This document shows positions 1 to 64,000 of a stretch of DNA of 64,000 bases, in pieces. A program made the position numbers and the translations under genes. The notes under the pieces are model-generated. The model worked only from the letters and a program-made list of their open reading frames with translations. It ran no database searches and had not been told where the DNA came from. The stretch's first letter is position 1, and the number at the start of each line of letters is the position of its first letter. Origin of the DNA: Chloropicon primus (Eukaryota); NCBI GenBank assembly GCA_023205875.1, contig CP060762.1, positions 620,001 through 684,000 on the forward strand, in the 5' to 3' direction.

Positions 1-47
1 ACCGTCGCTTTGCTTCTCGAGGTTGTCTCGGGGCTGACCCACGAGCA

Positions 48-180
48 AGGAGGAAGAAGAAGAGGAAGGAGCCAGAAGGAAGAAGAGGAAGAGGAAGAGG
101 AGCCAGAAGGAAGAAGAGGAAGAGGAAGAGGAGCCAGAAGGAAGAAGAGGAAGAGGAGCCAGAAGGAAGGAGGAAGAAGA
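48..180. repeat. Purine-rich degenerate tandem repeat (GAGGAAGAGGAGCCAGAAGGAAGAA-like units)
   Basis: Four near-copies of GAGCCAGAAGGAAG separated by GAGGAA runs. Confidence 0.7.
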
Positions 181-884
181 TGCTCCACCTCACTCACTCG
201 CTCGTCACCCTCGGTGGGCCCGTTGCCCGGTTGTAAGCCAGTTGTAACAGGAAATCTCTCTTTTCCCTTCAAAGGGGGAAAAATTCAAATTTTTCTGATT
301 TTTTTTCCTTTTCTATGTTTTGTTCGCCGCGTTCTTGTGCTTTTCGCGCCTTGGGCTAAATGTTTGGACGAGGAGAGGCGGCGAGTCGTAACGCCGATCG
401 ATCGGTTACAGAACAGAGAGGGGAGGAAAGAAACCAACCACAAGGTGGCGGGACTCTGGGGATCAACGCCTGCGAGGGAACGTGAGGAGGGTTTGGGCGA
501 AGGGCTTCGTCCCTTTTTTTTGGTGGTCCCCTTCCGTTTTTTTTCTCTCTCGCGCGCGGGGGACGAAACCGAGAACGAGAACGAGTTTTTTTGTTTTTGT
601 TTTTGGGGTTGACCCGGCACCTCTGGGTGGTGATCCATAGGGTATTGGAGATTGGGATTGAGAGACTCATTCATGGGCCTTTGAGCGCGCGAGCCTGCTT
701 GAATCCCCCACCCCACCCCTTTCCTGGACGCTTGCTTTGCGTGGGCCGTTGTACCACCCATCCACGCAATCGCAAGCGCGCCAAACACACACACACACAT
801 CACACACACACACACACTGCTACGACCGACTATCGATCCGCTCCACCACCACCTGGTCACCACCTGGCTTAGCCCAGACCTAGC

Positions 885-2225
885 ATGAACGGCGAAAGCC
901 TGGGCGACAACAAGAGCAGCATGGCTCCCGAGAATGAATTGCACGGCAGCAGCAAGGAGGGCCACTCCCCTCCCCCCGCCTGCTCGCCGGAAGCCTCCTC
1001 CGACAAGGAGAACCGCCACCACAACAACCACGACAGCCATTCTCGGCAACCGCCACCGAGCAACACTAGAGGAGGAGCCAACACTAGAGGAGGAGGCAAG
1101 TCCGAGCTGGCCCGCCAGGTCAACCGCTTCTCGTCGGAGGAGCTCCAGTACCTGGAGCAGAAGTTCGCGGAGACCCCGACCCCGAACCTGGCGCTCAGGG
1201 AGGAGATCGCCCTCGCCCTCTCCAAGAGGAGGATGCAGAACGACTACGAGTGCATGAAGGGGGGGGCGACGATCACCAGGCTGACCCAGGTCCAGATCAA
1301 GTACTGGTTCGACCACCAGAGGAGGAAGAGGAAGAGGCTCAAGCTGAACCAGGACGCGGCGGCGAGGAAGATGCAAGCGATCGCCGAGCACGCATACAAC
1401 GGGAAGAACCAGCTCCCGGTGGCGGCGCACTACCTGCAGGGCCACCCCCTGGCGTACCAGCACCCTGGGGTGTCCATGAGCCCGGTGCCCCAGTACGACC
1501 CGAGCAGCAGCCAGTACCACTTCCAGGCCAAGACCCCGACCGGCGTCACCGCGACCTGCGACGTGGCGGGGCTCCAGCGCACGAGCCCCACGGGGGTTCT
1601 GCCCAGCCCGGTCCCCCTCAGCTTCGGGCCCTACCAGGCCTCCGCCGCTGGCCAGCAGCCCCCGCTGACCTCCCAGCAGAGCTCCGTGGGAGGCGCAGCC
1701 TCGATGCAGATGCAGATCCCGGCGAGCGTCCCCGCAGCCCCGGTGGCCATGCCCCTCCCCCTCCCCCTGCCGAGGAGCCAGGGAGGCGGCAGCCCCCCCC
1801 TCCCAAGCCAATCGGGCCACGGCTGGGACATGAACCACTACATCAAGTACTGGCAGGCCCTGTCGGTTCTGACCAAGAGCAGCCAGGGCCCAGTCGGCGG
1901 CCCGGCCTTGCTCCAGCAGCAGTTCAAGGTGGAGCAATACGCCCAAAACGACGTGATCGTCAAGAGGTTCGAGGGGCTCACCAAGGCCCTCTTCGTGCTG
2001 TCGGGGACTTTGAGGGTCTCGTACTATGCCAAGAGGGAGGACGAGATGCCTCACTTCTGCGCCCTCGTGTCTCAGGAGAGCTTCATTGGGAAGGCGGACC
2101 CCACCATTTGCTCGGCCGGGGGTCTCATGATTCAAGCCCAGACCCCCTGCTACTTGGCAGCGGTCGACGTGGAGCAAGGCCAAGAGATGAACAAGATCAA
2201 GGCCGAGCAGCAGGAGCAGCACTAG
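885..2225 (+). CDS. Atypical homeodomain protein with C-terminal cNMP-binding-like (CRP/cupin) domain
   Basis: 446-aa ORF. RFSSEELQYLEQKF...PNLALREEIA...QIKYWFDHQRRKRK matches homeodomain helices 1-3 with an insertion. The C-terminal YAQNDVIVKR...FVLSGTLRV...SFIG...AQTPCYL resembles a cNMP-binding beta-barrel. Confidence 0.8.
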   Translation: MNGESLGDNKSSMAPENELHGSSKEGHSPPPACSPEASSDKENRHHNNHDSHSRQPPPSNTRGGANTRGGGKSELARQVNRFSSEELQYLEQKFAETPTPNLALREEIALALSKRRMQNDYECMKGGATITRLTQVQIKYWFDHQRRKRKRLKLNQDAAARKMQAIAEHAYNGKNQLPVAAHYLQGHPLAYQHPGVSMSPVPQYDPSSSQYHFQAKTPTGVTATCDVAGLQRTSPTGVLPSPVPLSFGPYQASAAGQQPPLTSQQSSVGGAASMQMQIPASVPAAPVAMPLPLPLPRSQGGGSPPLPSQSGHGWDMNHYIKYWQALSVLTKSSQGPVGGPALLQQQFKVEQYAQNDVIVKRFEGLTKALFVLSGTLRVSYYAKREDEMPHFCALVSQESFIGKADPTICSAGGLMIQAQTPCYLAAVDVEQGQEMNKIKAEQQEQH

Positions 2226-2624
2226 AAATAAGTAGAGGGTTCGGGGGGGCACTGGAATGAACCCAAGGGGGCTTTCATTTTTCATTGAAACGTGCCTCGA
2301 AACCTAGGACCACCGGCAACTTGCTGGGAAACACAACAATAACCCTCCCAACGTGCGCCGCGTGCAAACGCCTTGCGCGTTTGCAGCGTTGGCGCCAAAG
2401 AAAAAGTAAAATATAAGTTTTTTTCAATGGGAGTCTTAGATCGATTTTTTTCATACACAGGCACAAAAGAGAAACCAAACCTTCTCGAGCATGGATTGAT
2501 GGTATGTCTTTCCGCCCTGCGGTCCTCCAAACACACACACAAAAAAAATAGATATCATTTGGGGGGCGTGAGGTCTGTCTCCGACCTCCTTCCCCCCGTC
2601 CACCCGCCTCGCGACGGTTCACAC

Positions 2625-4346
2625 CTAGCTGTTGATGAACTCCTGCATCTCTGTGATGGACTCCACCCAGTTCACCGCTTCCTTGGCGCCCTGGGTGTCC
2701 ATAATGTATTGCTTTTCTCCTGTCCTGACGATGAAGGAGTGGTCGCTCTTCACCGTGAGCTGGAGTCTGCTGTCCAACGGGATTTCCCCCTTCAGCTGCA
2801 TGTTGCTGGGATCCAAGTACAAGAGCCTCGCCTTGTCCGTCAGCAGCAGCAGCCTCTTCTTGTAGAACATGCCCTTGTACTTTTTCACCCTGCCCTCCTT
2901 GACGATGGACTCGTCGTCGGCGAGAATGCCCGTCCAGACGCTCTCCCCCTGGGCCTCGTGGTGGTCCTCTCCGCTCCACAGGAAGGCTTCCGTGGCTCCC
3001 CTGCCCCTCTGGCCGCCCACGTCCCTGACGTGACCCACGTTTGCTTGCGTGGGAATGATGTCCAAAAAGTCATCCGCCTCCGAATCCTCCTTCCTGGTTA
3101 TCTCCACGACCTCTGGCGGCGTCATCTCCCTCACCCTCGACCAGTCCAAGCCCGCAAAGAAAGGGTGCGACTTGATCTCCTCTGCTCCCCCTGGACCAGA
3201 GCCCAACCTCTCCTTCGGATCGGTCACAAGAAGCCTTTTCACCAAGTCTGCTGCCTCCAGTGGCATTACGCCCACGCCCGGCAGGGTGTAGTCCAGCTCC
3301 TCTATCTTTTGGAAAGTCAGGTACTGACTCCCCCCTCTAAATGGCGGCTTGCTCACAATCATCTGGTAGAACAAGCACCCGAATGACCACCAGTCCATGG
3401 CGGTGCTGGCCATCCCGCCGTTGAGCACCTCTGGCGCCGCGTACTCCGCCGTTCCTACAAAGCTAGTCTTCCTCTCCGGCTCGACGCTGGGGTCGTACTC
3501 GTTCCCTGCTGCGACCATCTCGATCTCCTGGAGCAGCTTCACGCTACCAAAGTCGCCCAGTTTCAGGTGCCCCTCCTCCGTCAGCAACAAGTTCTCCGGC
3601 TTGAGGTCCCGGTGCACGATACCCTTCTTATGCAAGAACTCTAGGATCAATATAACTTCCGCGGCGTAAAACTTGACGTCGTCAATTGGGAGCTGCCCCC
3701 TCTCTTGTATCTGGTCGAAGAGCTCGCCCTACAATTCGAGAGTCGAGCAAAAGGAAAACACCGAACCCGTTAGCCGATTCCGCCGGGGGCAAACAAAACC
3801 GAAGGAAATATAACCCCAGACAGCTATCACGCTTTCATGCTTGCTTCCACACTCCGCGCAGGACTCGCGGAGGCTCCCGTCCGGTCGAGTCGACGGGCGT
3901 CCTCATCGAATTGGGGCGACGCCGTCCACGCCCTCGTCCCGTCGCCTGGAAGCCACGGCCTTCGAGACTTCTCCAACCTCCGAGGATGAAGCTTCTTCGC
4001 TTTCGTGCGGATCCCTTACCTTTGGACAGAGCTCTAAACCCAGATAGAGAGAGTGTGCGTCCTGAAACGTGAAGCAGAGGTTGACGAGGCCCTCGTGCTT
4101 CAGAGCATCGAGGACTCTCCTCTCCCTCAACACGTACTCGGCCTTCCCTTCCTTGACGATGTGCCTTTTGTCCATTATCTTCAAAGCATAGTTTTGGCCG
4201 CTGCGTTTTAACTTGGCTTCGAGGACTTGCGCGAACGAGCCAGCGCCCAGAACTTTCTCGATCTCGAAGTCCTCCATGGTCAAGGCCGCCCGAGGAGCGC
4301 GCACTGTCGTGGCGCCCCCCTTGTCCTGGAGGCCCGTCGTCGCCAT
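2625..4346 (-). CDS. PDK1: 3-phosphoinositide-dependent protein kinase 1 (AGC kinase + PH domain), 2 exons (4346-4020, 3728-2625)
   Basis: GAGSFAQV, YALKIMDK, HRDLKPEN, DFGS, SFVGTAEY motifs; C-terminal PH domain (KRLLLLTDKARLLYLDP). GT-AG intron 4019-3729 joins CPK|GELFDQI in frame. Confidence 0.93.
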
Positions 4347-5325
4347 GGTCTCTCTGTTTTGATCCTTCCCTCCTCGGTCTGGGAATCCAGCCACCAGCCT
4401 GGGAGCCTGAGGAGAGAGACAGAGACAGAGAGGGAGGGAGGGAGGGAGGGACTTGATCCAATGCCGGGAGGGAGGGGGAAGGGGGGGACAAGGCAAGGGA
4501 AGGTCTAGATCCAAAGAATAGCTCTTGCTCTTTCGCTGCAGCCTTGGTCGAAGAAGATGACGACAGGGGGAAGATGGAGACGCCACAAACCAAGCTCGGA
4601 CGATGGATGGAGCCTGCCAGTGGTGAAGGGTCGTCGGTCATCGGTAGCAGGCAGCGGGTTCCACCGATCGTGGTGCACCACAGTGGATCCCGCGACCAGT
4701 CAAGGAATCGCGGTCTCATCGGACTCATCATGGCCCGGATGACCCGCAGAGTTTGCCTGTGCCCTTTGTCTAACGCACGTCCAAGTTCATGCAAGGCTGA
4801 AAGGAAAGGGTCTAAAAAAGATGGTCATCAAACCAGGGGCGAGGCGAAGCTGTCGTCCTGAAGCGGGTCTCGGAGACGCCTTCATCCTAGCCTGGCGGGC
4901 CCGTCGAGATGCAATGCATCGATGCTTCCAAAGCATCCTCCCCCTTCATGCTCATATTTCTTATTTTTTTTACTCCCTTGGATTGGCAAAGCAAAGCCTC
5001 CAAAGTCTATTGATTGATTGATTGATTGAGGTCAAACCAGTGGGAGACTTGGAGGTGAGAAGGCTGCTTGGGCTGAACCTTGGAGAGGCCTCGTCCATCG
5101 CCCTTGCTCTGCTCAGGCTCGTGCCCTAGCGCAGGGCACTGCCGTGGCCGAAACACGACGCGGAACCAGAACAAGCCTTGCCTTGTCTTGCCTTGGACTT
5201 GAAGCAAACCACGAGGTGCTGGCTGATTTGAGAGAGGGTGTTGATTTACGAAACGAAATGGTTTCCTGAATACAGGGACACGGTATCACTGACAAAGATC
5301 TCGACTTGCTTGCAGTCTGCTCAAG

Positions 5326-5457
5326 ATGGAAGCCAAGGCTATCGTTTTCGTTACCCTGGGTGCTGTGGTCTTAGGTTTTGTTGGGTTCATTTACTTGACG
5401 AGTTCCATGACCAATATTCCTATGTTCAAGCCTGGAGTTGGCAAGGACGAGCTCTAG
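5326..5457 (+). CDS. Small membrane peptide or terminal exon ending in KDEL (MEAKAIVFVTLGAVVLGFVGFIYLTSSMTNIPMFKPGVGKDEL)
   Basis: Manual translation: 43 aa, one hydrophobic helix, C-terminal KDEL. Preceded by a CTGAC branch-like site and a TTGCAG acceptor at 5310-5315. Confidence 0.6.
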   Translation: MEAKAIVFVTLGAVVLGFVGFIYLTSSMTNIPMFKPGVGKDEL

Positions 5458-5611
5458 GACGCTGGCGCTGCAAGGGCCACGCGCCACGAAAAATATAGAT
5501 ATACAAGGCATATGTATCAAAGCTTAATCGTCGAGTAGTGTTGAGGACTTTTTCTGCAAAGCAGATCTGCTTCTGCTTGATCCCCACACACACCCCTGCC
5601 TGGCCTCAGTG

Positions 5612-6626
5612 TTAGATCTCCGACTCCGACTCCTCCTCCGATTCGGCTTGGATGGTATCCATCTCCATCTCGAGCTCCTCCTCCTCCTCCTTGTCCCAAT
5701 CCTTGAGCTTCGTCCTCCCCGAGAGGCCGACAAAGCCATCGCGCAGGACGTCCCAACCAGCTCCGCCTGTGCTCTGGTCCGCCTCTTTACTCACCCCGAT
5801 GGACTTGCCACCCTCGATTCGGGCCACGTTCTTCGCCGCGCCCTCTAACTGGTCCATCAAGTTGCTCTTCGCTTGGTTGACCTGTTCCCGGTCGCGGCCA
5901 GCTCTCTGGTGCTGCCTTTGGGCTTGATAGATTGCATTAAACAGCTTCACCACTCCCTTGGGTACGCGTGCGCGTGAAACAAAAAGCGTGCAGACGTGTC
6001 AATACCCCGAGGCGAAGGGGGACCCAAGATATCTTCCCCGCGTGGGTGATGCACGTACCTTTGTAGTCGTCCTCACCAGTCGCCTCTCAAGAGCGTCTTG
6101 TTCTGGGTTCAAACCATACTTCACCGCCGTGACGTGACCCTTCTCTCGGATCTCTAGCCTCTGCTTTCTGTTGGACAGGATCTTCTTTCGGAGCTCCTTG
6201 GCCTTCTTGTCCTCTTCCTTGTTCAGAATCTTGCCCTCCTGCACACAAGACCACCACGAAGAGAAGAGGTCAGTTTCATACTCAATCCTGTCCTTCCTTC
6301 GTGAGGCAGCAAGACACTTACCGCAAGGATGGGACCCGCCGTTCCCTTCGCCCTCTTCCCCAGTATCTTCGCGAAGGCGGAGGCCATGCTCTTCCTCTTT
6401 CCAGCGCCCTTGTCGTTCTCCACCTCTTCATCCTCTGCAGGACAGGAGAGAAAATCCCAGAAACAAAAACGAGTCTCCACGAGTCAGAACAAAACCGAGC
6501 TTGGAAACGATTCAAGCAACCGCACGCACCTTCCCCCTCGTCGATGTTCACATTGATCTCGACGTCGTCCTCCTCCTCCGCTTCGTGAGCGTTCCGTCGC
6601 CTCCTGCTGGTTGTCGGCTCCTCCAT
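5612..6626 (-). CDS. RRP15: Ribosome biogenesis protein Rrp15, 4 exons (approx. 6626-6530, 6434-6322, 6238-6059, 5958-5612)
   Basis: Spliced product has ERRLVRTTTK|GVVKLFNAI and WDVLRDGF...KLKDWD, both Rrp15p signatures; GT-AG introns. Confidence 0.85.
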
Positions 6627-7245
6627 CACGATAACTGAATCCCGGTGCCTCTCTCTTTCTCTTTCTCTCGCCACGGCGGAAGCCGTCCACGCACGCGTCA
6701 AAGAACGACGCAAGGGTCGAGTGAGGATCCCGTAGACGAAGTTCCGCACCTCGAGGTGCCAATCACTCCCTGCCTCCTCTTCCGTCTGCTCCTCTTCCTT
6801 CGACAGCGCCAGCCCGGCGGCGTCCTGCTGCTGCTCTCTGCTGCTGCAGATTTCGCGGAAGGAAACAGAGGAGCCCAGAGGAGGGAGGCTCATGCATGGA
6901 GGACGAGGACAAGGGGGAAGGGCCTGTACAGGAGGAGTGGTGGATGCACAGTCTCTTCCTCTCTCTCTCTCTGAAGAGCCATTCCCTTGCTTGCGCTGGG
7001 GAAAGAGGGGAGGAAGGGGATTGATCGTGACCATGATGACGATTGTCATCAGGAAGGGAAGGGACAGGGCAAGGGCAGGGGTCATCTCTCCTGGATTGCT
7101 CGACTCGAGTAATATATATATATATATATTTTTTTTAATTCATAAAAATATCGTCTTTGAATCGTGTCAGCGAGAGCGTGGCTCTCTTCTCCTTCTTCTT
7201 CTTCTTCTTCTTCTTGTTCGCACGCTTGCGAGGAGCTCTTCTCGC

Positions 7246-8244
7246 TCACTTGGCTTTGCTTCGGACCTTCGAGTGCTTGGAGTTCTTTATCTGCATGTTC
7301 CACAAGAGCCCCGCGAAGAGAAGCCCGATGCCCACCCACTGCTGGCCCACCAAGGTGCTGCCGAGGAACACGGAGGAGATCAGAATGCTGAAGAACTTTC
7401 GGGTCGTGGTCACCAAGGTCAAAGTGAGCGCCCCAAACTTGTTGATGGTCAAAAAGATGAAGAGCTGGCCGAGGGCTCCGCAGAGGCAGAAAGCGAGGAC
7501 GTCCAGCAGCGATTTGGGGTGGGACACCAGGAAGGAGACGAGCTCCATGCCGACGGTGCTGAACCCAAACATGTAGGCGCAGAGCATGGACCCCGTCCAG
7601 AAGTTCATCCAGCACATCATGTCGAGGGAAGAAGTCGACTTGTAAGTGGAGTTGATCTTGTCCTGGTACGCGTTCGTGAAGCCATCGAAGGCGAGGTTGA
7701 CCATGCACAGCGAGTAGCCCAGAAGCAGGTTGGGCTCCATCAGCTTCTTGTTCGCCGCCGAGCTCTTTTTCATGGAGAAGACGACCAGACCGACGCAGAT
7801 CAGTGCGACGCAGAGGTACTCCTTCAGGGAGTAGCGCTTCTTCCCGAAGATGGTTCCCATGACCATCACGGGCACCAGCTTGCACGACTTCACCAGGACC
7901 TGGGACGAGTACGGGATGTTCTTCAGGGCAAGGATGCCCAAAGCGGGTCCCACCGTGTTGGTCAGCGCAGGCTTCAAGTACTCCAAAAGCGGCGTGGATT
8001 TCTGCCCTCTCTTGGCCTTGCGTCCGCCAAAGGAGAGGAAGAGGTTGACGAGCCCCGCTGCGAAGAAGCAGACAAAGCTCTGCAGACCGTGAAGCATCCC
8101 GAGGTGGGGCAACCTCACCTCACCGGGCTCATACTTCGAAGTCGTTATCCTTTCCTGCAAGTAACCCTGGTAAAGGTACGCAGTGTAGATGCCCGCCGCG
8201 CAAAGCAACAAACCCACAAAGCGCCCCGAGCCCGTTCCGCTCAT
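7246..8244 (-). CDS. UDP-galactose/UDP-glucose nucleotide-sugar transporter (UAA family, SLC35B1/UTR1-3-like)
   Basis: YLYQGYLQE, KSCKLVPVM, DGFTNAYQD, TTTRKFFSILIS motifs; about 10 TM helices; C-terminal KxK-like tail. Confidence 0.92.
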   Translation of the reverse strand: MSGTGSGRFVGLLLCAAGIYTAYLYQGYLQERITTSKYEPGEVRLPHLGMLHGLQSFVCFFAAGLVNLFLSFGGRKAKRGQKSTPLLEYLKPALTNTVGPALGILALKNIPYSSQVLVKSCKLVPVMVMGTIFGKKRYSLKEYLCVALICVGLVVFSMKKSSAANKKLMEPNLLLGYSLCMVNLAFDGFTNAYQDKINSTYKSTSSLDMMCWMNFWTGSMLCAYMFGFSTVGMELVSFLVSHPKSLLDVLAFCLCGALGQLFIFLTINKFGALTLTLVTTTRKFFSILISSVFLGSTLVGQQWVGIGLLFAGLLWNMQIKNSKHSKVRSKAK

Positions 8245-9266
8245 CCTTCCGTCCCCCAAGGTAGTGCCACGCCGCGTCTCAACCTAAAGCCTTCGCTCTC
8301 TCGTGCTGCACCGGTGCAACCTCCCTTCGCTTTCTCGTTGTGCACGCACACGTCAATGCCCGGCCGTCACGCCAATGCCGAGAACGTGAGGTACCAAGTG
8401 AGGCACTAATGGAAAGCCCGTGAGAAGACCTTTCGGCTGTACCCGTGTCCTCTCTGTCCCGCCGCCTTGACCTTCTTCTCTCGCCCCTCTATTATTGGCG
8501 CCACTCTCTCGCTCGCTCGCCACGTCACACCATAAAGCAGAGAGATGATCCAAAGCAGCGGAGCGGGGAGAGCAGCGGGAGGGGGAGCAATGGTGATGGA
8601 TGGATATGGTGATGGATATGGACTGATTACGGTCCACGGTCTCTTTGTCCACCACCTTGACGATGACGATGGTCTCTTCTCCCTTGCAGAGGAAGAGGGA
8701 AAGGGGCTGTCGAGGGGCAATTGGAGTGATGAAGTGGTGGAGACACAGAGAGAGAGGGAGAAGCAGAAAGCAGAAGCAGGAGGGGGACGAGGAAGGATTG
8801 GGATTGTTGCTGTGGAGTTTCGAGGAGGAGTGATTGGTGATTCTCTCTCTCTTTCTCTGTCTGTGTCTGTGTCTGTGTGTTTGTGTGAAGTTAATTATCC
8901 AATCGACCACAGCACTGTGGTGGTCGTCCAATGGTTTTTGATTTTGAACGAGAAAGGAGCCAAGAGGGCGGGAAGACAGAAGCACAGGGGGCAGTGATCC
9001 CCAGGACCAAAGGGGCCGCCTTTGGGGGTAGTAGAGCAGTAAGAGGAGAGGGAGCAAGGACACGGAGCCGAGGGACTCTGTGTGGTCTGTCGGGAGCTAG
9101 ACCCTGCCCAAGGTGTTGCCTTGAGGTCAAGACGCACACACACACACACAGAGAGAGAGAGCAAGGAAGGGTGCCACGCTCGTGGTCTGTCAGGAGCAGG
9201 AGGAAGACCCCGGCCAAGGTGTGCGTGCCTTGAGACGGGACAACGGAGAGTGGGTCGTTCGTCACA

Positions 9267-12200
9267 ATGGAAGTGGCCAAGACGTACATAGTGGTGGCGA
9301 AGAGGCCGTTCTCGCCGACGGTGCACCTCGGTGCGGACGGGACGACGGAGGAATCTGGCGGGCCAGGGACAAGCAGCATGGAGACTGGCAAGGGCCCCCC
9401 CTCTTCGTACATCAAGGTCCCGGTGACCCTGAAGGACAAGCTTCCCGGGAGCGAGCAACAGCACTTCAAGGTGCAGAAGAAGGTCGTGTCCCTCGAGAGG
9501 AAGAAGAAGGAGAAGCCCAAGGCCACTGGAGCGAAGCCCCAGCAGGTGAGTTACAGCGTGGACAAGGACAAGCTGGAGCAGCAAAGGAGGGAGAAGGAGA
9601 GGCTCAAGCTGATCAGGGACAGGAAGAGGGAGGAGGAGAAGGCGGTCAGGAAGGCGCAGGCGAGGGTGGTGAAAGCGGCCGTCGCGGAGCACGGGGTCCA
9701 GACGGACTCCACCATGGCAAGGCAGAGGAGGAAAGCCCCTGCGGCGACGACGAGGGTCGCCGCGTCTGGGGCGAGGGGCGGGGAGGGAAGCGAGCAGCAG
9801 CCCAGAGCGTCGACCTCGAAAGCCCAATCGCACCACGTTCCATTCCCCATCTCCTCGGAGAAGAGGAAGCAGCAGCCCCCGGGCGGCAACAAGGACCAGC
9901 TCAGGCTGAGCAAGGGTGGTATTACCGTGTTCAAGGCAAGGCCGCAGAGGCCCCAGCCTTTCTTCAAGAAGGCGGCTCACAGCTTGCAGAACGCCAAGGC
10001 CTCGTCGAGCGACCAGGCGGGGAAGTCCTCTCCCATCACGTTTCTGTCTCCCTTGGCCCCGAAGAGGATGCCCATCGCACCAAAGCTGGCGCTGCAAGAG
10101 ATCGCCAAGGAGAAGGAGCTGGAGGAGAAGAAGGCGTCGGACGAGCAGAAGAGGAAGGACGCCGTCGCTGTCTTGCTCCGCAGGGTCAAGGAGGACATCC
10201 AGAAGCACCACATGAAGCGCCGGCATGAGCTGGAGACCAAGTGCCAAGAGAGCACCGAGAAGTTCGCTTCCGTATCCGCCCTGCTTCACAGCGGGAAGAG
10301 GAAGTCGAGAGCGCCGCTGACTCCTGCGAACCTCAACAAGCAGCCCCAAGACGACGCGAGGAAGAAGAAGGCAAAGGCAGCGGCGGCGGCAAGCAAGGCC
10401 TCGTCGAAGGGGGGGGAGAACCTCAGGAACCTCAAGAAGAAGACTTTGGAGGAGATCTTGAACGACGGCCCTGCAGAGGATGACCCGGCGGCGGTGAAGA
10501 GCAAGGGTGGACGGGACTATCCCAAACCCTGGCAGACCCACATGAAGAAGCAGCCGGCCAAGGAGAGTGGAGAGGGGGGCGAGGCTCTTGCAAGCGCCGG
10601 GGGGGCTACCGCTGCCGCCTCGAGCTCGGGTGGTGCGAAGCCTGCGTCCACTTCGTCGGTCCTCGGTGAGCTGTACGACATCTTGGACGAACCCGACGAC
10701 GCAGCGGAGGGCGGCGAGGTGGACAAGAAGAAGGAAGAGATTCTGAGGTTCATGAAGAAGAAGAGGGTCGAGTACAGCAAGAACCTCAAGGAGCAGAGCG
10801 ACAAGGAAGAGGAGCGCAGGCATCTGATGAGAAATGTGCACAGGGAATACGGAGAACACAGCAAGCTTCTGGCCAAAGACATGGTGACGCACCACAGGGA
10901 CGTCATCGCCAAAGCTGAGAAGAAGCTGAAGGAGAGGCCGGGGTGGGTCTACGACTTTGCGGGCGTGCCTTACGAGGACTGCTCCAACAGCGACGAGGAC
11001 GGCAAGGGCGACGATGCGGATGCAGGAGGCGAGGTGGATGCGGGCAAGCGGGAACCGGCGGGGGGAGCCAAGGGGGAGAGGAAAGGCGCCCAAGCGAAGG
11101 CCCCGAAGCCAAGGCAAGTGAAGCTGGTGAAGATTCCGAAGAAAATGCGCAAGGCAACAGAACCCGGGGAAAAGGAGGTTTCCATCAAATCCGCTGTGAA
11201 GGCACTGGCCACCCCGCCAAAGCCTCTGAAGAAACCGGAGAAGAAGAAAGCTGAGGAGCGGCGTGAGGAGGCGATGGAGGAGCCTGAGGCGACGACCAAG
11301 AAAAAGAAAGCGAAGAAGGCCAAGCCCTCGACCTCGAAGCCGAAGAAGGCCAAGGGGGGCACCACCACCACCAAGGGGAAGAAGCTGTCCAAAATGCAGA
11401 AGGAGATCAACGAGCTCAAGGGCATTGCGACGCTTGGGGAATCGGCCATGCTCGCAAAGTTGAACGAGGTCGCCCAGCGGCTGCATTCCAAGCTCGTGGC
11501 TCTGGAGGAGGGCGGCCCCACCCCGGAGGACCACCTGATCAGGGAAGACTTGGAGACCCTGCAGCTTGACCTTGGCGTGGCCGCACAGGGATTTCAGAAC
11601 GATGAGTTCTCCTTCTCTCCCGTGAGATCGCCCTCAGCAGCCCTGCAGGGGTCTCCCGCGGCGAGATCTCCGGTGAGATCTCCCCAAAGGTCTCCCGGGG
11701 GGGGTGCCACTGCTGAGGAGGCCATGAGGGCCACGGAGGCGCTGCACGACCAGTTGGTTGTTGCGTACAACTCCGACGGAAGCGTATCGGCCGTGTCGTC
11801 CCCAGGCAAGCATTTTGCGGATGAAGCCGAGGAGGCCATGAAAGCGACAGAAGCCCTTCACGAGCAGCTTGTGATGAAGCAGTACGATTCTGAGGACGAC
11901 AGCTACCAGAGCCCACGCAGCAGCCGGATCATGGGAAGCGATTTCGACCTGAGGTCCCCCCCTTCCGTGCGCACCTTGTCCCCTTCCGGATCCATCGACG
12001 AGAGCATCCTGGCGGGGACGCTCTCGCCCAAGGAGAAGGAGGAAGCCGACCTGGTCACAAACGTTGTCTCTCTGTTGGTCCCTTCGGATCTTGAGGTCAG
12101 ATCCCCAACGCTACTGTCCCCAAAGTCCAGCAACGCCAGCTCGGTGAAGAGGACTCCAAAGGCCAGGACGCCGAAGTCCAGGTCCCCAAAGTCTGCAAGG

Positions 12201-14570
12201 AAGATTGAGTTCGATGCCACGACGTCCGGTGCGAAAAAAAAAAGCCCCTTTCCAGACAGATCCACCTCACCTGCAGCGGCAGCAGCACGAGAAGAAGAAA
12301 GGAGCAGCCCATTTGATCTCGACCAGACAAGGAAGCGGGTGACGTTCGAGGGAAATTCTGCTGCTGCTGATGGTGGTGATGATGATGTGGACGTCTTGCC
12401 GACGGCGGGCGACCAGTACAGCATCATTGATGCCTACGCCAAGAAGAACATGAGCGCCGACGTCCACGAGGGGGAGAAACCTGGTGGTGGTGCAGAGCAG
12501 GAGGGGGGGGAGAAGGAGCAGCCCCAAGTAAGTGATGCGAGCGGCCTGTCCACCGATGCGATCTCCGTCTCCCTGAGCGAATCTCAGACCCAGACCGAGG
12601 TGGCGGTGGTGGAAGAGGCGGTGGAGCCGGCAGATCCGATCGCGGAGGAGAAGCACCCTGTTGAGGAGGAGGAGGAGAAGCACTTTGAGGACTCGTCCTC
12701 CCAGACTCCTCCTCGCTCTCCTGCTCCGCCGTGGGAGGAGAAGAAGGAGAAGAAGAAGAAGAAGAAGAGCCCAGCCAAGGAGCAGCAGCATCCCAAGGCG
12801 GTGAAGATCCCGACCTCTGCCACCGCGCTTGCCGGCCAGCTCAAGGCGGAGCTTGCCAGGTTCACGAGCCTGAGCGACATGACAGACCACCTGAACAAGC
12901 TTGAGCAGAAGATCGAGGTCGTCCAACTCCTCAAGGAGAGCGGTCAGGCCGACGACGCCACCAAGCAGGTCAAGGAGCTCATGAACAGCATTTACGAGCA
13001 GCAGAAGGACTTGACGGAGGAGATGAAGAACGCGATCCTGACCCAGAGCAACGCCTTTGTCGACAAGCTCAGGGACACGGCTGCGGTGCAGAGCAACTTT
13101 TACACGGAGACCCTCAAGTACACCGCCAAGGAGATGGCCCAGATAATGTCCAAGGAGAGCTCAAAGTCCCTGGAGTCCATCTGCTCCTCGTTCGAGGACA
13201 AGTTGAACGAGTACACGTCCATCCAGAGGCAGATGAAGGAGTCCTTGGAGACGGCCACCAAGGAGGTGGTGGTTCTCAGCAGGCAGCAGAGCCCGGTGAG
13301 GGCCCGGGGGTCCGAAGGAGGCGAGCGCTCGATGAGGAGCCCCCTCCAGGACGATCCCTCGATCGTCAGCATCGTTCCGGAGTACACCCAGGACTTTGAG
13401 AGCGAGGGGGTGATCGGGGACAACAACAGCTACCACCACCAGCAGCAGCAGGTGGTGGTGGTGGACAGCGGCGGTGGTCGCGGCGGGACCGACTCGGAGG
13501 CCATCTCTGAGGTGGAGGAGCAGATAGGAGGAGGAGGAGACGGGGAGGGGGGGGAGGAGGGCGTGATTAAGGAGGAGGACGTGATCGAGGAGGAGGACGT
13601 GATCGAGGAGGAGTCTGTGGTGGCCACCCAGGTGGACACGGAGATCGAGGAGGAGGACGAGGAGACGATGCTGTCCGAGACTGCCGTGGGTTCGGTGACG
13701 GAGGAGGTGGTGGAGATCGAGGAGGAGGACGAGGAGGAGGAGGCGGGGGATCCCGCGGCTGCAGAGTCCTTCAAGTCCAGCAGCGGCCTGGTGGTCTCCC
13801 TCGAGCTCCCTCCTGCCGAGGAGGAGGTGGGGGGGGAGGAGATGGACGTGGAGGAGGACGTGGAGGAGGACATCCAGACCTTCATCTTTGCCGATGGGGA
13901 CGACGACGAAGAAGAAGAAGTTGACGAGGAGGTGGAGGTGGAGGTGGAGCAGCAGCAAGCCGTGGAGGAGGAGGAGGAGGAGGTGGAGGAGGACGTGGTG
14001 GTGGATCCCGCCGCCCCGATGAGCGCCGAGGACGCCGCCCTGCTGGAGCACCAGAAGCTCGTCAACATCAACGATTTGGGGTACAGCACGCGGTACGTGG
14101 ACAGGGTCCTGGAGCAGCTCGACCTCAGGGACGTCCTGAGGTCCCTGGAGGAGGAGACCGACCCGATCCCGACGGAGCACTTTTTCAAGATCGAGGAGGA
14201 GGCCACCCTGCTGAGCGACCCGGAGTACATCTACCACAAGCTCCTGTTCGACGCGATGAACGAGGTGCTGCTGAACAAGCTCAACCGCGATCGGGAACCT
14301 CTCGAGGTTTCCGAGGATGCCGCGAGGAGGACCCGGGAGGAGGTCAGGGACGAGGTGCTGGCCAAGGTCAAGTTCGGCCTGAGCAACCTGGACGCCGGCC
14401 AGGAGCTGCCCAAGATCCACGCCCTCGAGACCGAGGACGAGGTCAAGGTCTTCGCGGAGTTCCACAAGTTCTTCGAGGACACCAGGAACGACCTCGTGGA
14501 CGGGGTCGTGGACTGGGTCGTGGAGGACACCATCCGAGTCCTCGATGATCGAGAAGTAGTAGTAGTCTGA
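9267..14570 (+). CDS. Large low-complexity coiled-coil protein with CEP350/CAP350-TRM-like C-terminus (DUF4378)
   Basis: 1767-aa intronless ORF with host-like codon usage. C-terminal YHKLLFDAMNEVL and DLVDGVVDWVVEDTIRVL resemble the M3/M2 motifs of CAP350 and plant TRM proteins. Confidence 0.65.
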   Translation: MEVAKTYIVVAKRPFSPTVHLGADGTTEESGGPGTSSMETGKGPPSSYIKVPVTLKDKLPGSEQQHFKVQKKVVSLERKKKEKPKATGAKPQQVSYSVDKDKLEQQRREKERLKLIRDRKREEEKAVRKAQARVVKAAVAEHGVQTDSTMARQRRKAPAATTRVAASGARGGEGSEQQPRASTSKAQSHHVPFPISSEKRKQQPPGGNKDQLRLSKGGITVFKARPQRPQPFFKKAAHSLQNAKASSSDQAGKSSPITFLSPLAPKRMPIAPKLALQEIAKEKELEEKKASDEQKRKDAVAVLLRRVKEDIQKHHMKRRHELETKCQESTEKFASVSALLHSGKRKSRAPLTPANLNKQPQDDARKKKAKAAAAASKASSKGGENLRNLKKKTLEEILNDGPAEDDPAAVKSKGGRDYPKPWQTHMKKQPAKESGEGGEALASAGGATAAASSSGGAKPASTSSVLGELYDILDEPDDAAEGGEVDKKKEEILRFMKKKRVEYSKNLKEQSDKEEERRHLMRNVHREYGEHSKLLAKDMVTHHRDVIAKAEKKLKERPGWVYDFAGVPYEDCSNSDEDGKGDDADAGGEVDAGKREPAGGAKGERKGAQAKAPKPRQVKLVKIPKKMRKATEPGEKEVSIKSAVKALATPPKPLKKPEKKKAEERREEAMEEPEATTKKKKAKKAKPSTSKPKKAKGGTTTTKGKKLSKMQKEINELKGIATLGESAMLAKLNEVAQRLHSKLVALEEGGPTPEDHLIREDLETLQLDLGVAAQGFQNDEFSFSPVRSPSAALQGSPAARSPVRSPQRSPGGGATAEEAMRATEALHDQLVVAYNSDGSVSAVSSPGKHFADEAEEAMKATEALHEQLVMKQYDSEDDSYQSPRSSRIMGSDFDLRSPPSVRTLSPSGSIDESILAGTLSPKEKEEADLVTNVVSLLVPSDLEVRSPTLLSPKSSNASSVKRTPKARTPKSRSPKSARKIEFDATTSGAKKKSPFPDRSTSPAAAAAREEERSSPFDLDQTRKRVTFEGNSAAADGGDDDVDVLPTAGDQYSIIDAYAKKNMSADVHEGEKPGGGAEQEGGEKEQPQVSDASGLSTDAISVSLSESQTQTEVAVVEEAVEPADPIAEEKHPVEEEEEKHFEDSSSQTPPRSPAPPWEEKKEKKKKKKSPAKEQQHPKAVKIPTSATALAGQLKAELARFTSLSDMTDHLNKLEQKIEVVQLLKESGQADDATKQVKELMNSIYEQQKDLTEEMKNAILTQSNAFVDKLRDTAAVQSNFYTETLKYTAKEMAQIMSKESSKSLESICSSFEDKLNEYTSIQRQMKESLETATKEVVVLSRQQSPVRARGSEGGERSMRSPLQDDPSIVSIVPEYTQDFESEGVIGDNNSYHHQQQQVVVVDSGGGRGGTDSEAISEVEEQIGGGGDGEGGEEGVIKEEDVIEEEDVIEEESVVATQVDTEIEEEDEETMLSETAVGSVTEEVVEIEEEDEEEEAGDPAAAESFKSSSGLVVSLELPPAEEEVGGEEMDVEEDVEEDIQTFIFADGDDDEEEEVDEEVEVEVEQQQAVEEEEEEVEEDVVVDPAAPMSAEDAALLEHQKLVNINDLGYSTRYVDRVLEQLDLRDVLRSLEEETDPIPTEHFFKIEEEATLLSDPEYIYHKLLFDAMNEVLLNKLNRDREPLEVSEDAARRTREEVRDEVLAKVKFGLSNLDAGQELPKIHALETEDEVKVFAEFHKFFEDTRNDLVDGVVDWVVEDTIRVLDDREVVVV

Positions 14571-14794
14571 TGGGATCATAGAATGAATCACAGGGCCCAC
14601 GACGTAGGTGTTTCTCTCGTAGGTGTCTTTTATTATTGTGATCACTTTGTAACTGTTGTGTATTGTATAGTATTTTTGTGTGAAAGAGCACGAGAAGACG
14701 CTTCCTTCTCTCTTTTCCTCCGCTTCTCTCTTTTCCTCCGCCGCGCGCTCCCGTCCTCGTTCGTTTCTCTCGTTCTCGTCCCACGAGACAGAGA

Positions 14795-14818
14795 CCGTTA
14801 GGATGTTTTCAGCGGAAG
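14795..14818 (+). repeat. Left boundary repeat CCGTTAGGATG-TT-TTCAGCGGAAG
   Basis: Imperfect direct repeat of 16386-16414; its core is the reverse complement of CATCCTAA at 16457 and 19905. Confidence 0.7.
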
Positions 14819-14881
14819 TTCTAGAAATCCGACAGAGCAAGAAACAAAGGGGGGGGGTCGCTTCAAGAGGGAGAGGATTGG

Positions 14882-16375
14882 ATGAAGCCACTGTCGAGGC
14901 CATCTCTGAATGCTTCCGGAAGGCTTGCGGTCGTCAGGGGGAGAAGTTCTCCTTCGATGGAGAACCTCGCCCCCAAAATTGTCACGGCCGCGGAGGATGA
15001 CTCTCCCTTTTATCGCTGTCCATGTAAGAAGGCTTGTGCTAAACAATGTCTTTGCCGATGTGTTTGCTCGTACTGCAAAAACATTCGTCCATGTCTCCTG
15101 GGGTCGTCAGAGGCAATGCAAGACAATCCCTTTCATGCCACGGCTTGCGATTGTCAGCTGTGCAACAACGAGGGGAAGAGTCCTGTGTGCGGGAAGAGGA
15201 AGGCGAGCAGCGACCCCACCGTGGATTCTCTTGTCAACTCGTGGAAAGATTGGAACCCTCTCTTCGGAAAATGGAAGAACCGGCGTCGAAGATGCCACCC
15301 GTCCAAGGAAGGACGAGAACTTCCTCGGGGAGTGTCCAAGCATGGTGCTGAAAGGTACCATGCGACGATTAAAGGACTATTGGTTCCGAACAAAGTATCG
15401 TCATTGGGAACCTTCGACACCAAGGAAGCAGCCGCGGCGCGATACGACCTCGCTGCTACCTTGTCTCACGGGAGAGCAGCGATGCTGAATGGCGAAGTGG
15501 ACGAGAACCTCCTTGCCAAGTTTGGAAAGAAGACGCCCGAGGAACGATATGAAATGGCGATTGATCTCGTATCAGGTTGTCAGGGGGAAGCATTCCGCGA
15601 ATATCTCGACCAGGAGGAACAAAAGAGTCCTGTGTGCGGGAAGAGGAAGGCGAGCAGCGACCTCACCGTGGATTCTCTTGTCAACTCGTGGAAAGATTGG
15701 AACCCTCTCTTCGGAAAACTGAAGGACCAGCGTCCCAGTTGTAACCTGCCCAAGGAAGGACGAGAACTTCCTCGGGGAGTGGATAAGATGGATAAGCATG
15801 TGGAAAAGCATGATGAAAAGTACGATGTGAGGATTAGAGGACTATTGTTTCCGAACGTTATATCGACTTTGGGACGTGGGGTGGAGACCAAGGAAGCAGC
15901 CGCGGCGCGATACGACCTCGCCGCTACGTTGTATTACGGGAGAGCCGCAGAACTCAATGGCAAAAGAGACGACAAAATTCTTGACAAAATGCTGAGAGAC
16001 TTCGCTGCTATGTTGTTTCCCGGGAAAGCCGCGAAACCCAATGGCAAAAGGGACGGGAAACTACTTGACAAAGTACTTGACGACCTCGCTGCTGCATTGC
16101 CTCACGGGAGAGCCACGAAACCCAATGGCAAAAGGAACGGGAAACTACTTGACAAGCTGCTTGACGAGTTTGGAAAGAGGACGCCCGAGGAACGATTTGA
16201 AATGGCTGTTAAGCAAGTACGAGGTAAGAAGTGGAAAGGATTTCACCGCCAATTACTCGACCGGAAGAAGAAACAAAAGATACAGAGAGAAGAAACAGAG
16301 AGAAGAGAGGAGGAGGAGGGGGAATCAGAAGCGAAGGTCGACGACAGGTTCGTCGTGAGACATTGTCTTGGTTAA
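14882..16375 (+). CDS. Cys-rich N-terminus + two AP2/ERF-like DNA-binding domains (internal duplication)
   Basis: LPRGVSKHGAERYHATI...LGTFDTKEAAAARYDLAA...GRAAMLN is an AP2 consensus. A second copy lies 447 nt downstream (15176 vs 15623), followed by three NGKR.GK.LDK subrepeats. Confidence 0.85.
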   Translation: MKPLSRPSLNASGRLAVVRGRSSPSMENLAPKIVTAAEDDSPFYRCPCKKACAKQCLCRCVCSYCKNIRPCLLGSSEAMQDNPFHATACDCQLCNNEGKSPVCGKRKASSDPTVDSLVNSWKDWNPLFGKWKNRRRRCHPSKEGRELPRGVSKHGAERYHATIKGLLVPNKVSSLGTFDTKEAAAARYDLAATLSHGRAAMLNGEVDENLLAKFGKKTPEERYEMAIDLVSGCQGEAFREYLDQEEQKSPVCGKRKASSDLTVDSLVNSWKDWNPLFGKLKDQRPSCNLPKEGRELPRGVDKMDKHVEKHDEKYDVRIRGLLFPNVISTLGRGVETKEAAAARYDLAATLYYGRAAELNGKRDDKILDKMLRDFAAMLFPGKAAKPNGKRDGKLLDKVLDDLAAALPHGRATKPNGKRNGKLLDKLLDEFGKRTPEERFEMAVKQVRGKKWKGFHRQLLDRKKKQKIQREETERREEEEGESEAKVDDRFVVRHCLG

Positions 16376-16385
16376 AACATTCCAC

Positions 16386-16414
16386 CCGTTAGGATGATTC
16401 AGATTCAGCGGAAG
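16386..16414 (+). repeat. Second copy of boundary repeat CCGTTAGGATG-ATTCAGA-TTCAGCGGAAG
   Basis: Lies immediately after the AP2 gene stop; matches 14795-14818 with a short internal duplication. Confidence 0.7.
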
Positions 16415-16457
16415 GGAGAAGGAGAAACCAGAAGAGAAGGAGAGAGCAGAGAGGGTC

Positions 16458-16493
16458 ATCCTAAGGTCGCGGGTTCGATCCCCGCCGAAGGCA
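16458..16493 (+). tRNA. Orphan tRNA 3' half (positions 38-73), identity undetermined
   Basis: A-TCCTA-AGGTC-GCGGG-TTCGATC-CCCGC-CGAAGGC-A: exactly 36 nt with a perfect T-arm and acceptor 3' strand. No matching 5' half (GCCTTCG...TAGGA) seen nearby. Confidence 0.75.
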
Positions 16494-16673
16494 CATCTCG
16501 GCAGCAACGAACACAAGTTGCTCTCCAACCATGGTTCAAAATGACACGGGAAACTCCGACCCGTGATACACTTCCGACCTCTAGTACGGGGATCACATCC
16601 GGTGTCGAAACAACACCGCGGCGAAACAACAGCCGCCTTACCTCTTGCTCCGTGAGACAAGGGTTCTGTGAGA

Positions 16674-16797
16674 GACGTTAGTTATACAAGGATCACAACG
16701 AGATCGTAACGGCGGAGGACGGCGAGGACGACGACGGCGACTGACGTTAGTTATACAAGGATCACAACGAGATCGTAACGGCGGAGGACGGCGAGGA
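16674..16797. repeat. 55-bp exact direct repeat, 69-bp period
   Basis: GACGTTAGTTATACAAGGATCACAACGAGATCGTAACGGCGGAGGACGGCGAGGA at 16674 and 16743. Confidence 0.9.
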
Positions 16798-16921
16798 GGA
16801 CGGCGAGGAGGTGTGTGACCTGGCGGGAGCTGGAGAGAGAAAGAGAGCCGCCGTAACGCCAGAGCCGCGAACGAGGCGGCCGACGAGTGGGGACGAGAAG
16901 ACCACGACCAGAGAGAAAGCG

Positions 16922-18190
16922 ATGAGTTACCTCCTGGAATACTTCGGCCGCTGGTTGCCGACGAAGAAGAGGAGACTGACGAATACTGGGACGTCATGTG
17001 AAGAAGGGGCTGGTGGCGCCACCCCGGCCGCGGTTCTCCAGGTGGGTGGCGCCCAAGGATGGCGGGTGGCGCCCAAGGATTGTGGTGCCAATGTCTCTGT
17101 CTTCACCCACTTGCAGGGCAGCGGGCAGCCGTGCGGCGCGGTGGCACTCGGAACAAGCCTGGACACCAACGCTTGCACAGTGGCCCTGGCGATCTCCGCG
17201 GGACCTCATAGGGAGCGGGAGATGGCCGCCATCGAGGAAAACGTGGATCCGACGACGCTTCTCAATGCGGATGGACTTCTTGCCTCTCTTCGCTTCGCAG
17301 ACGACGAATCAGCTGGCGCGCGGCCCACCCTTGCACGCGAGGGTACACGGGCGGAGCGAACTCGCGAGCCTGAGGAGCTGACCCTGGTCCGCGTGGTCCG
17401 AGGCCGTGGCGGAGTCCACCTGGAGCGCGTTGAGGGCTTGAAAGAACTGACCCACTGCATCGTCTTCCTCCGCGAGTCCCTTGCGCAGGAGGGGCTTGGG
17501 AACAAGCTCGCTGGTCAGGCGGCCACGATCTCAAGCGCGTTGCTCGGCAAAGATCTTCCTAAACAGGTGAAAGCATTTCGTTTCGTGGAGCTTGGGACCG
17601 CCAGCCGCTCGCGATGCCTCAAGGACCGCAAAGTTCTTACGAAAGCTCTTGCCCTTGCGAAGGAGAAGGGCGAGCCTTGCGCGCTTCTTGTAGCTGCCTT
17701 GTCGCGATTGTCGAGACGGTCACAAGCTGACGAGGACCTCGACTACCTTGCTGAGCGCGCAGGGCAGGCCTCTATACTGGCGTGTATCCCGACGTCCCAT
17801 GCAGCAGCTTTGATTGGGGAGGAAAAGAAAGAGGAGCTCAAAAAGTACATGAGCAAGGCTGCAAGCACCTCGGACGGGCAAGCCGTGTACTCGGCGTCGC
17901 ACTGCATGCTCAAGTCCGGCGCCACCCGTTGTTCTGTAGCATCGGGCCAACACACTTCTGAGGAACTTTGTCTCCTCGTCGAACACGTCGAGCACGTCCT
18001 GAGGCACAAGCTGGAGAATCTGGAGAAGCCGGGGGAGCAGAAGCACGGGAAACCCCTTCTCCTCGTAGGTATTGCCCGTACGTCGCCTGGAACTGACGTC
18101 GCCAAGTCTACTTCGATATATGTCCAACGGTGCCTACTCCTCCACGTCCTCTCAAGGTGCGCGACAACCTTCAGAAGGATGTTGCGCTAA
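16922..18190 (+). CDS. Serine recombinase (resolvase-like) protein, 5' part: complete catalytic domain 1 and start of domain 2
   Basis: CIVFLRES (17471-17479)...LAGQ...FVELGTAS...DRKVL...LLVAALSRLSR (17699-17716) follows the YxRxS...Q...E.G.S...R..L...LDRLSR pattern. A second VGIARTS...SIYVQR occurs near the end. First ATG is at 16922 (frame open from 16811). Confidence 0.75.
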   Translation: MSYLLEYFGRWLPTKKRRLTNTGTSCEEGAGGATPAAVLQVGGAQGWRVAPKDCGANVSVFTHLQGSGQPCGAVALGTSLDTNACTVALAISAGPHREREMAAIEENVDPTTLLNADGLLASLRFADDESAGARPTLAREGTRAERTREPEELTLVRVVRGRGGVHLERVEGLKELTHCIVFLRESLAQEGLGNKLAGQAATISSALLGKDLPKQVKAFRFVELGTASRSRCLKDRKVLTKALALAKEKGEPCALLVAALSRLSRRSQADEDLDYLAERAGQASILACIPTSHAAALIGEEKKEELKKYMSKAASTSDGQAVYSASHCMLKSGATRCSVASGQHTSEELCLLVEHVEHVLRHKLENLEKPGEQKHGKPLLLVGIARTSPGTDVAKSTSIYVQRCLLLHVLSRCATTFRRMLR

Positions 18191-19773
18191 GCGGGAAGCT
18201 GCCGGTGATTGAAATCACAATTGGGACCTTTGCAGAGAAGTGTGGAGGCTCGACCTCGGAGGAGGCTGCCGTCCAAGAATGGGTGAAGAAGGTCTGCGAC
18301 GAGGGCAAATACGCAGGGGGCGTTCTACTCTGCACCCGTGCAGATCGGCTTACAAGGGAGCTTGCGACGCTCGGGACGCTCTTGGAAAGGTGCTGTAAGG
18401 CGAACATAGCAACGGTTGCGTGCTTGACAGAAGTGGATGCCGTCGTCACCGAGGAGAGACACGTTCAAGAGGCCGTAGCCCAGGTTCTCGCTGGAGATGA
18501 GGAGTATCTTCTTGGAAAGCGCTTTGTGGAGCAACGGGCGAGTGATCTCGTCCGCGCATGGAAGAACCAACCCACAGTTCGTGTGCTCGTCGCTGCTTGT
18601 TCCATCACGGAAGCGAACTACGACATCATTCTTCGCGAGGAGCACATGGAGTTCCTGGAGACCTACAGGCAATACTGCCACGTTCACTCCGTGAGGGACG
18701 AGTTGTTTGAAAACCGTGATGGACACGGCTTGGATGAAGACGCATTGAGCAGAGTCTTTGAGTACTTTGCGGATGCACTAAAGGGAGAACATGTCGATGT
18801 CGTGTTTGAGAATGAATGTTTCCCAGAAACCGCGATCTCTGTGACTCAAAAAGATTTCTTCGAATGCTCCTGCGCTGATAAATGCTCTCGCAAGTCGTCC
18901 AGGACAACAGGCACCGCGAACACCGCTCCAGCACATACTCGATGCATTTGTGGTTGTGACATGTGCAAGAGGAAGCGTCCTTGCATTCTGGTGGACAGCG
19001 ACGCCGAGGACGGCGGGGAGAGGGAGAGAGAGCTTCGGAAATTTGATGCCGCTGCATGTCCCTGTGAACGTTGCAGCAGCAGCCCCTTGAGCACTGGTAC
19101 GACAAGGAAGACACAGGCCAAGACCAACACGAAAGGGAAGAGGAAGGCCAAAGCAAGGAAGCCGATGAAGGAGTTTCCTCGACTTCCTACTACAGACGGT
19201 ACTCAAACCCTGCGCTGCATCTGCTGTGATGCTTTTCGTCGCCCTGAGTGCCCCTTGGTCAAAACAGGAGCTCTGACCCCGGTTCCTGGGGAGGAACGTG
19301 ATCGAGGTGGGCACAATCCCACTTGCCTCCTCTCGAACTGGTGCTGGTACTGCCACCGCTTCATCTTCAAAAGTGAGTTTAACCACTGGTGCTCGTTCGG
19401 ATGCTTCTTGAAAGCCACGAAGTTCGTGGACAAGAAGGAGCTTTGGGACATGAGCAAGGAAATTGGCATGACACAACTGAAGAACACGATTGGCTTCTGG
19501 TTTTGTGTTCCGTGTACAAAGAAACCTGAGTCCGAGAAAGCCTTGATCGAGAAGATCCCCTCGATCCCCTTGATCCCAACCAACGGTTCAAGGGGCTTGA
19601 GGTGCTTGTCCTGCAGTCATAACGATTGCAAAATCGGCAAGGGGTACAAGGAGAACGCAGAAGGAGGCGGCGTGAACGTTGGCTCCGGCCGGCAGAAGTC
19701 CGAGAACAGAAAGGCCAAAGAGGTAGTGACCCCGCATCCAATGCTCGTCAACATGATGCTACAGGACTCCTAA
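18130..19773 (+). CDS. Serine recombinase protein, 3' part (-1 frame): rest of catalytic domain 2, Cys-rich domain and zinc-finger-like clusters
   Basis: TFAEKCGGS...VLLCTRADRLTRELATL...LERCCKANIATVAC completes a resolvase domain. Followed by a CxCxxxC...CxCxCxxC...RPC...CxCxxC domain and several CxxC pairs. Overlaps the upstream ORF; no early ATG. Confidence 0.72.
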   Translation: MPTPPRPLKVRDNLQKDVALSGKLPVIEITIGTFAEKCGGSTSEEAAVQEWVKKVCDEGKYAGGVLLCTRADRLTRELATLGTLLERCCKANIATVACLTEVDAVVTEERHVQEAVAQVLAGDEEYLLGKRFVEQRASDLVRAWKNQPTVRVLVAACSITEANYDIILREEHMEFLETYRQYCHVHSVRDELFENRDGHGLDEDALSRVFEYFADALKGEHVDVVFENECFPETAISVTQKDFFECSCADKCSRKSSRTTGTANTAPAHTRCICGCDMCKRKRPCILVDSDAEDGGERERELRKFDAAACPCERCSSSPLSTGTTRKTQAKTNTKGKRKAKARKPMKEFPRLPTTDGTQTLRCICCDAFRRPECPLVKTGALTPVPGEERDRGGHNPTCLLSNWCWYCHRFIFKSEFNHWCSFGCFLKATKFVDKKELWDMSKEIGMTQLKNTIGFWFCVPCTKKPESEKALIEKIPSIPLIPTNGSRGLRCLSCSHNDCKIGKGYKENAEGGGVNVGSGRQKSENRKAKEVVTPHPMLVNMMLQDS

Positions 19774-19912
19774 GCCGATCCTAAAGACTATCCTAATCCT
19801 AATCCCCAAAAAGCAATCCTAAAGCTGAAATATTCTATCCTCCTCCACCACACTATGTATGTCTCCGTTGACCGCCGGCACATCGTTCGTTCGTTCGTTC
19901 GTTCCATCCTAA
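19768..19912. repeat. Cluster of ATCCTAA motifs and right boundary CATCCTAA
   Basis: ATCCTAA at 19778, 19790, 19796 and 19816; CATCCTAA at 19905-19912; (TTCG)n microsatellite just before the latter. Confidence 0.7.
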
Positions 19913-20619
19913 AAACGTCGTTCAGGTGACCTTCCTTCCACGATCATGGAACTTCGCATCAACAAACGAAACTCGGGGAGAGACAAGATTCAGTGAGGGA
20001 CTTGCAGAGTGTCTCCGCTGGACGCATCTCGCAATTCCAGCAGCAGCAGCAGCAGCAAGAAGAGGTGGCACCTGGCATCGATCGATCGATCGAGGAGCCC
20101 AGGTGGAGGGAGAACGAAGACCAACAGGAACAGGAACAGGCTTGTGACTTGTGGGGTGGCGTTGCGAACAACGGACGATCGGGCGGGAAGGGCGGGAGGG
20201 GGAGAGGGGGAGAGGGGGAGAGGGAGAGGGGTCACACCTTCACGCCGGTGGAGAGGCAAGGCGCGACCTTGGCACGCAGCATGTGATAAAGTCTTGCTGA
20301 GCTGGGTGTGGCCTCTCTCTCTCTCGATCTGCTGGGACTACGAAAGACGTTTCTTTTCCAGGGAGGGGAATTATGGGTCCTTCGATTGTACGATAGTCTC
20401 GTTTTTCAGATTAGATTAAGCTCTCGTCCGTCGATATTCCGGGCGTGTGAACAAAGATCCGATTCGCGTGAGGCCGTCGCACCCATCCCTGCACTCCTGC
20501 TGCGATACCATGCCACCAGCCTTGCCATACTCGCAGTTCATGTCCGTGACAAACTCATAGGTGCAAGGTGTGCGGCGGATGCACCGTTCCCCAAGCCAAA
20601 GGTGAAGACGGAGGCTCGA

Positions 20620-21406
20620 GAGCAAGGCATCTCGCTCTGAGGCGTGTTGGATGGATCCTCACCAACGTCTTCTTCTCGAGGTATCGTATGAAGCTCTGCA
20701 CAGCATGGAATCCGATTCTTCCTCGAGTTGGATGCATCAGAAACAGAGGATGGGTGTGATGGTGGGCATGTACACTCACTCAGCATGTTGAATACAGCAA
20801 TATCTATGCTGGTTATGGCCATAAGTCTGAGGCTCATGCGGTTACGTCAGGTTCTTTGGGTGTTTCTGCAGGGCGACTGTCCTTCACATATGGTTTGCAA
20901 GGAGCTTGTGCAGCTGTTGATACGGCTTGTTCATCCTCTCTTGTCGCAGCACACATGTCCTACATGAGCCTTGTTCTTGGCGACGTCTCGAAGGGACTAT
21001 ATACACAATATGCATCGCTTGCGTTCTCGGTCCTCTTGAAGATGGTTCCAAACAAGATACGGTGATGCTACGTGGCACTGCTGTGAACCAAGATGGGCGA
21101 TCCAGTGCTTTGACCGCACCGCACGGACCCTCTCAACAGCAAGTGATGCGTATGAGCTTGCACTCGGCAGACCTTGATGCCTGGAGTGCACAGGTCTTGC
21201 AGATGCACGGTACAGGTACTCCTCTTGGTGGCCCCATTGAGGTCGGTGCGGCATCTGCTGTGTTACTCTCCGAGGCCACCAAACGGGACTTCCCTGTCCA
21301 CATGTCTGGAGTGGAGAGCAATATGGGGCATAGTGAAGCAGCAGCTGGTATGGCTGGTATGGTTCAGCTCGCAGGCAATTTGCTGCGGTCTATGTCCTCC
21401 GTATAA
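20620..21406 (+). pseudogene. Decayed type I polyketide synthase ketosynthase (KS) fragment
   Basis: MDPHQRLLLEVSYEAL (20651), GRLSFTYGLQG...DTACSSSLVAAH, NQDGRSSALTAPHGPSQ, HGTGTPLG.PIE and SNMGHSEAAAG, spread across frames with frameshifts and deletions. Confidence 0.88.
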
Positions 21407-21414
21407 AAAAAAAA
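21405..21414 (-). terminator. RNA polymerase III oligo(T) terminator of the permuted tRNA
   Basis: T10 run on the minus strand 6 nt after the 5' half. Confidence 0.75.
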
Positions 21415-21420
21415 GGCGAA

Positions 21421-21514
21421 TTCGAGTGTAGCTCCTTAACCACTCGGACAACTCAGCAAGGGTTTTTGCTCGCTGAGTGCAGGATTCGAACCTGCGCGGC
21501 TGAAGCCACTACAT
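21421..21514 (-). tRNA. trnS-CGA: Circularly permuted tRNA-Ser(CGA): 3' half 21514-21471, 13-nt spacer, 5' half 21457-21421
   Basis: Minus strand reads A-TGTAG-TGGCTTCAGCCGC-GCAGG-TTCGAAT-CCTGC-ACTCAGC-G, then AGCAAAAACCCTT, then GCTGAGT-TG-TCCGAGTGGTTAAGGAG-CTACA-CT-CGA-A. Acceptor (GCTGAGT/ACTCAGC) and anticodon (CTACA/TGTAG) stems pair; long variable arm. Confidence 0.93.
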
Positions 21515-21655
21515 CGTTCTTCGACTTTCTTACGTAAAAATCGTGTTGAGAAAGAGAAGAAATTTGCTTGTACTTATGGTTCTCCTTGCGCCTCCAGAGA
21601 AACGAAACCCAAGAGGAAGGGACGGCGACCCCAGCACACGACGACCCCAGCAACG

Positions 21656-22309
21656 ATGGCTCCTGCTCCTGCTCCTGCTCAGGACCCCCGGCTTTCGGTC
21701 ATCCGCGGGACGATCCGGGAGGTTCCCAACTTTCCGAAGGATGGTATCCTGTTCCAGGACATCACGACGACGTTGCTGGACCCCGTGGCGTTCGGGCACT
21801 GCATCGAGTTGCTGTACGAGAGGTACAGGGACAAGGGCGTGGACGTGGTGGCTGGTTTCGAGGCGAGGGGGTTGATTTTCGGCGCTCCGCTCTCGCTGCG
21901 GCTCAAGTGCGCCTTCGTGCCCCTGCGGAAGCCCAAGAAGCTCCCTGGAGAAACGATTGGGGAGGCGTACGACTTGGAGTACGGCTCGGACAGGATCGAG
22001 ATGCACGTGGGGCACGTCAAGGAGGGCGACAGGGTGAGTGGCGGCGCCTCTCCGCCTCGTGGCGAGCCTCGACGGACTGACTTTCTCTCTCTCTCTCTTT
22101 CTCAAAAACCTAACCTGCAGGTTTTGCTGGTGGACGACCTCATCGCGACGGGGGGAACCATGGTCGCCGGCATCAAGCTGATGAAGAAGGTGAAGGCCGA
22201 GATCGTGGAGGCGGCCTGCATCCTGGAGCTTCCCTTGCTCAAGGGGAAGGACAAGCTGGTGGAGCACGACGTGAGCCTCTACACCATGGTGGAGAAGGAC
22301 GTCTTGTGA
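21656..22309 (+). CDS. APT: Adenine phosphoribosyltransferase, 2 exons (intron 22034-22120)
   Basis: PNFPKDGILFQDIT, GFEARG, LEYG and VLLVDDLIATGGT PRPP motif; 87-nt GTGAGT...CTAAC-CTGCAG intron. Confidence 0.95.
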   Translation: MAPAPAPAQDPRLSVIRGTIREVPNFPKDGILFQDITTTLLDPVAFGHCIELLYERYRDKGVDVVAGFEARGLIFGAPLSLRLKCAFVPLRKPKKLPGETIGEAYDLEYGSDRIEMHVGHVKEGDRVSGGASPPRGEPRRTDFLSLSLSQKPNLQVLLVDDLIATGGTMVAGIKLMKKVKAEIVEAACILELPLLKGKDKLVEHDVSLYTMVEKDVL

Positions 22310-22425
22310 CGACGAGGTGTACCAGGATTCCACACAAACACACACACACACACACATAACATAGAAGAAGGTTGTTCATATCATTCTTATTCATTCTTAT
22401 TCATTCTTATTCTTGTTCATTCCGA

Positions 22426-22677
22426 GAGATCGTGGAGGCGGCCTGCACCCTGGAGCTTCCCTTGTGAGCCTCTACACCATGGTGGAGAAGGACGTCACCT
22501 AATCATACGTCGGTCGGTCGTCACCTAATCATACGTCGGTCGGTCGTCACCTAATCATACGTCGGTCGTCACCTCATCATACGTCGGTCGGTCGGCCGTC
22601 ACTCACCTCATCATATGTCGGTCGGTCGGCCGTCACTCACCTCATAATACGTCGGTCGGTCGGTCGTCACTCACCTA
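22426..22677. repeat. Partial duplicate of APT 3' end followed by a minisatellite (GTCACCTAATCATACGTCGGTCG-like units)
   Basis: 22426-22496 copies 22199-22303 with an internal deletion; then about 6 units of 22-34 bp. Confidence 0.85.
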
Positions 22678-22744
22678 AACATGATGATGATTATTCATCC
22701 TCCTAACGTTCGTTCATTCATTTTAACAACATTCTTATTCTTAT

Positions 22745-23954
22745 TCATTCCTCCCCCATCTTCTTCTCCTCCCCCTCCCCCATCTTCTTCTTCTCCCCCA
22801 TCCCCGCAAACTCCCTCCGGAACTTCTCGACGTCCTCCCTCATGACCCTCAGGTTCTCCCTCTCCACGGCGTCCGCGGGGAAGCCGTGGATGGCCCGCTC
22901 GACGTGGTCCAGGCACTCGCCCGCCTCGTCGACCTGCCCCATCCCCTGGTGAGCCAAGCTGAGGAGGAACCAAACGTCCAAGTTCCCGTCGTTCTCCTCG
23001 AGGAGGCCGCCGAGGATCACGACCGAGTCCCTCGCGTCGTCCTCCAGCTCCATCACCAGCTTGGCGGTCTCGAACCTGAACTCGTACGAGGGGGGCGTCG
23101 CCCCCGGCCTGAGGTGGTTCTCGTCCTCCTCGCCCCCGCCGTCGCTCCCCCCGTCGATGTCCATGCCCGGCCCCTCCGCCAGCAGCAGGCTCTTGGGCCT
23201 CGCGTACCACAGGCCCATCGAGTCGCGCAAGGCGCGCTGGGCCTCCCCCCGCCTCTTCAGCTCCACGAAGAGGGAAGCCTTCACCAGGGAGGGCTCGGGG
23301 CTCGCCGGGCTGCACTGCCTGGCCTCCTCCAGGAGCCTCAGGGCCTCCTCGCTCCCTGACGACGCGGCACCCGGGATGTTCAGCATCGTCTCCACCAAGC
23401 TGCAGATGGCCTCGCAGAGTTGCCCCCTCAGGTCGTCTCGGTAAGCGGCGTCCTCCCCCTCCCGGGAGGCAGCCCGCCTCAGAATTTCGATCCCTCGCCT
23501 CGAGTACCCCAAGGACGCCTCCCCCTCCGCCAGCTGGCTCAGGTACATGTACTTCTCGTGCCCCTCGTCAGGGGAGAGCTCCACGGCTCGGCTCAGCACC
23601 GACACGGCTTCGTCCACCATGCCGACCTCCGCCAGGACCGTGCCATAAATCTGAGGAGGAGGAGAGGAGGAAACAGAACAGAGAGTCAGAGAAGATAACC
23701 ACGACGACGACCTCCCTTGCCACCTCCCTAACCACGACTCTTCTTCTTCTTGCAGTGTGACTTACATCGAGGACCTCTGTGTTGTCCGGGCACGCTTGAT
23801 GGAGCGCTTTCATGATCTGCATGGCCTTGTCGTAGTTCCCGAAAAGCATCTGAGTCTGCGCCTCCTCCACCATGTCCTCCGCCGTGGCCCCACCCATCCC
23901 CTTGCCCTCCACCCTCGCCGCAACCGCCTTCCCCTTTCCCTTCCTCCTTCCCAT
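22745..23954 (-). CDS. TPR protein, Acl4-like assembly chaperone of ribosomal protein uL4, 2 exons (23954-23766, 23650-22745)
   Basis: LSPDEGHEKYMYLSQL, PSYEFRFETAKL and LLEEND...VWFL resemble Acl4; GT-AG intron. Confidence 0.75.
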
Positions 23955-24225
23955 CTCCCAAACCTGCAACCAGCTTCCTGCCCAACCCAACCCAACCCAA
24001 TCCAATCCAATCCAAACAATTCACTTGGTTCGGTTCGATCTCTTCGATGCTCCCGACGCCGAAGACGAGGACGAGCAGTTGTGCGGAGAGTGGTCCTCCT
24101 CCTCCTCCTCCTCCTCTCCCTTCTCTCTCTCTCCCTTCTCTCTCTCTCTCTCTTTCCCGCCACCAAAGGCTCGCCGCCAGTGTCCCGCTTTTTGGCGGGA
24201 GCGAGGGTCTGGGTGGAACGAGGGA

Positions 24226-24641
24226 CTCGTCTTCGTCTTCAGTCGTCGGCGGAGGACGCGAGAGACGGGTCGACGGAGAGGGGAAGGGCCTCACAGGCGG
24301 AAGCGCTTTGTCTTCCTCTTTTGAACGAGTGGTCGCGTCCGTAGACCTCGGCGCAACAACGAGAACATCCAACGACAGAGGAGCAAGACATCCTCAGCCT
24401 CGTCTTCGTCTTCAGTCGTCGGCGGAGGACGCGAGAGACGGGTCGACGGAGAGGGGAAGGGCCTCGCAGGCGGAAGCGCTTTGTCTTCCTCTTTCGAACG
24501 AGTGGTCGCGTCCGTAGACCTCGGCGCAACAACGAGAACATCCAACGACAGAGGAGCAAGACATCCTCAGCCTCGTCTTCGTCTTCAGTCGTCGGCGGAG
24601 GACGCGAGAGACGGGTCGACGGAGAGGGGAAGGGCCTCGCA
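24226..24641. repeat. 173-bp tandem repeat, ~2.4 copies, in a divergent promoter region
   Basis: AGTCGTCGGCGGAGGACGCG recurs at 24241, 24414 and 24587; copies nearly identical. Confidence 0.92.
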
Positions 24642-24690
24642 AGACAGCCTCAGCCTCAGCCTCAGCCTCTTGTTTTCTTGTTTTGTCTTT

Positions 24691-25773
24691 ATGGGGGACT
24701 GGAGTATGGCGGACTTGGACTGCAAGGTGCTGAACCGGACGGCAATCATGCTGTTCGGCAGGCTGCCTGTGCCAGGGAAGGTGAAGACGAGGCTCGCCAG
24801 AACGATAGGGGATCGGCAGGCGTGCGAATGCTACAAGGAGATGTGCGAGAACGTGGTGAAGCAGGCGGTGAAGTCGACGGCAAGCGTGATCTTCATGTGC
24901 TCGGAGAAGGAGGAGGTGCCGGAGGTGAAAAAGTGGCTGGAGCCCTTCGCGGAGCCCGCGTGGAAGAAGATTGCGGTCAGGGCCCAGGTGGAAGGGGGGT
25001 TGGGGGAGAGGATCACCGCCGCGTTTGCGGACGCCTTCGAGGACGGATGCGACGAGGTCATCGTGGCGGGGACGGACGTCCCCGACCTGTCCCTGGACAC
25101 GTTCACCCTGGCCTTCCTTCACCTGCAGAGCTTCGACGTGGTGATCGGCCCCTCGGAGGACGACGGCTACTACCTGATCGGCTTGCACCGAAAGATGGTG
25201 TACGACGTGAACAAGGACCTGGTCAAGAAGCTCTTCAAGGGGATCCACTGGAGCACGAGCCTGGTGTACCGAGACCAGGTCAACATCGCTTACAAGCTGG
25301 AACTCTCGGTCTGCCCTTACAAGTGCCTGCCCGTCCTCATCGACGTGGACACCGTGGACGACGCGACGAGGTGGCTCGAGAAGTTTTGGAACTACAAGGC
25401 GCGTCGGGAGGCCGAGGAGAAGAAGGAGGCGCAGTCTGCGTCGTCGGCCGCCTTGGCGCTGGGGGGGGCTTCCAGCGCGGCCTCCCTCGCCCTGGTGGGG
25501 ACCAAGAGGATCTTCGAGAGGCTGAAGGGCGCCTGCAACTTCGTGCCGCCCAAGAACGCCTCCTGGAAGCGGAAGGGGTCCAGCCAGGCCCCCGGCTCGG
25601 GGGAGGACCATGACCTCGAGCCCTATTCCATGGGAATGCTCAGCCCCACCGTGATCTTCTCGGCGATCAAGAGGCTGGCGAGCCCTCCGAACAGGCACGA
25701 CTTGCGGAAGATGGACGCCGCGAGGGAAAGGAGAGCGGTGGCCAAGACGAACGGGAAGAGGCTGTCGTACTGA
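24691..25773 (+). CDS. DUF2064/TIGR04282-like (CofC-like) nucleotide-diphospho-sugar transferase
   Basis: FGRLPVPGKVKTRL, Q..GGLGERI, GTDVPDL, VIGPSEDDGYYLIG, IHWST and DVDTVDD motifs. Confidence 0.88.
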   Translation: MGDWSMADLDCKVLNRTAIMLFGRLPVPGKVKTRLARTIGDRQACECYKEMCENVVKQAVKSTASVIFMCSEKEEVPEVKKWLEPFAEPAWKKIAVRAQVEGGLGERITAAFADAFEDGCDEVIVAGTDVPDLSLDTFTLAFLHLQSFDVVIGPSEDDGYYLIGLHRKMVYDVNKDLVKKLFKGIHWSTSLVYRDQVNIAYKLELSVCPYKCLPVLIDVDTVDDATRWLEKFWNYKARREAEEKKEAQSASSAALALGGASSAASLALVGTKRIFERLKGACNFVPPKNASWKRKGSSQAPGSGEDHDLEPYSMGMLSPTVIFSAIKRLASPPNRHDLRKMDAARERRAVAKTNGKRLSY

Positions 25774-25962
25774 GGACGGGTGATGCCCTTGCCCCGCGTG
25801 TTTGTTTGTACAAAAAGACCGTGTGTTTTCGTTGTATATGTAATATTAAAAGAGTAGTTGTGCTTTTTGCGTTCTCCGTGTTCGTTCGTTCTTCTCGTTG
25901 TTGTTGTTGTTCCCCCGACACAAACGCAGCACAGCAAGTCAAGTCCAGCCTCGGCCTCGGCC

Positions 25963-26706
25963 TCAGAGCGTGATGTTGATCGAAACGCTCTTCCCCGCCG
26001 GGCAGAACTGGGTGAGCTTCACCCCAGCCAAGTGGCACAGCTTCTGGGCGGCGAGGAACAGGAGGTCCTTCTTCTTCTGCTGCGCCGGACCCTTGGCAGG
26101 GCTGTTCGGCACGACGTTGCTGATCTTCGCCTCGTAGTAGATCACCTCGCTTATTCCCGACTGGACGATGAGCTTGGCGCACTCGTTGCAGGGGAACATG
26201 GTGACGTACATCCGGGAGCCTCGGAGGTTGGTGCTGTTGCTGTTCAGGATGGCGTTCATCTCCGCGTGGCAGACGTAAGGAAACTTCGTCTCGAGGGGGT
26301 TCCCGCTCTCGGCCTCCTTGCTCCAAGGCAGGTCGCTGTCGTCGCACCCCCGGGGGAACCCGTTGTACCCGATCCCCAAGATGATGTTGTCCCTGTCCAC
26401 GATGCAGGCGCCGACCTGCTTGTTGGGGTCCTTCGAGCGCTGCGCGCTCAGGAAAGCGAGGGCCATGAAGTACTCGTCCCAGGTCAAGTACCCCATCCTC
26501 GGGGAGGGATCCATCGGGTCCTTCCGCTTCGCCAAGTCCGGCCCGCACAACACGCACTTGCAACCCAGCCCCGTGCCCCCCTCCATCCACAGGCTCTCCG
26601 CCTGGCTCTGCCCCTCCCCCTCCGGACTGCCGCACCTCGCCTCCTCCCCCTCCACGCCCATCGAAGCTGTCGCCACCGAGACCTCCTCCTGCAAAGTCGT
26701 TGGCAT
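25963..26706 (-). CDS. dCMP deaminase
   Basis: WDEYFM, RSKDPNKQVGACIV, GYNGFPRG, CHAEMNAI and FPCNEC zinc motifs. Confidence 0.95.
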   Translation of the reverse strand: MPTTLQEEVSVATASMGVEGEEARCGSPEGEGQSQAESLWMEGGTGLGCKCVLCGPDLAKRKDPMDPSPRMGYLTWDEYFMALAFLSAQRSKDPNKQVGACIVDRDNIILGIGYNGFPRGCDDSDLPWSKEAESGNPLETKFPYVCHAEMNAILNSNSTNLRGSRMYVTMFPCNECAKLIVQSGISEVIYYEAKISNVVPNSPAKGPAQQKKKDLLFLAAQKLCHLAGVKLTQFCPAGKSVSINITL

Positions 26707-26997
26707 CCTATCGATGGTAAGATGGATGGATGGAAGGAAGGACTCCTGTTTTGTTTGGCCAAATCCAAATCCAATCCAACGAACGAAACCGTTGACAAAA
26801 CTCCTGTTGCTGCTGTTGTTGTTGAGATGAAGACGGAACGAACCGACCGAGACGGACGATATTGATATCGGTATCGATTATCCCCCTCCAACCAAGGGCT
26901 TGTTCTCTCAATTCCTCCTCTCCTCTCCTCCCTCTGTCTCCCGCCAAAAAACAAAGCAAAAATCGAGACAGAAAATTGTCTTCTTCCCGCCACTACA

Positions 26998-27029
<32 letters not shown>

Positions 27030-27078
27030 CGCAGTCGAGGGTGTTTGTTTGTTTGTTTGTTTGTTTGTTTGTTTGACG

Positions 27079-27645
27079 ATGGCGTCCAGGCGAGGAGGGA
27101 GGCCGACGGGGACGGATGGTTCGGACCACCAGTACAGGATGGTGGTCGAGGACAAGTACCACAAGGCGGCGGACACGAAGAGACGGTTGAGGACTCTGGT
27201 GGTCCTGCAGGCGGTGTACTATGGCTGCTTCGTGGCTTGGAACTGTGGGATACCGGTGATGGAGGGGAAGAGTCCGGCGCCGATCGTGGGGGTGATGCCG
27301 GTGGTCGGGTTCGTCGCCCTCGTGTCGGGAAGGAAGGGGGTCGGGGTCGGGAACGCGAGGGGGAGCAAGGCCTTCCTCGCGATCTATGCTCTGTTGAGCT
27401 TCGTGGGTTTCTGCCTGGCGGTTCTCCAGGCCTTCGTCATGCAGACGATGGTCCACTACGCGGACTCGTACCCGGCACGCTTCGGGGGGGCGCTCGAGGC
27501 CGTCACTGGCCTGCCCAAGGACCTCCTGCAGGCCTTTGGGCAAATCATCGAGGGCATGCTGCACGCGGCCGGAATGCTCTTGCAGATCTTGGGGGCCTAC
27601 GTGGCGCTGAGCTTGCGGTCTCAGACCAACGCCAAGAGGTCGTGA
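27079..27645 (+). CDS. Jagunal-like ER membrane protein
   Basis: N-terminal MASRRGGRPTGTDGSDHQYRMVVEDKY matches the Jagunal GTDGSD motif; four TM helices. Confidence 0.8.
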   Translation: MASRRGGRPTGTDGSDHQYRMVVEDKYHKAADTKRRLRTLVVLQAVYYGCFVAWNCGIPVMEGKSPAPIVGVMPVVGFVALVSGRKGVGVGNARGSKAFLAIYALLSFVGFCLAVLQAFVMQTMVHYADSYPARFGGALEAVTGLPKDLLQAFGQIIEGMLHAAGMLLQILGAYVALSLRSQTNAKRS

Positions 27646-28223
27646 GGCGCTTGGGAGAGCAATGGGGAGAGCAATGGGGAGAGGTTGTTGTTGGTGCTGC
27701 TGATTCTTCCGGGGGATGGAAACGCGCACGCGCACGCGCACGCGCACGTAAAAAAAAAAACACTTTTCAAGAAATGGTTTCCTGCCGCGTCCTTCGCAGC
27801 CAGAAGGCCAACATCGCGGGTGCCCGTCCAAAGAGACGTCCCTTCGCGCCCGGCCTCTGAGTCGTCTAATCCATCCATCACCATCACCATCACCCCAAAG
27901 GTTCGGACCAAAACCATCCCTTGGACGAAAGCATGGCGACCAGAGAGCTCAAAGGGTCGAGAGAGGTGTCCAGGGAGAGACCACGAGACGTCCCTCCCCA
28001 CCACCCGATCCCTTACCCCCTCCCTGTCCCCCTCAGACCATCATCCATCCATCCATCCATCCCTCAATCACTCGTCCTCTCTGGCTCGGGGAAGCGAGCG
28101 TTTCTTCTTTTCAGTAACGCTCTCAAAAAGCAAAGAAGAAGGGACTCGGCGACGACGACAGAAGAACGACGACGACGACGAGGACGAGGACGAGGACGAC
28201 GACGACGACGGAGAGCGAGCGAG

Positions 28224-28489
28224 ATGGTTGACGAAGCGGAGGTTGACTTGTATGCCGTGCTTGGCGTTTCCCGCCAGAGCAAAGATCTTGAGATACGACG
28301 CGCGTACCGTAACCTGATCACGACGGCGCATCCCGACAAAGGAGGGGACGCACAAAGGTGAGTGAGTGAGTGGGGTGATCGTGGTGCCCATCGAGGTCGA
28401 ACGCGGAGTGGATCTCGCTCCCGCGGAGTCAGTGCGTTTTTCCCATCCCCGCTCCCTTTGGCGAGGATGTGACACACGAACAGCGGCAG

Positions 28490-28520
<31 letters not shown>

Positions 28521-29961
28521 GAGGACGGTTTTTATCGTGGCGATGGACTACTGACGGGCTTGCTTGCTGGACTCGATGTGACCGCGGCGCAGGTTTACTC
28601 TGATCCAGAGGGCGTACGATGTCCTCGGCAACGATTCGAAGAGGAAGCAGTACGATGCCACCGGCAGGATGGAAAAGACCGTGGACGAGGAGTTCATGGA
28701 CAGCTTTGGTGGCGGAGCTTTCAGGGACAAGGCGAGGCAGCAGCAGGTCGACAGGGAGAGCATGGCGGAGCAGCTCGCGGTGAGGCAGGGGAAAGACTTC
28801 CAGTCCCACTCTGCTGGGTTCGAGGCCTGGATGCGATCGAGGGGAGACTCGGTCACCACCTTCACCGCCGAGAACGCCGCCGAGCAGTTTGGGGTGGTGA
28901 AGAGCAGCTACGAGGCCGTCCCGCTGCCGAGCATTCGGGCCTACCAGGCTCGCGTCAAGAGCCTTGGCAAGCCCAAGGAGTCCCTCGAGCTCGTTTGCGA
29001 GCCAATCCCCCAGGCCCTGGAGTGGGGGGAGGTCCTCGTGAGCATGAGGGCAGCGCCTTTGAACCCCGCCGACCTGTACGACGTGCAGACTGGTGGCCCG
29101 CACGGGATCGAGGCCTTGAAAACCCCGTTCATCGCGGGCAACGATGGAGTTGGCACCATCGTCAAGGTCGGCCCGGGGGTCAAGAACTTGCAGGAGGGCG
29201 ATTGGATCTTGCCCTTCACCCCTCACCTCGGGACTTGGAGATCTCTTGCCGTGGTCAAGGAGAAGGACACCTTGAAGATTCCCGTGGATCTCATGCCGAT
29301 GGAGTACGCGGCGATGATGAGGGAGCTTTGCGTTGCTTACAGGCTCCTCGAGGATTACGGCAACCTCAGGCCGGGCGACACGGTCATCCTGAACGCCGCG
29401 AACAGCACGGTCGGCCAGGTCGTCATCCAGCTGTGCCACCTCCTCAAGCTCAGATCCGTGGCCGTTGTGAGAGACTTGGGCAGCATGGACAGGGTTGCGC
29501 CCTGGTTGAAGACTTTGGGGGCGAACGAGGTTCTCGCGGACACCGGGTCTCTGAAGAAAGAGCTGGAGAAGCACAAGTACTTTGCCAAGCCGAAGCTTGC
29601 TTTGGACTGCGTCGGGGGGCAATCCGCTGCGAGGCTCGCGGACACCCTGGATGACTCTGCCCCCCTGGTGATCTACGGGTGCATGAGTGGCAGGGCGCCG
29701 TCCTGGCCATGGAACCAGTGGGTCTTCAAGCAGATGCAAGTGAACGGCTTCAACTTGAGGAAATGGATGAAAACGAACAAGAAAAAGATCCCTGACATGA
29801 TGGAAGCCATCGCCAAGCTCGTCAACGCAGACAAGCTCAGGGTGACCCACACCGAGTATGAGCTTGGCACGGAGTTCGACGAGGCCCTTGACCATGCCAT
29901 GGAAGAGGGCAGGAGCACGAAGATCCTTCTCAAGGTCAAGGATATTGGAGTGACCTATTAA
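28224..29961 (+). CDS. J-domain (DnaJ) fused to trans-2-enoyl-thioester reductase (MECR/Etr1-like MDR), 2 exons (intron 28358-28592)
   Basis: Exon 1 LYAVLGV...AYR...HPDKGG; exon 2 continues FTLIQRAYDVL...RKQYD in frame into AAPLNPAD, GNDGVG, NAANSTVGQ, LALDCVGG and YGCMS. Confidence 0.88.
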
Positions 29962-30531
29962 CTCTTTCGGGGCGATGAGCAACGCCTTTGTTGGTTCTAA
30001 GAAACGTGTTATTACGATCAAGAAGATTTGAACACTTGATTTCTCGTTAGCGTCGACGAGTTCGCGGTGCTCGAAAGCGGTCGCGCGTTCCCCTTTCCGT
30101 CGCTCCAGCTTCCGCAGCTTCACTGGACAAGTCCAAAGTCCCTGATCTCATTCTGCCCTCAACCCCTTCCTTGGTCCCTTTAAAGGAATGGCTTCCTCAC
30201 TCTTCCTGCTTGACCTTGACGATGGAAGGGACAAACGACACCTTCCCTCTCCCTTGTTGCGCGACGAACCCGTCACGAAGCGTTAATGTGCATTCATCTC
30301 AAGGACATCACTCAGGCTCAAGAGGAGCAAGGCGAGGGCGAGGCGAGGGCGAGGCGGTACGCGAGCAAGGGGGTGCATTGGTGAAACAATTCGGGTCAAG
30401 GGGGTTGGATTAGGACAACACGCCGCTCTCTGTGTCTGTTCTTGGCCCGTTCTTTTTGTTTTTTGAGTTTGCGTTTGCGTTTGTGTTTGATGGGACCAAG
30501 GTCGCCGCCTTGGAAGTCAGAAACGTAGAGG

Positions 30532-32473
30532 ATGGAAGTTAGCGAGAGTTTGCCCTCCTGGGCAGGTGGAGGAGCGGAGGGGGATGCTTCAGAGGACGGC
30601 CAGAGGAGTCCACAGGAATGGCTTGAGCTCATACAGCAGCTCTTGGTCGCGGGTGGGTATTTTAGGGCGAGGATACCCACGCTGAAGGCGTTCGACAAGG
30701 TCGTTGGAGGCCTCGCTTGGTCGATAAACGCCAGTTATGCTACTGAGGTGAGTGGGAAGCGACATGGGGGCTTTCCTTCCGCCTGCCGCACTTTAGGTCT
30801 CGCCTCTTTCGAGTTCTTGCCCCGGGATGTCGAGAGACTGACGCCGCTTGCTTGCGTTGAAGGTGGACTTCGACCTGTTCCTGAGGGAGGATGCCAAGAT
30901 AGGAGAAAAGATTCAACTGAGTGAAAAGATCGAGAAAGCTCTTCAAAGGATGAAGTGTCCTCACACCCTGCAAGCTCACCAGATGGAAGGTCTCGATTAT
31001 CCTTACATCTTCCCCGTGGTGCAGTGGCTGCTGACAAGAGTCATGGACGCGAGGGCGCAGTTCGGCAACCAGCTGAGACAGTACTCTCAGTACGCGTGCG
31101 AGTCCAAGCAGGGGTACAAGGTGTCCTCGAAGGTGGACAGGGGCGAAGGCATCGCGGCGGACTTGATGCTGGAAGCTCGGATGGAGGAAACGTACGGACT
31201 GGCCAGGCAACTGAGGAGGAAGGAGAAGAGCAACAAGTCGGACGACCTGTTGCGCAAGCTGAATTGGACTCTTATGGAGTACGGGCACAAGAACCACCTC
31301 CTGAAGGACGTCGGCGGTGATGGCGGCTCCGCTGAGAGAGGATCCCAGGGAAGGAGGAGGTCCTCCACCGCGGCAGCCCGGCAGGGGAAGGAGGGGGGAG
31401 GCCCGATGGATGCGGACGCCTTGGACGACGAGTTCAACAGGCTCCAGGTCGGCGCGGAGGACGACGGGACGCTTTCGGGCATGAAGGCAGCTCAGATCGT
31501 CGGCCAGAGAGTCGAGGAGATCCAGCAGGCGGTCTCCGAGTACAACTCCAACGAGAATCAGTCGCTGGCCGCGAGCCACATGCAGCAGAAGGAGGACCTG
31601 AAGAGGCACATCGCTCAAGCGACGAGGGAGAGGGAGGCTTGCGACGAGAGGGTGAGCGCCATCGACTCGGAGCTCCAGGACGTTTCCGGGGAGCGGGACA
31701 AGGGCAAGAAAGTTGTGGCCAAGCTCAGCAAGGAGCTGCAGGAGATGAGGGGGATGGCCGACGACCCTGATGTGGGCCCAAACTTGGCCAAAGTTCTTCC
31801 GCTGGTGGAGAGGAAGCACAAGCTCAGTGCGGACAAGACTCGGTTCAAGGCGCAGTGCGAGGAGGAGAGGGAGGTCCTGAGGAGGGAGGCGGCCGAGGCG
31901 ACGGCGGCGGCGGAGAGGGCCAATCAGCTGGACGCGGACGACCAGGAGCTCATCTCCCAGTACAACACGGTCTCCAAGGCCACGCAAGACCTCCAGCAGG
32001 ACCTCTCGAAAGCCAGCAGGGCCGTCCTGTTCCTGCGCAGGACGCTGGACGACATCCCGAACTCGAACGAGCTCACCCAGTACCAGAAGAGGTTCCTGGA
32101 GCTCTACGACTTGATCCAGTTGAACCTCCAGGAGACGAAGAACCACTACAACACGTACAACACCATATCGGACATCAAGGAGTTCCTCCAGAAGGAGGCC
32201 AAGCTGATGAACTCGGTCTACAACGGCTTCATGGACGCGAAGAAGACCACGGCCGGCCAGAGGGCCTTCCAGGAGCAGCTCGAGGGCATCAGCAAGGGCG
32301 TGGACAAGACCTTGGAGAAGTACGCCGGCAAGTACGAGATGCGCAAGCTGACTCTGGACAAGGAGAACGCCAGGTTCCAGCAGCAGCTCCAGCTGCAGAG
32401 GCTCTACCTCAAGACCCTCGCCGACTTGAAGAAGGCGGTCACCAAGTACGAGAAGATGGCAGGAACTCAGTAG
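30532..32473 (+). CDS. CCDC93: Coiled-coil domain-containing protein 93 (CCC/Commander complex), 2 exons (intron 30748-30862)
   Basis: LLVAGGYFRARIPTLKAFDKVVGGLAW, MKCPHTLQAHQ, DDIPNSNELTQYQKRFLELY. Confidence 0.9.
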
Positions 32474-33102
32474 AGAGGAGGGGAGAGAGAGAGAGACAGA
32501 CAGAGAGAACCCACAAGCCACGGACGACGGGCGACCTGGTCCGAGTATATATCTGTGGTGTGTCCTGAAAGATAATCGTAATTGGATAACCAATAGAGAG
32601 TACAAAGAAACAAGAAAACGATCGTCAAGGAGATTCTCGTGACGACGCCCGCGCCCGTGAAAGGGAGCTAGAGGAAAGGAGCGGCAGGACTCCCTCTCTC
32701 TCTCTCCAAGGTCCCGCCTTTGGAACTTCTGTAACGCCTTTCGTCTCTTCGAGAAGATATTTCATCTCCCCCTGTGACCTTCTCTCCCCTTCTGGAGATC
32801 GGTCGAAACCGAAACGAGCCGTAGCGTCGAGCGTGAGAAGAGAGCGAGAGGTGAGTATGGCGACCGCGCGTGCGTGCGGGAGAGGGGGGAGGCGAGGGGA
32901 GGCGAGGGCGGAAGGAACCGTTGCGTCCTCCTCTTTCGAAAGAGCCCCTTTTCGAGGAAAACGGACCACGGGTGAGGTGCTGACGCAGGGGCTCTGTTGC
33001 TTTTTTTTTTTTTTTCTTGTACTGGTGACGATGATGATGGGATGGCAGCAGCAGCAGGAGAGCGAGAGAGCGAAGGGGTTTCTGAGTTGACACGAGGACG
33101 GG

Positions 33103-34006
33103 ATGACGGAAGGGACTGACGCGAAGATGGGAGCCTCGGAGGAGTTGAAGCGGTTGGGTTTCTTGTACGAGTACGGAAACCTCGCCGCAGACCTCGGCAC
33201 CAAGTACTACGAGATCGTGAAGAAGCAGGCGCCGAGCACGCTTTCTCCTGGCATCGAGACCCTGGAGGGTGCCATCAAGGCCTACGGCGCTCCGATCGTC
33301 TCCAAGGTGCAGGACGTGGCCCCCAAGGTCATCACGGAGGCGGACAAGAGGGTCGACGGCGTCGTGGAGAGGGTGAACACCGTGTACACCACCTCGAGAG
33401 GCGTGGTGGACAAGTACACCAGCAGCGAGAACATCAAGGCGTTCAAGAAGACCAGGGAGGAGTACTTGAAGCAGATCGAGACCCTCCTGGAGGATCTCAA
33501 GGCGAAGGGTTTCCAGGGATCAGTGGTAAGTCAGCGGCAGGGGCTCCGAGCAACACCCCTGAAAAAAAAGCCTCCTCTCTCCAACCCGCTTGAGGTCGAC
33601 ATCGATCGAGGCTGGTTGCTGACGACAGGGCTCTGGTTCTCCTCCCCTTCCCTCTCTTCTCATCATCATCATCTTCTTCTTCTTCTTCTTCTTCTTCTTC
33701 TTCTCGCAGACCGAGGTGATGACCTTTGTGAACGGACTGAAGGACACCGTGGTCAAGGAGGGAATCAAGAGGGTGGACTCCGCCAAGGCCACGCCAACGT
33801 ACGCCAAGACCTACAGCAAGGTCACCGAGACCCTCAGCATGGCGACCCCCTACCTCACGAACGCGCAGGAGACTGCCATCTACAAGAAGGTTATCTCCAT
33901 CTTGGAGGAGATGAAGGCCATCAAGATGGCCACGCCTTACGTCGAGATGGCCACGCCTTACGTGGACAAGGTCTTGGAGAGCCTCAAGCCCCAGCCAGCC
34001 CAGTAA
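33103..34006 (+). CDS. Lipid-droplet protein, MLDP/REF-SRPP(LDAP)-like, 2 exons (intron 33526-33709)
   Basis: LKRLGFL...YEIVK...LSPGIETLEG...PIVSKVQD...ADKRVD resembles the REF/MLDP N-terminus; amphipathic helices. Confidence 0.7.
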
Positions 34007-34260
34007 GGCGAGGGTCGCCGCAACAGCAGCCAACAACAACAATAGTATAAAAAACCACCATTTTTTTCTTCTTCTCTCATTCAAGCAACAACTTTTGCAA
34101 AGCATTCTCAAATGGTCCGTCGTGCTTCAAGCGAAGCCTCTTTCGAAACGCAAGGACACCGATCTTGCCCTCCACAGCCTCCTGCACCTCGTCACTCCTC
34201 CTCTTCTTCTCTGTCAATCGTTTTTTTGAACCCGAGCCCGAGGAGAGAGAGAGAGAGAAG

Positions 34261-35400
34261 ATGGAGGCGCAGGCGGAGGTCACGGTGGACGCCGCGTGGT
34301 CCGAGGAGGCCGCGTGCACTTGCAGGAACTCCCAAGGCCATCGCGTTCCTGGCTCCCTCTTCGTGGCGTGCGAGACGCTTGCCGAAAAAAACTTGGAAGA
34401 AGAAGCCAGCGGTGGTCGTGGTGATGGTGATGGTGATGGTGATGGTGATGACCAAGGTGGGTTGTTGTCCATGAGTCATGGCCAGCGGAGGGGTTACGTT
34501 TTTCCTGGAGAGAGGGTGAAGGTTTTGTGCACGATAGAGGAGGACGTAACGGACGAGGAGCTCGAGGACTTGGAGAAGAAGAACTGCTATTGGCTGGGAC
34601 TGACGCGGTTCGAGGAGGAGGAGGAGGAGGAGAGGAGGGGGGAGGGCGCGGCGATGTGCGTGGACACTCTCGATGCGTCTTCGGTGAGCCGTGAGGTGGA
34701 GGAGAGCATGGTGAGTCCAGTGGCGGGCCTGGCGAGAGCCCTGTGCAAGTGCTGGAAGGAGGAGGGGAGGGCAGTGATTTGCCTGGAGGCGAGCGTGCCG
34801 AGGGAGTTCCCCGCCTCTGGCTGCTCGGTATTGCTCGATGTGAAGCAGTACCTCCGGTACCCCCTCGGCGGAACCGACGCGGAGGACCTCTACGAGCACT
34901 TTCTTTGCAGGAGGTGGACACGAAAGGTCGAAGTCTTCAACCCCGTCGAGGTCAAGAGCTTCGTCGCTGGGGGCCAGGCGTCGAGAGGGGGAGAGACGTC
35001 CGGCGACGTGTTCGTCTCCGTCACCGTTGCGAACGTCCTGCCGCCTCGGATCGACTGCGTGCTCTCCATGCAGAACTTCCAAGTCCTGAGCGACCCTATG
35101 GAGGCGGTGAAGATCTCTCAGGTCTACCCCAACAAGGTGGGCAAGTCCCACGCGGAAGTCTCCCCGGGGACGGAGTACTCCTTCGCCATCCGAACCGAGT
35201 GGGACGACCGAGGGTCGGAGGGAAGCAAGGAGCCCAAGGTCGCAGTGGACCTCCTCCTCAGCGTGTCCACTTCTGTTTCCTCCTCGCCCCTGCTCTACGT
35301 CCATCGCTTGGACTGGGTCGAAACGAGGAGCCCGGGGCGACCAGACCACGCGGATCGATCCCAAGCAGCCCAGGGAGTGCTCCTGCAGTCGAAGACCTAG
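34261..35400 (+). CDS. Hypothetical protein (beta-rich, Ig-like C-terminal half)
   Basis: ~379-aa ORF with host-like codon bias; no family recognised. Confidence 0.6.
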   Translation: MEAQAEVTVDAAWSEEAACTCRNSQGHRVPGSLFVACETLAEKNLEEEASGGRGDGDGDGDGDDQGGLLSMSHGQRRGYVFPGERVKVLCTIEEDVTDEELEDLEKKNCYWLGLTRFEEEEEEERRGEGAAMCVDTLDASSVSREVEESMVSPVAGLARALCKCWKEEGRAVICLEASVPREFPASGCSVLLDVKQYLRYPLGGTDAEDLYEHFLCRRWTRKVEVFNPVEVKSFVAGGQASRGGETSGDVFVSVTVANVLPPRIDCVLSMQNFQVLSDPMEAVKISQVYPNKVGKSHAEVSPGTEYSFAIRTEWDDRGSEGSKEPKVAVDLLLSVSTSVSSSPLLYVHRLDWVETRSPGRPDHADRSQAAQGVLLQSKT

Positions 35401-35685
35401 TAAACATGCATTCCTCTCCGTGTATTCTAGCACAGCACACAGAAATACGAACGATCGATCGCCGACCGCCGACCGCCCCCTCCACCAACAATGCCCTTCC
35501 TCGACGCCCTTCCTCGCAAGCGAGGGCTCTTTGGAAAGAACAAGAGAGACGCATTCATCCATCCATGATCCCTCTTCCCCTCTTCCCCTCCTTCTTGGCA
35601 TCCCATCAATGCCCTTCCTCCACCACCCTCCTGCCTTCATGTGTGAGGCTGAGAGCAAAAGCTGCGTTATCCAGAAGGAAAGAGG

Positions 35686-37764
35686 ATGGCGACGACGACG
35701 ACGACGGTGGCGTTGGGAGGGAGGGGAGGGAAGGTGGGTTGCTCGTGCGCACCACCGAGGGGGCGAGACACAGAGGCGAGGGGAACCAGGACGCCAACTC
35801 GGGACGGTTTCGTGCACCTCGCACTCGCGGGAAGGAAGCCGAAACGGGCTGCTGGGATGACGACGACGAGGATGAGGATGAGGATGAGGAGGATGAGGAC
35901 GAGGGTTCGTGCCGTTCCGTCCGCCAAGACGACGGGGAAGGTGGTGAAAGTTCCTGCGGAGAACTTGAGGAACTTCAGCATCATCGCGCACATCGACCAC
36001 GGGAAGTCCACGATAGCGGACAGGCTGTTGCAGCTCACGGGGACCGTGGAGGACCGCGAGATGCAGGCTCAGTTCCTGGACAACATGGACATTGAGAGGG
36101 AGAGAGGGATCACGATCAAGCTGCAGGCGGCGAGGATGATGTACTCTCGCGATAAGGACGGGAAGACGTACGCGCTGAACCTCATCGACACGCCGGGGCA
36201 CGTGGACTTTAGCTACGAGGTGAGCAGGTCCCTCGCAGCTTGCGAGGGGGCCCTGCTTGTGGTGGACGCTTCCCAGGGGGTGGAAGCCCAGACGCTTGCG
36301 AACGTGTACCTCGCCCTCGAGAACGACCTGGAGATCATTCCGGTGCTGAACAAGATCGATTTGCCCGGTGCGGACGTCGACAGAGTCTCCAGGGAGATCG
36401 AGGAGGTGATCGGCTTGGACTGCTCGGGGGCGATCTTGTGTTCGGGGAAGCAGGGCCTGGGCATCGACGAAATTTTGGAGGCGGTGGTGGACCGCATCCC
36501 TCCTCCGCGGGACACGGAGGGCGAGAAGCTCCGGGCCCTGATCTTTGACTCGTATTACGACCCCTACAGAGGTGTCGTGGTGATGTTTAGAGTCGTGGAC
36601 GGAAAGATCAGCAAGGGGGACAAGGTGAAGATGGTCGCCACCGGGGCGGAGCACGTCGTGGACGAGATAGGCGTCCTGTCTCCCAAGCAGGTCCCGGTCG
36701 AGTCCCTCTCTGCTGGAGAGGTGGGGTACTTTGCCGCCTCAATCAAGACGGTGGCGGACGCTCGAGTCGGAGACACGATCACCCTCGCGAGCGAGCCGTC
36801 GGACGAGCCCTTGGCCGGCTACCAGGACGCCCAGCCCATGGTTTTCTGCGGCCTGTTTCCCACGGACAACGACCAGTACCCGGACCTGAGGGACGCGCTG
36901 GAGAAGCTTCAGACCAACGATGCGGCCCTGGTGTACGAGCCGGAGAACTCTGCGGCCATGGGGTTCGGGTTTCGGTGCGGCTTCCTTGGACTCCTTCACA
37001 TGGAGATCATCCAGGAGAGGCTGGAGAGGGAGTATGACTTGGATCTGATCACCACAGCGCCAGCGGTGGCGTACAGGGTGACCACGACGGAGGGGGAGGA
37101 GATGATGATAGACAACCCGTCCCAGCTCCCGGAGGTGCAGAAGAGGCAGAGCATCGCGGAGCCCTACGTGAAGCTCGAGGTGCTGTGCCCGGAGGACTTT
37201 GTGGGCGCGGTGATGGAGCTGGGGAACGAGAGGCGGGCCGAGTTCAAGGACCTCAGGTACCTGAATGAAACGAGGGCTTCGATTATATTCGAAGCCCCGC
37301 TCGCGGAGATCGTGAGCGACTTCTTCGACGAGCTGAAGTCGAGGACCAAAGGGTACGCAAGCATGGAGTTCCAAGTCCTGGATTACAGGAAGAACGACCT
37401 GGTCAAGCTGGAGATCAAGATCAACGGCGAGGGGGTCGACCCCCTGGCCTGCATCGTCCACAAGGACAAGGCCTTTGGCGTCGGCAAGCAGCTTGCCCAG
37501 AAGCTGAAGCAGCTGATCCCCAAGCAGCAGTTCAGGGTCCCGATCCAAGCCGCCGTAGGCAGTAGGGTGATCGCCAGCGAGTCCATTGCCGCGCTCCGCA
37601 AGGACGTGCTCGCCAAGTGTTATGGCGGTGATATTTCCAGGAAGAAGAAGTTGCTGAAGAAGCAAGCGAAGGGAAAGAAGAGGATGAAATCCCTCGGTAA
37701 AGTTGAAGTGCCCCAGGAAGCCTTCATGGCCGTCTTGAACCTAAAGAGCGAGCAATCAGAGTAA
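35686..37764 (+). CDS. lepA: Translation factor GUF1/LepA (EF4), probably chloroplastic
   Basis: [61 protein letters not shown]; Arg/Thr-rich transit-like N-terminus. Confidence 0.96.
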
Positions 37765-37856
37765 TCAAGAAGCTTCTTTCTGAAAGAGTCATCTCTCTTC
37801 TATTGATCTTTTGATACGTGCGTCCCTCGCGTTCTCTTCAAAATTGTTTGGATAAA

Positions 37857-39341
37857 TTACGCCGAAGCGCTCTGCAGGCGGCTGTGGATCGACGCGAGGT
37901 CAGAATCGCTTAAAATTTCCATCGGGTTGATCACGCCAAAGCTCACGCATGCCTTGATGGTCTGCACGGCCTCGGCCAACGCGGCGTCCCCCCCGACAGA
38001 GGACATGGCGACAGCGGCGTTGTACAGAAAATTGCTTCGCTCGTGGACGTCGCCGAAGTCGTTCCACAGCTTCGGGTCGGAAAGGACCGAGCCGTACCTC
38101 TGCGCGGAGGCCAAATACATCTGAGAAGCATTAGCCGTCTCCCCTTGAGTGCTGCACAACTTTCCCATGGCATACTGAGTCTCCGCCACCCCGACTGCTG
38201 CGTCTAAATCGTTCCTGTTGACGGAAAGAGTCCTCTTGTAGCCCAGATTGAGGGCATCCTCCAAGAATTTCAGCCTCTGGTCGGTCGCCAAGGCCGCGTT
38301 CTCCGACAAGAGAACGTAAATATCGCCGATGGTGTTCATCGCTTTCGTTGCCGTGACGTCGAAACTGATTGCCCCGTTCAGCTTGGCGAGGGCGCCCTGC
38401 AGGCACGCCTCCCTCTCCTCTCCGACACTCAACACACCCGCAACGGACAGCAAGTTTGCCCCCCATGACTCCAGCAGCCCAACGAGATCGTCCCCCTTGG
38501 TCGTGTCTGTGTTCTGACAGCACAAGTCATACGCCGCGTTGGCCTCCTGAAAGGCGGCCTTGGCCTTGGGCTCGTCCCCAGCGTCCAGGAATACTTCGGC
38601 TAGCCTCTGCAGGAGGTCACCCTGCACACACACAGAGAGAGAGAGAAACGAAATCCGGGTCAGCGAGTGCGCCACGAAACTGCAAGGCAAGGGTACCCAC
38701 CTTATTCATGTAGGTATCCGCATCGGGCCTCAGGCCCAAGCTCTGGTCGTACTGTTCCAGGGCCTGCTTGAACAGAGAGAGGGACTCTGGCATGTCCGCG
38801 TTCTCTGCCCAAACGCACAGGGAGTTCCCCAGGTTGACATAAATCTCCTCCCGGTGCTCGACGTCTGGAGCCGCAAGGATTTTGCTGTAGCACTCCGCGG
38901 ATTGCTGAAGAACAATTGGCCGAGCGTGTCAGAAGGTGCCACTAGAACCAACAACAAACAAAAGATTTCTCACGGTGATCCCGATGACTGACTCACCTTG
39001 CAGAGGTAGCAAACCTCGTTCTTGACGTCTCTCTCCTGACTGACGTGAGTGAGGCCACGGCACGAAGCCGCCTTCAGCTCCGCTACGTACCCATAACACT
39101 CCGCCAGACCTACGAGAGCCTCCTGCTGCTGATTCCCCTTCAACGTCCGATACAGTTCGAGGTAAGCCTCCGTCGCTCTCCTGTAAAGCTGCACGGCATC
39201 CTGGCTATACCAACCTCGACTCCCTGCCTTCTCCGCCTTCTGCTGGAGCTTCTGCGCCTCCTTCAGACTCGGTCCCGTTCCCTCCACCTTCCCCTTCCCC
39301 TTCTTCCTCCCACCTCCTCGTCCTCCTCCCTTGGCCGCCAT
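37857..39341 (-). CDS. TPR-like alpha-helical repeat protein, 3 exons (approx. 39341-38997, 38904-38701, 38621-37857)
   Basis: Three ORF segments joined by GT-AG introns; helical repeats with NWGNxL/SWGANL and FLYNAA motifs. Confidence 0.65.
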
Positions 39342-39610
39342 GATCCTGGAAAAACCTGCAGCTGAAGAAAAACTCTCTGCAGGCTTGTGGCTGAAACGCC
39401 AGGAGGGGGTCGAGAGGAGGGGGTCGAGGAGGGACGAAGGAGGCCCGAGTCTCCGGGCTGGATCCTATGGAATGCAATCGCGTTTGGGCTGGAAACGGAC
39501 TTGGCCCGCACCCCCATCCGAAGCATCCGTTCATGAGGGGGGGAGGAGGAGGATTTTGTAGAAATGATTTCGTGTAATTGTACATTAGAGACGACAATGG
39601 GCATTGTTGG

Positions 39611-42600
39611 TTACTGAGCGGCGAGGTCGGCACGAAGATCCCTGATCTCTGACTCGTACGAGCTGCACCGCTGGGTGAGCTGGAAGTGCTCATGCTTCAG
39701 GTCCTCGATCTCTTCAAAGAAGCTGGGGTCGAAAGCGTTCAGCTCCGTCCTCAGGTCCGTGTTCTCGAGCTCGAGCTCCCTCGCTTTCATCTTGTAGTTG
39801 TTCAGGTCCTCCTCCAGCTCAAGGATGAAAGCGTCGTCCACTGACTTTTTCGGGGAGGGCTCGTCCTTCCCTTGCAGGTAGAGGGCGATTTTCTCCTTCT
39901 CCCCCTCGAGCTCAAAGTGAAGGTGCTCGATCTCCACCTCCTTCTCCTGGAGCTTCTCCTTCAGGAGGCCGCACTCCCTCTCCTTCTCTCGCTTCTTCTC
40001 CTTCTCCTTCTTCAGATCCTTCACCGCGGTCGAGAGCTCGCTGATTTTCCCTTCCCTGTCCTTGATCTCCTGCAGCTGCTTCTTGTCCATCTTTGAAATC
40101 TCGTCCTGCATCTTTTGGGAGGACTTCTTGAGCTCCTTGATGCGCTGCACCGCCGCCATGTACTTCTGGTTGCTCACCGAGTTCTCCTTGTCGTACTTGA
40201 GCTTGGCAACGGACCTCTCGAAGCCGGCCACCAGGTTCTTCAGGTCCTGGTTCTCTGCCTGAAGCTTGGACAAGTTCGCCGAACGCGAGGACCCCGAGGC
40301 CTTGCCCCCTCCCGGCGCGTCGCCGTCCTTGAAGTACGCCTGCAGCTTGACCCTGTACCTCTCAACTTGGGCCAGGGCCTGGTCCCTTTCCAGGGTGGTG
40401 TCGAACAGCTTCATCTGCATGGTTTCCTCGCTCACGCTTGCTTGGTCCTGCATCAGGAGCCCCACGCTAGGCTGGTCGTTGAGCCTCTGAACCAGCTTCT
40501 TGTTCTCCGTGGAAGCGCTGTCCAGCTCGTCCTCTAGCTTGGTGATCTTCTCCTCCAAGCTCACCATCTTGGCCTCGAGCTCTGTGATCACAGCATCCTT
40601 CTCTGCCAGAGCCTTGGGGATGACCACCTTCTTCTCCTGGGGTGCCTGGGGCTCCTCGGGCTTCTGCTGCTGAACCTGCGGCTGCTGAACCTGCGCCTTT
40701 CCTGCGGCAAGCCTTGACCTGTCATTGGTAAGGTTTGAAATGATCTTTCGATGGCGCTCTGCGTCCTTTTCCGCCGCGTCCAGCTTGGCCTGCAGCTTTC
40801 CAACCTTGGCCTTCTGCACCTCGATCTGCTTTTTCAGCCTCTTGCCTTCCTCCCACTTGAGAATCTCGATGTTTTCCTCCGGCTTCACCCTCCTCACTAC
40901 TGGCTTGGTCTCCGACGACGGGGGCTCGCTTGGGCCGGCCGGCTTCGAGGCAACTGGCGTCTGCTCCTCCTCGCCCTGATCGGTGGCGATGCCGACGTTC
41001 CTGGACGACTTGGTCTGCCTTGGCTTGACCTTCTTTGGGGTGGCCGCGAGGGTCTGGTTCGCCTGGAGCATCACTCTCAACCTCTGGTTCTTGGTTTCCA
41101 GGACCCTGATGCGCTTCTTCATCAGCTCGGGGTCGGAGATGTTGACGGGGGCGATATCCTCGGCCAGCAGAGTCAGGCTGCTCTCCTCGGCCAGAGCCTG
41201 CAGGGATTGAGCTTCCTGCCTTCCCTTCATGTGCCTCTCCTCGATGGTGATGATCATGTCGTTCTTCGTCTGGATGATCTCCTTGAGATTCTTGATTTCC
41301 TCTTGGGCCTTCTTCAGCCTGGACGCCAAGCGCTCCTTGGATCCTTCGAGCTTCTCCCTTTCCCTCTGCTCTTGCACCGTCATGTTCACGTCACTCTCCA
41401 GAATCGTCTGGCTGGCATTGACCTGCATGACCTTGATGAGCTGGGCCTCAAGGGTCTTGATCGCTTCTTTCAGGTGGAGGAGACGCTTGTCCTTGGACAC
41501 GAGCTGGCTCTTCAGCTTGGAAATCGTGATCTCCATGATCTTGGTGGAGCTCCTTGCCTTCTCCCTCTCAATGTCCAATTTGAACCGCTGCAGATTGTCG
41601 TTTGCAATCTTGACCTCGGACGTCAACTTCGTCTGCATGATCTCAAACTTGGAGTTCGTTTGCTCCAGCTGATTCTTCAAGAGCTCGATGTTGTGGTCTT
41701 TCTCCTCGAGGGTATCGATAAGCTGCTCGTATTTCAGCACGCTGTACCTGCCCTTGGCCGAGGGGTGCGGCTGGTTGACGCCAGAAGCCATAGGGTTCGC
41801 GAAGGTCTTCACCGTCGTCATCTTTGCCTTCTCCACAGACAGCCGCAATTCCTGGATCTGCTTGTTGCTCTTCAGCGTCTCTTCCAGAGTGCGCTTCCTC
41901 TCCAGCTCCAGCTCGTTTCTCAGAGACTTGATCTCGATGCCCTTTTCCTTGATGATGTTCTGCAAGCGTTGCACGGAGGCCTCGGCCGCCTCCTTCACTT
42001 GCTGCACAGCAAAGTCTTCGTCGTCTATGTTCTCCTTCGACTTCAACTTCATGCCGGACAACTGTGACTCGATTCGCGTCAACAGGTGATCCCTTTCGAT
42101 CTCCACCTCCTGGAGGGCCGCCTCCTTCTGCTCAAGATCCTTTTGAGCCTGCGACGCTTTCTGCTCCAGCGCAACAATTTCTTGCCTCAGGTCTTTGATC
42201 TTGTCTATTTGTTCCAAAATGATGGACTGACCTCCCTCGACCTGAGTCTTGAGGAGCGCAGAGTCAAGAGTATCCCTAGAGAACTCTTTGGTGACGTTCC
42301 TGGACTCGTTGTCCACGCTGGCCTGAATCTCGCCCTTCTCCTTCTGCAGCTGCAAGATGTTCCCCTCGAGAAGCTGCTCCTTGGCTTGCAGCTCGCGGAT
42401 CTGCTCCTTCAGCTTCAGCTGCACCCTCATGCCTTCTTCCTCCACCTTTTGCAGCTGCGACTCGCTGTCCTTTGCCGACTTCTCGTTCAGGGAGGCCTTT
42501 CCCTTGAGGCCATCCAACTCTCTCTGCAGCCGGGAGGACGTCATCTTCGCCTGGAGGTACTCCTCCTGAACCCTGATCACCTCTTTGTGCATGTCAGAGG

Positions 42601-45600
42601 GAGCCTCGTTCATCAGCCTCTTAATGTCGGTCGTGCTCTGCAGGTGCAGCTTCGTGTTCTCAAGATCGATCTGAAGTTCCATCTCCCTTTCCTCCTTCAT
42701 CAAAAGCTTCTTGTCCAGGTCCTGCGTCTTCTTTTGCAGCTGGGTGACCGTTTTCGCCCACTTGTGGGCCTTCTGGAACTCCACGCGCCCCGACAGTTCC
42801 GTCTCCAACCTGTCAAACAGCTTGTTCTGGTTCTTGAACTTGGACTTCATGTTCTCCCTCTCTGCCCACAAGTCCCGCATGGTCTCCTGGACCTTGTTGT
42901 TGAGGTCCTCGCACTGCTTCTCCAGGCGCTGGGACCGGGACTCGGCACGAGCCAGGCTCATCTTCATCGCGGCTTCCTTCGCTCTCAAGTGCAAGAGCTC
43001 CTCGTGGAGTCTGTTGATCACGTGATCCTGGTCGTTCGAATCCGCCATGTTTCTCAGAGCCTCTTTCAGGGAGGAAATGTCTTGGAGGTAAGCACTCTCA
43101 AAGTCCTTCATCCGTTCCTCCTTCTCCTTGCGAGATGCTTGGATGTCCTTCAGCGTGGACAGGTCTTGCTTGAGCTGAATGAGCTCCTTCTCTCTCTCCA
43201 CCATTCGCTTCGACAAGTTGTCGTGAATGTCCCTGTGTACCATCGTTGCGATCTTCTTCGTCAGCTGCGTTTCAGCTTGCCTGGCCGTGTGCAGCAACGA
43301 CACATGCTTCTGCAAGGCCTCCTCCAATTCTTTGACGCTGCTTCTCAACTCCTCCTCGGTGGCCTCGAATCTCTTTCTGGAGCTCTCGTTCATCTCTTCC
43401 CTTCTCTTTGCGTTGCTAACGGACGTCCTGAGGTTCACAACCTCCTCCCTGAGTTCGTTGTTGTAGGCCTCGGCGCCGTCCTTGTTGAGGGCCTCGACAA
43501 GCTTCTCGGACTCCTTTCTCTTCTCGGACTCGTGCGTTTCCCGCCTCCTCGCCTCCTCCAACTCGTTCTTCAGGCCCAGGATCTCCCTCTCCTTCTCCGC
43601 GGCATTCACCTTTTGGATTGCGTCGGTGGCATTCAGCTCCACCAACTCCCTCAGGGATTCTTGCAGCGTGACCTTCTGGGCCAAGACCTCCTCGAAGAGC
43701 CTGCTCGGCACGCTGGTCTCAACTTCACGGTAAAGCCTCTGGATCGCAACTTCGTTCACTCGCTTGGAGTACTCCAGCTGCCTGATCTCGGCTCTGTAGC
43801 TCGTGGACAGCTGCTGAATGTCCTCCAGAAGTTGGGTCTTCTCCTTCTTCAGGGAACGCTCCGCTCCTGACAGGACGTCCAGCCGCCTCGCGAGGCGCAT
43901 GTTCTTCACCTGCAGAACAGCACCCTTGCCAACAATCTTCCTCAATTCTTGCTTCATCTCGGATTCGTTGTTTGACTGCAAAACGAGGTTCAGCTTGTCG
44001 ATCTCGATCATGCGGACCTTCTGCTCCGCGTTTTCGGACTCGAGAGTATCGATTCTGGCTCTCAGCTGTTCCCCTTCCTTCTTCCACTTTTGCTCGGCCG
44101 CAAAGTACTGCCTGTACAAGATTGCCCGCTGATCGACAAAGGACTCCAGTTTGTTCTTGTGCCTCTGCAGCTCTCCCACGAGCTGCTTGGTCTCGTCCTC
44201 GTGCTTGCCTTGGATGTTCATGCACTGAGCCAGTTGCATCACGACGGCGGAGGAGCTTATGTCAAAGTCTTCCTCTGCTGTTTTGCTTGGGGAAGGTGGG
44301 GACATCGCCTCCATGGGCTGCTGCTCCTGGCGAGCAGCAGATCGGGCCTCCTCCTTCAGCTTGGACATCTCCCTCTGCAAGCTCTCGATGACCAAATTCC
44401 TGGACTCAAGCTCAGCTGACTTGAGCTCGAGCTCCTTCTCGATTGAGGCGACCCGGGCGTCCGCTTGCCTGGTTGCGCTGCTTGCCACGGCACTCGCTGC
44501 GCCTGCGGCGTCCATCGTGCCGTCGGCGACTGCCGAGAGGATTTGGGTGAGCTTCTCTTGGATGTAGATGCTGGCATCAAGGCTGTCGCCGGCCATCTGA
44601 TCCGCAGAGGCCTCAAGCTCCTTCAGGAGCTTCGAGATGTTGATCTGGAAATGCTGTGCTTCCCTGGAAAGCTCGTCGTTCCTCTCCCTCAGCGACGCCA
44701 CGACGCCCTGCAGGTTCTGGTTGACGAGGGATTCCCTGTGCAGGGATTCGGCACCGCCAGAGAGTGCCAAGAGGCTTGAAGCCGCATCGGGGTGGCTTGC
44801 AGAAACCTGCGCGAGGGCGAGCCTCTCCTCGAGGACTTGGACTTGCCTCTCCATGTCTGACAAGATTTTCGATTCCGGGGCAGCTGTTCCGCCCCCGTAC
44901 CTCAGAGAGTCCGCGTACTCTTCGAGCAGGAGCAGCTGGTTTGGCGAGAGGCCCATGTGGAGGGCGTGCTCTCCCTGCCACTTTGCCCTGAACCTCATCT
45001 CCATCTTCATCTTCCTCCTGTCCTCCTCGAGCTCAAGGATCTCCCTCTGCAGTTGGGAGTTGATCGCGCGGAGCTGGGCCACGGTCACTTGGGACTGGAG
45101 CCTAAAATCTTTCGTGACGAGCTTCTCGTCCGGAGGCAGTCCAAGCTTCTGCCTCAGCAGAGCATTCTCCTCGAGCATGCCTTCGGCTTCCAAGGAAATT
45201 CCGCTCAGCTTCCTCAGCGCGTCGTTCAACTTCACGCCCATCGTTCTCTTCTCCTGCTTCAGTTGCTTGATTTCCGTCACAGCCTCGGGCAGCCCGTAGA
45301 CCCCCGCCTCGTAGTCCTTGTTCCTCAGTTCGGCCTCCTCGAGCTGCTGCTGACACTCCGCCAGAGCCTGGTCCAGCTGCTGGAACCTCTCCCTCTCGAT
45401 GTCCAAGGCCTCCTCCTTGATCTTGAGCTCGGTCTTCATCCTGTCCTGCTTCGACTTTTGGATCTGGAGGGCATGGTCCACCTCCCTCGCCGTGTCCTTC
45501 TCGAGCTGCTCGTACGCCTCGAGCAGCAAGACGACCTTCTCCTGCGACTCGACGTACTTTTGCTGCAGCTCGGCCTCGTCCTGCGGGGGCACGGGAGCGC

Positions 45601-46741
45601 CCCGGGCATCCACCGATGCTTCCTTGTCGGCGATCATCTGCGACCTCTCCGTGACGGTGGCGGTCGGATCCGAGAGACTCTTCTCGATCCTCTGGAGCTG
45701 GGACACCTGCCTCTCCATGGCGTGCGACGAGAGCTTCTTCCTCTCCTCGACCCAGTTCTCGTATTGGGATTTGAACCTCTTCTCGAACTCCTCCAGGAGG
45801 GCCATCTTCTCTTCCACGGAGCCCTCGAGCTCTGAGATTCTCATCGACATGTTGTCCCTCTCCAATTCGAGCTCGCGATAAGAGTCTTCCAGGGTCGATA
45901 TGGTGTTGGCACGGTCCGAGTTGCTCTGGTCCATCGCCAGCAAGGACTCGCTCAGGCCGATGATCTCCCCCTGGCACTGCTCGTTCTTCGACTGAATCTC
46001 CGCGTTGGCCTCCGCGAGAGTGTTGTTCTCCCTCTGAAGCCTGTCGATCTCCCTGGTGTACTTGATCAGCCTCGAATTCAAGGTCTTGTCGTCGTCGCCC
46101 CTCACCACGGCCCTCTTCTGCTCTGTGGCGAGGTGAGACCTGAGCTCGGCCACGTCCTCCTCCGCGACCCTGATGCGGTCCTCGAGCTCCGTGTTCCTCT
46201 CGGAGGCCTGCTGGCGGGCGGTCTCCGCGGCCTGGGTGTTTTGCCTCTCGAGGTCAAGCTGCTTCTCCAGCTGCTTGGCCTCGCGCTCCATCCTGTCGTT
46301 CTTCACGCGCTCCTCCTCGAGCTCGTTGAGCACGAGCTCTATCTTCTGGTTCGTGGTGGCCACGTCCTCCTCGTTGTTCCGCTCGATCTGCAAGCGAAGC
46401 GTCTCGCAGTCGTGCTCGGCCTCCTGCAAGTCCTGGGCCAGGGTGTCCACCTTTCTCTCGAGGTCCTGCTCGATCTCCTCGGCCTGGTACTGCTCCAGCT
46501 CGAAGGCGTACTGCAAGATCTTGGCGACCTTGAGGACGCGCTTCAAGTTCTCCTCCGCAGACACCGTGACGTCCTCCTCGATGTGCATCTGCACGAGCTG
46601 CTTCGCCCCAGACGTGAGCTCCGCGACCACCGCGGACGTCAGCGTCTTCCCCGGCTCGAACGACGCTAGGTCCAGGCCCTCGAACACCTGCCACTGCTGG
46701 CTCAGGTGCTCCCCCCTCGCCGGGAACGACTCAGGCAGCAT
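39611..46741 (-). CDS. CEP290: Centrosomal/transition-zone protein CEP290
   Basis: 2376-aa coiled coil with YEAGVYGLPEAVTEIK, ILKWEEGKRLKK and ELNAFDPSFFEEIEDLK, all CEP290 signatures. Confidence 0.88.
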   Translation of the reverse strand: MLPESFPARGEHLSQQWQVFEGLDLASFEPGKTLTSAVVAELTSGAKQLVQMHIEEDVTVSAEENLKRVLKVAKILQYAFELEQYQAEEIEQDLERKVDTLAQDLQEAEHDCETLRLQIERNNEEDVATTNQKIELVLNELEEERVKNDRMEREAKQLEKQLDLERQNTQAAETARQQASERNTELEDRIRVAEEDVAELRSHLATEQKRAVVRGDDDKTLNSRLIKYTREIDRLQRENNTLAEANAEIQSKNEQCQGEIIGLSESLLAMDQSNSDRANTISTLEDSYRELELERDNMSMRISELEGSVEEKMALLEEFEKRFKSQYENWVEERKKLSSHAMERQVSQLQRIEKSLSDPTATVTERSQMIADKEASVDARGAPVPPQDEAELQQKYVESQEKVVLLLEAYEQLEKDTAREVDHALQIQKSKQDRMKTELKIKEEALDIERERFQQLDQALAECQQQLEEAELRNKDYEAGVYGLPEAVTEIKQLKQEKRTMGVKLNDALRKLSGISLEAEGMLEENALLRQKLGLPPDEKLVTKDFRLQSQVTVAQLRAINSQLQREILELEEDRRKMKMEMRFRAKWQGEHALHMGLSPNQLLLLEEYADSLRYGGGTAAPESKILSDMERQVQVLEERLALAQVSASHPDAASSLLALSGGAESLHRESLVNQNLQGVVASLRERNDELSREAQHFQINISKLLKELEASADQMAGDSLDASIYIQEKLTQILSAVADGTMDAAGAASAVASSATRQADARVASIEKELELKSAELESRNLVIESLQREMSKLKEEARSAARQEQQPMEAMSPPSPSKTAEEDFDISSSAVVMQLAQCMNIQGKHEDETKQLVGELQRHKNKLESFVDQRAILYRQYFAAEQKWKKEGEQLRARIDTLESENAEQKVRMIEIDKLNLVLQSNNESEMKQELRKIVGKGAVLQVKNMRLARRLDVLSGAERSLKKEKTQLLEDIQQLSTSYRAEIRQLEYSKRVNEVAIQRLYREVETSVPSRLFEEVLAQKVTLQESLRELVELNATDAIQKVNAAEKEREILGLKNELEEARRRETHESEKRKESEKLVEALNKDGAEAYNNELREEVVNLRTSVSNAKRREEMNESSRKRFEATEEELRSSVKELEEALQKHVSLLHTARQAETQLTKKIATMVHRDIHDNLSKRMVEREKELIQLKQDLSTLKDIQASRKEKEERMKDFESAYLQDISSLKEALRNMADSNDQDHVINRLHEELLHLRAKEAAMKMSLARAESRSQRLEKQCEDLNNKVQETMRDLWAERENMKSKFKNQNKLFDRLETELSGRVEFQKAHKWAKTVTQLQKKTQDLDKKLLMKEEREMELQIDLENTKLHLQSTTDIKRLMNEAPSDMHKEVIRVQEEYLQAKMTSSRLQRELDGLKGKASLNEKSAKDSESQLQKVEEEGMRVQLKLKEQIRELQAKEQLLEGNILQLQKEKGEIQASVDNESRNVTKEFSRDTLDSALLKTQVEGGQSIILEQIDKIKDLRQEIVALEQKASQAQKDLEQKEAALQEVEIERDHLLTRIESQLSGMKLKSKENIDDEDFAVQQVKEAAEASVQRLQNIIKEKGIEIKSLRNELELERKRTLEETLKSNKQIQELRLSVEKAKMTTVKTFANPMASGVNQPHPSAKGRYSVLKYEQLIDTLEEKDHNIELLKNQLEQTNSKFEIMQTKLTSEVKIANDNLQRFKLDIEREKARSSTKIMEITISKLKSQLVSKDKRLLHLKEAIKTLEAQLIKVMQVNASQTILESDVNMTVQEQREREKLEGSKERLASRLKKAQEEIKNLKEIIQTKNDMIITIEERHMKGRQEAQSLQALAEESSLTLLAEDIAPVNISDPELMKKRIRVLETKNQRLRVMLQANQTLAATPKKVKPRQTKSSRNVGIATDQGEEEQTPVASKPAGPSEPPSSETKPVVRRVKPEENIEILKWEEGKRLKKQIEVQKAKVGKLQAKLDAAEKDAERHRKIISNLTNDRSRLAAGKAQVQQPQVQQQKPEEPQAPQEKKVVIPKALAEKDAVITELEAKMVSLEEKITKLEDELDSASTENKKLVQRLNDQPSVGLLMQDQASVSEETMQMKLFDTTLERDQALAQVERYRVKLQAYFKDGDAPGGGKASGSSRSANLSKLQAENQDLKNLVAGFERSVAKLKYDKENSVSNQKYMAAVQRIKELKKSSQKMQDEISKMDKKQLQEIKDREGKISELSTAVKDLKKEKEKKREKERECGLLKEKLQEKEVEIEHLHFELEGEKEKIALYLQGKDEPSPKKSVDDAFILELEEDLNNYKMKARELELENTDLRTELNAFDPSFFEEIEDLKHEHFQLTQRCSSYESEIRDLRADLAAQ

Positions 46742-47398
46742 GGTGACCCTTTCTTCTCCTTCAACTACGAACTCGTTGCTTTGCCTTCACTGGAAACGAA
46801 GAATCAAGGAGTGAGCGAGTGGAACTTCCCCTCCCCTTGGCTCTCCTCTCCGAAAGCACAGAAAGCAAACCCAACGCTAACGCTTGGTTCTCCTCCCGTT
46901 CTTGGCAAAAAGGTGGTACCTTTGGAAGCAAAAAGTGAAGACAAACCTGTGTGTGGTGTCCTCCCCCCTCCCCTTGGCTCTCCTCTCCCGTCCTCGCACC
47001 TCCTCGGCTCGCCTTGCGCACACCTCCTTGGCCTCCTTGACCGCCCTGTCTCGGCGCGATTCGTGATCAAATTTAAAAATCGTACAGCATACATGAGTGT
47101 ACAGGAGTACACTCGTGAATCGTGCGTGACGGACAGGATTCTGCAGAGACTGACGGCGAAGCTGAACGGGACAGGAGGTGAGTGCGCGTGTTTGACGGAC
47201 GGAGGGCGAGGTTGAGTGGGGATTCCCTGATCGATCGAAGCGTCTTCATCTCATTCTTTTCTCGCTCTCTCGTTTGATGCCCGCCTCGCTCGAGGGCGTT
47301 CAGTTTTGAGTGAGCACTAACAGAAGAACTCGGCGTGCGAAGACAGAGACAGAGACAGAGAGAGAGAGCGTATTCGTATTGAAGACAGAAGGAGAACG

Positions 47399-48076
47399 AT
47401 GGTGCGCGTGGCGATCGTGACGACTTCATGTGACGTGCTGGAGAAGAACGGCCATAAGACTGGGCTCTGGTTCGAGGAGCTCGCCGCTCCGTACTACGTC
47501 TTCAAGGAGAAAGGGTACGAGGTGGTCGTGGCTTCGATCAAGGGTGGCGATGCCCCCGTGGACGGGATGAGCTTGCAAGGAGACTTCGTCAAGCCGGAGT
47601 GCTGCCAGAAGGCGCTCAAGGACGAGGGGTTCCAGGCCGCCAAGAAGGGATCCGTTGCCGTGGCCGACCTCAAGGCGGAGGACCTGGATGGAGTCTACTT
47701 GAGTGGCGGGCACGGGACTTGTGGCGACTTCCTCGGCACGGAGGCCCTGACTGGGCTCGTGGAGTCCATGGTGGCCAAGGGCGGCGTTGTCGGAGCCGTG
47801 TGCCACGGTGTCTTGGGACTGTTCGAAGCGAAGGCGAGTGGCGAGCCGCTCCTCAAGGGCAAGCGGTGCACCGGCTTCAGCAACAGCGAGGAGGCCGCCG
47901 TCCAGCTCACGGACGCCGTTCCCTTCACCCCCGAGGCCAGGATGGTGGAACTCGGCGGCGTTTACGAGAAGGGGGATGACTGGAACCCCAACTCCGTCGT
48001 GGATGGAAAGATCGTCACGGGACAGAACCCAGCGAGCTCGGCCGCGGTCGCGGAGAACATGGTCGGACTGCTCTGA
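47399..48076 (+). CDS. DJ-1/PfpI family protein (Hsp31/glyoxalase III-like)
   Basis: TGLWFEELAAPY, GGHG, AVCHG nucleophile, TGFSNSEE, VTGQNPAS. Confidence 0.93.
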   Translation: MVRVAIVTTSCDVLEKNGHKTGLWFEELAAPYYVFKEKGYEVVVASIKGGDAPVDGMSLQGDFVKPECCQKALKDEGFQAAKKGSVAVADLKAEDLDGVYLSGGHGTCGDFLGTEALTGLVESMVAKGGVVGAVCHGVLGLFEAKASGEPLLKGKRCTGFSNSEEAAVQLTDAVPFTPEARMVELGGVYEKGDDWNPNSVVDGKIVTGQNPASSAAVAENMVGLL

Positions 48077-48220
48077 CGGAGAGGAAAGGTTGAAGGTTGA
48101 AGCTTGCTGCCTGCGTCTGCGATGTGATTATAAGGAAAGCGTTGATCTTGATCTTGATCTTGATTGTGTGCGTGTAATGAAGGAATAATGCGCGTCACCA
48201 ACCAGAGTGAGTTGTCGTCA

Positions 48221-49528
48221 TCACCGACCCCCTCCGCAGGAAGAATCGAACATGTACGCCGGAATCGGCCGAAGCCATTCTCCGGACGGAAGCACGACGC
48301 CAACCTTTAACATGCCCGGCCCCCCGCCGTTCTTCTGGTGGGCCTCGAGGAACACCACCTCTCCCTTTCGCATCGTCGTCGGCTTGTCGGCCTCCACCCA
48401 CTGGGACTCGAAGCGCATCTCCCTCAGCGGGGATCGGTCCGCTTTCACGGATGGCGTGAGGCTCATCAAGTAGTCCCGGTAATGGGAAAACCCGTCGAAA
48501 TCACCCGAGTCGAATTGCTTGGGATCCAAAATGTAGAGCGCCGCAGAATCATCCGCTGCGAGCTTGAAAACGTAGTCCCCGTCCGCCATGGCGCAGAAGA
48601 ACCCCGTCATTCTTGATCCGCTGTCCCTGGTATTCCGGTGCGCAAGTGGGGCCTCAAAGCCTTCGGAGGACTCTGTGATCCACTCCTGAGCGTCCGGCGG
48701 CGTTTTCATGAACTTCGATCCAATTCTGTTGAAGATTGAGAGAGAGTCCCACCAAAAGTTCGGGCAGGTGATCATTCGGAGACCCTGCCAAGTTGTTGAG
48801 CAAACCTGATTCTCCCACAGCTGGTAGAGTATGCCCCGATCCCTGACGGCCGTGCCCGCGTCGTTCGCGATCGAGGAGTACTTCATCGACATCATCGAGC
48901 ACCGGGCACAGGAGCGACGGCAGTACCCGCCGTTGACCATCCAATCATCGTCGCACTTGCCGTATTTCTTCTGCGTGAAGCAGGAGTAACGGCCGGGCGG
49001 GGCGATGTCGCAGCAGTGCCCTTTCTCACAAGACTCCCTCGGCGTCGCCTCCTGCTCCGAAAGGGGGAGCTCCATGCTCTCCGCGACGACCGCGGCGTGC
49101 TCCCTCGGAAGCAGCAGCTTGTCCACCACGACGATCTCGCCGGCACAGACCGAAAACCGATCGAGGATTTTGGTGCCGCTGCCGAGTCGCTTCTTGCTTC
49201 CCTCGAAGTGGTGCCTCAAAATCTCGCCGGCGTTCTCGCGGAGGTGCTCGTCCGCGAACGCCGTCTCGAAGGCGGCGTCCGTCGGCGCGTAGAACGTGGA
49301 TCCCGAGCCGAGGAGACCCCCCTCTGTCCCGTTCAACAGGCGAGCCAGGGTGTTCAAGCCGTAGCTGCGCTTCCGAGGATCATCCTGCACGATCTTCTTG
49401 ATCTCGTCCGCGATTGTCTCCCCCTCGCACGCCAGGGGGCTCGAGCCTTCCCCCTGGGCCCTCGCGAGTACGCAAAGGGTCAGCAGCACCAACAGCAGCG
49501 CCCATCGTCGCCCAACAGCGGCGCTCAT
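48221..49528 (-). CDS. Secreted fasciclin (FAS1) + Cys-rich (ShK-like) + PA14-like protein, paralogue 1
   Basis: Signal peptide; TFYAPTDAAF...VVDKLLLP; CDIAPP..CFTQKKYGKC...YCRRSCARC; RMTGFFCA..DGDYVFKLAADDSA. Confidence 0.8.
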   Translation of the reverse strand: MSAAVGRRWALLLVLLTLCVLARAQGEGSSPLACEGETIADEIKKIVQDDPRKRSYGLNTLARLLNGTEGGLLGSGSTFYAPTDAAFETAFADEHLRENAGEILRHHFEGSKKRLGSGTKILDRFSVCAGEIVVVDKLLLPREHAAVVAESMELPLSEQEATPRESCEKGHCCDIAPPGRYSCFTQKKYGKCDDDWMVNGGYCRRSCARCSMMSMKYSSIANDAGTAVRDRGILYQLWENQVCSTTWQGLRMITCPNFWWDSLSIFNRIGSKFMKTPPDAQEWITESSEGFEAPLAHRNTRDSGSRMTGFFCAMADGDYVFKLAADDSAALYILDPKQFDSGDFDGFSHYRDYLMSLTPSVKADRSPLREMRFESQWVEADKPTTMRKGEVVFLEAHQKNGGGPGMLKVGVVLPSGEWLRPIPAYMFDSSCGGGR

Positions 49529-49918
49529 CGTCGCCTTCCCATTCCTCTAAACTCCTGGCTCCCTTGCCGGTTACATTCATCGAGAAATTGAAAAAAAATG
49601 ATCAGTGATGGTGAGGGGGTGATGATGATGAAGCCTCCGGGAGAGCCGGCACCCGGCCGGCAGGAGATGGGCACCCCTTTCCTGCACAATCATCACTGCC
49701 CCTTTGCTTGCCTCTCCTATTCTCTGTCCTCCTCCTCCAGGAGAGATGGCTGAGGCTCGCAAGCCGACCACGTACGACGAGAAAGAGAATGAGAAATGAC
49801 AATGTGTTTGTGTGTTGAATAATCAGAAATAATCATGCATGAAAATAAGTATAACGTTTGCTTGCCCTCGTCGTTTGCTAGGGACTCCTCAGACTCCTCC
49901 TCAGACTCCTTCTCAGAC

Positions 49919-51148
49919 TCAGACGTCGCAGTTCTTGTGGAAAAAGTACGAGGGGATCGGCTGGATGAAATCGCCGCTGGGCAGGACCACCCCCAAGTTC
50001 ACGTGCCCCCTCCCCCAGCCGTTCTTCTGCTGGACTTCCAAGTACGTCACCTCGCCCTTCTTCATGGCCTTGGGGCCGAGGGGGTCCTTCCACTCGGACT
50101 CGCGCTTGAACCCGTCGATCCAGATCATGGGGGGGACCTCGGTCGAGATGTACTCGAACGGGTCCTTCCCTAAGGTCTTCATGATCCGCACGTCCTTGTC
50201 GTCCATGATTTTGAGCCAGGCGCTGTCGTCGCTGGAGAGGTAGAACGTGTAGTTGCCCGACGACGGGGCGCAGAAGTAGCCTCCCATCCTGCTCGCGCTC
50301 TCCGGGTAGCCCTTGTACGGCTCCGGAGCGTAAAACTCGCCGTCCTCGATCACGAGGTCGACGTCCGGCTCTTCCCTCATGAACCTCGAGCCGTCGAGGC
50401 TCGACAACCTGTTGGAGGAGCCCATGTACCACCACTGCTGGTACAGGATCCCGTCGTTGACCACCCTGGTCGCGTTGCTCTCGCCGATCGTGGGGTCGAC
50501 CATCGACTGGAAGGAGCAGCGCCCGCAGCTTTGACGGCAGTATCCGCCGACAACCATCCAATCCTCCCAGCACTTGCCCCACCCCGTCTGCTCCTCGCAG
50601 GAGAAGTCTCCCGGCGGCTGGAGGTCGCAGCATTCGCCGGGTGCGCAGGCCTCGGCCGGCGCACCGGCGTCGAGGGTCCCCTCACCGCCGCGGCGTTGCT
50701 CCCCCCCACGAATTTCGGGGATCAAGACGCGGTCCACGACGGCCAGCTCGCCGTTGCAGGCGCCGACCCTGTCGAGGACCCTGGCGCCGCCGAGAATGTC
50801 CTGCTCGGCGCTTCCGCCGACGGCCGCTGCCCTGCCGCCCTCGAGCAGGAGGTGCGACCTCATGAGGTCGTACAGATCCAGGTCCAGCACCGCGGAAGCC
50901 GAGTCCCCGGCGTACTTCTCGTTCAGGCGGAGGAAGGCGGAGTCGTCGGGCGCGAAGAACCGCAAGGGTCCTGGCGACAAGAGCGTCTCCTCGAAGCCCG
51001 CGGCAACGATTGCCTTGGTCACCAGGGTCAAGTCCTCCCTCCTCTGGATCAAATCCATCACGGTGCATCCCTCTTGCTGCTGCTGAGCCCACGACGCGCC
51101 GACGATTCCCGCCACGGCCAACAGCGCAAGCAAACAAGTCCTCGCCAT
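49919..51148 (-). CDS. Secreted fasciclin (FAS1) + Cys-rich + PA14-like protein, paralogue 2
   Basis: Start at MARTCLLALL (51148); FFAPDDSAF...VVDRVLIP; same Cys motif; RMGGYFCAPSSGNYTFYLSSDDSA. Confidence 0.8.
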   Translation of the reverse strand: MARTCLLALLAVAGIVGASWAQQQQEGCTVMDLIQRREDLTLVTKAIVAAGFEETLLSPGPLRFFAPDDSAFLRLNEKYAGDSASAVLDLDLYDLMRSHLLLEGGRAAAVGGSAEQDILGGARVLDRVGACNGELAVVDRVLIPEIRGGEQRRGGEGTLDAGAPAEACAPGECCDLQPPGDFSCEEQTGWGKCWEDWMVVGGYCRQSCGRCSFQSMVDPTIGESNATRVVNDGILYQQWWYMGSSNRLSSLDGSRFMREEPDVDLVIEDGEFYAPEPYKGYPESASRMGGYFCAPSSGNYTFYLSSDDSAWLKIMDDKDVRIMKTLGKDPFEYISTEVPPMIWIDGFKRESEWKDPLGPKAMKKGEVTYLEVQQKNGWGRGHVNLGVVLPSGDFIQPIPSYFFHKNCDV

Positions 51149-51289
51149 CGTGATCCCACTCACACACACACACAAACGCACGCTCCTTGCGCGCCGAGGT
51201 CTTCCGTCGCTTTTGAAACCGCCGCGTGCTCGAGCGTTATGATCTCTCTCTTGATCTCCCATCTCGATCTCGGCAAAAATGTTCTCGGT

Positions 51290-51730
51290 TTTTCTGGGAT
51301 GCCGAAAGTTGTCCATGAGATGGCTGCACCTTTGATGTATAGAGCGACAGTGTGGTGGATGGGCAAGCCCGTGTTCCATGCACAAAGCGCAGAATCCAAT
51401 GAGCCTGCACCTGCACCTGCTGTGATCACAGCTGTCTCCTGCATTCCAAAGGAAACATCTCTTCCTGGGCATACAACAACTTTGCCTACATGCTTGGCTT
51501 GGGACACTTGACGCAAGGCAAGCATGTACGGAACCAAGACTGTGGATCACCTGAGGCAAAGGTCCAATGCTGCCAGAAGCGAGGAAGCGAGCCGTTTGCA
51601 ACATCATCTGCTGCATTCTGTGTGGCGGCAAAAAATCCACAGCAAGCAGCTCGTACATCCGGTATACGTACCGTGACATCAGGATGTGACATCCTGACGC
51701 TCCATCCCAACAGACTGGCGTGATCAAATG
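51290..51730 (-). pseudogene. Decayed type I PKS fragment (enoylreductase end / ketoreductase start)
   Basis: YELLAVDFLP...LASGSIGPLP, then frameshifted ALRQVSQAKHVGKVVV...TAVITAGAG; lower GC than flanking genes. Confidence 0.65.
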
Positions 51731-51855
51731 TCACGCTTTCCAATCTCAACCATCCTACCTCCATATAAATACGATTACATTTCATAATGATAACAAAAGT
51801 CAGTTACGCTGTCCCCCCCCCGCCCAGTTCGTTCTTCCCTCGTGGTGCCTCGCCT

Positions 51856-53496
51856 TCACCCCTGGGACTTGTCGAGCATGGCCCAGCTGAACGACACGAT
51901 GGAGACGCCGACGAGGAGGGCCGCCGCGATGGCGATGATCATCTCCTTGCGCGTGAAGGGGTGCCGGGAGGAGCCTCCGCCCCCCGCGGCCGCCGACCGC
52001 CTGGACGACGAGCTCCCCAAGAGCCAGTCGAAGACGTCGTTGCTGCTGCCGTGCCTCGACATGGAGCACACCTTCCCGTCCCGGTCGACCCGCACCGGCC
52101 TGCCCGCCAGGTAGAAGGAGAACGCCAGGTAGAACCCGGTGACGCACACCGTGAGAAAGGAGTTGACGGTCTCGTACTCGGTGAGGCTCGACAGGGTCTC
52201 TGTGATGGAGAAGAGGTTGAGGACCAGGGCCGCCACGGCCGAGGCCCAGCAGGCGTTCTGCAGCCACCTCGGCAGGACGAAGACACCCATCTTGAGCTCG
52301 GAGCACAAGAACTTGGTCAGGGGGATGACCGTGAACGGGACCACCAGGTTCACCACGACCTGGGCCTTCTCGATGAGGTCCGCGGCGGTGTTCGGGCCGT
52401 AGGTGTAGACGATGAGGAACGCCGGGAGGATCGCGATGACGCGGGTGACGAGCCTCACCACCCAGCCGGGCACGGTCATCTCGAAGAACCCCTCCATGAT
52501 GTACTGCGTGGAGAGCACCCCGGTGAGGGAGCTAGACTGCCCGGCGCAGAGCATGGCGGTCGCGAACGCCATCGAGGCAGAGCCCCCGAGGGTGTTCCCC
52601 AGGAGGTCGGCGCCCTGGGAGAGGGAGACCACCCTCTCCGGATAGAACTCCGAGGCCGCGAGGATGAGCATGACGATGTTCACCAGCGTCGCCAGGAAGA
52701 GGCAAAGGCTGGTCTCCGCCAGGTTGAAGGCGAAGGCCTCCCGCACGGCCCTCTCGGTCTTCTCGATGGACCTCACGTTCACGAGGGCGGACTGCAGGAA
52801 AAAGTTTGGGGGGCACACCGCGGCCCCGAGGTTGGCGCAAAGCAGCTCTACCCAGGTCTTGACCCCGAAGTTCTCGTTGCTGTGCCACAGCCTGGGCACG
52901 AGGCCGTCCAGGATTCCCCCGATCGACGGCGAGACCATGAAGATCTCGACCAAGTAGCAGAGCAGGACCGCGCCGAACAGGAGTCCCACAATCATCTCCA
53001 CCGTCCTGATTCCGAAGTACTGCAGGCCCAGGGCAAGGAAAGTGTCCAGGCCCGTGATGAGGACGCCGTAGTGCAGGGGCATCCCCGTCAAGATCTCCAG
53101 GGCGATGGCTGTGCCCATCACGTACCCAACGTCCGCTGCTATGGAGGCCAACTCCACCGAGAACCACAAGAAGATTCTCACCTTCCAGGGGTACTCAAGC
53201 CTGTTCTCCTCCGCAAGATTTCGGCCAGTCGTGATCGAAAGGCGGGTACACACGTGCTGGAACAGCAAGCCGATCAGATTGGAGACCACGAGGGCCCAGA
53301 GCAGCTTGTACTGAAAGACCGAGCCGCTCTCCATGTCCACGGTGATCTGCCCGGGGTCCACATATACCACTGCTATGAGTATCCCGGGTCCAAGGAACTG
53401 GAGGAACTTGGACCAGTTCGTTCCCTTCTGGTCGATGACAATGCTCCCCTCCTCCTTCCCAGCAGGGGCACGGGCGTGACCCTTCTCCGCCTGCAT
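51856..53496 (-). CDS. NRAMP-family divalent metal transporter with divergent metal-binding motifs
   Basis: FLGPGILIAVVYVDPGQ, TGRNLAE, CAGQSSSLTG...QYIMEGF, TRVIAILP; 11-12 TM helices. Confidence 0.92.
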   Translation of the reverse strand: MQAEKGHARAPAGKEEGSIVIDQKGTNWSKFLQFLGPGILIAVVYVDPGQITVDMESGSVFQYKLLWALVVSNLIGLLFQHVCTRLSITTGRNLAEENRLEYPWKVRIFLWFSVELASIAADVGYVMGTAIALEILTGMPLHYGVLITGLDTFLALGLQYFGIRTVEMIVGLLFGAVLLCYLVEIFMVSPSIGGILDGLVPRLWHSNENFGVKTWVELLCANLGAAVCPPNFFLQSALVNVRSIEKTERAVREAFAFNLAETSLCLFLATLVNIVMLILAASEFYPERVVSLSQGADLLGNTLGGSASMAFATAMLCAGQSSSLTGVLSTQYIMEGFFEMTVPGWVVRLVTRVIAILPAFLIVYTYGPNTAADLIEKAQVVVNLVVPFTVIPLTKFLCSELKMGVFVLPRWLQNACWASAVAALVLNLFSITETLSSLTEYETVNSFLTVCVTGFYLAFSFYLAGRPVRVDRDGKVCSMSRHGSSNDVFDWLLGSSSSRRSAAAGGGGSSRHPFTRKEMIIAIAAALLVGVSIVSFSWAMLDKSQG

Positions 53497-53671
53497 ACCT
53501 GCTCGACCTCCAAACTAGTCTAGTCTCTCTCTCCCTAGTCTCTCTCTCAGCTGCTGCAAGAGACACAAAATCCAATCCCTTCCCTCAGTCAGAGTCAGAG
53601 AGGAGTCAGTGTGACGACGAGCCTCCTGTGCACACCCGCATGATGGCAAGAACAAGAGCAAAGATGAACGG

Positions 53672-55391
53672 ATGGGATGGACCAAGCGCCTTCCGAAGGC
53701 TGCACCTGCCTTCCCCTTTGCGGATTGGATGGCCCCGAGAGCGAAGGACCTTTCTTCCTTTCTGTCGTGCAGAACATTGATCCCAAGGGAAGGATCCACT
53801 GAGGCAGCAGTGGAGTTGGGCCAAGGGGACTCGGGTATTGCTCGAGGGGACGCAGCACGGGCGTGGGACAAGGGGTTTGAGGCAAGATCGAGCTTCCTTC
53901 TCTCGGAGGGACACACGAGAAGACCACCTTGCGGCGAAACCTTTCGTGTTGGAAGACAGGCGAACCTCCGATACAGGAGGAGGAGGAGGAGGACAGCTGG
54001 ATTGCAAAGTCTCCAAGTCGCCTGGGACCGGAAGAATCGGACGCCTTGCGATGCGATGAAGGGGGAGATCGGTGCACAGAATCGGTATCTCGTGCTTCCC
54101 GGGAACGAGCCTAGCCTCGTGCTCGAAGCGCTCGGCAAGAGAGGGTGGTGGAAGGAAGCAGCAGACGACACCAACTATGACTTTTGGTGGGGAGGGAACG
54201 GTCAGAGGTTTCCCTTTGATTCTCTGAAGCAGGGGAAGAGAAGGGAAGGGCCGTCGAGCACCCCAGTGTTCAACAAAATTGACAACCATAGAGAAATATG
54301 CACGAAGACCGGGCTGGCCAGAACAATATCCGAGTGCTGCACTTCGCAGAAGAAGACTTGCTTGGAGTGGGCACCAGAGACCTACACCTTCTCGCGGTAT
54401 GGCAGCTTGAGCGAGGAGCTTTCCAAGCTCAAGAGAGCCTACAGGCGGTACGTGAAGAGAGCAAGCGAATCGGCGCAAAAGTCCAGTGGCGGGTGCTGGA
54501 TACTGAAGCCCGCGGCCATGAACCGTGGCCGCGGAATTCGCATCTTCGACAACATCAAGGACATTGAGACTTTCCTGCGATCACGGGTTTCCAGCGAAGC
54601 TTACATCGCTCAAAAATACATCGAGAATCCTGTAAGTTCCGACTTGATGCGGCGGCTGGCACGGTTGTTGTGCCAGTATGTAAACGCACGCACACATACG
54701 CACACAATTCTCTCTCTCTCTCTCCCACACTGACCTCCGTCGTCCGATCTGGTTCGCTGATCCCTCCATGGCTTGCTGGAAACCCACAACGCAGCTGCTG
54801 ATCGAAAACAGAAAGTTCGACATCCGTTCCTTCGTCCTGGTGACGTCTGATCCGTCGAGAGTTTACCTGCACTCGGAGGGGTACATCAGGACCTGCTCCG
54901 TGGAGTACAAGCACGATGACGTTGGCGATGGATCCCTTGCGAGCCATCTCACCAACGACGCGGTGCAGAAGACATCATCAGAGTACGGCTCCTTCGAGGA
55001 CTGCAACAAGATGAGCTTTGACGGTTTCGAGAACGCCATGCGTGCCTCGGGCCGGAGCGACTTTGACTTTCGCAAGGACATATACTCGCAGATCAAGAGG
55101 TGCACGGAAGAACTCTTCCGTGTCGCCATGAAGAAGATGAAACCGCACAAGATCCGAGGGTCTTTCGAGCTCTTCGGTTTGGATTTCATGTGCGACGAAG
55201 CCTTACAGGTTTTCCTCGTCGAGGTCAACACCTCCCCGGCACTCTTCCGCCGAGGAGAACACTTGAAGAAGATCCTGCCATTGGTGATGGAGGAGGTGCT
55301 GCAGAAGGCGGTTGACCCGTACTTCCCGCCGACTCGGGGCGAGCAGTGGCCCAAGCGACTGAATCACTTTGAGGAGCTTGCGATAGACTGA
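53672..55391 (+). CDS. Tubulin-tyrosine ligase-like (TTLL) polyglutamylase/glycylase, 2 exons (intron 54632-54794); start uncertain
   Basis: WILKPAAMNRGRGI, QKYIENP|LLIENRKFDIR, HLTNDAVQK, FELFGLDFM, LVEVNTSP. Confidence 0.9.
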
Positions 55392-55435
55392 GAGCGTAAA
55401 CGGCCGGTTTATACATTATGCTTTACTCGTTTTGC

Positions 55436-56233
55436 TTACTGCGCAGTGGCTTTGGAAGGAAGTCCCTGCTGCGGCTCCACGAATGCTGCGTACAGCTTGC
55501 ACCGCTGAAAGTCCAAAGAGAGTGAGATAACCCAAACCATGACGTTCGCCGTCAGCAGCCACTCCAGCAAAGCGCCGGTACCGCCGTTCACTCCCACGAT
55601 ACGGAAGACGACTTCGAGGGCGAGCAGAGCCCAGAACGCGCGGATGCACCAGTGCTTGATGCTGAGCGCGGCTGGAGAGACTCCAGCGGGAGCCACGAGG
55701 CCAGACTCCTCGGCCTGCCTCACGGCCTTGCTCACGTTCGAGGTCACTGAGCACATGGCGACAATCTGACAGATGAAAAAACCGCTTGCACCAATGGTGT
55801 GGAAGGTCCACGGCATCTCGTCACCGGGCTCGATGCAGCAGGAGCCCATGATGAGAAGGAGGCAACCAACCGCTCCGCAGAGGGACGCCTTCTCGTTCGG
55901 CAACGCCGTGCAGCACTGCCTCAACTTGAGGGACTTGCACACGCTTTCGGCCCAGGTCGCCACAGTCACCCACACACCTATCAGCATGCAGCACGATATC
56001 GACATGCCGATGCGGAAGAAGTACCTCTCCGGAGAGCCCCTCGCGCAGTGCGTGATGTCCGGAAGCCACAGCGGCGTGTGTTTCAACAATACGCTCGAGG
56101 TGATGTAACATGTCGCAATCGTTCCCAAGGCCAAGATGGCCGCCTTTATTGGCACGCTCTCGACTTGGAGCCCCCCGAGGACGACCATGCCGTCCGCGAA
56201 TGCGTTCTCTCCCTTTCCCTTTGTCTTCGTCAT
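55436..56233 (-). CDS. Frag1/DRAM/Sfk1-family membrane protein
   Basis: WLPDITHCARGSPERYFFR, HTIGASGFF, LLEW; six TM helices. Confidence 0.75.
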   Translation of the reverse strand: MTKTKGKGENAFADGMVVLGGLQVESVPIKAAILALGTIATCYITSSVLLKHTPLWLPDITHCARGSPERYFFRIGMSISCCMLIGVWVTVATWAESVCKSLKLRQCCTALPNEKASLCGAVGCLLLIMGSCCIEPGDEMPWTFHTIGASGFFICQIVAMCSVTSNVSKAVRQAEESGLVAPAGVSPAALSIKHWCIRAFWALLALEVVFRIVGVNGGTGALLEWLLTANVMVWVISLSLDFQRCKLYAAFVEPQQGLPSKATAQ

Positions 56234-56413
56234 CGCCGGACCCTCCCAAGTTTGTCTGGTTTCCCTTCGCTCGCTCGTCGTCCGCTGCACCGACCAAGCC
56301 TTGTGCTTCGCTGGAGGTCTGCAGGATGAGAGAGAGATGAGGGGCACGAGGAGGAGGAGATTGAATGTCGGGCAGACAGACACCTTTGATGGCGAAATTG
56401 TGGATTCACGGAG

Positions 56414-57337
56414 TTAGAGGGGGTTCATGGCGACCTCACCCTGGTTTTGTCCACCTCCCGGTGATCTCGGCTTGTCCATCTCGTGGAAGGCCTGCTGACG
56501 GCGTTGCTTGATCCTGCTCCTGAGCTTCCAGATCACGAAGCCAGTGAGCACCATAATTCCCACAATGAGAACGCAGATGACCGTGACCACAGCTATGCCG
56601 GCGGGGGTCAGCCCCCCCGACGTCTTCACCGTGCTGTAGAGGTCCTTCTCGTTCGCGCTGAGACTCGCCTCCTGCGTTTCCGTCAAGTTGGCAAGGATCT
56701 TGTCGAGATTCTCCGACTCCGGCTGCTGGCTGCTGGAGGACGAGGGCGGATCGGTGGTCCCCTGATCGGAGGATTTCGGGGCGCAGTAGCCCCAGCCCTC
56801 TCCCCTCTCATTCCAGGCGTCGTGGTCGTACACGCACCACGGCTTGGTCTCCCCCGTCAACGTGCAGTCCACGACGACTTGGTTGTACCCCACGATGAAA
56901 GGAAAGTCGCAGGCCTCCCCGGCGGCAACGGTCCAGCACGTGGGCTGCAAGAAGACAGAAAGAAGGCCCTTTGGCTCGTTGCAGGCCTTGCCACCGACCG
57001 TCTCCCTCGTGTTTTTCGGCAGAAAGGGCGCCATCGCGTCGACCAATTCGTTCGACTCGCAGCACGTGCTGCAAGCGAGCTGCGCTTTGTTCTCCAGCAG
57101 GAGGTCCGATGGCACCGTCTGCCCGGAGGTATCCACCGCCCTGCAACTGCAATCGCACCCCTCCCCTCCTCCCGTCAACTCCCTCTCGATCCCGCTGCTC
57201 GACAGGGTCCCCCTCTGCAAATCCTGCGCCACAACCATCGTCCCCACATGAGCCACAACAGCAACAACGAGTATTCCAACCCAAGGTGCCACCCCCCCTC
57301 CCCCTCTCCCCCTCCTCACCTCCCGCTCCGTCCTCAT
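56414..57337 (-). CDS. Type I membrane protein with a fibronectin type II-like domain
   Basis: Signal-like helix; CDFPFIVG...DCT...PWC...WGYC; TM helix followed by a basic cytoplasmic tail. Confidence 0.75.
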   Translation of the reverse strand: MRTEREVRRGRGGGGVAPWVGILVVAVVAHVGTMVVAQDLQRGTLSSSGIERELTGGGEGCDCSCRAVDTSGQTVPSDLLLENKAQLACSTCCESNELVDAMAPFLPKNTRETVGGKACNEPKGLLSVFLQPTCWTVAAGEACDFPFIVGYNQVVVDCTLTGETKPWCVYDHDAWNERGEGWGYCAPKSSDQGTTDPPSSSSSQQPESENLDKILANLTETQEASLSANEKDLYSTVKTSGGLTPAGIAVVTVICVLIVGIMVLTGFVIWKLRSRIKQRRQQAFHEMDKPRSPGGGQNQGEVAMNPL

Positions 57338-57586
57338 CACGTACCTCTCTCTCTCGTCTCCTCGTCGTCGCTCCCTCCAACGCCTCGGCCGTTAATGTAT
57401 TTCATCTCGGCGCCCCATTAACGGGCGAGCACACGAGGGTTTCGCCGGCGAGGACGAGACGAGGAAAGGGTGCGGCGACCAGGGCAACAGCGGGACGCAC
57501 AGAATGATGTGACGTGTTGTCATGTGATAGGACGAAGATTCGTCTCAAGGGCTTTCGTTTGATACCTTGGTGGAAGGATTTGGAGC

Positions 57587-58342
57587 ATGGAGTCGACCAA
57601 GGCGGACCCCGTGCTGCTTCTGACGGGGAGGAAGTGTGCGTCGTCAAATGTCGTGGATGAAGACGGAACGAGGGTGTTTCGCGTGAGGGGGGAGGCCATC
57701 GCGGTGAGCGAGAGGGCGAACGTTCAGGACAACACGGGATTCATCGTGTGGGACGCGGCGTTGGCCCTGACCAAGTACCTCGAGGAGAACGCCAGTCGGA
57801 TGGTGCGGGAGGGTTGCATGGCAACGTCGCCGTCGTCGTCGTCTTCGAAACGGACCGTGATCGAGCTCGGGGCCGGCACAGGTCTGGTGGGCCTCGCGTC
57901 CGCAAAGCTCTTCCGGGGATCCGACTGCGTGTTAACCGATCTGCCCGTCGTGGTGCCCCAGCTGGAAAAGAACATCCGGCTCAACGAAGGGGTCTGTTCT
58001 GCGGTGAGTGCCAGGCCACTTGACTGGTCGTGGTCCGCGGAGAGGGTGCGCGAGAACTTTGCAGACGTCGCGGACTCTGTGACCCTCGTGCTCGCCTCGG
58101 ATTGCGTCTGGCTGCGGGACCAAACCAAGGACTTCGTCAAGGTTGCCGCCTTGCTCTGCGGCGGTGGTCTCAAAGGGGGGGGAGCGAGCGCAAAGCTCGT
58201 GGTAGCGCAGCAGCGCAGGTCAGCAGCCCTTGAGGATGCCCTGAGGAGGGAGCTTGAGGCTGCTGGCTTCCGGGATGCGGCCCCCAAGGTGGCAGACGAT
58301 TCTGCGAACTTGAGGATATGGGAGCTGGAGCTTTGCTTGTGA
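57587..58342 (+). CDS. METTL21/Methyltransf_16-family protein lysine methyltransferase
   Basis: TGFIVWDAA, VIELGAGTGLVGL, LTDL, LDW, LASDCVW. Confidence 0.9.
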   Translation: MESTKADPVLLLTGRKCASSNVVDEDGTRVFRVRGEAIAVSERANVQDNTGFIVWDAALALTKYLEENASRMVREGCMATSPSSSSSKRTVIELGAGTGLVGLASAKLFRGSDCVLTDLPVVVPQLEKNIRLNEGVCSAVSARPLDWSWSAERVRENFADVADSVTLVLASDCVWLRDQTKDFVKVAALLCGGGLKGGGASAKLVVAQQRRSAALEDALRRELEAAGFRDAAPKVADDSANLRIWELELCL

Positions 58343-58478
58343 CCTTGGCCCTTGACTCATGGATAACTAGAAATAATTTCATTGTACAGTACAATTTAGT
58401 CTTATTGGTACAAGCATATGATGCTTTTTTATATGATGCTTTTTGTGTTGTTGTTGTTGCAGGATTGCCGCGCTCAGC

Positions 58479-61400
58479 TCAGCTCCTGTTCGACAAGAGC
58501 ATGTCTCTCAGAGTCTTGTTCTCTCCAGAGCTGTGCGCGAATGGCAACCTGACTTGGTTGGAGGCAAAAGGATTGAAGTGCGATGAGGTGTACTGGCTCT
58601 CGTCCTCGTCCCTGGACAGGACTTGGAGCTGGCCGTAAGGGCTCCCAGCGCCGCTTGCGCCCCTCTCGACCTCCGGAACGTCCTCGTCTTCGATGTCGGT
58701 GTCGTCGTCCGCCGCGCTGTGCAAAATTCTTTGCCTCCTCTTCTTCTTCTTGCAGCAGCAGCAGAAGACGGTCGTGGCGATCACCACGAAGATGCCTGCG
58801 CTTACCCCGATGACAATCTCGAGGGACAAGCCCAGGACCACCTCGTCGTCCTCCTTGAGGACGGGAGGGGGTGGCGGTGGTGGGGATGGCGGTGGCGGGG
58901 ACGGCGGTGGCGGTGGCGGTGGCGGTGGCGGTGGTTTTGGTGTGTCCACCATGTAGGCTCCGAAAGCGAGCATCTTGTAGTGCAAGGTGTACGTCGACGA
59001 GTACAGGCTACCCAGCTCGACGGAATGCTTGCTGCTCACGTCCAAGGAGTTGGCATTCAGCACGGACGAGTCCGTTGGCTTGGCTCCCGCCACCCAAGTA
59101 CCCTGGAAGAGGCCGTTGGGCGAGCCCTCCACGCTGCCCTCCACCCAGCTGTTTCCGTTCCACAGCCTAACGGTTGGGTACATCTCCTGCAGCTGGAGTT
59201 GGAGGTTTGCCGTCTTGCTGGCTCTCACGCCGATCGTTGACACGTCTGCGATGGACTGCATTCCGCTCTCATAGTGAAGCAAGTACAAGTCGGAGACCAG
59301 CCTGTTCCTGTCCTTGATGTTGTCCACCAGGGAAGGCACGTGGACCTGCGTCAGGACCATCGAGTGCTGCATGGCTGCAGCAGCGAACTCGGTGGTGACG
59401 TTGGCGTAGCTTCCACCCAAGGAGCTGTAATCTCCCAGGGCAGTGGCATAGGTTTGCGTTCCGGCGGGTCGAGAGTACTTCTGGAGGCTCGCCGTGAAAC
59501 TTGTGGTCTGCAAGACGCTTGGGGGCGTGTTCGCAGCGAGCTGGCTGCCGAGGATCTGGTGCATCAGGTCCAGCAGCCTGAACACCTCCGCCCTCAGTTG
59601 CGGCGGCTGTGACTCGCACTGGGCGTCCAGAACGAGGGCCAAGTTCGACACCGCTTCCGCCATGCAGGACGAGCTTGGGTCCGTGAGGGTCACCCCGGAG
59701 GAGCCCAAGGCCGCGTTTTGCAATCTCGCGACGGCGGTGTACAACGTGATCGCGTTCTGGGACGAGACCGCGGGGATGTCCCTGGAAAGCTCGGCGTAAC
59801 TGCACATCTGGTGCTGGAACAGAGGCTCCGAGAAAGGCTTGCTCGAGCGGATGGTCTCCAAGATCGCCATGATTTCCCCGTGAGGGACGCTCATGCCAGA
59901 AATCCCAAAGCACGTCTGGCTCACCCTGTCGTTCGTCGCAGTGACGTACCTCTGCTTGTAGATGTCGATGCTTTGCTGCGCAATGGTCAGCTCGCCCAGG
60001 TCGATGTACCCCCGGACATTCGTCACAAAGTTGGAGGCATCCGTCACGTTGCTGGACTGCAGCAGCCTTCTCCTCGACGACGACGCGGAGCTCGCGAATT
60101 CGGTCCCGTCGACCACGATCTGCCCCGCGGACACGATCTCCGTGACCGCGCCGTGGACATCCGAAATCGCTGCCTTGACGCTGTACGTCCCAGCTGGCAA
60201 GATGAAATTCAGGCTTCCGAACTGCTGCTCCAAAGCGAGGAGCTTCCAGTCCGCGCTCGGATCGGTGGCGTCCTTGGAGTAGAACAAGTACGAGAAGGGT
60301 TGGTCCACGACGTCATCCACCCAGTTCAGGGCGGAGACCTTGAACATGGTCTCGGCCTCCTTGCCCGTGGCGGGCGAGACCGTGAGGATTCCGCTCGAGG
60401 GTGCAGCATTTACGTTGACATCAAACGATGCACTCCAAGCGAGGTCGCCGACTTGCACCGACGCTTTGAAGGTGTAATCCTGGCCACCCAGGAGCTTGTC
60501 CGAGTCTATCACCAGCATGGCTTCCCCGCTCGTGTCCGTGAGGGCGACCTTGTCGAGGTCCAGGGATCCGGAAAGGCTCGTCCAGTCCAGGGTCGAGATG
60601 TAACTCGGGGGATCCACGATCGCCTCGAGGGTGAGCTGGTTGGAGGGGCTGAACTTTCCTGCTGCCGCGGGACCGGTGATGGACAATTTCGGGGCAACGG
60701 CCGTGGTGTCCACCACGGTGATCACGACCGACTTCTCCGCCACGCGATTCGCTTGCGCGGGTTCCTTGACCACCGAGACCTTGAACGTGTACTCTCCCTC
60801 GGGCAGGAACTCCCCGACAGTTGGAGAGAACGGCAGGAAACTTGAGCTCCTGTAAAACTCGATTGGGGTCTTCTTGAAGGGGCAAGCCTCCTGGGTCGTC
60901 CCCGCCGCCGTCTTGTGGCAAGTCCACGAGAACTCAAAGTCAGAGGGGTAGCTGTCCGGATCCGCCGCGTCCACGCGCAAGGTCAAGTCCTGGCCCGTGG
61001 TGACGCTCCTGCTGCTTCCCGCGAAGTTGACCGTGATCGCAGATGCTTCCACCTCGATGGCGACCTCCGCCGTGCTCGAGAACTGAGTGCTCCCCTTCAC
61101 GTTTCCTGAGATGGAGAACGTGTACGTTCCGACGGAAAGCATGTTTGAGGGAATGTAAAGGTACCTCGTGCTTAGGGAGACCGTGTGAGCCTGCCTCTCC
61201 GACGCGCTAACAACGTTCGCGAGGCTTATCGTGGGCCCCCCAGTTTGGGACCAAGCGAACACCATGCTCTCCTGCATGCCGTCAAAGCTGTCCCCGGATT
61301 TGCCGCTCAGACAGCTTCCGTCGGGGAAGCTGGCGTACGCCTCCACTGTCAGCGACTGAGAGACTGATATCTTCTTTGAGGATCCCCCGTTCACGTAAAT

Positions 61401-64000
61401 GTTCGGAACCGGGATGGCTTGCTTGGACACCGTAACGGACGCCGAAGAGCTTATTCCCAAGAAATTCTTTGCCTCGACGCCAAACTTGTACTCCAAGCCG
61501 GGCACGAAGAGATCGTTGCTCAGGGAGATTCTGGTCTGCGCCGTGTCCGCGAAGGCTGAGAGGGCTTCCACGACCTTGAAAGCTTCCTGGTGCAACGATT
61601 CGCAGGTGTACGTGAAAGTCAGGGGCCTACCGCTCTGGTCGGAAGAGGCCGAGACGTCCAGGACAATGCTGTCGCACACTCCCACGGTTGGCGAGCTCAC
61701 GACGGACAGGGACGGCGCCGGCGAGGGCTCTGACGAGACCTGGACCGCAGTGTAGCCAGACACGTGCAACGAGTTCTTCGCGGCATTCATGATGACAGAA
61801 TCCTTGAGCTCCAACGTGTTTCCCGGGGAGAGTGTTGCCCCGTAGCCAAGGGTGATGATGATCTGCTTGTCGTCCTTCCAGATGCAGGACGGCCTCGTGC
61901 CCAACAACGAAGTCATCTCGGCCTTGAGGTACTTGCCGCAGTCCGACCCTTCCTGGCCATCGACGGGGGAGAAGCCGCGATCCGTGGCCACGTCAAAGTT
62001 CATGTTCAACTTTCTGTACGTGCTCTCGAAGACTGCGCTCACGACTTCGGGACTCATCTGCGGCGAGATCTTGACCTTGTCGAGAGATTGTGCGCTGGTG
62101 TAGGGCGTCCCGTCGTGAGACAACAAGAGCCTGTACTCCCCCGGGTACTGAACCATGTAGGACAGCTGCACGTGCTCCCCGACGTGGCTCACGTTGGTGA
62201 AGGAAGGCGCGCTAACGGCAGCGGCGGACGCGTCAAAGAGGAAGGTCACCAACTTGGACTCGACCTCGGCATCCGCGATGTTTCCGAACTTGTCCTTGAG
62301 CAAGAAGCTCATCGTGGTGGCTTGTCCGGCGATCGCCCCGCTCAACCCGCTTCCACTGAGCACGGAGGAGTCCAAGTCGACGCTAGACGTTACAACTTGC
62401 AACGCGAGGGCAGCTCCAACGTTAAGGCCCGTCACTTGCTCGGACATCACCAGCGAGTAGTTGCCCTTCTGGTACAGGGAGAAGGTGAGATGGTACTTTC
62501 CGTCCCCCCTGTCCACGAGCTTTTGGTCGTACATGCTCGCGGGCTGAGAGCTCGAGGTCTTCAAGCTGATGTCGAAGGAAAGGCCTCCCGCAATCTGCAA
62601 GTTAGAGTACGTGTCCCTTCCCTGAATGATTACGCTGTACTGCTCCCCTGCTTTCACGACCGTGCTCTCCGGCACGACCAAGGAATTGCTGGGCGAGAAC
62701 TGCCCCGGGTTGATGGCAACCGTCAAATTGTTGGTGCCTCCGATCAGCACCCTCTCGTTTCCCGGCAGATCGAGGTAAATGACCATGCTGTACGAACCGG
62801 ACACGGTGCTCAGGCAGCTCACGCTGTACGAACCGTCGAAGTTGTCGGTGGCCTTGCAACTCGCATCCGTGCTCATGGATTCGTCCCGTGGGTACAGAGC
62901 AGCCCCAAAGCCCTCCGACCCGTAAAGGGCACTCTGGTTTCCTTGGGGGTTTCCAAACACGTCGTAGGCGCTGATGACGAACGAGAACGGCACCCCCGCA
63001 GTCAGCGCGGTGTCATAAAACGAGTGCTTGGACTGAGGCGCCGAGGATGGCCAACCCGGAAGGACCGTCAAGTAATACTCTGGCTGCGCCACCCCGTCGC
63101 TCTCGCCGAGGGCCACCCCCCCGGCAACGAAGGACAGTTTGTAATCCCCAACTTCGTCCGACAGGATCTCTGCCTGGTAGAAGCCAGGGGACACCTCCTT
63201 CAAGCTCGTCGACTTAACTGGAGGAACTGCCGTGATTTGGAGCCAGTCCTGGGCGGGTTCTTCGCCTTCCTTGGGCAGCACGTAGACGCCAAGAGCATCC
63301 GCGAGCTGGAAGGACACGACAAATGGAGCTCCTGCCGATGTCGTGCTGGTTGAGAAGGAGTCAAGTCCCTCCCCGTTGTCTTTGGTGATTACAGTGTTCG
63401 GGAACGAGGCCTCACCCGCTTCTTTGAAGACTGTGACGGTCGAGACTTGGATTTCCACGGCAGAACCGGACGCGGTTTGGAGACTCAGCTTCACCTGAAT
63501 GCTGTAATCCTCCCCGTGAACCGGTGGCGTGTACGCCGCCCTGTAAATTCCCTTCGAGAACGTCTCCACAATGGTGGACGACATCGCGTTCAGGGAGGGT
63601 CCGCTCCCCACCGATCCGAACTCGAGGCTCATCTTCTCCAGGTAGGGCCCGATGACAAGGTTATCGAACTTGTCAGAGAGCTTGATGTTGAAGCTTGCGG
63701 CTACTCCGGACAGAGCCTTTTGGATTCCCGTGCCGTAAGCAACGGATTTCGCCGCATCTGGCTCGCCTGCGAGCACCTGCCGCTCCCACCGCCTCTGCGT
63801 CGTCTGGTCGACCACCTCGGTGCCGCCGAGGACCAGCTTCAGTCTGACGACTCCCGCGAGCTCGGGCACAAAGGTGATTCGGTACTGCCCATCGTTCTCA
63901 GAGAAAGTCTTGTTGATCGCGTTGCCCGAGTAAATCACCGCGTTTTCCGAGGAGGTCAGGGAAAGCTCCACGACGGCCACGCTGGCGTCCAGGTCAGACC
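58479..64000 (-). CDS. Giant cell-surface protein: filamin/Ig repeats + REJ/PKD-like region + poly-Pro + single TM (5' end beyond the window)
   Basis: >1830-aa open frame running off the end. Filamin-like repeats (G.G...A..G...F.I...D.FGN, DRGDGKY); REJ-like LDVSASSD, WSQTGGP, VNAAPSSGILTVSP..G; C-terminal TM helix with a Cys cluster. Confidence 0.8.
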   Translation of the reverse strand, partial: SDLDASVAVVELSLTSSENAVIYSGNAINKTFSENDGQYRITFVPELAGVVRLKLVLGGTEVVDQTTQRRWERQVLAGEPDAAKSVAYGTGIQKALSGVAASFNIKLSDKFDNLVIGPYLEKMSLEFGSVGSGPSLNAMSSTIVETFSKGIYRAAYTPPVHGEDYSIQVKLSLQTASGSAVEIQVSTVTVFKEAGEASFPNTVITKDNGEGLDSFSTSTTSAGAPFVVSFQLADALGVYVLPKEGEEPAQDWLQITAVPPVKSTSLKEVSPGFYQAEILSDEVGDYKLSFVAGGVALGESDGVAQPEYYLTVLPGWPSSAPQSKHSFYDTALTAGVPFSFVISAYDVFGNPQGNQSALYGSEGFGAALYPRDESMSTDASCKATDNFDGSYSVSCLSTVSGSYSMVIYLDLPGNERVLIGGTNNLTVAINPGQFSPSNSLVVPESTVVKAGEQYSVIIQGRDTYSNLQIAGGLSFDISLKTSSSQPASMYDQKLVDRGDGKYHLTFSLYQKGNYSLVMSEQVTGLNVGAALALQVVTSSVDLDSSVLSGSGLSGAIAGQATTMSFLLKDKFGNIADAEVESKLVTFLFDASAAAVSAPSFTNVSHVGEHVQLSYMVQYPGEYRLLLSHDGTPYTSAQSLDKVKISPQMSPEVVSAVFESTYRKLNMNFDVATDRGFSPVDGQEGSDCGKYLKAEMTSLLGTRPSCIWKDDKQIIITLGYGATLSPGNTLELKDSVIMNAAKNSLHVSGYTAVQVSSEPSPAPSLSVVSSPTVGVCDSIVLDVSASSDQSGRPLTFTYTCESLHQEAFKVVEALSAFADTAQTRISLSNDLFVPGLEYKFGVEAKNFLGISSSASVTVSKQAIPVPNIYVNGGSSKKISVSQSLTVEAYASFPDGSCLSGKSGDSFDGMQESMVFAWSQTGGPTISLANVVSASERQAHTVSLSTRYLYIPSNMLSVGTYTFSISGNVKGSTQFSSTAEVAIEVEASAITVNFAGSSRSVTTGQDLTLRVDAADPDSYPSDFEFSWTCHKTAAGTTQEACPFKKTPIEFYRSSSFLPFSPTVGEFLPEGEYTFKVSVVKEPAQANRVAEKSVVITVVDTTAVAPKLSITGPAAAGKFSPSNQLTLEAIVDPPSYISTLDWTSLSGSLDLDKVALTDTSGEAMLVIDSDKLLGGQDYTFKASVQVGDLAWSASFDVNVNAAPSSGILTVSPATGKEAETMFKVSALNWVDDVVDQPFSYLFYSKDATDPSADWKLLALEQQFGSLNFILPAGTYSVKAAISDVHGAVTEIVSAGQIVVDGTEFASSASSSRRRLLQSSNVTDASNFVTNVRGYIDLGELTIAQQSIDIYKQRYVTATNDRVSQTCFGISGMSVPHGEIMAILETIRSSKPFSEPLFQHQMCSYAELSRDIPAVSSQNAITLYTAVARLQNAALGSSGVTLTDPSSSCMAEAVSNLALVLDAQCESQPPQLRAEVFRLLDLMHQILGSQLAANTPPSVLQTTSFTASLQKYSRPAGTQTYATALGDYSSLGGSYANVTTEFAAAAMQHSMVLTQVHVPSLVDNIKDRNRLVSDLYLLHYESGMQSIADVSTIGVRASKTANLQLQLQEMYPTVRLWNGNSWVEGSVEGSPNGLFQGTWVAGAKPTDSSVLNANSLDVSSKHSVELGSLYSSTYTLHYKMLAFGAYMVDTPKPPPPPPPPPPPSPPPPSPPPPPPPVLKEDDEVVLGLSLEIVIGVSAGIFVVIATTVFCCCCKKKKRRQRILHSAADDDTDIEDEDVPEVERGASGAGSPYGQLQVLSRDEDESQYTSSHFNPFASNQVRLPFAHSSGENKTLRDMLLSNRS

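Follow-up and report, generated by a model that had tools for sequence, protein, structure and literature searches.

The locus described here raises the question as to whether a serine-recombinase gene in the nuclear genome of an alga belongs to a mobile element and, if so, where this element begins and ends. It lies within a stretch of 64,000 nucleotides from Chloropicon primus (the window, to which all positions refer), in which an initial annotation had delimited a block of 5.1 kb as an integrative or excisable element. Our analysis shows that the window copy is one frame-broken member of a young dispersed C. primus DNA repeat. This serine-recombinase repeat probably represents a type of eukaryotic jumping gene that has not been described before, with a likely length of about 3.3 kb for the mobile unit, from 16583–16690 to at least 19920 (approximate borders). 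The features of the locus are as follows:

14716..14794, no strand assigned: pyrimidine-rich motif that recurs at several other loci
14795..14818, plus strand: direct repeat, copy 1 (24–29 nt, begins CCGTTAGGATG); the pair brackets the AP2 gene
14882..16375, plus strand: intact AP2 ORF of 497 residues with a cysteine-rich N-terminus, two AP2 domains and 84-bp repeats
16386..16414, plus strand: direct repeat, copy 2, aligned locally with copy 1
16458..16493, plus strand: tRNA 3′ half, position 38 to discriminator, a target-side landmark of the window copy
16583..16921, plus strand: left non-coding region with ragged start, short inverted repeats and a 69-bp tandem repeat (16674–16802)
16922..19773, plus strand: tandem serine-recombinase gene, 950 residues in intact copies, two catalytic domains and a cysteine-rich tail
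19768..19920, plus strand: right end with six TCCTAA (19768–19912), a TCGT microsatellite and, up to 19920 or beyond, shared sequence

A Gene with Two Serine-Recombinase Domains

The Pfam family Resolvase (PF00239) matches two stretches of the recombinase with an E value of 2.5e-10 and 41 bits against a cut-off of 23.3, in agreement with the two resolvase-type domains that had been annotated. Domain 1 by itself scores 20.1 bits, which is under this cut-off. In intact copies, domain 1 contains R184 and S186 together with S-R-L-S-R at 261–265, and domain 2 contains R386 and S388 together with D-R-L-T-R at 475–479. Each domain therefore features an R-x-S (184–186, 386–388) and an R-x-x-R motif (262–265, 476–479); domain 2 is devoid of the arginine of the R-P-G-like motif. 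A PHROG search returned an invertase match (E 1.3e-4). The ESM Atlas gave a value of 0.92, with Resolvase for all of the best 10 matches and small resolvases as the nearest clusters. In two environmental proteins with 32–38% identity, domain 1 is preserved together with the linker motif and the beginning of domain 2. By profile and catalytic motifs, that is, at the level of sequence, we assign the family of the window gene to the serine recombinase superfamily.

Residues 1–175 match no Pfam family at E values up to 10, and the C-terminal tail with its 26 cysteines has no match in Pfam or in the Atlas. The 950-residue protein matches neither Recombinase (PF07508) nor zinc-ribbon families, and PDB sequence searches with the recombinase returned nothing. 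A recent duplication as the origin of the two recombinase domains was rejected, since they share no pairwise similarity. Structure models with mean pLDDT values of 33 and 45 have an order of strands and helices that fits the resolvase fold; fold searches with these low-pLDDT models gave no significant match, with vWA-type folds first and Bxb1 at rank 33 (E 0.49). Relatives of PinE were too uniform for a deep alignment.

The two annotated domains are present in the window copy, but a 1-nt deletion near 18150 splits its reading frame; the extra base is present in four of four sequencing runs. We found no TnpB, HTH, RT or DDE domain in the recombinase element, and none of the 16 other frames of the window copy between 14910 and 20637 matches Pfam, as anticipated by the remark that no other mobility enzyme is visible. 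The non-host codon usage ascribed to the block is also real: GC3 amounts to 0.56 in the AP2 ORF and to 0.67 and 0.64 in the recombinase parts, compared to 0.79–0.94 in 12 of 16 window ORFs. The other four ORFs comprise three antisense shadows of real genes (GC3 0.48–0.57) and one that was entered out of frame.

A Young Family of Dispersed Copies

The copies of this gene family are 92–99% identical, occupy about 9–11 loci on many chromosomes of C. primus and are annotated as hypothetical only. All 11 members of one 90% cluster are C. primus genes, further clusters are composed likewise, and chromosomes 2, 5, 6, 9, 15 and 17 are represented. Full-length gene models are 92.1–99.8% identical; several copies of the recombinase gene are truncated or split. 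A contig of run X1 within the gene has a depth of 1385, compared to 176 and 133 for the unique flanks. In published orthogroup lists, the family is C. primus-specific, and the two strains have about 9 and 11 loci. Eight loci pair between the strains by gene number, an inferred correspondence, and four (02p16300, 03g27050, 14g72430 and 16g76820) are unpaired. The last three, which appear in the list of a single strain, are known from lists, not from sequence, and unpaired entries may reflect annotation gaps. The neighbours differ at all three copy loci checked.

The family is absent from the orthogroups of the sister species and has no match in 13 other green algae. Exact short patterns, which cannot prove absence, detected no related loci in viral contigs, JGI metagenomes, prokaryote genomes, phages or plasmids. 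In a published table of heterozygous indels, the readable text contains neither TTAGGATG nor CATCCTAA, and none of the 10 long cells begins like the element (first 400 letters per cell). We found no description of this element family in print. Copy number, relatives and the resolvase profile had been named in the initial annotation as the points on which a mobile element could founder; on all three, the adverse outcome did not appear.

Differences between copies of the gene are synonymous at 5 and non-synonymous at 26 of the 31 sites displayed, an excess as expected for drifting element copies. In the four intact copies, 1 of 270 columns is variable in the linker and domain 2, versus 8–15% elsewhere.

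Borders and Association with tRNA Genes

The tRNA 3′ half that had been noticed upstream of the recombinase gene is present and has a perfect T-stem of 5 bp at 16469; we take it to be elongator-Met-like. ARAGORN detected no whole tRNA and Rfam no family, the window contains no 5′ half, and a search of the vicinity gave no matching acceptor strand. Reads reveal copies of the element that begin 0–90 nt after a tRNA 3′ end, and at least three of these ends differ from one another. Two X1 contigs contain a T-arm and a different acceptor end immediately before 16618, in one a third such end precedes 16643 by 5 nt, and in another a T-arm is joined to 16686. Left starts vary accordingly, from 16583 in the window copy to 16618, 16643 and at most 16686 in others. 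For three of nine copies to lie no more than 100 nt behind a tRNA, the probability by chance is less than 1e-6, with the adjacency read in a single run from 21–30 letters for each copy. No crossover dinucleotide is common to the three left junctions that could be read, with ends only partly resolved.

In runs X4, X5 and X8, the same tRNA is followed by a T6 run at 16582 in place of the element. Since this allele resumes at 20927, well inside a ketosynthase remnant, a deletion may account for it rather than an ancestral empty site. Among the read-contig junctions listed, with six loose ends per run, there is neither an empty site that retains both flanks nor a target duplication or a circle junction. 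At the right end, six of the 12 TCCTAA occurrences in the window fall within 145 bp (19768–19912). An X5 contig departs from the window after 19920, so that the right end lies at least 8 nt beyond CATCCTAA. A hairpin array, also part of the initial annotation, finds no support as structured RNA: its folding (z = −1.58, 14 of 200 shuffles as good) is not beyond chance.

Judging from the sequences of these copies, the roughly 3.3-kb repeat is probably a DNA transposon that is mobilised by its own tandem serine recombinase and settles behind tRNA 3′ ends. An unlikely alternative is RNA-mediated spread by a reverse transcriptase supplied in trans, with the recombinase as cargo or as insertion finisher. 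The near-fixed position behind tRNAs, combined with starts that range from 16583 over 16618 and 16643 to at most 16686, does resemble 5′ truncation, and the X4 and X5 contigs, from runs that we guess to represent RNA, extend over the gene as far as 19920. The retroelements TRE3 and Skipper-2 use the same zone, according to the part of the literature consulted (PMC5006619). However, profile searches detect no RT in the element, and the right end has no poly(A) tail in the window or in X5. Moreover, the near-invariance of domain 2 among the four intact copies suggests selection on the recombinase during spread.

The Double-AP2 Gene

The two AP2 domains upstream of the tRNA half arose from an internal duplication of 447 bp. 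A profile of both repeats matches the double-AP2 protein WRI1 (PDB 7wq5) with E 4.8e-12 and ERF096 with E 0.014, which confirms the annotated AP2 gene; Pfam AP2 alone yields E 0.002, below cut-off. PHROG HNH-endonuclease families match the AP2 stretch only, Pfam detects no HNH family in the protein, and no homologues were found among near-length or shorter proteins. A G-run at 14848 occurs in three length variants in X1. The direct repeats that bracket the gene (14795–14818 and 16386–16414) align locally with a score of 32, equalled by none of 300 shuffles. The motif at 14716–14794 probably represents another repeat, either separate or related. Elsewhere, its minus-strand sequence comes after the 3′ end of a tRNA-Ser; loose ends before 14716 were found in four X1, four X4 and two X5 contigs, and an X1 joint leads from 14768 to 21471, the last base of a tRNA-Ser 3′ half.

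Position 16452 is preceded by other sequence, not by the AP2 gene, in X1, X4 and X5, and in the published gene list the upstream host gene and the recombinase of this locus are direct neighbours (09p56700, 09p56710). One X1 contig (depth 182) joins the 5′ part of the AP2 gene to the 3′ end of the recombinase gene (15235 to 19755) at microhomology. This joint implies either that the AP2–recombinase composite existed more than once or that there is a deleted allele at the window locus. Uncovered stretches were not counted as evidence (the AP2 gene in X4 and X5, with no contigs, and 16390–16451 in X1, with next to none). The AP2 gene is real, but it is a low-copy and less constant neighbour of the element; it may be a passenger or a neighbouring repeat, and would be dispensable for mobility.

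It is quite unlikely that the whole 5.1-kb block is mobile, with the AP2 protein binding TTAGGA motifs and the shorter copies being derived. Such a block would fit the non-host codon usage common to both genes, the 15235–19755 joint, for which a recombinase gene must have been preceded by an AP2 gene, and TTAGGATG, which flanks the AP2 gene on both sides and is inverted relative to the right-end array. The inverted TTAGGATG pair proposed as att-like boundary does exist at 14798 (plus) and 19905 (minus), but it matches over 8 bp only, and the motif occurs four times, with further copies at 16389 (plus) and 16457 (minus), the latter within the tRNA anticodon stem. Four occurrences compare to a chance mean of 0.6 (1 of 100 shuffles reached 4), and the alignment of the outer pair is matched in score by 118 of 300 shuffles. 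In most copies the start lies within the proposed island, after a tRNA 3′ end, another sequence precedes the tRNA half in three runs, the right end passes CATCCTAA, and the gene list has no gene at the AP2 position. As the usual form of the element, a 5.1-kb unit with TTAGGATG as att sites lacks support.

A phage-like integrative element that recombines inside tRNA genes, carries or duplicates the tRNA 3′ half and uses CATCCTAA as core could draw on the direct repeat of CATCCTAA at 16457 (in the tRNA) and 19905, and on the 3′ half without 5′ half in the window. We consider it very improbable, because the sequence after 19912 is no tRNA 3′ half, and because other copies lie behind different acceptor ends, which suggests that these ends are targets rather than one carried piece. 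Just as improbable is a family of host genes, whether a domesticated recombinase or a relic of a virus, that was amplified close to tRNA genes by segmental duplication or gene conversion and is no longer self-mobile: eight loci are apparently common to two strains, several copies are truncated or split and no movement was observed, but neighbours differ at all three loci checked, non-synonymous differences are in excess, and the family is missing from the sister species' orthogroups and the 13 other green algae.

Comparison with Known Systems

In IS607 and Fanzor2 forms, as far as the portions consulted of the cited papers describe them, a serine-recombinase domain is also the sole mobility enzyme (PMC6188088, PMC4058570, PMC3673617, PMC3627910). 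By the same partial accounts, IS607 shares the lack of long terminal inverted repeats and the short direct repeats near one end, here six TCCTAA in 145 bp; TnpB or Fanzor2 beside its TnpA is usual and dispensable. Unlike the small one-domain TnpA described there, the C. primus protein has two catalytic domains in 950 residues. The window copy contains neither an N-terminal MerR-type HTH nor a TnpB/Fanzor ORF. A cysteine-rich tail and apparent tRNA targeting contrast with the near-random GG targets given for IS607, as do the many recent copies in the nuclear genome of C. primus. A GG crossover, the lack of a target duplication and a circular intermediate are further marks of IS607.

Large serine recombinases (phiC31, Bxb1, TnpX of Tn4451) combine a catalytic domain with Recombinase (PF07508) and a zinc-ribbon. 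The C. primus protein is likewise large, with a long C-terminal part and cysteine clusters after the catalytic region, but it has two catalytic domains and matches neither PF07508 nor zinc-ribbon families; NCBIfam gave one weak match (XisF, E 0.62). No pair of attL and attR sites was identified for the element. With resolvases and invertases (Tn3, gamma-delta and Pin; PinE was aligned) the catalytic motifs line up. These enzymes of about 190 residues are some five times shorter, whereas the C. primus protein has no C-terminal HTH and no partner DDE transposase.

Dada DNA transposons encode a DDE transposase. Insertion at or behind tRNA genes in a compact genome is common to Dada, the dictyostelid elements TRE3 and Skipper-2 (PMC5006619) and the C. 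primus element. TRE3 and Skipper-2 use RT and integrase, and the C. primus element has no RT; the accessible part of this literature reports none of the three with a serine recombinase. The Fanzor2* elements of C. primus share the host, a bacterial-type enzyme and the dispersed repeat character, but the excerpt available describes Fanzor only, TIRs and 5-nt target duplications (bioRxiv 10.1101/2023.08.09.552727). They form orthogroups separate from the recombinase family. HNH-AP2 homing endonucleases differ from the AP2 protein, which has no HNH nuclease domain match (Pfam; PHROG covers AP2 only).

Proposed Mechanism

Serine recombinases normally draw four active sites from four subunits. In the C. 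primus element, two chains could furnish all four, with the cysteine-rich tail binding the TCCTAA array. This complex would cut both strands and free the element, possibly as a circle, comparable to the proposal for IS607. Rejoining in the interval that separates the 3′ end of a tRNA from its terminator would provide a safe site in a gene-dense genome. Serine recombinases usually make precise crossovers, to which the ragged left ends are a poor fit; we propose that these ends arise because sequence recognition is confined to the right end.

Conclusions

The designation of the locus as a mobile element of an undescribed class has held up for a family that is multi-copy, not conserved in relatives and recognised by the resolvase profile. 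The chemistry would be of a known type. What appears new is the element family and the protein architecture, which falls outside every known serine-recombinase family by its membership tests, provided that the enzyme does move the element. A wider reading, which we hold tentatively and at slightly less than even chances, is a new superfamily of eukaryotic DNA transposons that use a single-chain serine-recombinase dimer with a zinc-binding tail as transposase, are independent of IS607/Fanzor, home to RNA polymerase III tRNA terminators and also occur in unrelated marine eukaryotes.

Eukaryotic serine-recombinase elements reported so far are IS607-derived, and one survey, in the part consulted, could not show transposition (PMC3673617). 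The C. primus family, whose enzyme is laid out differently, represents a recent spread in the nucleus of an alga. With two catalytic domains per chain, the subunit-rotation model can be tested directly: the linker has either to connect co-rotating subunits or to be long enough for the turn. If the proposed mobility is true, a recombinase with activity in a eukaryotic nucleus and insertion sites behind tRNA genes could become a tool for gene insertion at safe sites.

Composition of the Block

The initial annotation had proposed a unit of ~5.1 kb (14795–19915), in and around which we find the following features.

Features of the block and its surroundings (window coordinates)
9267–14570: upstream host gene, 1767 aa; C-terminal DUF4378 match, E 5e-6
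14716–14794: short repeat, found at several loci
14882–16375: AP2 ORF, intact, 497 aa
16458–16493: tRNA 3′ half
16922–19773: recombinase gene, in two frames with a break near 18150
20431–21400: polyketide ketosynthase fragment, broken; Pfam matches at E 1e-11 and 2e-24
21421–21514, minus strand: circularly permuted tRNA-Ser(CGA); 3′ half 21514–21471, 13-nt linker, 5′ half 21457–21421, then T10 terminator

The claimed non-host codon usage is borne out by a GC3 of 0.56–0.67 in the block versus 0.79–0.94 in 12 of the 16 window ORFs examined, the remaining four being three antisense shadows and one misframed ORF. A profile built from the two internal repeats of the 497-aa ORF matches the double-AP2 protein WRI1 (E 4.8e-12), as predicted, and the tRNA 3′ half is present. 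The supposed hairpin array could not be substantiated: the folding stability of this region is not above that of shuffled sequences (z −1.58). The 8-mer TTAGGATG, proposed as an att-like repeat bracketing the block, occurs four times in 64 kb, all within the block (chance mean 0.6), but one copy is the anticodon stem of the tRNA, and the outer pair matches over 8 bp only.

A Tandem Serine Recombinase

An intact copy of the recombinase scores 41 bits across two stretches against Pfam Resolvase (cutoff 23.3), which confirms the two resolvase-type domains; PHROGs and the ESM Atlas also give a resolvase assignment. Domain 1 by itself scores 20.1 bits, below this cutoff. It contains R184, S186, E223, R236, R262, and R265, and domain 2 contains R386, S388, E439, D475, R476, and R479, with no arginine matching R236. 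We take the R184/S186- and R386/S388-type motifs to be catalytic, with PinE as the sole alignment reference. Since the two domains show no likeness in pairwise comparison, the tandem fusion is old. Searching 1.84 billion representatives with the recombinase returned nine matches, three of them distant (32–41% identity); two of these three extend from domain 1 via a conserved linker motif to the R-T-S start of domain 2. The tail contains 26 cysteines and gave no family match. Among four intact copies, 1 of 270 columns varies in the linker and domain 2, 12 of 155 in domain 1, and 34 of 321 in the tail.

Copy Number and Distribution

The close relatives of this recombinase are exclusively Chloropicon primus genes, labeled hypothetical or resolvase-domain proteins. 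Full-length models share 92.1–99.8% identity. The four intact members (902–950 aa) are all continuous across the frame break of the window, and an extra base at 18150 occurs in four of the four runs compared, so the window copy is either broken or miscalled. The available part of PMC12301720 file S1 places the family in two Chloropicon primus-specific orthogroups of 14 entries each, all but one entry being labeled hypothetical. With adjacent gene numbers in this part grouped, one strain has 9 loci and the other 11; by gene number, eight loci would match between strains and four would not, three of the latter being known as list entries alone. In PMC6731263 Supplementary Data 2 (rows before chromosome 15), the chromosome-9 copy has a large hypothetical gene upstream and, downstream, a ketoacyl-synthase piece and then APRT, as in the window, and the two chromosome-2 copies have other neighbors. 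The accessible part of this table holds no match to the recombinase gene in 13 other green algae.

In X1 (X1, X4, X5, and X8 are sequencing runs compared with the window as contigs), one contig in the recombinase gene has a depth of 1385 versus 176 and 133 for unique flanks. This ratio agrees with 8–10 copies, contig depth being a rough guide. A frequent internal deletion in X1 (18064–18504, depth 550) removes the start of domain 2 and agrees with the split gene models of the related proteins P0003–P0007; copies with this deletion likely form a non-autonomous subfamily. The environmental protein P0015 (353 aa, 56% identity, 4.4-kb contig) has a different, basic N-terminal region before domain 1 and represents a second subfamily.

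Element Ends and tRNA Genes

At the right end, 19768–19912 holds 6 of the 12 TCCTAA motifs of the window, and an X5 contig is the same as the window up to 19920 before entering another flank. This array is similar to the telomere repeat of the host, TTTAGG. Telomere-like TTTAGG units also occur in X1 and X5, in a variant form of the left region (16691–16788). Left starts vary among copies. Two X1 contigs carry a T-arm with a different acceptor end immediately before 16618, one X1 contig has a third acceptor end 5 nt upstream of 16643, and in one X1 contig 16686 is joined to a T-arm. The X4, X5, and X8 contigs have the tRNA half followed by its 89-nt trailer, which closes with a T6 run at 16582, the point at which the window passes into the element. 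The X1 junctions and the X4/X5/X8 joint thus place at least three different tRNA ends 0–90 nt ahead of copies and oriented the same way as these; each junction comprises 21–30 letters, mostly from one run, and the X1 left ends come from 6 of 34 loose ends (contigs leaving the window match). On generous terms (46 annotated tRNA genes, 17.4 Mb), finding 3 of 9 copies behind a tRNA by chance has p < 1e-6.

Other repeats lie close by. In X1, the one at 14716–14794 stands, on the minus strand, behind the 3′ end of a tRNA-Ser, and it has a weak similarity to the left region of the element (9 of 300 shuffles as good). The ketosynthase piece is multicopy, one X1 contig reaching a depth of 2137; its left starts are at 20431, 20629, 20927, and 21011, and its right ends lie near 21386–21400. 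It adjoins tRNA terminators in the window and in the X4/X5/X8 allele and is possibly a second tRNA-associated repeat. ARAGORN missed the permuted tRNA-Ser(CGA) in place and called an 81-nt tRNA once the halves were reordered (fold z −3.96). Type II (37/38) permuted tRNAs occur in Mamiellales, according to the accessible part of PMC3978253.

Mechanism and Alternatives

The recombinase-encoding element is probably a DNA transposon. From its observed anatomy we infer all later steps: the Cys-rich tail would bind the right-end TCCTAA array, two recombinase chains would together provide four active sites, and insertion would fall between tRNA 3′ ends and terminators. This model draws on IS607, for which the accessible parts of PMC6188088 and PMC4058570 describe TnpA binding to repeats at one end, capture of the other end, and a proposed circle. 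Among the run contigs listed, we saw neither a target duplication nor a circle, nor an empty site flanked on both sides. Copies with such variable left starts might instead have spread by an RNA-mediated route, which we regard as unlikely.

Slightly less likely still is the 5.1-kb composite as the mobile unit. The AP2 gene is flanked by a direct repeat of 24–29 nt (0 of 300 shuffles as good), and about three variants of it occur in X1. In one X1 contig, 15235 is joined to 19755 at microhomology, which reflects a deleted allele at the window locus or else another composite at a different site. In X1, X4, and X5, the sequence before position 16452 differs from that of the window (the X1 contig is unbroken to 16608), so the AP2–tRNA junction is not the usual state. 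The AP2 gene, initially counted as part of the element, is sometimes linked with the family without being a constant component.

Phage-like integration into tRNA genes seems very improbable. Equally improbable is a duplicated host gene family, since 5 synonymous versus 26 nonsynonymous changes among the 31 listed copy differences in the recombinase gene fit copies of an element under drift better than a host family under selection.

IS607 is closest to the proposed transposon in mode of working, but the Chloropicon primus element has neither an N-terminal HTH nor TnpB/Fanzor. The recombinase domain found in large serine integrases and the HTH of resolvases are likewise lacking. The eukaryotic serine-recombinase elements in the accessible parts of PMC3627910 and PMC3673617 are all IS607-like. 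The words resolvase and recombinase are absent from the main text of both Chloropicon primus genome papers, and a full-text literature search (supplements covered in part, most subscription papers and Repbase outside its range) returned no description of a protein with tandem serine-recombinase domains or of this family. The element suggested by the initial annotation is real and has spread recently, its enzyme has an undescribed layout, and it likely has a preference for tRNAs.

Follow-up and report, generated by a model that had tools for sequence, protein, structure and literature searches.

The two proteins of the gene island share a module with eleven aligned cysteines, and it is rather probable that this module is the zinc- and DNA-end-binding domain of a dispersed element with a twin serine recombinase, which likely moves itself, while the adjacent AP2 gene is a truncated offshoot. 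The island lies in a 64 kb stretch of DNA from Chloropicon primus, the whole of which is called the window. The features are collected in Table 1.

Table 1. Features of the island, with positions in the window.
Feature	Position	Strand	Basis
8-bp core CATCCTAA, left of AP2 gene	14798..14805	-	8-mer count, boundary-zone comparison
Upstream frame of AP2 gene, similar to P0013 601-632, out of frame here	14803..14974	+	sequence comparison, paralog contig
AP2-like ORF body (stop-to-stop 14825-16375)	14975..16375	+	ORF list, repeats, profiles
11-Cys module, AP2-gene copy (12 Cys)	15008..15163	+	BLASTP, shuffles, alignment
First AP2-like domain	15323..15457	+	Pfam PF00847, 19 bits; PHROG HNH-endonuclease families, E 3e-7
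8-bp core CATCCTAA, right of AP2 gene	16389..16396	-	8-mer count, boundary-zone comparison
8-bp core CATCCTAA, left of recombinase gene, overlaps tRNA-like piece	16457..16464	+	
tRNA 3'-half-like piece (variable loop, T arm, acceptor 3' strand)	16458..16493	+	
Two 63-nt direct repeats, 69 nt apart, in element leader	16674..16805	+	repeat search
Twin serine-recombinase gene, 1-nt frame break near 18150	16922..19773	+	relatives, contig comparison
Serine-recombinase domain 1	17465..17716	+	FLRES (R184, S186) to ALSRLSR (S261, R262, R265)
Serine-recombinase domain 2	18071..18357	+	IARTS (R386, S388) to RADRLTR (D475, R476, R479)
Segment before Cys module, common to AP2 gene's upstream frame	18721..18855	+	sequence comparison
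11-Cys module, recombinase copy	18856..19074	+	BLASTP, shuffles, alignment
Further Cys/His pairs CICCD, CWYCH..CSFGC, CVPC, CLSC	19216..19614	+	likely zinc fingers; no profile match
Four ATCCTAA copies directly after stop codon	19778..19822	+	repeat search
8-bp core CATCCTAA, right of recombinase gene	19905..19912	+	8-mer count, boundary-zone comparison

Both copies of the module were confirmed at the positions noted from the sequence, on the + strand; the first lies inside the AP2-gene ORF and the second inside the ORF 18097-19773. BLASTP of one ORF against the other placed the top match on the module (32 bits, E 4e-5, 21 identities in 75). Eleven cysteines, K, RPC, L, S, A, and F.A.A were invariant in the alignment, which bears out the claim of the earlier note that the two proteins contain the same unnamed Cys-rich domain. 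Eleven of the 12 cysteines of the AP2-gene module are aligned with the recombinase copy, and the latter carries insertions of 14 and 7 residues. The local alignment score of the two modules was 91, which was reached by none of 20,000 full shuffles in each direction. When the cysteines were kept fixed and only the other residues were mixed, it was reached by 0 of 20,000 shuffles of one side and by 1 of 20,000 shuffles of both sides. Thus, the likeness is not due to Cys composition alone, a compositional artefact is ruled out as its source, and the significance after cysteine correction, on which the earlier note had made its proposal depend, was retained. The same codon is used at 9 of the 21 identical residues and a stringent DNA match between the two copies was not found, showing that the DNA has diverged while the protein motif was conserved, again as had been claimed. 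In HMMER with composition correction, the AP2 module reached only 1.2 bits against a profile of the recombinase copies alone, and therefore the case depends on the Cys-fixed shuffles together with the upstream likeness, a separate finding described below. All eleven cysteines were kept in each of the 10 proteins that hold the whole module (of 16 aligned). Eight of its 75 sites are variable, none of them a cysteine, and these numbers are too small for significance.

The comparison with CXC/TCR- and pre-SET-type profiles that had been proposed did not reveal a relationship: no Pfam family matched either module at E<=1, and the CXC/TCR, pre-SET, zf-CXXC, and CxC families were presumably among the profiles searched. 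No PDB chain matched the two-copy module profile at E<=10, no PHROG profile matched the module, and Atlas gave no usable match. A profile search of 1.84 billion proteins yielded seven matches, and none outside C. primus had its best stretch on the module. A leave-one-out test revealed that this search would miss modules as diverged as the AP2-gene/recombinase pair, and, thus, the module may belong to a wider host domain. It would then be an unprofiled, CXC-like algal zinc domain that each gene gained separately, without common descent. Its C-x-C start and C-x-C-x2-C end are indeed like those of CXC-type clusters (TCR/CRC, MSL2-CXC, pre-SET, KDZ-transposase CxC), which are likewise dense in cysteines. 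In contrast to these clusters, the module has 11 rather than 9 shared cysteines and a different spacing, and no profile matched it. Separate gain is quite unlikely, as the likeness goes past the cysteines into the preceding segment, the two genes adjoin, and they have the same 8-mer.

AlphaFold2 did not give a usable model of the module (pLDDT 37.5; whole recombinase protein, pLDDT 33.1), and a complex prediction with two modules and four Zn, in which alignments were not used, gave "no answer" with a score of 0.00. Judged by the Cys count only, the module is likely zinc-binding, and by analogy it likely binds the DNA ends of the element. Between the second catalytic domain and the recombinase module lie about 85 residues, and the module is followed by a basic stretch. 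In the available text of PMC4058570, the DNA-binding domains of large serine recombinases are placed behind the catalytic domain. DNA binding was preferred over protein pairing because the position of the module matches these domains and because of the basic stretch.

The likeness of the two genes runs about 45 residues upstream of the module, in another frame of the AP2 gene. It is collinear, i.e., at the same position before the module in both genes, and the common segment has a total length of about 120 residues. This frame scored 39, versus 20 and 20 for the other two frames. Against the 100 residues before the recombinase module, the upstream likeness was reached by 35 of 20,000 shuffles; against the whole recombinase protein it was weak by itself (358 of 5,000 shuffles, BLASTP E 0.036). 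When the AP2 gene was read through the frame break with X, the BLASTP match rose to 39.3 bits (E 1.5e-8). A paralog contig lacks 1 nt at 14975, which joins the upstream frame to the AP2 ORF, and thus the frame was picked independently. Because the likeness continues upstream in the frame that is joined by the paralog indel, the AP2 gene and the recombinase gene are likely related, the former being truncated and having its tail exchanged: it would have been deprived of the catalytic half and have acquired AP2-like repeats. One contig joins 15235 to 19755, i.e., AP2-type sequence to the 3' end of the recombinase gene (the short side has 30 nt). A truncated relative with another C-terminal part had been suspected before, and the upstream likeness, this joint, and the same bracketing 8-mer all agree with it. 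A DNA-level likeness between the ends of the AP2 and recombinase units beyond the 8-mer was not seen, and this candidate was rejected.

Behind the Cys module, the body of the AP2-like ORF contains two copies of a unit of about 447 bp, composed of a linker and an AP2-like domain, and 84-bp repeats. As to the label "AP2", the 19 bits for PF00847 are below the Pfam cut-off of 33.3, and the PHROG families of HNH endonucleases matched there. Relatives of this ORF with a length of 273-870 aa were not found, and the 73 shorter candidates included only 2 generic AP2 proteins, both carrying PF00847. The repeats differ at 9 amino-acid-changing codons versus 1 other, and thus the gene may be dead; in the window it is frameshifted and looks as if it were decaying.

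The label "recombinase" held, since Resolvase (PF00239) matched the relative P0013 with 41 bits in two stretches (cut-off 23.3) and the two halves of the window protein with 17.5 and 26.4 bits, and Resolvase was present in 28 of 30 Atlas matches. What had been overlooked is that the gene has two catalytic domains and a 1-nt frame break. An intron at 18150 was rejected, as three runs show one extra base there. In the intact relatives P0013 and P0014 the twin recombinase has about 950 aa. Domain 2 contains the full R-x-S and D-R-x-x-R motifs (the first was placed by pairwise alignment), whose positions presumably have the same roles as in serine recombinases, with the nucleophile in R-x-S. In domain 1, a Ser (S261) replaces Asp67 of resolvase, and the same substitution is found in P0023. 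This distant relative has also kept the twin-domain layout, with about 30% identity and collinear to the second R-T-S motif. The serine nucleophile and the arginines are named for serine recombinases in the available text of PMC4058570. By profile and motifs the protein belongs to the serine recombinase superfamily, and strand exchange itself is predicted. In one subfamily of copies domain 2 is lost or replaced (18065-18503), and the second active site is missing from several copies. In PDB sequence searches no match fell below E 0.4, and tblastn of P0013 in phages and plasmids found nothing. Locus scans of viral contigs (P0013, AP2 ORF, P0023, P0029, and one DNA pattern), metagenome contigs (P0013, P0029), and prokaryote genomes (P0023) yielded no confirmed relative.

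The recombinase gene is dispersed, with about ten copies in the genome of C. primus, a tiny marine green alga. The family is contained in the orthogroups OG0000040/45, with 9 and 11 loci in the two strains, as counted from an annotation in which adjacent genes were merged. Eight loci were matched between the strains by chromosome and gene number; the unmatched ones, 1 of strain CCMP1205 (02p16300) and 3 of strain RCC138 (03g27050, 14g72430, 16g76820), are supported by annotation and not by DNA. A GC3 of 0.55-0.68, versus 0.79-0.89 in six host ORFs, was counted in favor of a mobile element. The number of copies and the two serine-recombinase domains argue that the gene is likely part of an undescribed kind of jumping gene, with predicted mobility and putative ends. 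The earlier note had missed this dispersed multicopy family with two serine-recombinase domains. Among 4 long copies, none of the 230 sites of domain 2 and its linker was variable, compared with 12 of 155 for domain 1 and 47 of 475 for the remainder. The zero variation in domain 2 could stem from gene conversion or from the assembly.

It is unlikely that the serine recombinase is not the mover and that the two genes are passengers of a non-autonomous repeat family, either tRNA-headed and SINE-like or a cut-and-paste element. The intact catalytic motifs, the invariant domain 2, and the twin layout in P0023 speak against it, and transposase and reverse transcriptase were absent from the island ORFs scanned. 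It would account for the different tRNA-like 3' ends that precede the leader in other contigs (16618 twice, 16643, 16686), for the summed depth of the leader (16689-17036) and of the AP2 3' end at 16342, which is far above that of the gene body (depth does not equal copy number), and for the joint between a polyketide-synthase fragment and leader sequence that two runs show (16582-20927). In addition, cut-and-paste elements of C. primus are reported to have captured Fanzor2 (PMC10711439, available text).

Evidence for self-movement comes from the 8-bp core. CATCCTAA has four matches in the 64 kb, two around each gene, versus 0.52 expected and 0 of 100 shuffles. No other 8-mer is shared by all four boundary zones, and any shared 8-mer occurred in 95 of 20,000 random zone sets; the motif and the zones were chosen after looking at the sequence. 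The core at 14798-14805 is part of a longer stretch that is imperfectly repeated, in direct orientation, at 16386-16414. Of the four matches, one may be incidental, because the left recombinase core overlaps the tRNA-like sequence, for which a matching 5' half was not found nearby. Other copies diverge from the window at 16452, 16618, 16643, and 16686 on the left and at 19902 and 19920 on the right, and some share 5-8 bases past the core, which a clean core-bounded end would not predict. Neither an empty site nor a circle joint was found among the joints listed (10; 15 of 24).

The arrangement of the cores would also fit a coupled two-gene switch, in which the recombinase inverts or excises either gene and the AP2 protein regulates it by pairing of the modules, the interaction domain considered in the earlier note. 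The outer cores at 14798 (-) and 19905 (+) form an inverted pair around both genes, the inner cores form another 60 nt apart, and on the + strand the first core provides the ATG of the AP2 gene at 14803, so that the start codon is inside a core. Such a switch is highly improbable, as a strand-changing joint is absent among the joints listed, other recombinase copies carry different sequence on the left, and the AP2 gene of the window is frameshifted. The latter two findings also speak against the earlier view of the two genes as one fixed system.

For the self-moving twin-recombinase element, the following course would be expected. Serine recombination needs four catalytic domains, which a pair of protein molecules would provide. 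The element would leave its site as a circle formed between its two CATCCTAA cores, and this circle would integrate again at a core, in many cases next to tRNA sequence. Integrases commonly integrate near tRNA sequence. AP2-type units, and likewise copies in which the second active site is missing, would be mobilized in trans. A more far-reaching reading, to which slightly less than even weight is given, is that of a new superfamily of eukaryotic DNA transposons. It would combine a single-chain twin serine recombinase, a new zinc DNA-binding module with 11 Cys, and a core of 8 bp, move as circles, favor the tRNA neighborhoods of a compact genome, and mobilize core-bounded cassettes such as the AP2 offshoot, and it would not be confined to C. 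primus (distant relatives P0023 and P0022).

According to the available text of a 2026 review, no eukaryotic DNA transposon other than IS607EU is known to use a serine recombinase (PMC13565253). A description of the twin-recombinase family was not found in the literature searched; the supplements of PMC6731263 and PMC10711439 and Repbase, which were outside the search, could hold one. It was also not found in the searched part of the supplement of PMC12301720, and the main texts of two Chloropicon genome papers do not mention "recombinase" or "resolvase". A second, structurally unrelated kind of serine-recombinase transposon would, if true, change the eukaryotic list. A natural single-chain pair would show a four-subunit reaction built from two molecules and could yield an integrase that is already adapted to the eukaryotic nucleus, and the Cys module is a candidate for a new zinc-cluster fold. 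Testing would be cheap, since intact copies (P0013, P0014) and candidate ends are at hand and the two published assemblies offer candidate empty sites.

The element is like IS607/IS607EU in having a serine recombinase as the likely mover, in its eukaryotic occurrence, and in that no terminal inverted repeats were seen. In the available texts, TnpA of IS607 consists of a single resolvase domain preceded by an N-terminal MerR-type HTH, and it accompanies TnpB/Fanzor2 (PMC13565253, PMC3673617, PMC3627910). In contrast, the one gene of the Chloropicon element (16922-19773 of the unit 16457-19912) encodes about 950 aa, in which Cys modules follow two catalytic domains; the element lacks TnpB, and its candidate core has 8 bp. 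P0013 matched only Resolvase in Pfam at E<=10, and thus not the MerR-type HTH of IS607; NCBIfam contains no IS607 model and gave only XisF (E 0.62). A Pfam match to TnpB was not found in the neighboring AP2 ORF, in a scan that left out short antisense ORFs. In comparison to the GG ends without target duplication of IS607, the window copy is flanked by the 8-mer, and the ends are not fixed among copies. If the core reading holds, the element would work like Crypton. Crypton/CryptonS are also recombinase-only elements of eukaryotes, in which one short word stands at either end and a circular intermediate has been proposed, but they use a tyrosine recombinase (PMC13565253, available text). Such a word is present at both ends of the window copy, the ends of other copies vary, and a tyrosine recombinase was not matched in the protein by Pfam, NCBIfam, or PHROG. 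Large serine recombinases and phage integrases likewise have a catalytic domain followed by a large C-terminal region with two DNA-binding domains (PMC4058570, available text). The Chloropicon protein differs from them in its two catalytic domains, its other Cys pattern, and the lack of a Pfam match to Recombinase or zinc ribbon; the PHROG integrase match covers the catalytic part only (E 0.035). Compared with the resolvase/invertase family (PF00239), it is about five times longer, has a duplicated domain and a nuclear eukaryotic setting, and matched no HTH, and its R-x-S and (D)R-x-x-R motifs align with those of the family, for which the F-plasmid recombinase from L001 was the reference.

The two cysteine-rich stretches of the AP2 gene and the recombinase gene, which the earlier note had taken for one common domain, were located where it had placed them, and the similarity is real. 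The module was the best BLASTP match between the two open reading frames (32 bits, E 4e-5), and the alignment revealed 11 cysteines as well as K, RPC, L, S, A and F.A.A common to both copies. The likeness exceeded what Cys composition alone explains: with each cysteine kept in position and the remaining residues permuted, the score of 91 was reached by none of 20,000 shuffles when one side was permuted and by 1 of 20,000 when both were. A counter-result was that the AP2 copy scored only 1.2 bits against a profile of the recombinase copies alone (HMMER, composition correction). Codons were shared at only 9 of the 21 identical residues. A six-frame search of the window with a two-copy profile gave no further match at E < 0.01, and neither copy was matched by Pfam, PHROGs, PDB sequences or Atlas. 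The module belongs to none of the profiled CXC-type families.

Features of the island and its surroundings (window positions)
Feature	Position	Strand
Pyrimidine-rich stretch, ~43 nt, at left edge of island	14716-14758	
CATCCTAA cores around AP2 gene	14798-14805; 16389-16396	-
AP2-like ORF	14825-16375	+
Hairpin-like inverted repeat, 38 nt, 84%, directly before frame break	14937-14974	
Cys module, AP2 copy	15008-15163	+
AP2 unit 3' end	16300-16376	
CATCCTAA cores around recombinase gene	16457-16464; 19905-19912	+
Recombinase gene	16922-19773	+
Domain 1; domain 2	17465-17716; 18071-18357	+
Cys module, recombinase copy	18856-19074	+
Polyketide-synthase ketosynthase fragment, broken	20630-21403	+
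Permuted tRNA-Ser(CGA), 3' half upstream of 5' half	21421-21457; 21471-21514	-
Phosphoribosyltransferase-like gene 3' end, two copies ~190 nt apart	~22270-22320; ~22460-22515	

The common segment extended upstream beyond the stretch first noted. In the frame from the ATG at 14803, residues 23-54 aligned with residues 601-632 of P0013, an intact relative of the recombinase, directly before its module. The score was 39 versus 20 in either of the other two frames, and it was reached by 35 of 20,000 shuffles against the 100 residues before the module; when the whole protein served as target, 358 of 5,000 shuffles did so. A paralog contig of the DNA run X1 lacked one base at 14975, which brings the upstream frame into register with the module; the summed depth at this indel (150.7/261.3) indicates that other sequence agrees with the window. 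Reading through the frame break with X extended the alignment of the two proteins to 123 columns, at 39.3 bits and E 1.5e-8. C-terminal to the module they diverged, with AP2-like repeats versus a stretch of basic residues and additional Cys/His pairs. We consider it quite improbable that the module is a host domain that each gene captured independently. The upstream and module alignment followed by different tails fits the earlier suggestion of a truncated relative, i.e., the AP2 gene is likely a truncated, tail-swapped offshoot of a recombinase gene. This offshoot looks to be decaying: the window copy is frameshifted, and of the 53 codons compared between its two internal repeats, 9 carry amino-acid-changing differences and 1 a silent one.

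The module led to a larger find, an undescribed multicopy family of twin serine recombinases in a green-algal nucleus, together with the putative AP2 offshoot. Profile and motifs identify the window protein as a serine recombinase. Pfam detected two resolvase domains; compared with the F-plasmid recombinase, domain 2 has kept R-x-S and D-R-x-x-R, and domain 1 R-x-S and both arginines, with Ser in place of Asp. Intact copies have 949-950 residues, and the window frame break near 18150 was absent from contigs of three of the four runs compared, the fourth being without cover there. The nearest named records were Chloropicon primus proteins (identity up to 97%). A search of 1.84 billion representatives gave seven matches: two named C. 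primus proteins, one with a C. primus protein in its cluster, and four others. The distant relative P0023 (~30% identity) was collinear through domain 1 and as far as the domain 2 R-T-S motif, and, thus, the twin layout is old. Variable sites among four long copies numbered 0/230 in domain 2 plus linker, 12/155 in domain 1 and 47/475 in the remainder.

P0019, a relative of 353 aa with 55% identity in domain 1, differs at its N-terminus, which is longer (residues 1-175) and may represent further module swapping. A Pfam scan of these residues gave no match; their W-T-x-x-E stretch resembles Myb. Copies P0006, P0008, P0018 and P0024, a subfamily, terminate in an acidic EES stretch like the AP2 unit 3' end. 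In X1 the summed depth of the latter was very high, with 5,134 at 16342, which suggests a much more numerous short repeat.

In the available part of supplementary file S1 of PMC12301720 the family forms two C. primus-specific orthogroups with 28 genes, 27 of them annotated 'hypothetical'. Among the annotated copies, several are broken into two. After merging adjacent genes, CCMP1205 had 9 loci and RCC138 had 11, of which 8 matched by chromosome and number and 1 and 3, respectively, were unmatched, all from annotation and with sequences examined for 22 of the 28 genes. Third-position GC was 0.55 (AP2 gene) and 0.64-0.68 (recombinase) versus 0.79-0.89 in six host ORFs. One X1 contig skipped 18065-18503, i.e., both domain 2 motifs, at a depth of 550 versus 572 for the intact form, depth not being copy number; therefore, copies without the domain 2 active site appear to have spread too.

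The 8-mer CATCCTAA had four matches in 64 kb versus 0.52 expected, which 0 of 100 shuffles reached. No other 8-mer was present in all four boundary zones; any common 8-mer occurred in 95 of 20,000 random zone sets, an optimistic figure because the zones were picked after the motif was seen. One X1 contig joined AP2-type sequence at 15235 to the recombinase 3' end at 19755 (short side 30 nt). A tRNA 3'-half-like piece begins within the left recombinase core, and other contigs carried different tRNA-like 3' ends directly before 16618, 16643 and 16686. A clean core model is opposed by the points at which other copies diverged, 16452, 19902 and 19920, off the exact cores; among the matches listed, divergence points were seen for 6 of 47 loose ends (X1) and 24 of 161 (four-run comparison). 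Neither an empty-site joint nor a circle joint appeared among those listed. The alternative that the two genes are passengers of another repeat family seems unlikely. A switch that works by local inversion, with pairing of the proteins, is very improbable.

Anatomy, copy family and motif are observed. Overall, they probably belong to a twin-recombinase mobile element that moves by core-to-core excision and re-insertion, with the module as predicted end-binding domain. Strand exchange by serine recombinases takes place in a tetramer of catalytic domains; in the large serine recombinases the DNA-binding domains lie C-terminal to the catalytic domain (PMC4058570). Two twin-domain molecules could form such a tetramer, the module, basic stretch and later fingers would bind the ends, and recombination between two cores would release the element as a circle, to be re-inserted at a core and often in the vicinity of tRNA sequence. 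Deleted copies would be moved in trans, as would AP2-type units.

IS607 was excluded, as the recombinase lacks the MerR HTH, no TnpB was seen among the ORFs scanned and there are two catalytic domains (definitions in parts of PMC3673617 and PMC13565253); Pfam domains excluded a large serine integrase. Cryptons were excluded by their different recombinase type, although the element may work the way a Crypton does. According to PMC13565253, IS607EU is the only known eukaryotic DNA transposon using a serine recombinase. PMC10711439 reports terminal inverted repeats for the Fanzor2 elements of C. primus and describes these elements as non-IS607; its available part contained no pointer to the twin family. 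No description was found in the literature searched, including the available parts of PMC3627910, PMC6731263, PMC12301720 and PMC3978253. A new transposon superfamily is a tentative assignment, about which we are slightly doubtful.

The pyrimidine-rich stretch recurred in many contigs of the runs X1, X4 and X5 with differing flanks and may be a motif common to promoters or 5'-UTRs. The polyketide-synthase fragment has low GC3 (0.52), adjoins the tRNA T run and is possibly captured cargo; in X4 and X5 a like fragment was joined to the element leader (16582-20927), followed by sequence resembling AP2 unit ends. The halves of the circularly permuted tRNA are 13 nt apart, followed by the T run. 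ARAGORN made no call as is; swapping the halves gave an 81-nt tRNA-Ser(cga). Permuted tRNAs are known in four other green algae (PMC3978253); the 2019 paper on the C. primus genome does not use 'permuted' in its main text. The duplicated 3' end of the phosphoribosyltransferase-like gene, a name taken from sequence, not a profile scan, is followed by short tandem repeats.

Follow-up and report, generated by a model that had tools for sequence, protein, structure and literature searches.

Two overlapping open reading frames on the forward strand of Chloropicon primus contig CP060762.1, within a window of 64,000 nt (the whole stretch of DNA that was analysed), each encode part of what appears to be a serine recombinase. 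This raises the questions of whether they are the halves of a single gene with two catalytic domains and, if so, whether the encoded protein might mobilise the DNA in which it lies. A preliminary description of the sequence had proposed one protein of about 950 aa, split by a frameshift within the second of two serine-recombinase catalytic domains. The features on which the following analysis centres are:

16922..19773, forward strand: tandem serine-recombinase-like gene of 950 aa; one missing base breaks the window's copy
17453..17791, forward strand: resolvase-like domain 1 (aa 178-290), with R184, S186, Q199, R236, S261 replacing Asp, R262 and R265
18053..18531, forward strand: resolvase-like domain 2 (aa 378-537), with R386, S388, Q402, D475, R476 and R479; the break lies inside it
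18150..18151, forward strand: missing single C, likely an assembly slip or private mutation; the C is present in five of six runs examined

The reading frames and the missing base

ORF1 extends from 16922 to 18190 and ORF2, in another frame, from 18130 to 19773. The motifs reported in them had been placed correctly (LRES, with the R at 17471, LSRLSR at 17699, IARTS at 18071 and ADRLTR at 18340); the repair suggested for the frameshift, removal of one TC, was mistaken, the lesion being a single C missing after position 18150. An unbroken protein of 950 aa, P0013 (A3770_09p56710), was found in another strain, its length being that of the 2852 nt gene in the window with one base added, and it carries both domains in one frame, as had been anticipated. 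It differs from the window's gene at four residues, two in the first 410 aa and two in the last 540 aa. According to entries in Supplementary Data 2 of PMC6731263, A3770_09p56710 is flanked by ketoacyl synthase and APRT genes; as these also adjoin the gene in the window, P0013 represents the same locus. The window itself has the character of a compact eukaryotic chromosome, and a protein search returned six clusters, all from Chloropicon primus. Among 17 named C. primus proteins, P0001 to P0017, the natural reading, CLLLHVLLKVRDN (950 aa), occurs in six, the others skipping, lacking or stopping short of this stretch.

Six of the 20 sequencing runs listed were examined (X1, X2, X3, X5, X6 and X7), with the metagenome runs X8-X17 (shares 0.18-0.36) left out. 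The C is present behind 18150 at full depth in the contigs of X1, X2, X5, X3 and X6, of which X1 and X3 come from one sample, whilst X7 has no contig across this position. The window's frameshifted form was seen in none of the six, bearing in mind that contigs drop rare variants, and that these runs hold at most 0.81 of the window's words, such that the C was observed in other sequence data rather than in the window's own reads. One-base slips in repeats are common in assemblies built from Nanopore data and polished with short reads. The assembly that contains the gene model P0002 (HOP50_09g56930) is described as having been produced from Nanopore reads with short-read polishing (PMC12301720). 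P0002 itself matches ORF1 without a difference over 382 aa and ORF2 thereafter, the break being bridged by a predicted 92 nt intron with a GT start; a 1279 nt contig of X2 spans the break with the C and without this intron.

The break is not a feature of the family. It is likely to be a long-read consensus slip in a repeat, with a recent private mutation as the second choice. Of the causes previously put forward for the frameshift, namely decay, assembly error and recoding, an assembly slip and a mutation private to this copy both remain, and recoding is very unlikely because the C is found in five runs and the syntenic copy is unbroken. It would likewise be far-fetched to regard the split as functional, with a programmed frameshift, editing or an intron giving rise to one-domain and two-domain products: the window does carry the shift, and the P0002 model does cross it, but no run examined contains the window's form, the syntenic copy is intact, the predicted intron would remove the invariant ARTS motif and the distant homologues described below are single frames. 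Nor do homologues encode the two halves separately, a point on which the proposal of a single gene had been open to refutation.

Two resolvase-like domains in a diverged family

The evidence for the domains themselves comes from profiles and motifs. ORF1 matched the Pfam Resolvase family (PF00239) with E=0.0038 and 17.8 bits, under the cut-off of 23.3 bits, and ORF2 with E=7.7e-6 and 26.5 bits; the intact P0013 matched in two stretches with E=2.5e-10 and 41 bits, although its domain 1 alone fell below the cut-off (E=0.00055, 20.5 bits). With our own profile, built from 31 bacterial resolvases, the domains scored 2.3 and 8.0 bits, compared with 0.9 for the best of 300 shuffles, domain 1 again being weak. 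Domain 2 also matched a PHROG DNA invertase family (E=1.3e-4), and the ten best atlas neighbours of P0013 region 170-640 were all resolvase clusters (score 0.92). Profile-profile comparison of the domains gave probabilities of only 6% and 17% (E=0.006 and 0.0015), and searches of PDB sequences with P0013 and alignment A3 yielded no significant match. Aligning domain 1 to domain 2 with hhalign gave a non-significant E of 0.15, which does not separate an internal duplication from a fusion of different recombinases.

Using the residue numbering of the gamma-delta resolvase sequence, in which we take Ser10 to be the nucleophile, acting with Arg8, Arg68 and Arg71, the earlier suggestion that both domains retain the catalytic serine and arginines holds for the equivalents of these four residues, but not throughout the active site. 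Domain 1 has an Arg45 equivalent and a Ser or Asn at the position of Asp67; domain 2 has the Asp67 equivalent, and a search within it for Arg45 found none. A canonical helix-E motif was not recognisable in domain 1. Strands and helices are predicted in the resolvase order in both domains. Bacterial resolvases were left out of the folding alignment to keep the model independent, and both AlphaFold runs (with one or eight sequences) were of low confidence (mean pLDDT 33). The top Foldseek match of this low-confidence model was a serine integrase, at a non-significant E of 0.07, and with VIA the best Z, 3.5, was shared by Sin recombinase (rmsd 3.3 over 86 residues) and an unrelated STAS protein. 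Hence the resolvase fold is supported by sequence, not by modelling; judged on that footing, the two resolvase-like domains are real and part of one protein.

A full HMMER scan found eight matches, including the distant P0022, P0023 and P0024, and a profile search with cluster look-ups added P0033-P0052, after which further searching gave no newcomer. Four of these proteins from marine data (P0035, P0041, P0048 and P0049), 1106-1178 aa long, are each encoded in one uninterrupted frame; they have approximately 27% identity to P0013 and contain both domains in the same order. Some of the distant homologues are found on contigs of 374-644 kb. The R-x-S and R-x-x-R motifs are invariant in both domains of P0013 and the distant homologues, and the equivalents of Arg8, Ser10, Gln19, Arg68 and Arg71 are invariant in both domains; all 13 of the motif positions checked are identical between P0013, P0035, P0041, P0048 and P0049, with R265 displaced by a gap in alignment A7 and in register in A6. 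Between P0013, P0048, P0041 and P0035, 31 of 113 positions are identical in domain 1 and 30 of 123 in domain 2, as against 10 of 87 in the linker (24-27% over the domains versus 11%); for the C-terminal part the count is 19 of 330. Domain 2 takes long insertions in the distant clade. When the members of the distant alignment A4 were searched alone, none of the eight matched PF00239, which explains their unannotated state and marks the extent to which the family has drifted.

Relatives were also sought more widely. Scans with a few exact patterns, of viral contigs (with P0013, P0035 and A4), JGI metagenome contigs (with P0013 and A4) and GTDB genomes (with A4), produced no relative confirmed by tblastn. 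A tblastn search of plasmids with P0013 had no match, and one of phages had a single weak, unrelated match (E=2), whilst an atlas search with P0023 among unnamed clusters gave no usable match.

Beyond the catalytic domains, the protein contains two cysteine-containing regions:

18856..19081, forward strand: Cys-rich block of aa 646-720, which is predicted to bind metal and is related to the beginning of the AP2 ORF lying upstream
19339..19404, forward strand: zinc-finger-like motif, CxxC-x-CSxxC / CGxxC, kept in P0041, P0048 and P0049

The former aligns with the start of the AP2 ORF at 28% identity over 75 aa (E=2e-5, pairwise), and its CxCxxC is kept in distant homologues; the latter is likely to be DNA-binding. 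The tails differ across the family, a zinc-finger-like motif in P0013, P0041 and P0048 contrasting with AP2-like repeats in P0035. No family matched in a Pfam search over 18550-19770, no Recombinase (PF07508) or zinc-ribbon domain was detected after the catalytic domains up to an E of 10, and P0013 had no match to an HTH family in Pfam, NCBIfam or PHROGs.

Copies, expression and the ends of the locus

In File S1 of PMC12301720, orthogroups OG0000040 and OG0000045 together contain at least 28 genes in the entries listed. Merging adjacent locus numbers gives at least nine annotated loci in strain CCMP1205 and at least 11 in RCC138, on at least six and at least nine chromosomes respectively. At least eight loci can be paired between the strains by locus number, leaving at least one unpaired in CCMP1205 (02p16300) and at least three in RCC138 (03g27050, 14g72430 and 16g76820); on the basis of the annotation, these four or more loci are apparently strain-specific. 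The two strains have an ANI of 99.91% and collinear chromosomes. Family proteins are 93-97% identical to P0013 (alignment A1). No C. roscoffensis member is present among the orthogroup entries listed, where the groups are C. primus-specific, and three gene rows report no homologue in 13 other algae at 1e-10.

Read depth in X1 is around 1,400-1,900 over the gene, compared with 135-175 in the flanks, a roughly tenfold excess by this rough measure. Expression values for three copies are 60.5, 49.4 and 38.4, against 18.5 for APRT, these values being taken here as bare numbers and the reads possibly being shared among copies. The gene is therefore a dispersed, expressed repeat. Further features relate to its variants, its possible ends and its surroundings:

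18065..18503, forward strand: 439 bp segment, present in the window; a deletion derivative lacks it, and with it domain 2
19774..19920, forward strand: 3' region in which the telomere-like unit CCTAA occurs five times; the right end is tentatively placed near 19920
16607..16921, forward strand: 5' region common to other copies, with ragged starts; includes a polymorphic 69 bp tandem duplication at 16674-16805
16458..16493, forward strand: tRNA 3' half, a T-arm match, about 110 nt upstream of the repeat
14882..16375, forward strand: low-copy neighbour ORF with a related Cys block and AP2-like repeats and no recombinase domain

The deletion derivative, in which 18064 is joined to 18504, recurs in X1, X3, X5 and X6 and holds about half of the depth; it agrees with split gene models such as P0007 and P0006. 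A loose end is found behind 19920 in X3 and X5, which share one other flank, and the left joints of other copies are ragged, from 16607 to 16852. The locus itself yielded no sharply defined left end, no target duplication and no cleanly empty site, and there was no terminal inverted repeat (TIR) among the 25 longest inverted pairs. The 69 bp repeat had been suggested as an element boundary, but the other strain is heterozygous for this tandem duplication (16674-16805 in the window). A joint between 16582 and 20927 was considered as an empty site and rejected, as it falls within a ketosynthase pseudogene spanned by other contigs. Among the chromosome 9 entries listed from Supplementary Data 8, at least 14 indels, none is of the size of the element.

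A circularly permuted tRNA-Ser(CGA) gene lies on the minus strand at 21421-21514, placing the locus between it and the tRNA 3' half, for which neither a 5' half nor a full tRNA gene was found in the window. Two contig joints, to which the tRNA side contributes just 21 nt, hint that other copies sit just downstream of tRNA ends; targeting of tRNA genes is no more than a lead. In its position the locus resembles the tRNA-gene-targeting retrotransposons Ty and TRE, but these are retroelements with a reverse transcriptase (PMC5006619), and no reverse transcriptase, DDE or HUH gene was found at the C. primus locus. Neither was TnpB or Fanzor2, the flanking ORFs being AP2-like and ketosynthase. The AP2 ORF at 14882..16375 is likely to be a derivative of a related element; compared pairwise with P0035, it had no significant match.

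Relationship to known recombinases and possible mode of action

The R-x-S, Q, [DE]-x-x-S/T and (D)R-x-x-R motifs follow one another in the order and at the distances known from gamma-delta, Tn3, Sin, Gin and the large serine integrases (PF00239), as do the predicted strands and helices. However, a chain of a small resolvase, an invertase or a large integrase contains a single catalytic domain, after which come helix E and either an HTH or Recombinase and zinc-ribbon domains, and none of the C-terminal families of resolvases or large integrases matched in P0013. IS607-family TnpA, known also from eukaryotic and giant-virus IS607-like elements with Fanzor2 (PMC3627910, PMC4058570, PMC6188088), offers a parallel in that a serine recombinase would be the motor of a eukaryotic element in which no TIRs were seen, but it is small and single-domain, with an N-terminal (MerR-like) HTH, and is usually encoded beside TnpB or Fanzor2; proteins of the present family instead carry two catalytic domains in a chain of 950-1180 aa, end in parts that are Cys-rich or of AP2 type, and show no HTH or TnpB match. 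IS607 elements have neither TIRs nor target duplications, and their defined ends are joined at a dinucleotide. Cryptons and other tyrosine-recombinase transposons are also eukaryotic, moved by a recombinase and devoid of TIRs (PMC3627910), yet their enzymes are of the tyrosine rather than the serine class, and the short terminal direct repeats of Cryptons are not established in the C. primus family. On these tests of predicted domains and neighbouring genes, the gene belongs neither to IS607, nor to the small resolvases, nor to the large serine integrases.

The eukaryotic serine recombinases described in PMC3627910 are IS607-like TnpA proteins beside Fanzor2, and 10.1101/2023.08.09.552727 discusses a C. 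primus Fanzor2 element that has TIRs and differs from the twin-recombinase gene. The words 'recombinase' and 'resolvase' are absent from the main text of the two genome papers, and no description of a tandem-domain serine recombinase was found in the open literature searched, subscription papers and Repbase reports falling outside this scope. The family is possibly a new transposon superfamily, and if so would constitute an extra class of mobile DNA, so far filed as hypothetical proteins by annotation pipelines.

On balance, and with moderate confidence, we favour the reading that this 950-residue protein, with two tandem predicted serine-recombinase domains and Cys-rich, likely DNA-binding parts, is the likely transposase of a dispersed C. 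primus element. By analogy it is likely to move the element as a serine transposase would, an interpretation that draws on the open frame in other copies, the dispersal over about ten loci, the expression, the recurring deletion derivative and the conserved two-domain layout. More tentatively, and with somewhat less than even confidence, the family may represent an unrecognised superfamily of eukaryotic DNA transposons extending beyond one alga, in which a single-chain active pair of serine recombinases with swappable zinc-finger or AP2 tails would function as a dimer of pseudo-dimers and insert beside tRNA genes.

If the protein is the element's transposase, both serines would act as nucleophiles, and a pair of chains would be enough to provide all four active sites found in the serine-recombinase synaptic complex. 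Excision and insertion would proceed by cutting, 180-degree subunit rotation and re-joining, dispensing with terminal inverted repeats as in IS607, and perhaps, again by comparison with IS607, through a circular intermediate. Strand exchange is described as taking place in a tetramer with a 180-degree rotation, and the tetramer can be divided into cutting dimers, on the same duplex, or rotating dimers, on different duplexes; the dimers of IS607 have been proposed to be of the rotating type (PMC4058570). The linked domains of the C. primus protein, with a linker of around 45-60 residues between them, may move as one during rotation, with the first of the pair at the junction of the element and its partner at the target, or the reverse. 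This geometry seems somewhat more likely than a fused pair cutting the two strands of one site, because a covalent link across a pair that parts during rotation would be strained. The unlike losses in the two domains, of Asp67 in the first and Arg45 in the second, would then mirror a division of labour.

Some of the same observations could be accommodated by one domain cutting DNA and the other being a kept regulatory or scaffolding copy, in effect an ordinary tetramer with a built-in partner domain. Either domain could be the inert one: in the first, Ser or Asn takes the place of Asp67 and the score is weak, whilst the second shows no Arg45 equivalent, accepts long insertions in the distant clade and is lost from the derivative retaining domain 1 that makes up about half of the depth. 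We nevertheless think this unlikely, as the equivalents of Ser10, Arg8, Arg68 and Arg71 are invariant in both domains at approximately 27% identity, and loss of the serine would be expected in a domain whose role is structural alone. A different possibility stems from the locus being a nest of repeats, such that the gene may have been spread by another transposon or by segmental copying, either as a passenger or as a domesticated protein that binds DNA and may have ceased to be a recombinase. The ragged 5' ends, telomere-like 3' units and lack of defined termini or an empty site would fit with this, as would the AP2 ORF, ketosynthase pseudogene and other repeats nearby, and C. primus does have other mobile families, such as the Fanzor2 elements with TIRs. 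This too we judge improbable, given the invariance of the catalytic motifs and the fact that no gene of the reverse transcriptase, DDE or HUH type was found at the locus; moreover, selfish elements typically show internal deletion derivatives that recur and an exchange of C-terminal modules, as between the AP2 module of P0035 and the zinc-finger-like one of P0013 and P0048.

Described serine recombinases act as four separate single-domain subunits, whereas the C. primus chain holds two conserved predicted active sites. If the protein is the transposase that we favour, it would offer a recombinase scaffold that is already asymmetric, each DNA partner having a domain of its own; and, as the linker fixes which two subunits stay together, it would make the subunit-rotation model directly testable.

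A permuted tRNA gene beside the ketosynthase fragment

Two features lie side by side downstream of the recombinase gene:

20606-21406, forward strand: frameshifted ketosynthase (PKS) fragment
21421-21514, reverse strand: circularly permuted tRNA-Ser(CGA), recognised by ARAGORN after its halves were reordered

The tRNA gene begins with its 3' half (21514-21471), which is followed by a 13 nt spacer, the 5' half (21457-21421) and a T run; ARAGORN did not call a tRNA-Ser(CGA) in the native order, and called it once the halves had been reordered. The ketosynthase fragment stops at the terminator of this gene. Permuted tRNA genes are already known from other green algae (PMC3978253), and the word 'permuted' does not occur in a C. 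primus genome paper (PMC12301720).

Sequences upstream of the recombinase gene

14882-16375, forward strand: ORF of 497 aa with AP2-like repeats, a Cys block and internal duplications
16450-16582, forward strand: tRNA 3' half and the ~90 nt after it, described from sequence, fold and contigs

The Cys block of the ORF is related to the recombinase protein, and relatives of the ORF are joined in contigs to the 3' end of the recombinase gene at 19755. Copies of a short direct repeat, CCGTTAGGATG, lie on either side of the ORF, at ~14795 and ~16386. Base pairing is possible between the leader and the end of the ~90 nt stretch behind the tRNA 3' half (fold z=-1.7). Other contigs containing this region differ in their upstream sequence, and have a T run behind 16582, where they are joined to 20927. 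The region may represent part of a Pol III gene or a small repeat.

Other repeats and distant recombinase relatives

A TC-rich short repeat at 14716-14770, found at very high depth in sequencing runs X1, X2 and X5 with flanking words in common, may mark where a further repeat family ends. Tandem repeats also occur at 22373-22690, together with partial copies of the terminal stretch of APRT (22199-22237 recurs at 22426-22464), and, on a 177-bp scale, at 24047-24680, upstream of a glycosyltransferase-like ORF. At the place matching the latter, a heterozygous 177-bp insertion is listed for the other strain, which carries the syntenic unbroken recombinase copy.

Among the distant relatives of the recombinase protein, P0022 and P0030-P0032 (JGI and Logan records) form a third branch with ~36-40% identity to domain 1, the first resolvase-like domain, represented only by pieces of 153-156 aa.

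Follow-up and report, generated by a model that had tools for sequence, protein, structure and literature searches.

A circularly permuted tRNA-Ser(CGA) gene with an atypical splice junction in Chloropicon primus

Does a short minus-strand segment of the Chloropicon primus genome encode a tRNA whose two halves lie in reversed order and, if so, can its junction still be processed into a working tRNA? A reading made from the letters alone (henceforth the sequence-only reading) had proposed here a tRNA-Ser(CGA) gene with its 3′ half ahead of its 5′ half, separated by a 13-nt spacer and broken between positions 37 and 38. We examined this proposal in a 64,000-nt stretch of contig CP060762.1 (assembly GCA_023205875.1, positions 620,001 to 684,000; henceforth the window), which has a GC content of about 58% (published value 57.5%). 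We found that the locus is a real circularly permuted tRNA-Ser(CGA) gene of type II (i.e., with its junction at 37/38). Judging from its sequence features the gene is probably functional, with an atypical junction.

In native order the locus escapes standard tools, as the sequence-only reading had anticipated for genes of this kind: ARAGORN reported no tRNA gene in the whole window, and a search of 21000-22000 against Rfam at E-values up to 10 gave no tRNA match. Once the halves had been swapped by script, ARAGORN called a clean tRNA-Ser(CGA) of 81 nt before CCA (37 + 44 nt), so that the proposed identity and junction both held and the halves rejoined to a full cloverleaf. The swapped product has fully paired acceptor (7/7), anticodon (5/5) and T (5/5) stems, three D-stem pairs, a 3-bp variable arm and discriminator G73. 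Eukaryotic tRNA-Ser is recognised by G73, a long variable arm and a serine anticodon, and all three are present. A separate long-intron call by ARAGORN, in which the 3′ half was joined to a distant stretch to give a tRNA-Leu with a 2434-nt intron, was rejected as spurious.

To place this result against chance, a lax half-swapping scan was run at all 15 T-loop anchors of the window and recovered one locus only (through 2 overlapping anchors), with a single anchor matching across 20 dinucleotide shuffles of the window. A more specific pattern, built post hoc from the locus itself, had no match in 100 shuffles.

Reading along the minus strand, the order of elements is leader, 3′ half, spacer, 5′ half, trailer and T-run (Table 1), an arrangement that agrees with published type II genes. 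The spacer is predicted to lengthen the acceptor stem by 3 pairs around an 8-nt loop. The run of ten T was found where the sequence-only reading had placed it, and it would serve as the terminator.

Table 1. Coordinates of the permuted gene, its flanking elements and its divergent neighbour in the window.
Feature	Position	Strand	Remarks
AT-rich upstream stretch	21515..21580	minus	candidate external promoter (after PMC3978253, section 5)
Leader, positions -14 to -1	21515..21528	minus	position -3 = 21517 = A
tRNA-Ser 3′ half, 44 nt, A38 to G73	21471..21514	minus	anticodon-stem 3′ strand, long variable arm, T arm (B box), acceptor 3′ strand, discriminator G73
Intervening sequence, 13 nt	21458..21470	minus	closes acceptor stem; sequence and fold prediction
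tRNA-Ser 5′ half, 37 nt, G1 to A37	21421..21457	minus	acceptor 5′ strand, D arm (A box), anticodon-stem 5′ strand, loop with anticodon CGA at 21424-21422
Trailer, 6 nt	21415..21420	minus	pairing partner of leader
T10 run	21405..21414	minus	likely RNA polymerase III terminator (putative function)
APRT gene	21656..22309	plus	context; one intron (about 22033-22119)

The upstream stretch is 65% AT, a value matched by 0.9% of 66-nt windows (i.e., within the top 1% of the window). It carries a loose TATA-like word at 21578-21571 and CAA at 21548, and a strict TATA box is absent from 21515-21580. This stretch is the intergenic space common to the tRNA gene and the divergent APRT gene, which lies 142 nt upstream; the two APRT exons are identical to Chloropicon primus APRT over 126/126 and 62/62 residues (188/188), and the 87-nt intron is spliced out in RNA-like contigs. 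Contigs of three RNA-like runs (X4-X6) covered APRT and left the tRNA uncovered at 90% likeness, assembled contigs being unable to reveal the absence of a small RNA. Neither a metatranscriptome (X7) nor a further DNA run (X3) gave a match to the locus at 80%, again among assembled contigs only.

Several further elements lie nearby. Part of the ketoacyl-synthase C-terminal domain of a polyketide synthase (Pfam E = 1.9e-24) lies at 21000-21400, where contig depth is about 15-50x that of single-copy sequence; polyketide synthases form a large dispersed family in Chloropicon primus, according to the accessible text of PMC6731263. The likeness of the fragment to other copies stops at 21400, 4 nt past the tRNA terminator, which is a sign of local rearrangement. 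Two adjacent plus-strand ORFs (16811-18190 and 18130-19773) show weak serine-recombinase (Resolvase) N-terminal domains (E = 0.004 and 7.7e-6, respectively), are preceded by a 63-nt direct repeat at 16674-16805 and match the Atlas only at 0.82; the second has a Cys-rich tail, and the pair may represent a mobile element close to the tRNA gene. Further repeats occupy 24226-24641 and 15176-16280: nearly identical tandem copies of about 173 nt (99%) and degenerate 84-nt units in an ORF showing a weak AP2 match.

Relatives of the gene were sought by a pattern scan of metagenome contigs, which gave 67 loci. Two were dropped (L023, an ordinary tandem array, and L006, cut by a contig end); the other 65 are permuted, give tRNA-Ser when swapped (44 with anticodon CGA, 19 with UGA and 2 with AGA) and reduce to 11 distinct mature cores. 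Among their spacers, lengths of 12, 16, 28 and 33 nt agree with published Ostreococcus and Micromonas genes and act as a positive control. No orthologue of the Chloropicon type (i.e., with an APRT neighbour) was present among the 67 loci, and viral contigs gave no match to the pattern. Over the first 26 bases the Chloropicon gene shares 19-22 with metagenomic Ser(CGA) relatives.

Closer to the Chloropicon gene than any Ser(CGA) relative is a permuted tRNA-Ser(UGA) of Bathycoccus-like type (L030, L037, L042, L045, L059 and L064): the two agree at each of the initial 26 bases and at 23 of the final 25, a likeness for which a shared ancestral body and an anticodon switch are candidate causes. Lineage was checked for this family alone, and the idea that it came from an unnamed lineage fell when a neighbouring gene proved 90% identical to the representative of a cluster that includes a protein of Bathycoccus prasinos. 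The DNA around most metagenomic permuted Ser(CGA) loci has a GC content of 36-47%, against 49-67% for Ser(UGA) and Ser(AGA) loci. Mamiellales carry a low-GC outlier chromosome, which the lower GC of the Ser(CGA) loci may reflect. The spacers of L025 and L009/L062 contain a short tandem duplication, which in L025 takes in the opening bases of the 5′ half, and these cases show how spacers grow.

The junction had been described as a relaxed, bulge-helix-bulge-like structure in which leader CGAA pairs with trailer TTCG, and this description stood for the outer part of the motif only. Specifically, leader positions -7 to -14 face positions +2 to +9 (trailer and T-run) with 7 of 8 Watson-Crick pairs in the exact bulge-helix-bulge register, the CGAA/TTCG pairing (pair probabilities of 0.96-1.0) forming the core of a helix with ensemble probabilities of 0.98-1.0. 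This outer helix is stronger than expected by chance (P = 0.003, 100,000 leader shuffles), partly owing to an A-run facing a T-run. [quoted passage not shown] Among shifted junction positions inspected by eye, none retains a 7-nt loop together with G at -3.

Position -3 sets the Chloropicon gene apart from its relatives: it is G in all 23 distinct metagenomic contexts, which span all 11 mature cores, and A here. This base lay outside the search pattern; the pattern did fix C32, so that U32 variants could not appear among the relatives. In the accessible text of PMC8479045, cleavage by human TSEN at the 3′ site stops when the anticodon-intron pair is broken (the mismatch tested being C:C, not C:A), and a requirement of the splicing endonuclease for this pair is also described in the part of PMC10539383 available. 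With the cloverleaf enforced, the bond between -1 and A38 is predicted to be unpaired in 33 of 33 relative contexts and paired in the Chloropicon gene, where it sits in a predicted 3-pair helix with U33-G35. Opening the 3′ cut site would cost a predicted 3 kcal/mol and reaching the full bulge-helix-bulge shape 8 kcal/mol, while the cloverleaf itself lies 6.1 kcal/mol above the unconstrained fold (0 to 9.2 in relatives). The junction is atypical, with an A opposite C32 and a 3′ cut site predicted to be paired, a point that the sequence-only reading had overlooked. These folding predictions, which model the RNA free of base modifications and enzyme, are the main evidence against a working gene.

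We nevertheless consider it likely that the gene is expressed and matured along the route of other permuted tRNAs, as inferred from work on C. merolae and Mamiellales (PMC3978253, sections 5, 6 and 8). As the A and B boxes are reversed, transcription probably leans on the AT-rich upstream stretch; it would start from there and end in the T-run. The transcript would fold as a cloverleaf with both ends placed in the anticodon loop. Cuts before A38 and after A37 by the tRNA splicing endonuclease would remove leader and trailer, and a ligase would close the circle between A37 and A38. The spacer would then be excised by RNase P and tRNase Z, before addition of CCA. The weakest step is the endonuclease cut: the enzyme would have to tolerate A opposite C32, perhaps aided by the tRNA body and the outer leader-trailer helix, and to open the predicted 3-pair helix over the 3′ cut site. 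Counting for a working gene, every stem of the swapped tRNA is intact. The anticodon stem in particular is paired at 5/5 positions although only 1 to 4 of its 5 bases are common with relatives, which points to selection on the mature fold. In addition, UCG accounts for 158 of 673 serine codons in 11 Pfam-supported ORFs of the window, so that a reader of UCG is in demand. The 65 metagenome loci of like layout, the spacer lengths that agree with published genes and the outer helix in register count on the same side. Counting against it are the A at -3, the 3′ cut site predicted to be paired, the energy of the cloverleaf above the unconstrained fold, the adjoining polyketide-synthase fragment and the existence of a look-alike gene.

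This look-alike was the one further locus found at 80% likeness in two DNA runs (X1 and X2), where a contig filter may hide more copies. It lies on an 891-nt contig that matches window positions 21432-21458 and 21471-21499 with the pieces in ordinary order, and it measures 106 nt from G1 to N73, with seven T directly after and a short hairpin just upstream; from its length it probably has an intron of about 25 nt. It shares the acceptor, D and T arms of the permuted gene (2 and 3 differences), and the match stops at the anticodon arm, leaving out the anticodon stem, most of the variable arm and the anticodon itself. Given the divergent anticodon stem and variable arm, the look-alike is more likely another serine isoacceptor.

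The same observations bear on an unlikely alternative, namely that the gene was recently disabled or is poorly processed because a single change at leader -3 broke the anticodon-intron pair, with UCG being read by the conventional look-alike or through wobble by tRNA-Ser(UGA). The invariant G of the 23 relative contexts, the predicted pairing over the 3′ cut site and the existence of a paralog in conventional order that shares the acceptor, D and T arms would all fit such a decay. It is harder to reconcile with stems free of any mismatch, with an intact terminator and outer helix, and with a paralog whose anticodon stem and variable arm cannot be aligned at 80%, as for a different isoacceptor. 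Moreover, the accessible text of PMC8479045 words the conserved feature as a purine facing a pyrimidine, and an A at -3 still fits that wording.

Three other readings are quite improbable even when taken jointly. The halves could be the leftover inner parts of two tandem ordinary tRNA-Ser genes that were never one processed unit, and such arrays can indeed mimic the layout, as 1 of the 67 pattern matches (L023) did; duplication followed by loss of the outer halves is also the origin model published for permuted genes (PMC3978253, in the sections available). We think this very improbable here: the locus is flanked neither by an outer 5′ half on its upstream side nor by an outer 3′ half on its downstream side, the break falls exactly at 37/38 in both halves, which complement each other perfectly, and the T-run follows after 6 nt. 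Even less credible is a tRNA-mimic RNA of the bacterial YrlA (Y RNA) type, which would stay permuted and not decode. YrlA (RF02553) was the only Rfam family to align over 21407-21521, but it did so at 14.5 bits (E = 8.6), far below its gathering score of 69; the match reflects only the T arm preceding the D arm, while the locus has a full anticodon arm and the serine identity elements. An assembly artefact that swapped the halves, for which the adjoining multi-copy repeat might give an opening, has an almost negligible chance. In runs X1 and X2, which come from one sample and may be the source of the window, the locus lies within one contig each with 0 differences; a single 930-nt contig of X1 spans 21371-22300 without a difference, the stretch is also whole in X2, and the same layout recurs in the 65 permuted metagenome loci.

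Accepting a permuted gene, we asked whether it had been noted before. In the full-text literature searched there was no report of a permuted tRNA in Chloropicon or Chloropicophyceae. In their accessible text both Chloropicon genome papers (PMC12301720 and PMC6731263) name tRNAscan-SE alone; the main text of the two leaves permuted tRNAs unmentioned, and 12 of the 20 supplementary files of PMC6731263 and one of PMC12301720 contain no mention of tRNA-Ser, anticodon or permuted. The sole Chloropicon tRNA listed in PMC7678280 is tRNA-Sec, and Chloropicon goes unnamed in the available parts of a 2026 review (PMC13578239) and of PlantRNA 2.0. Within this literature, GenBank annotation excepted, the suggestion that the gene may be unannotated in its lineage holds, and it is apparently the first permuted tRNA gene noted for Chloropicophyceae. 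This suggests that the published tRNAscan-SE counts (46 tRNAs in C. primus and 39-42 in C. roscoffensis) are incomplete.

With this finding, permuted tRNA genes reach a class placed as sister to the core Chlorophyta (PMC6731263, accessible text), which is relevant to the question of whether permuted Ser(CGA) had a single origin or several in green algae. Only the missing anticodon-intron pair could lift the case above a range extension: should the gene work, it would offer a natural exception to the rule and a ready-made substrate for testing the green algal splicing endonuclease. A bolder claim, namely that C. primus has no Ser(CGA) gene but this one and processes it efficiently without the pair kept by all relatives, is tentative and in our view rather doubtful. 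If true, the tRNA body and the outer leader-trailer helix would guide the Chloropicon endonuclease to its cut sites; the gene would also close the gap from Mamiellophyceae to core chlorophytes, and permuted Ser(CGA) would become a candidate for an ancestral trait shared by most Chlorophyta.

Permuted tRNA genes were reportedly described in Cyanidioschyzon merolae by Soma and colleagues in 2007 and 2013. The Chloropicon gene resembles these in layout and in its presumed route through a circular intermediate, and relaxed junction motifs are tolerated in C. merolae as well (PMC3978253, sections available). The differences are that C. merolae is a red alga, has junctions at four positions and lacks Ser among its 11 permuted genes listed there; its products were shown experimentally, whereas the Chloropicon gene is known here from DNA. 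Other lineages provide green algal nuclear permuted genes that tRNAscan-SE likewise misses: as far as the accessible text goes, Bathycoccus prasinos has 7 permuted tRNAs (PMC3673656, Table 1) and Auxenochlorella also has them (PMC12633428), the illustrated case being a tRNA-Pro(UGG) rather than a serine tRNA (PMC12636532, Figure S1). A 2026 preprint on O. tauri, in its available part, still relies on BLAST to look for permuted tRNAs.

The closest known counterparts are type II permuted Ser(CGA) genes, listed for O. lucimarinus, O. tauri, Micromonas pusilla, Micromonas RCC299 and the Bigelowiella natans nucleomorph (PMC3978253, Table 1), in agreement with the statement of the sequence-only reading that permuted genes are known from prasinophytes, a nucleomorph and Cyanidioschyzon. 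The 13-nt spacer compares with 12-28 nt in the Ostreococcus and Micromonas genes and 5 nt in the nucleomorph, and with a range of 1-74 nt for published intervening sequences between N73 and N1 (same table). The Chloropicon gene shares with these genes the amino acid, anticodon, 37/38 junction, AT-rich upstream stretch and T-run. Among the permuted genes of green algae, Ser(CGA) has been reported most often, and the Ostreococcus, Micromonas and nucleomorph examples reportedly go back to Maruyama and colleagues in 2010. Unlike them, the Chloropicon gene belongs to Chloropicophyceae, has a different tRNA body, carries A rather than G at leader -3, and replaces the usual inner hBH helix with a long outer one.
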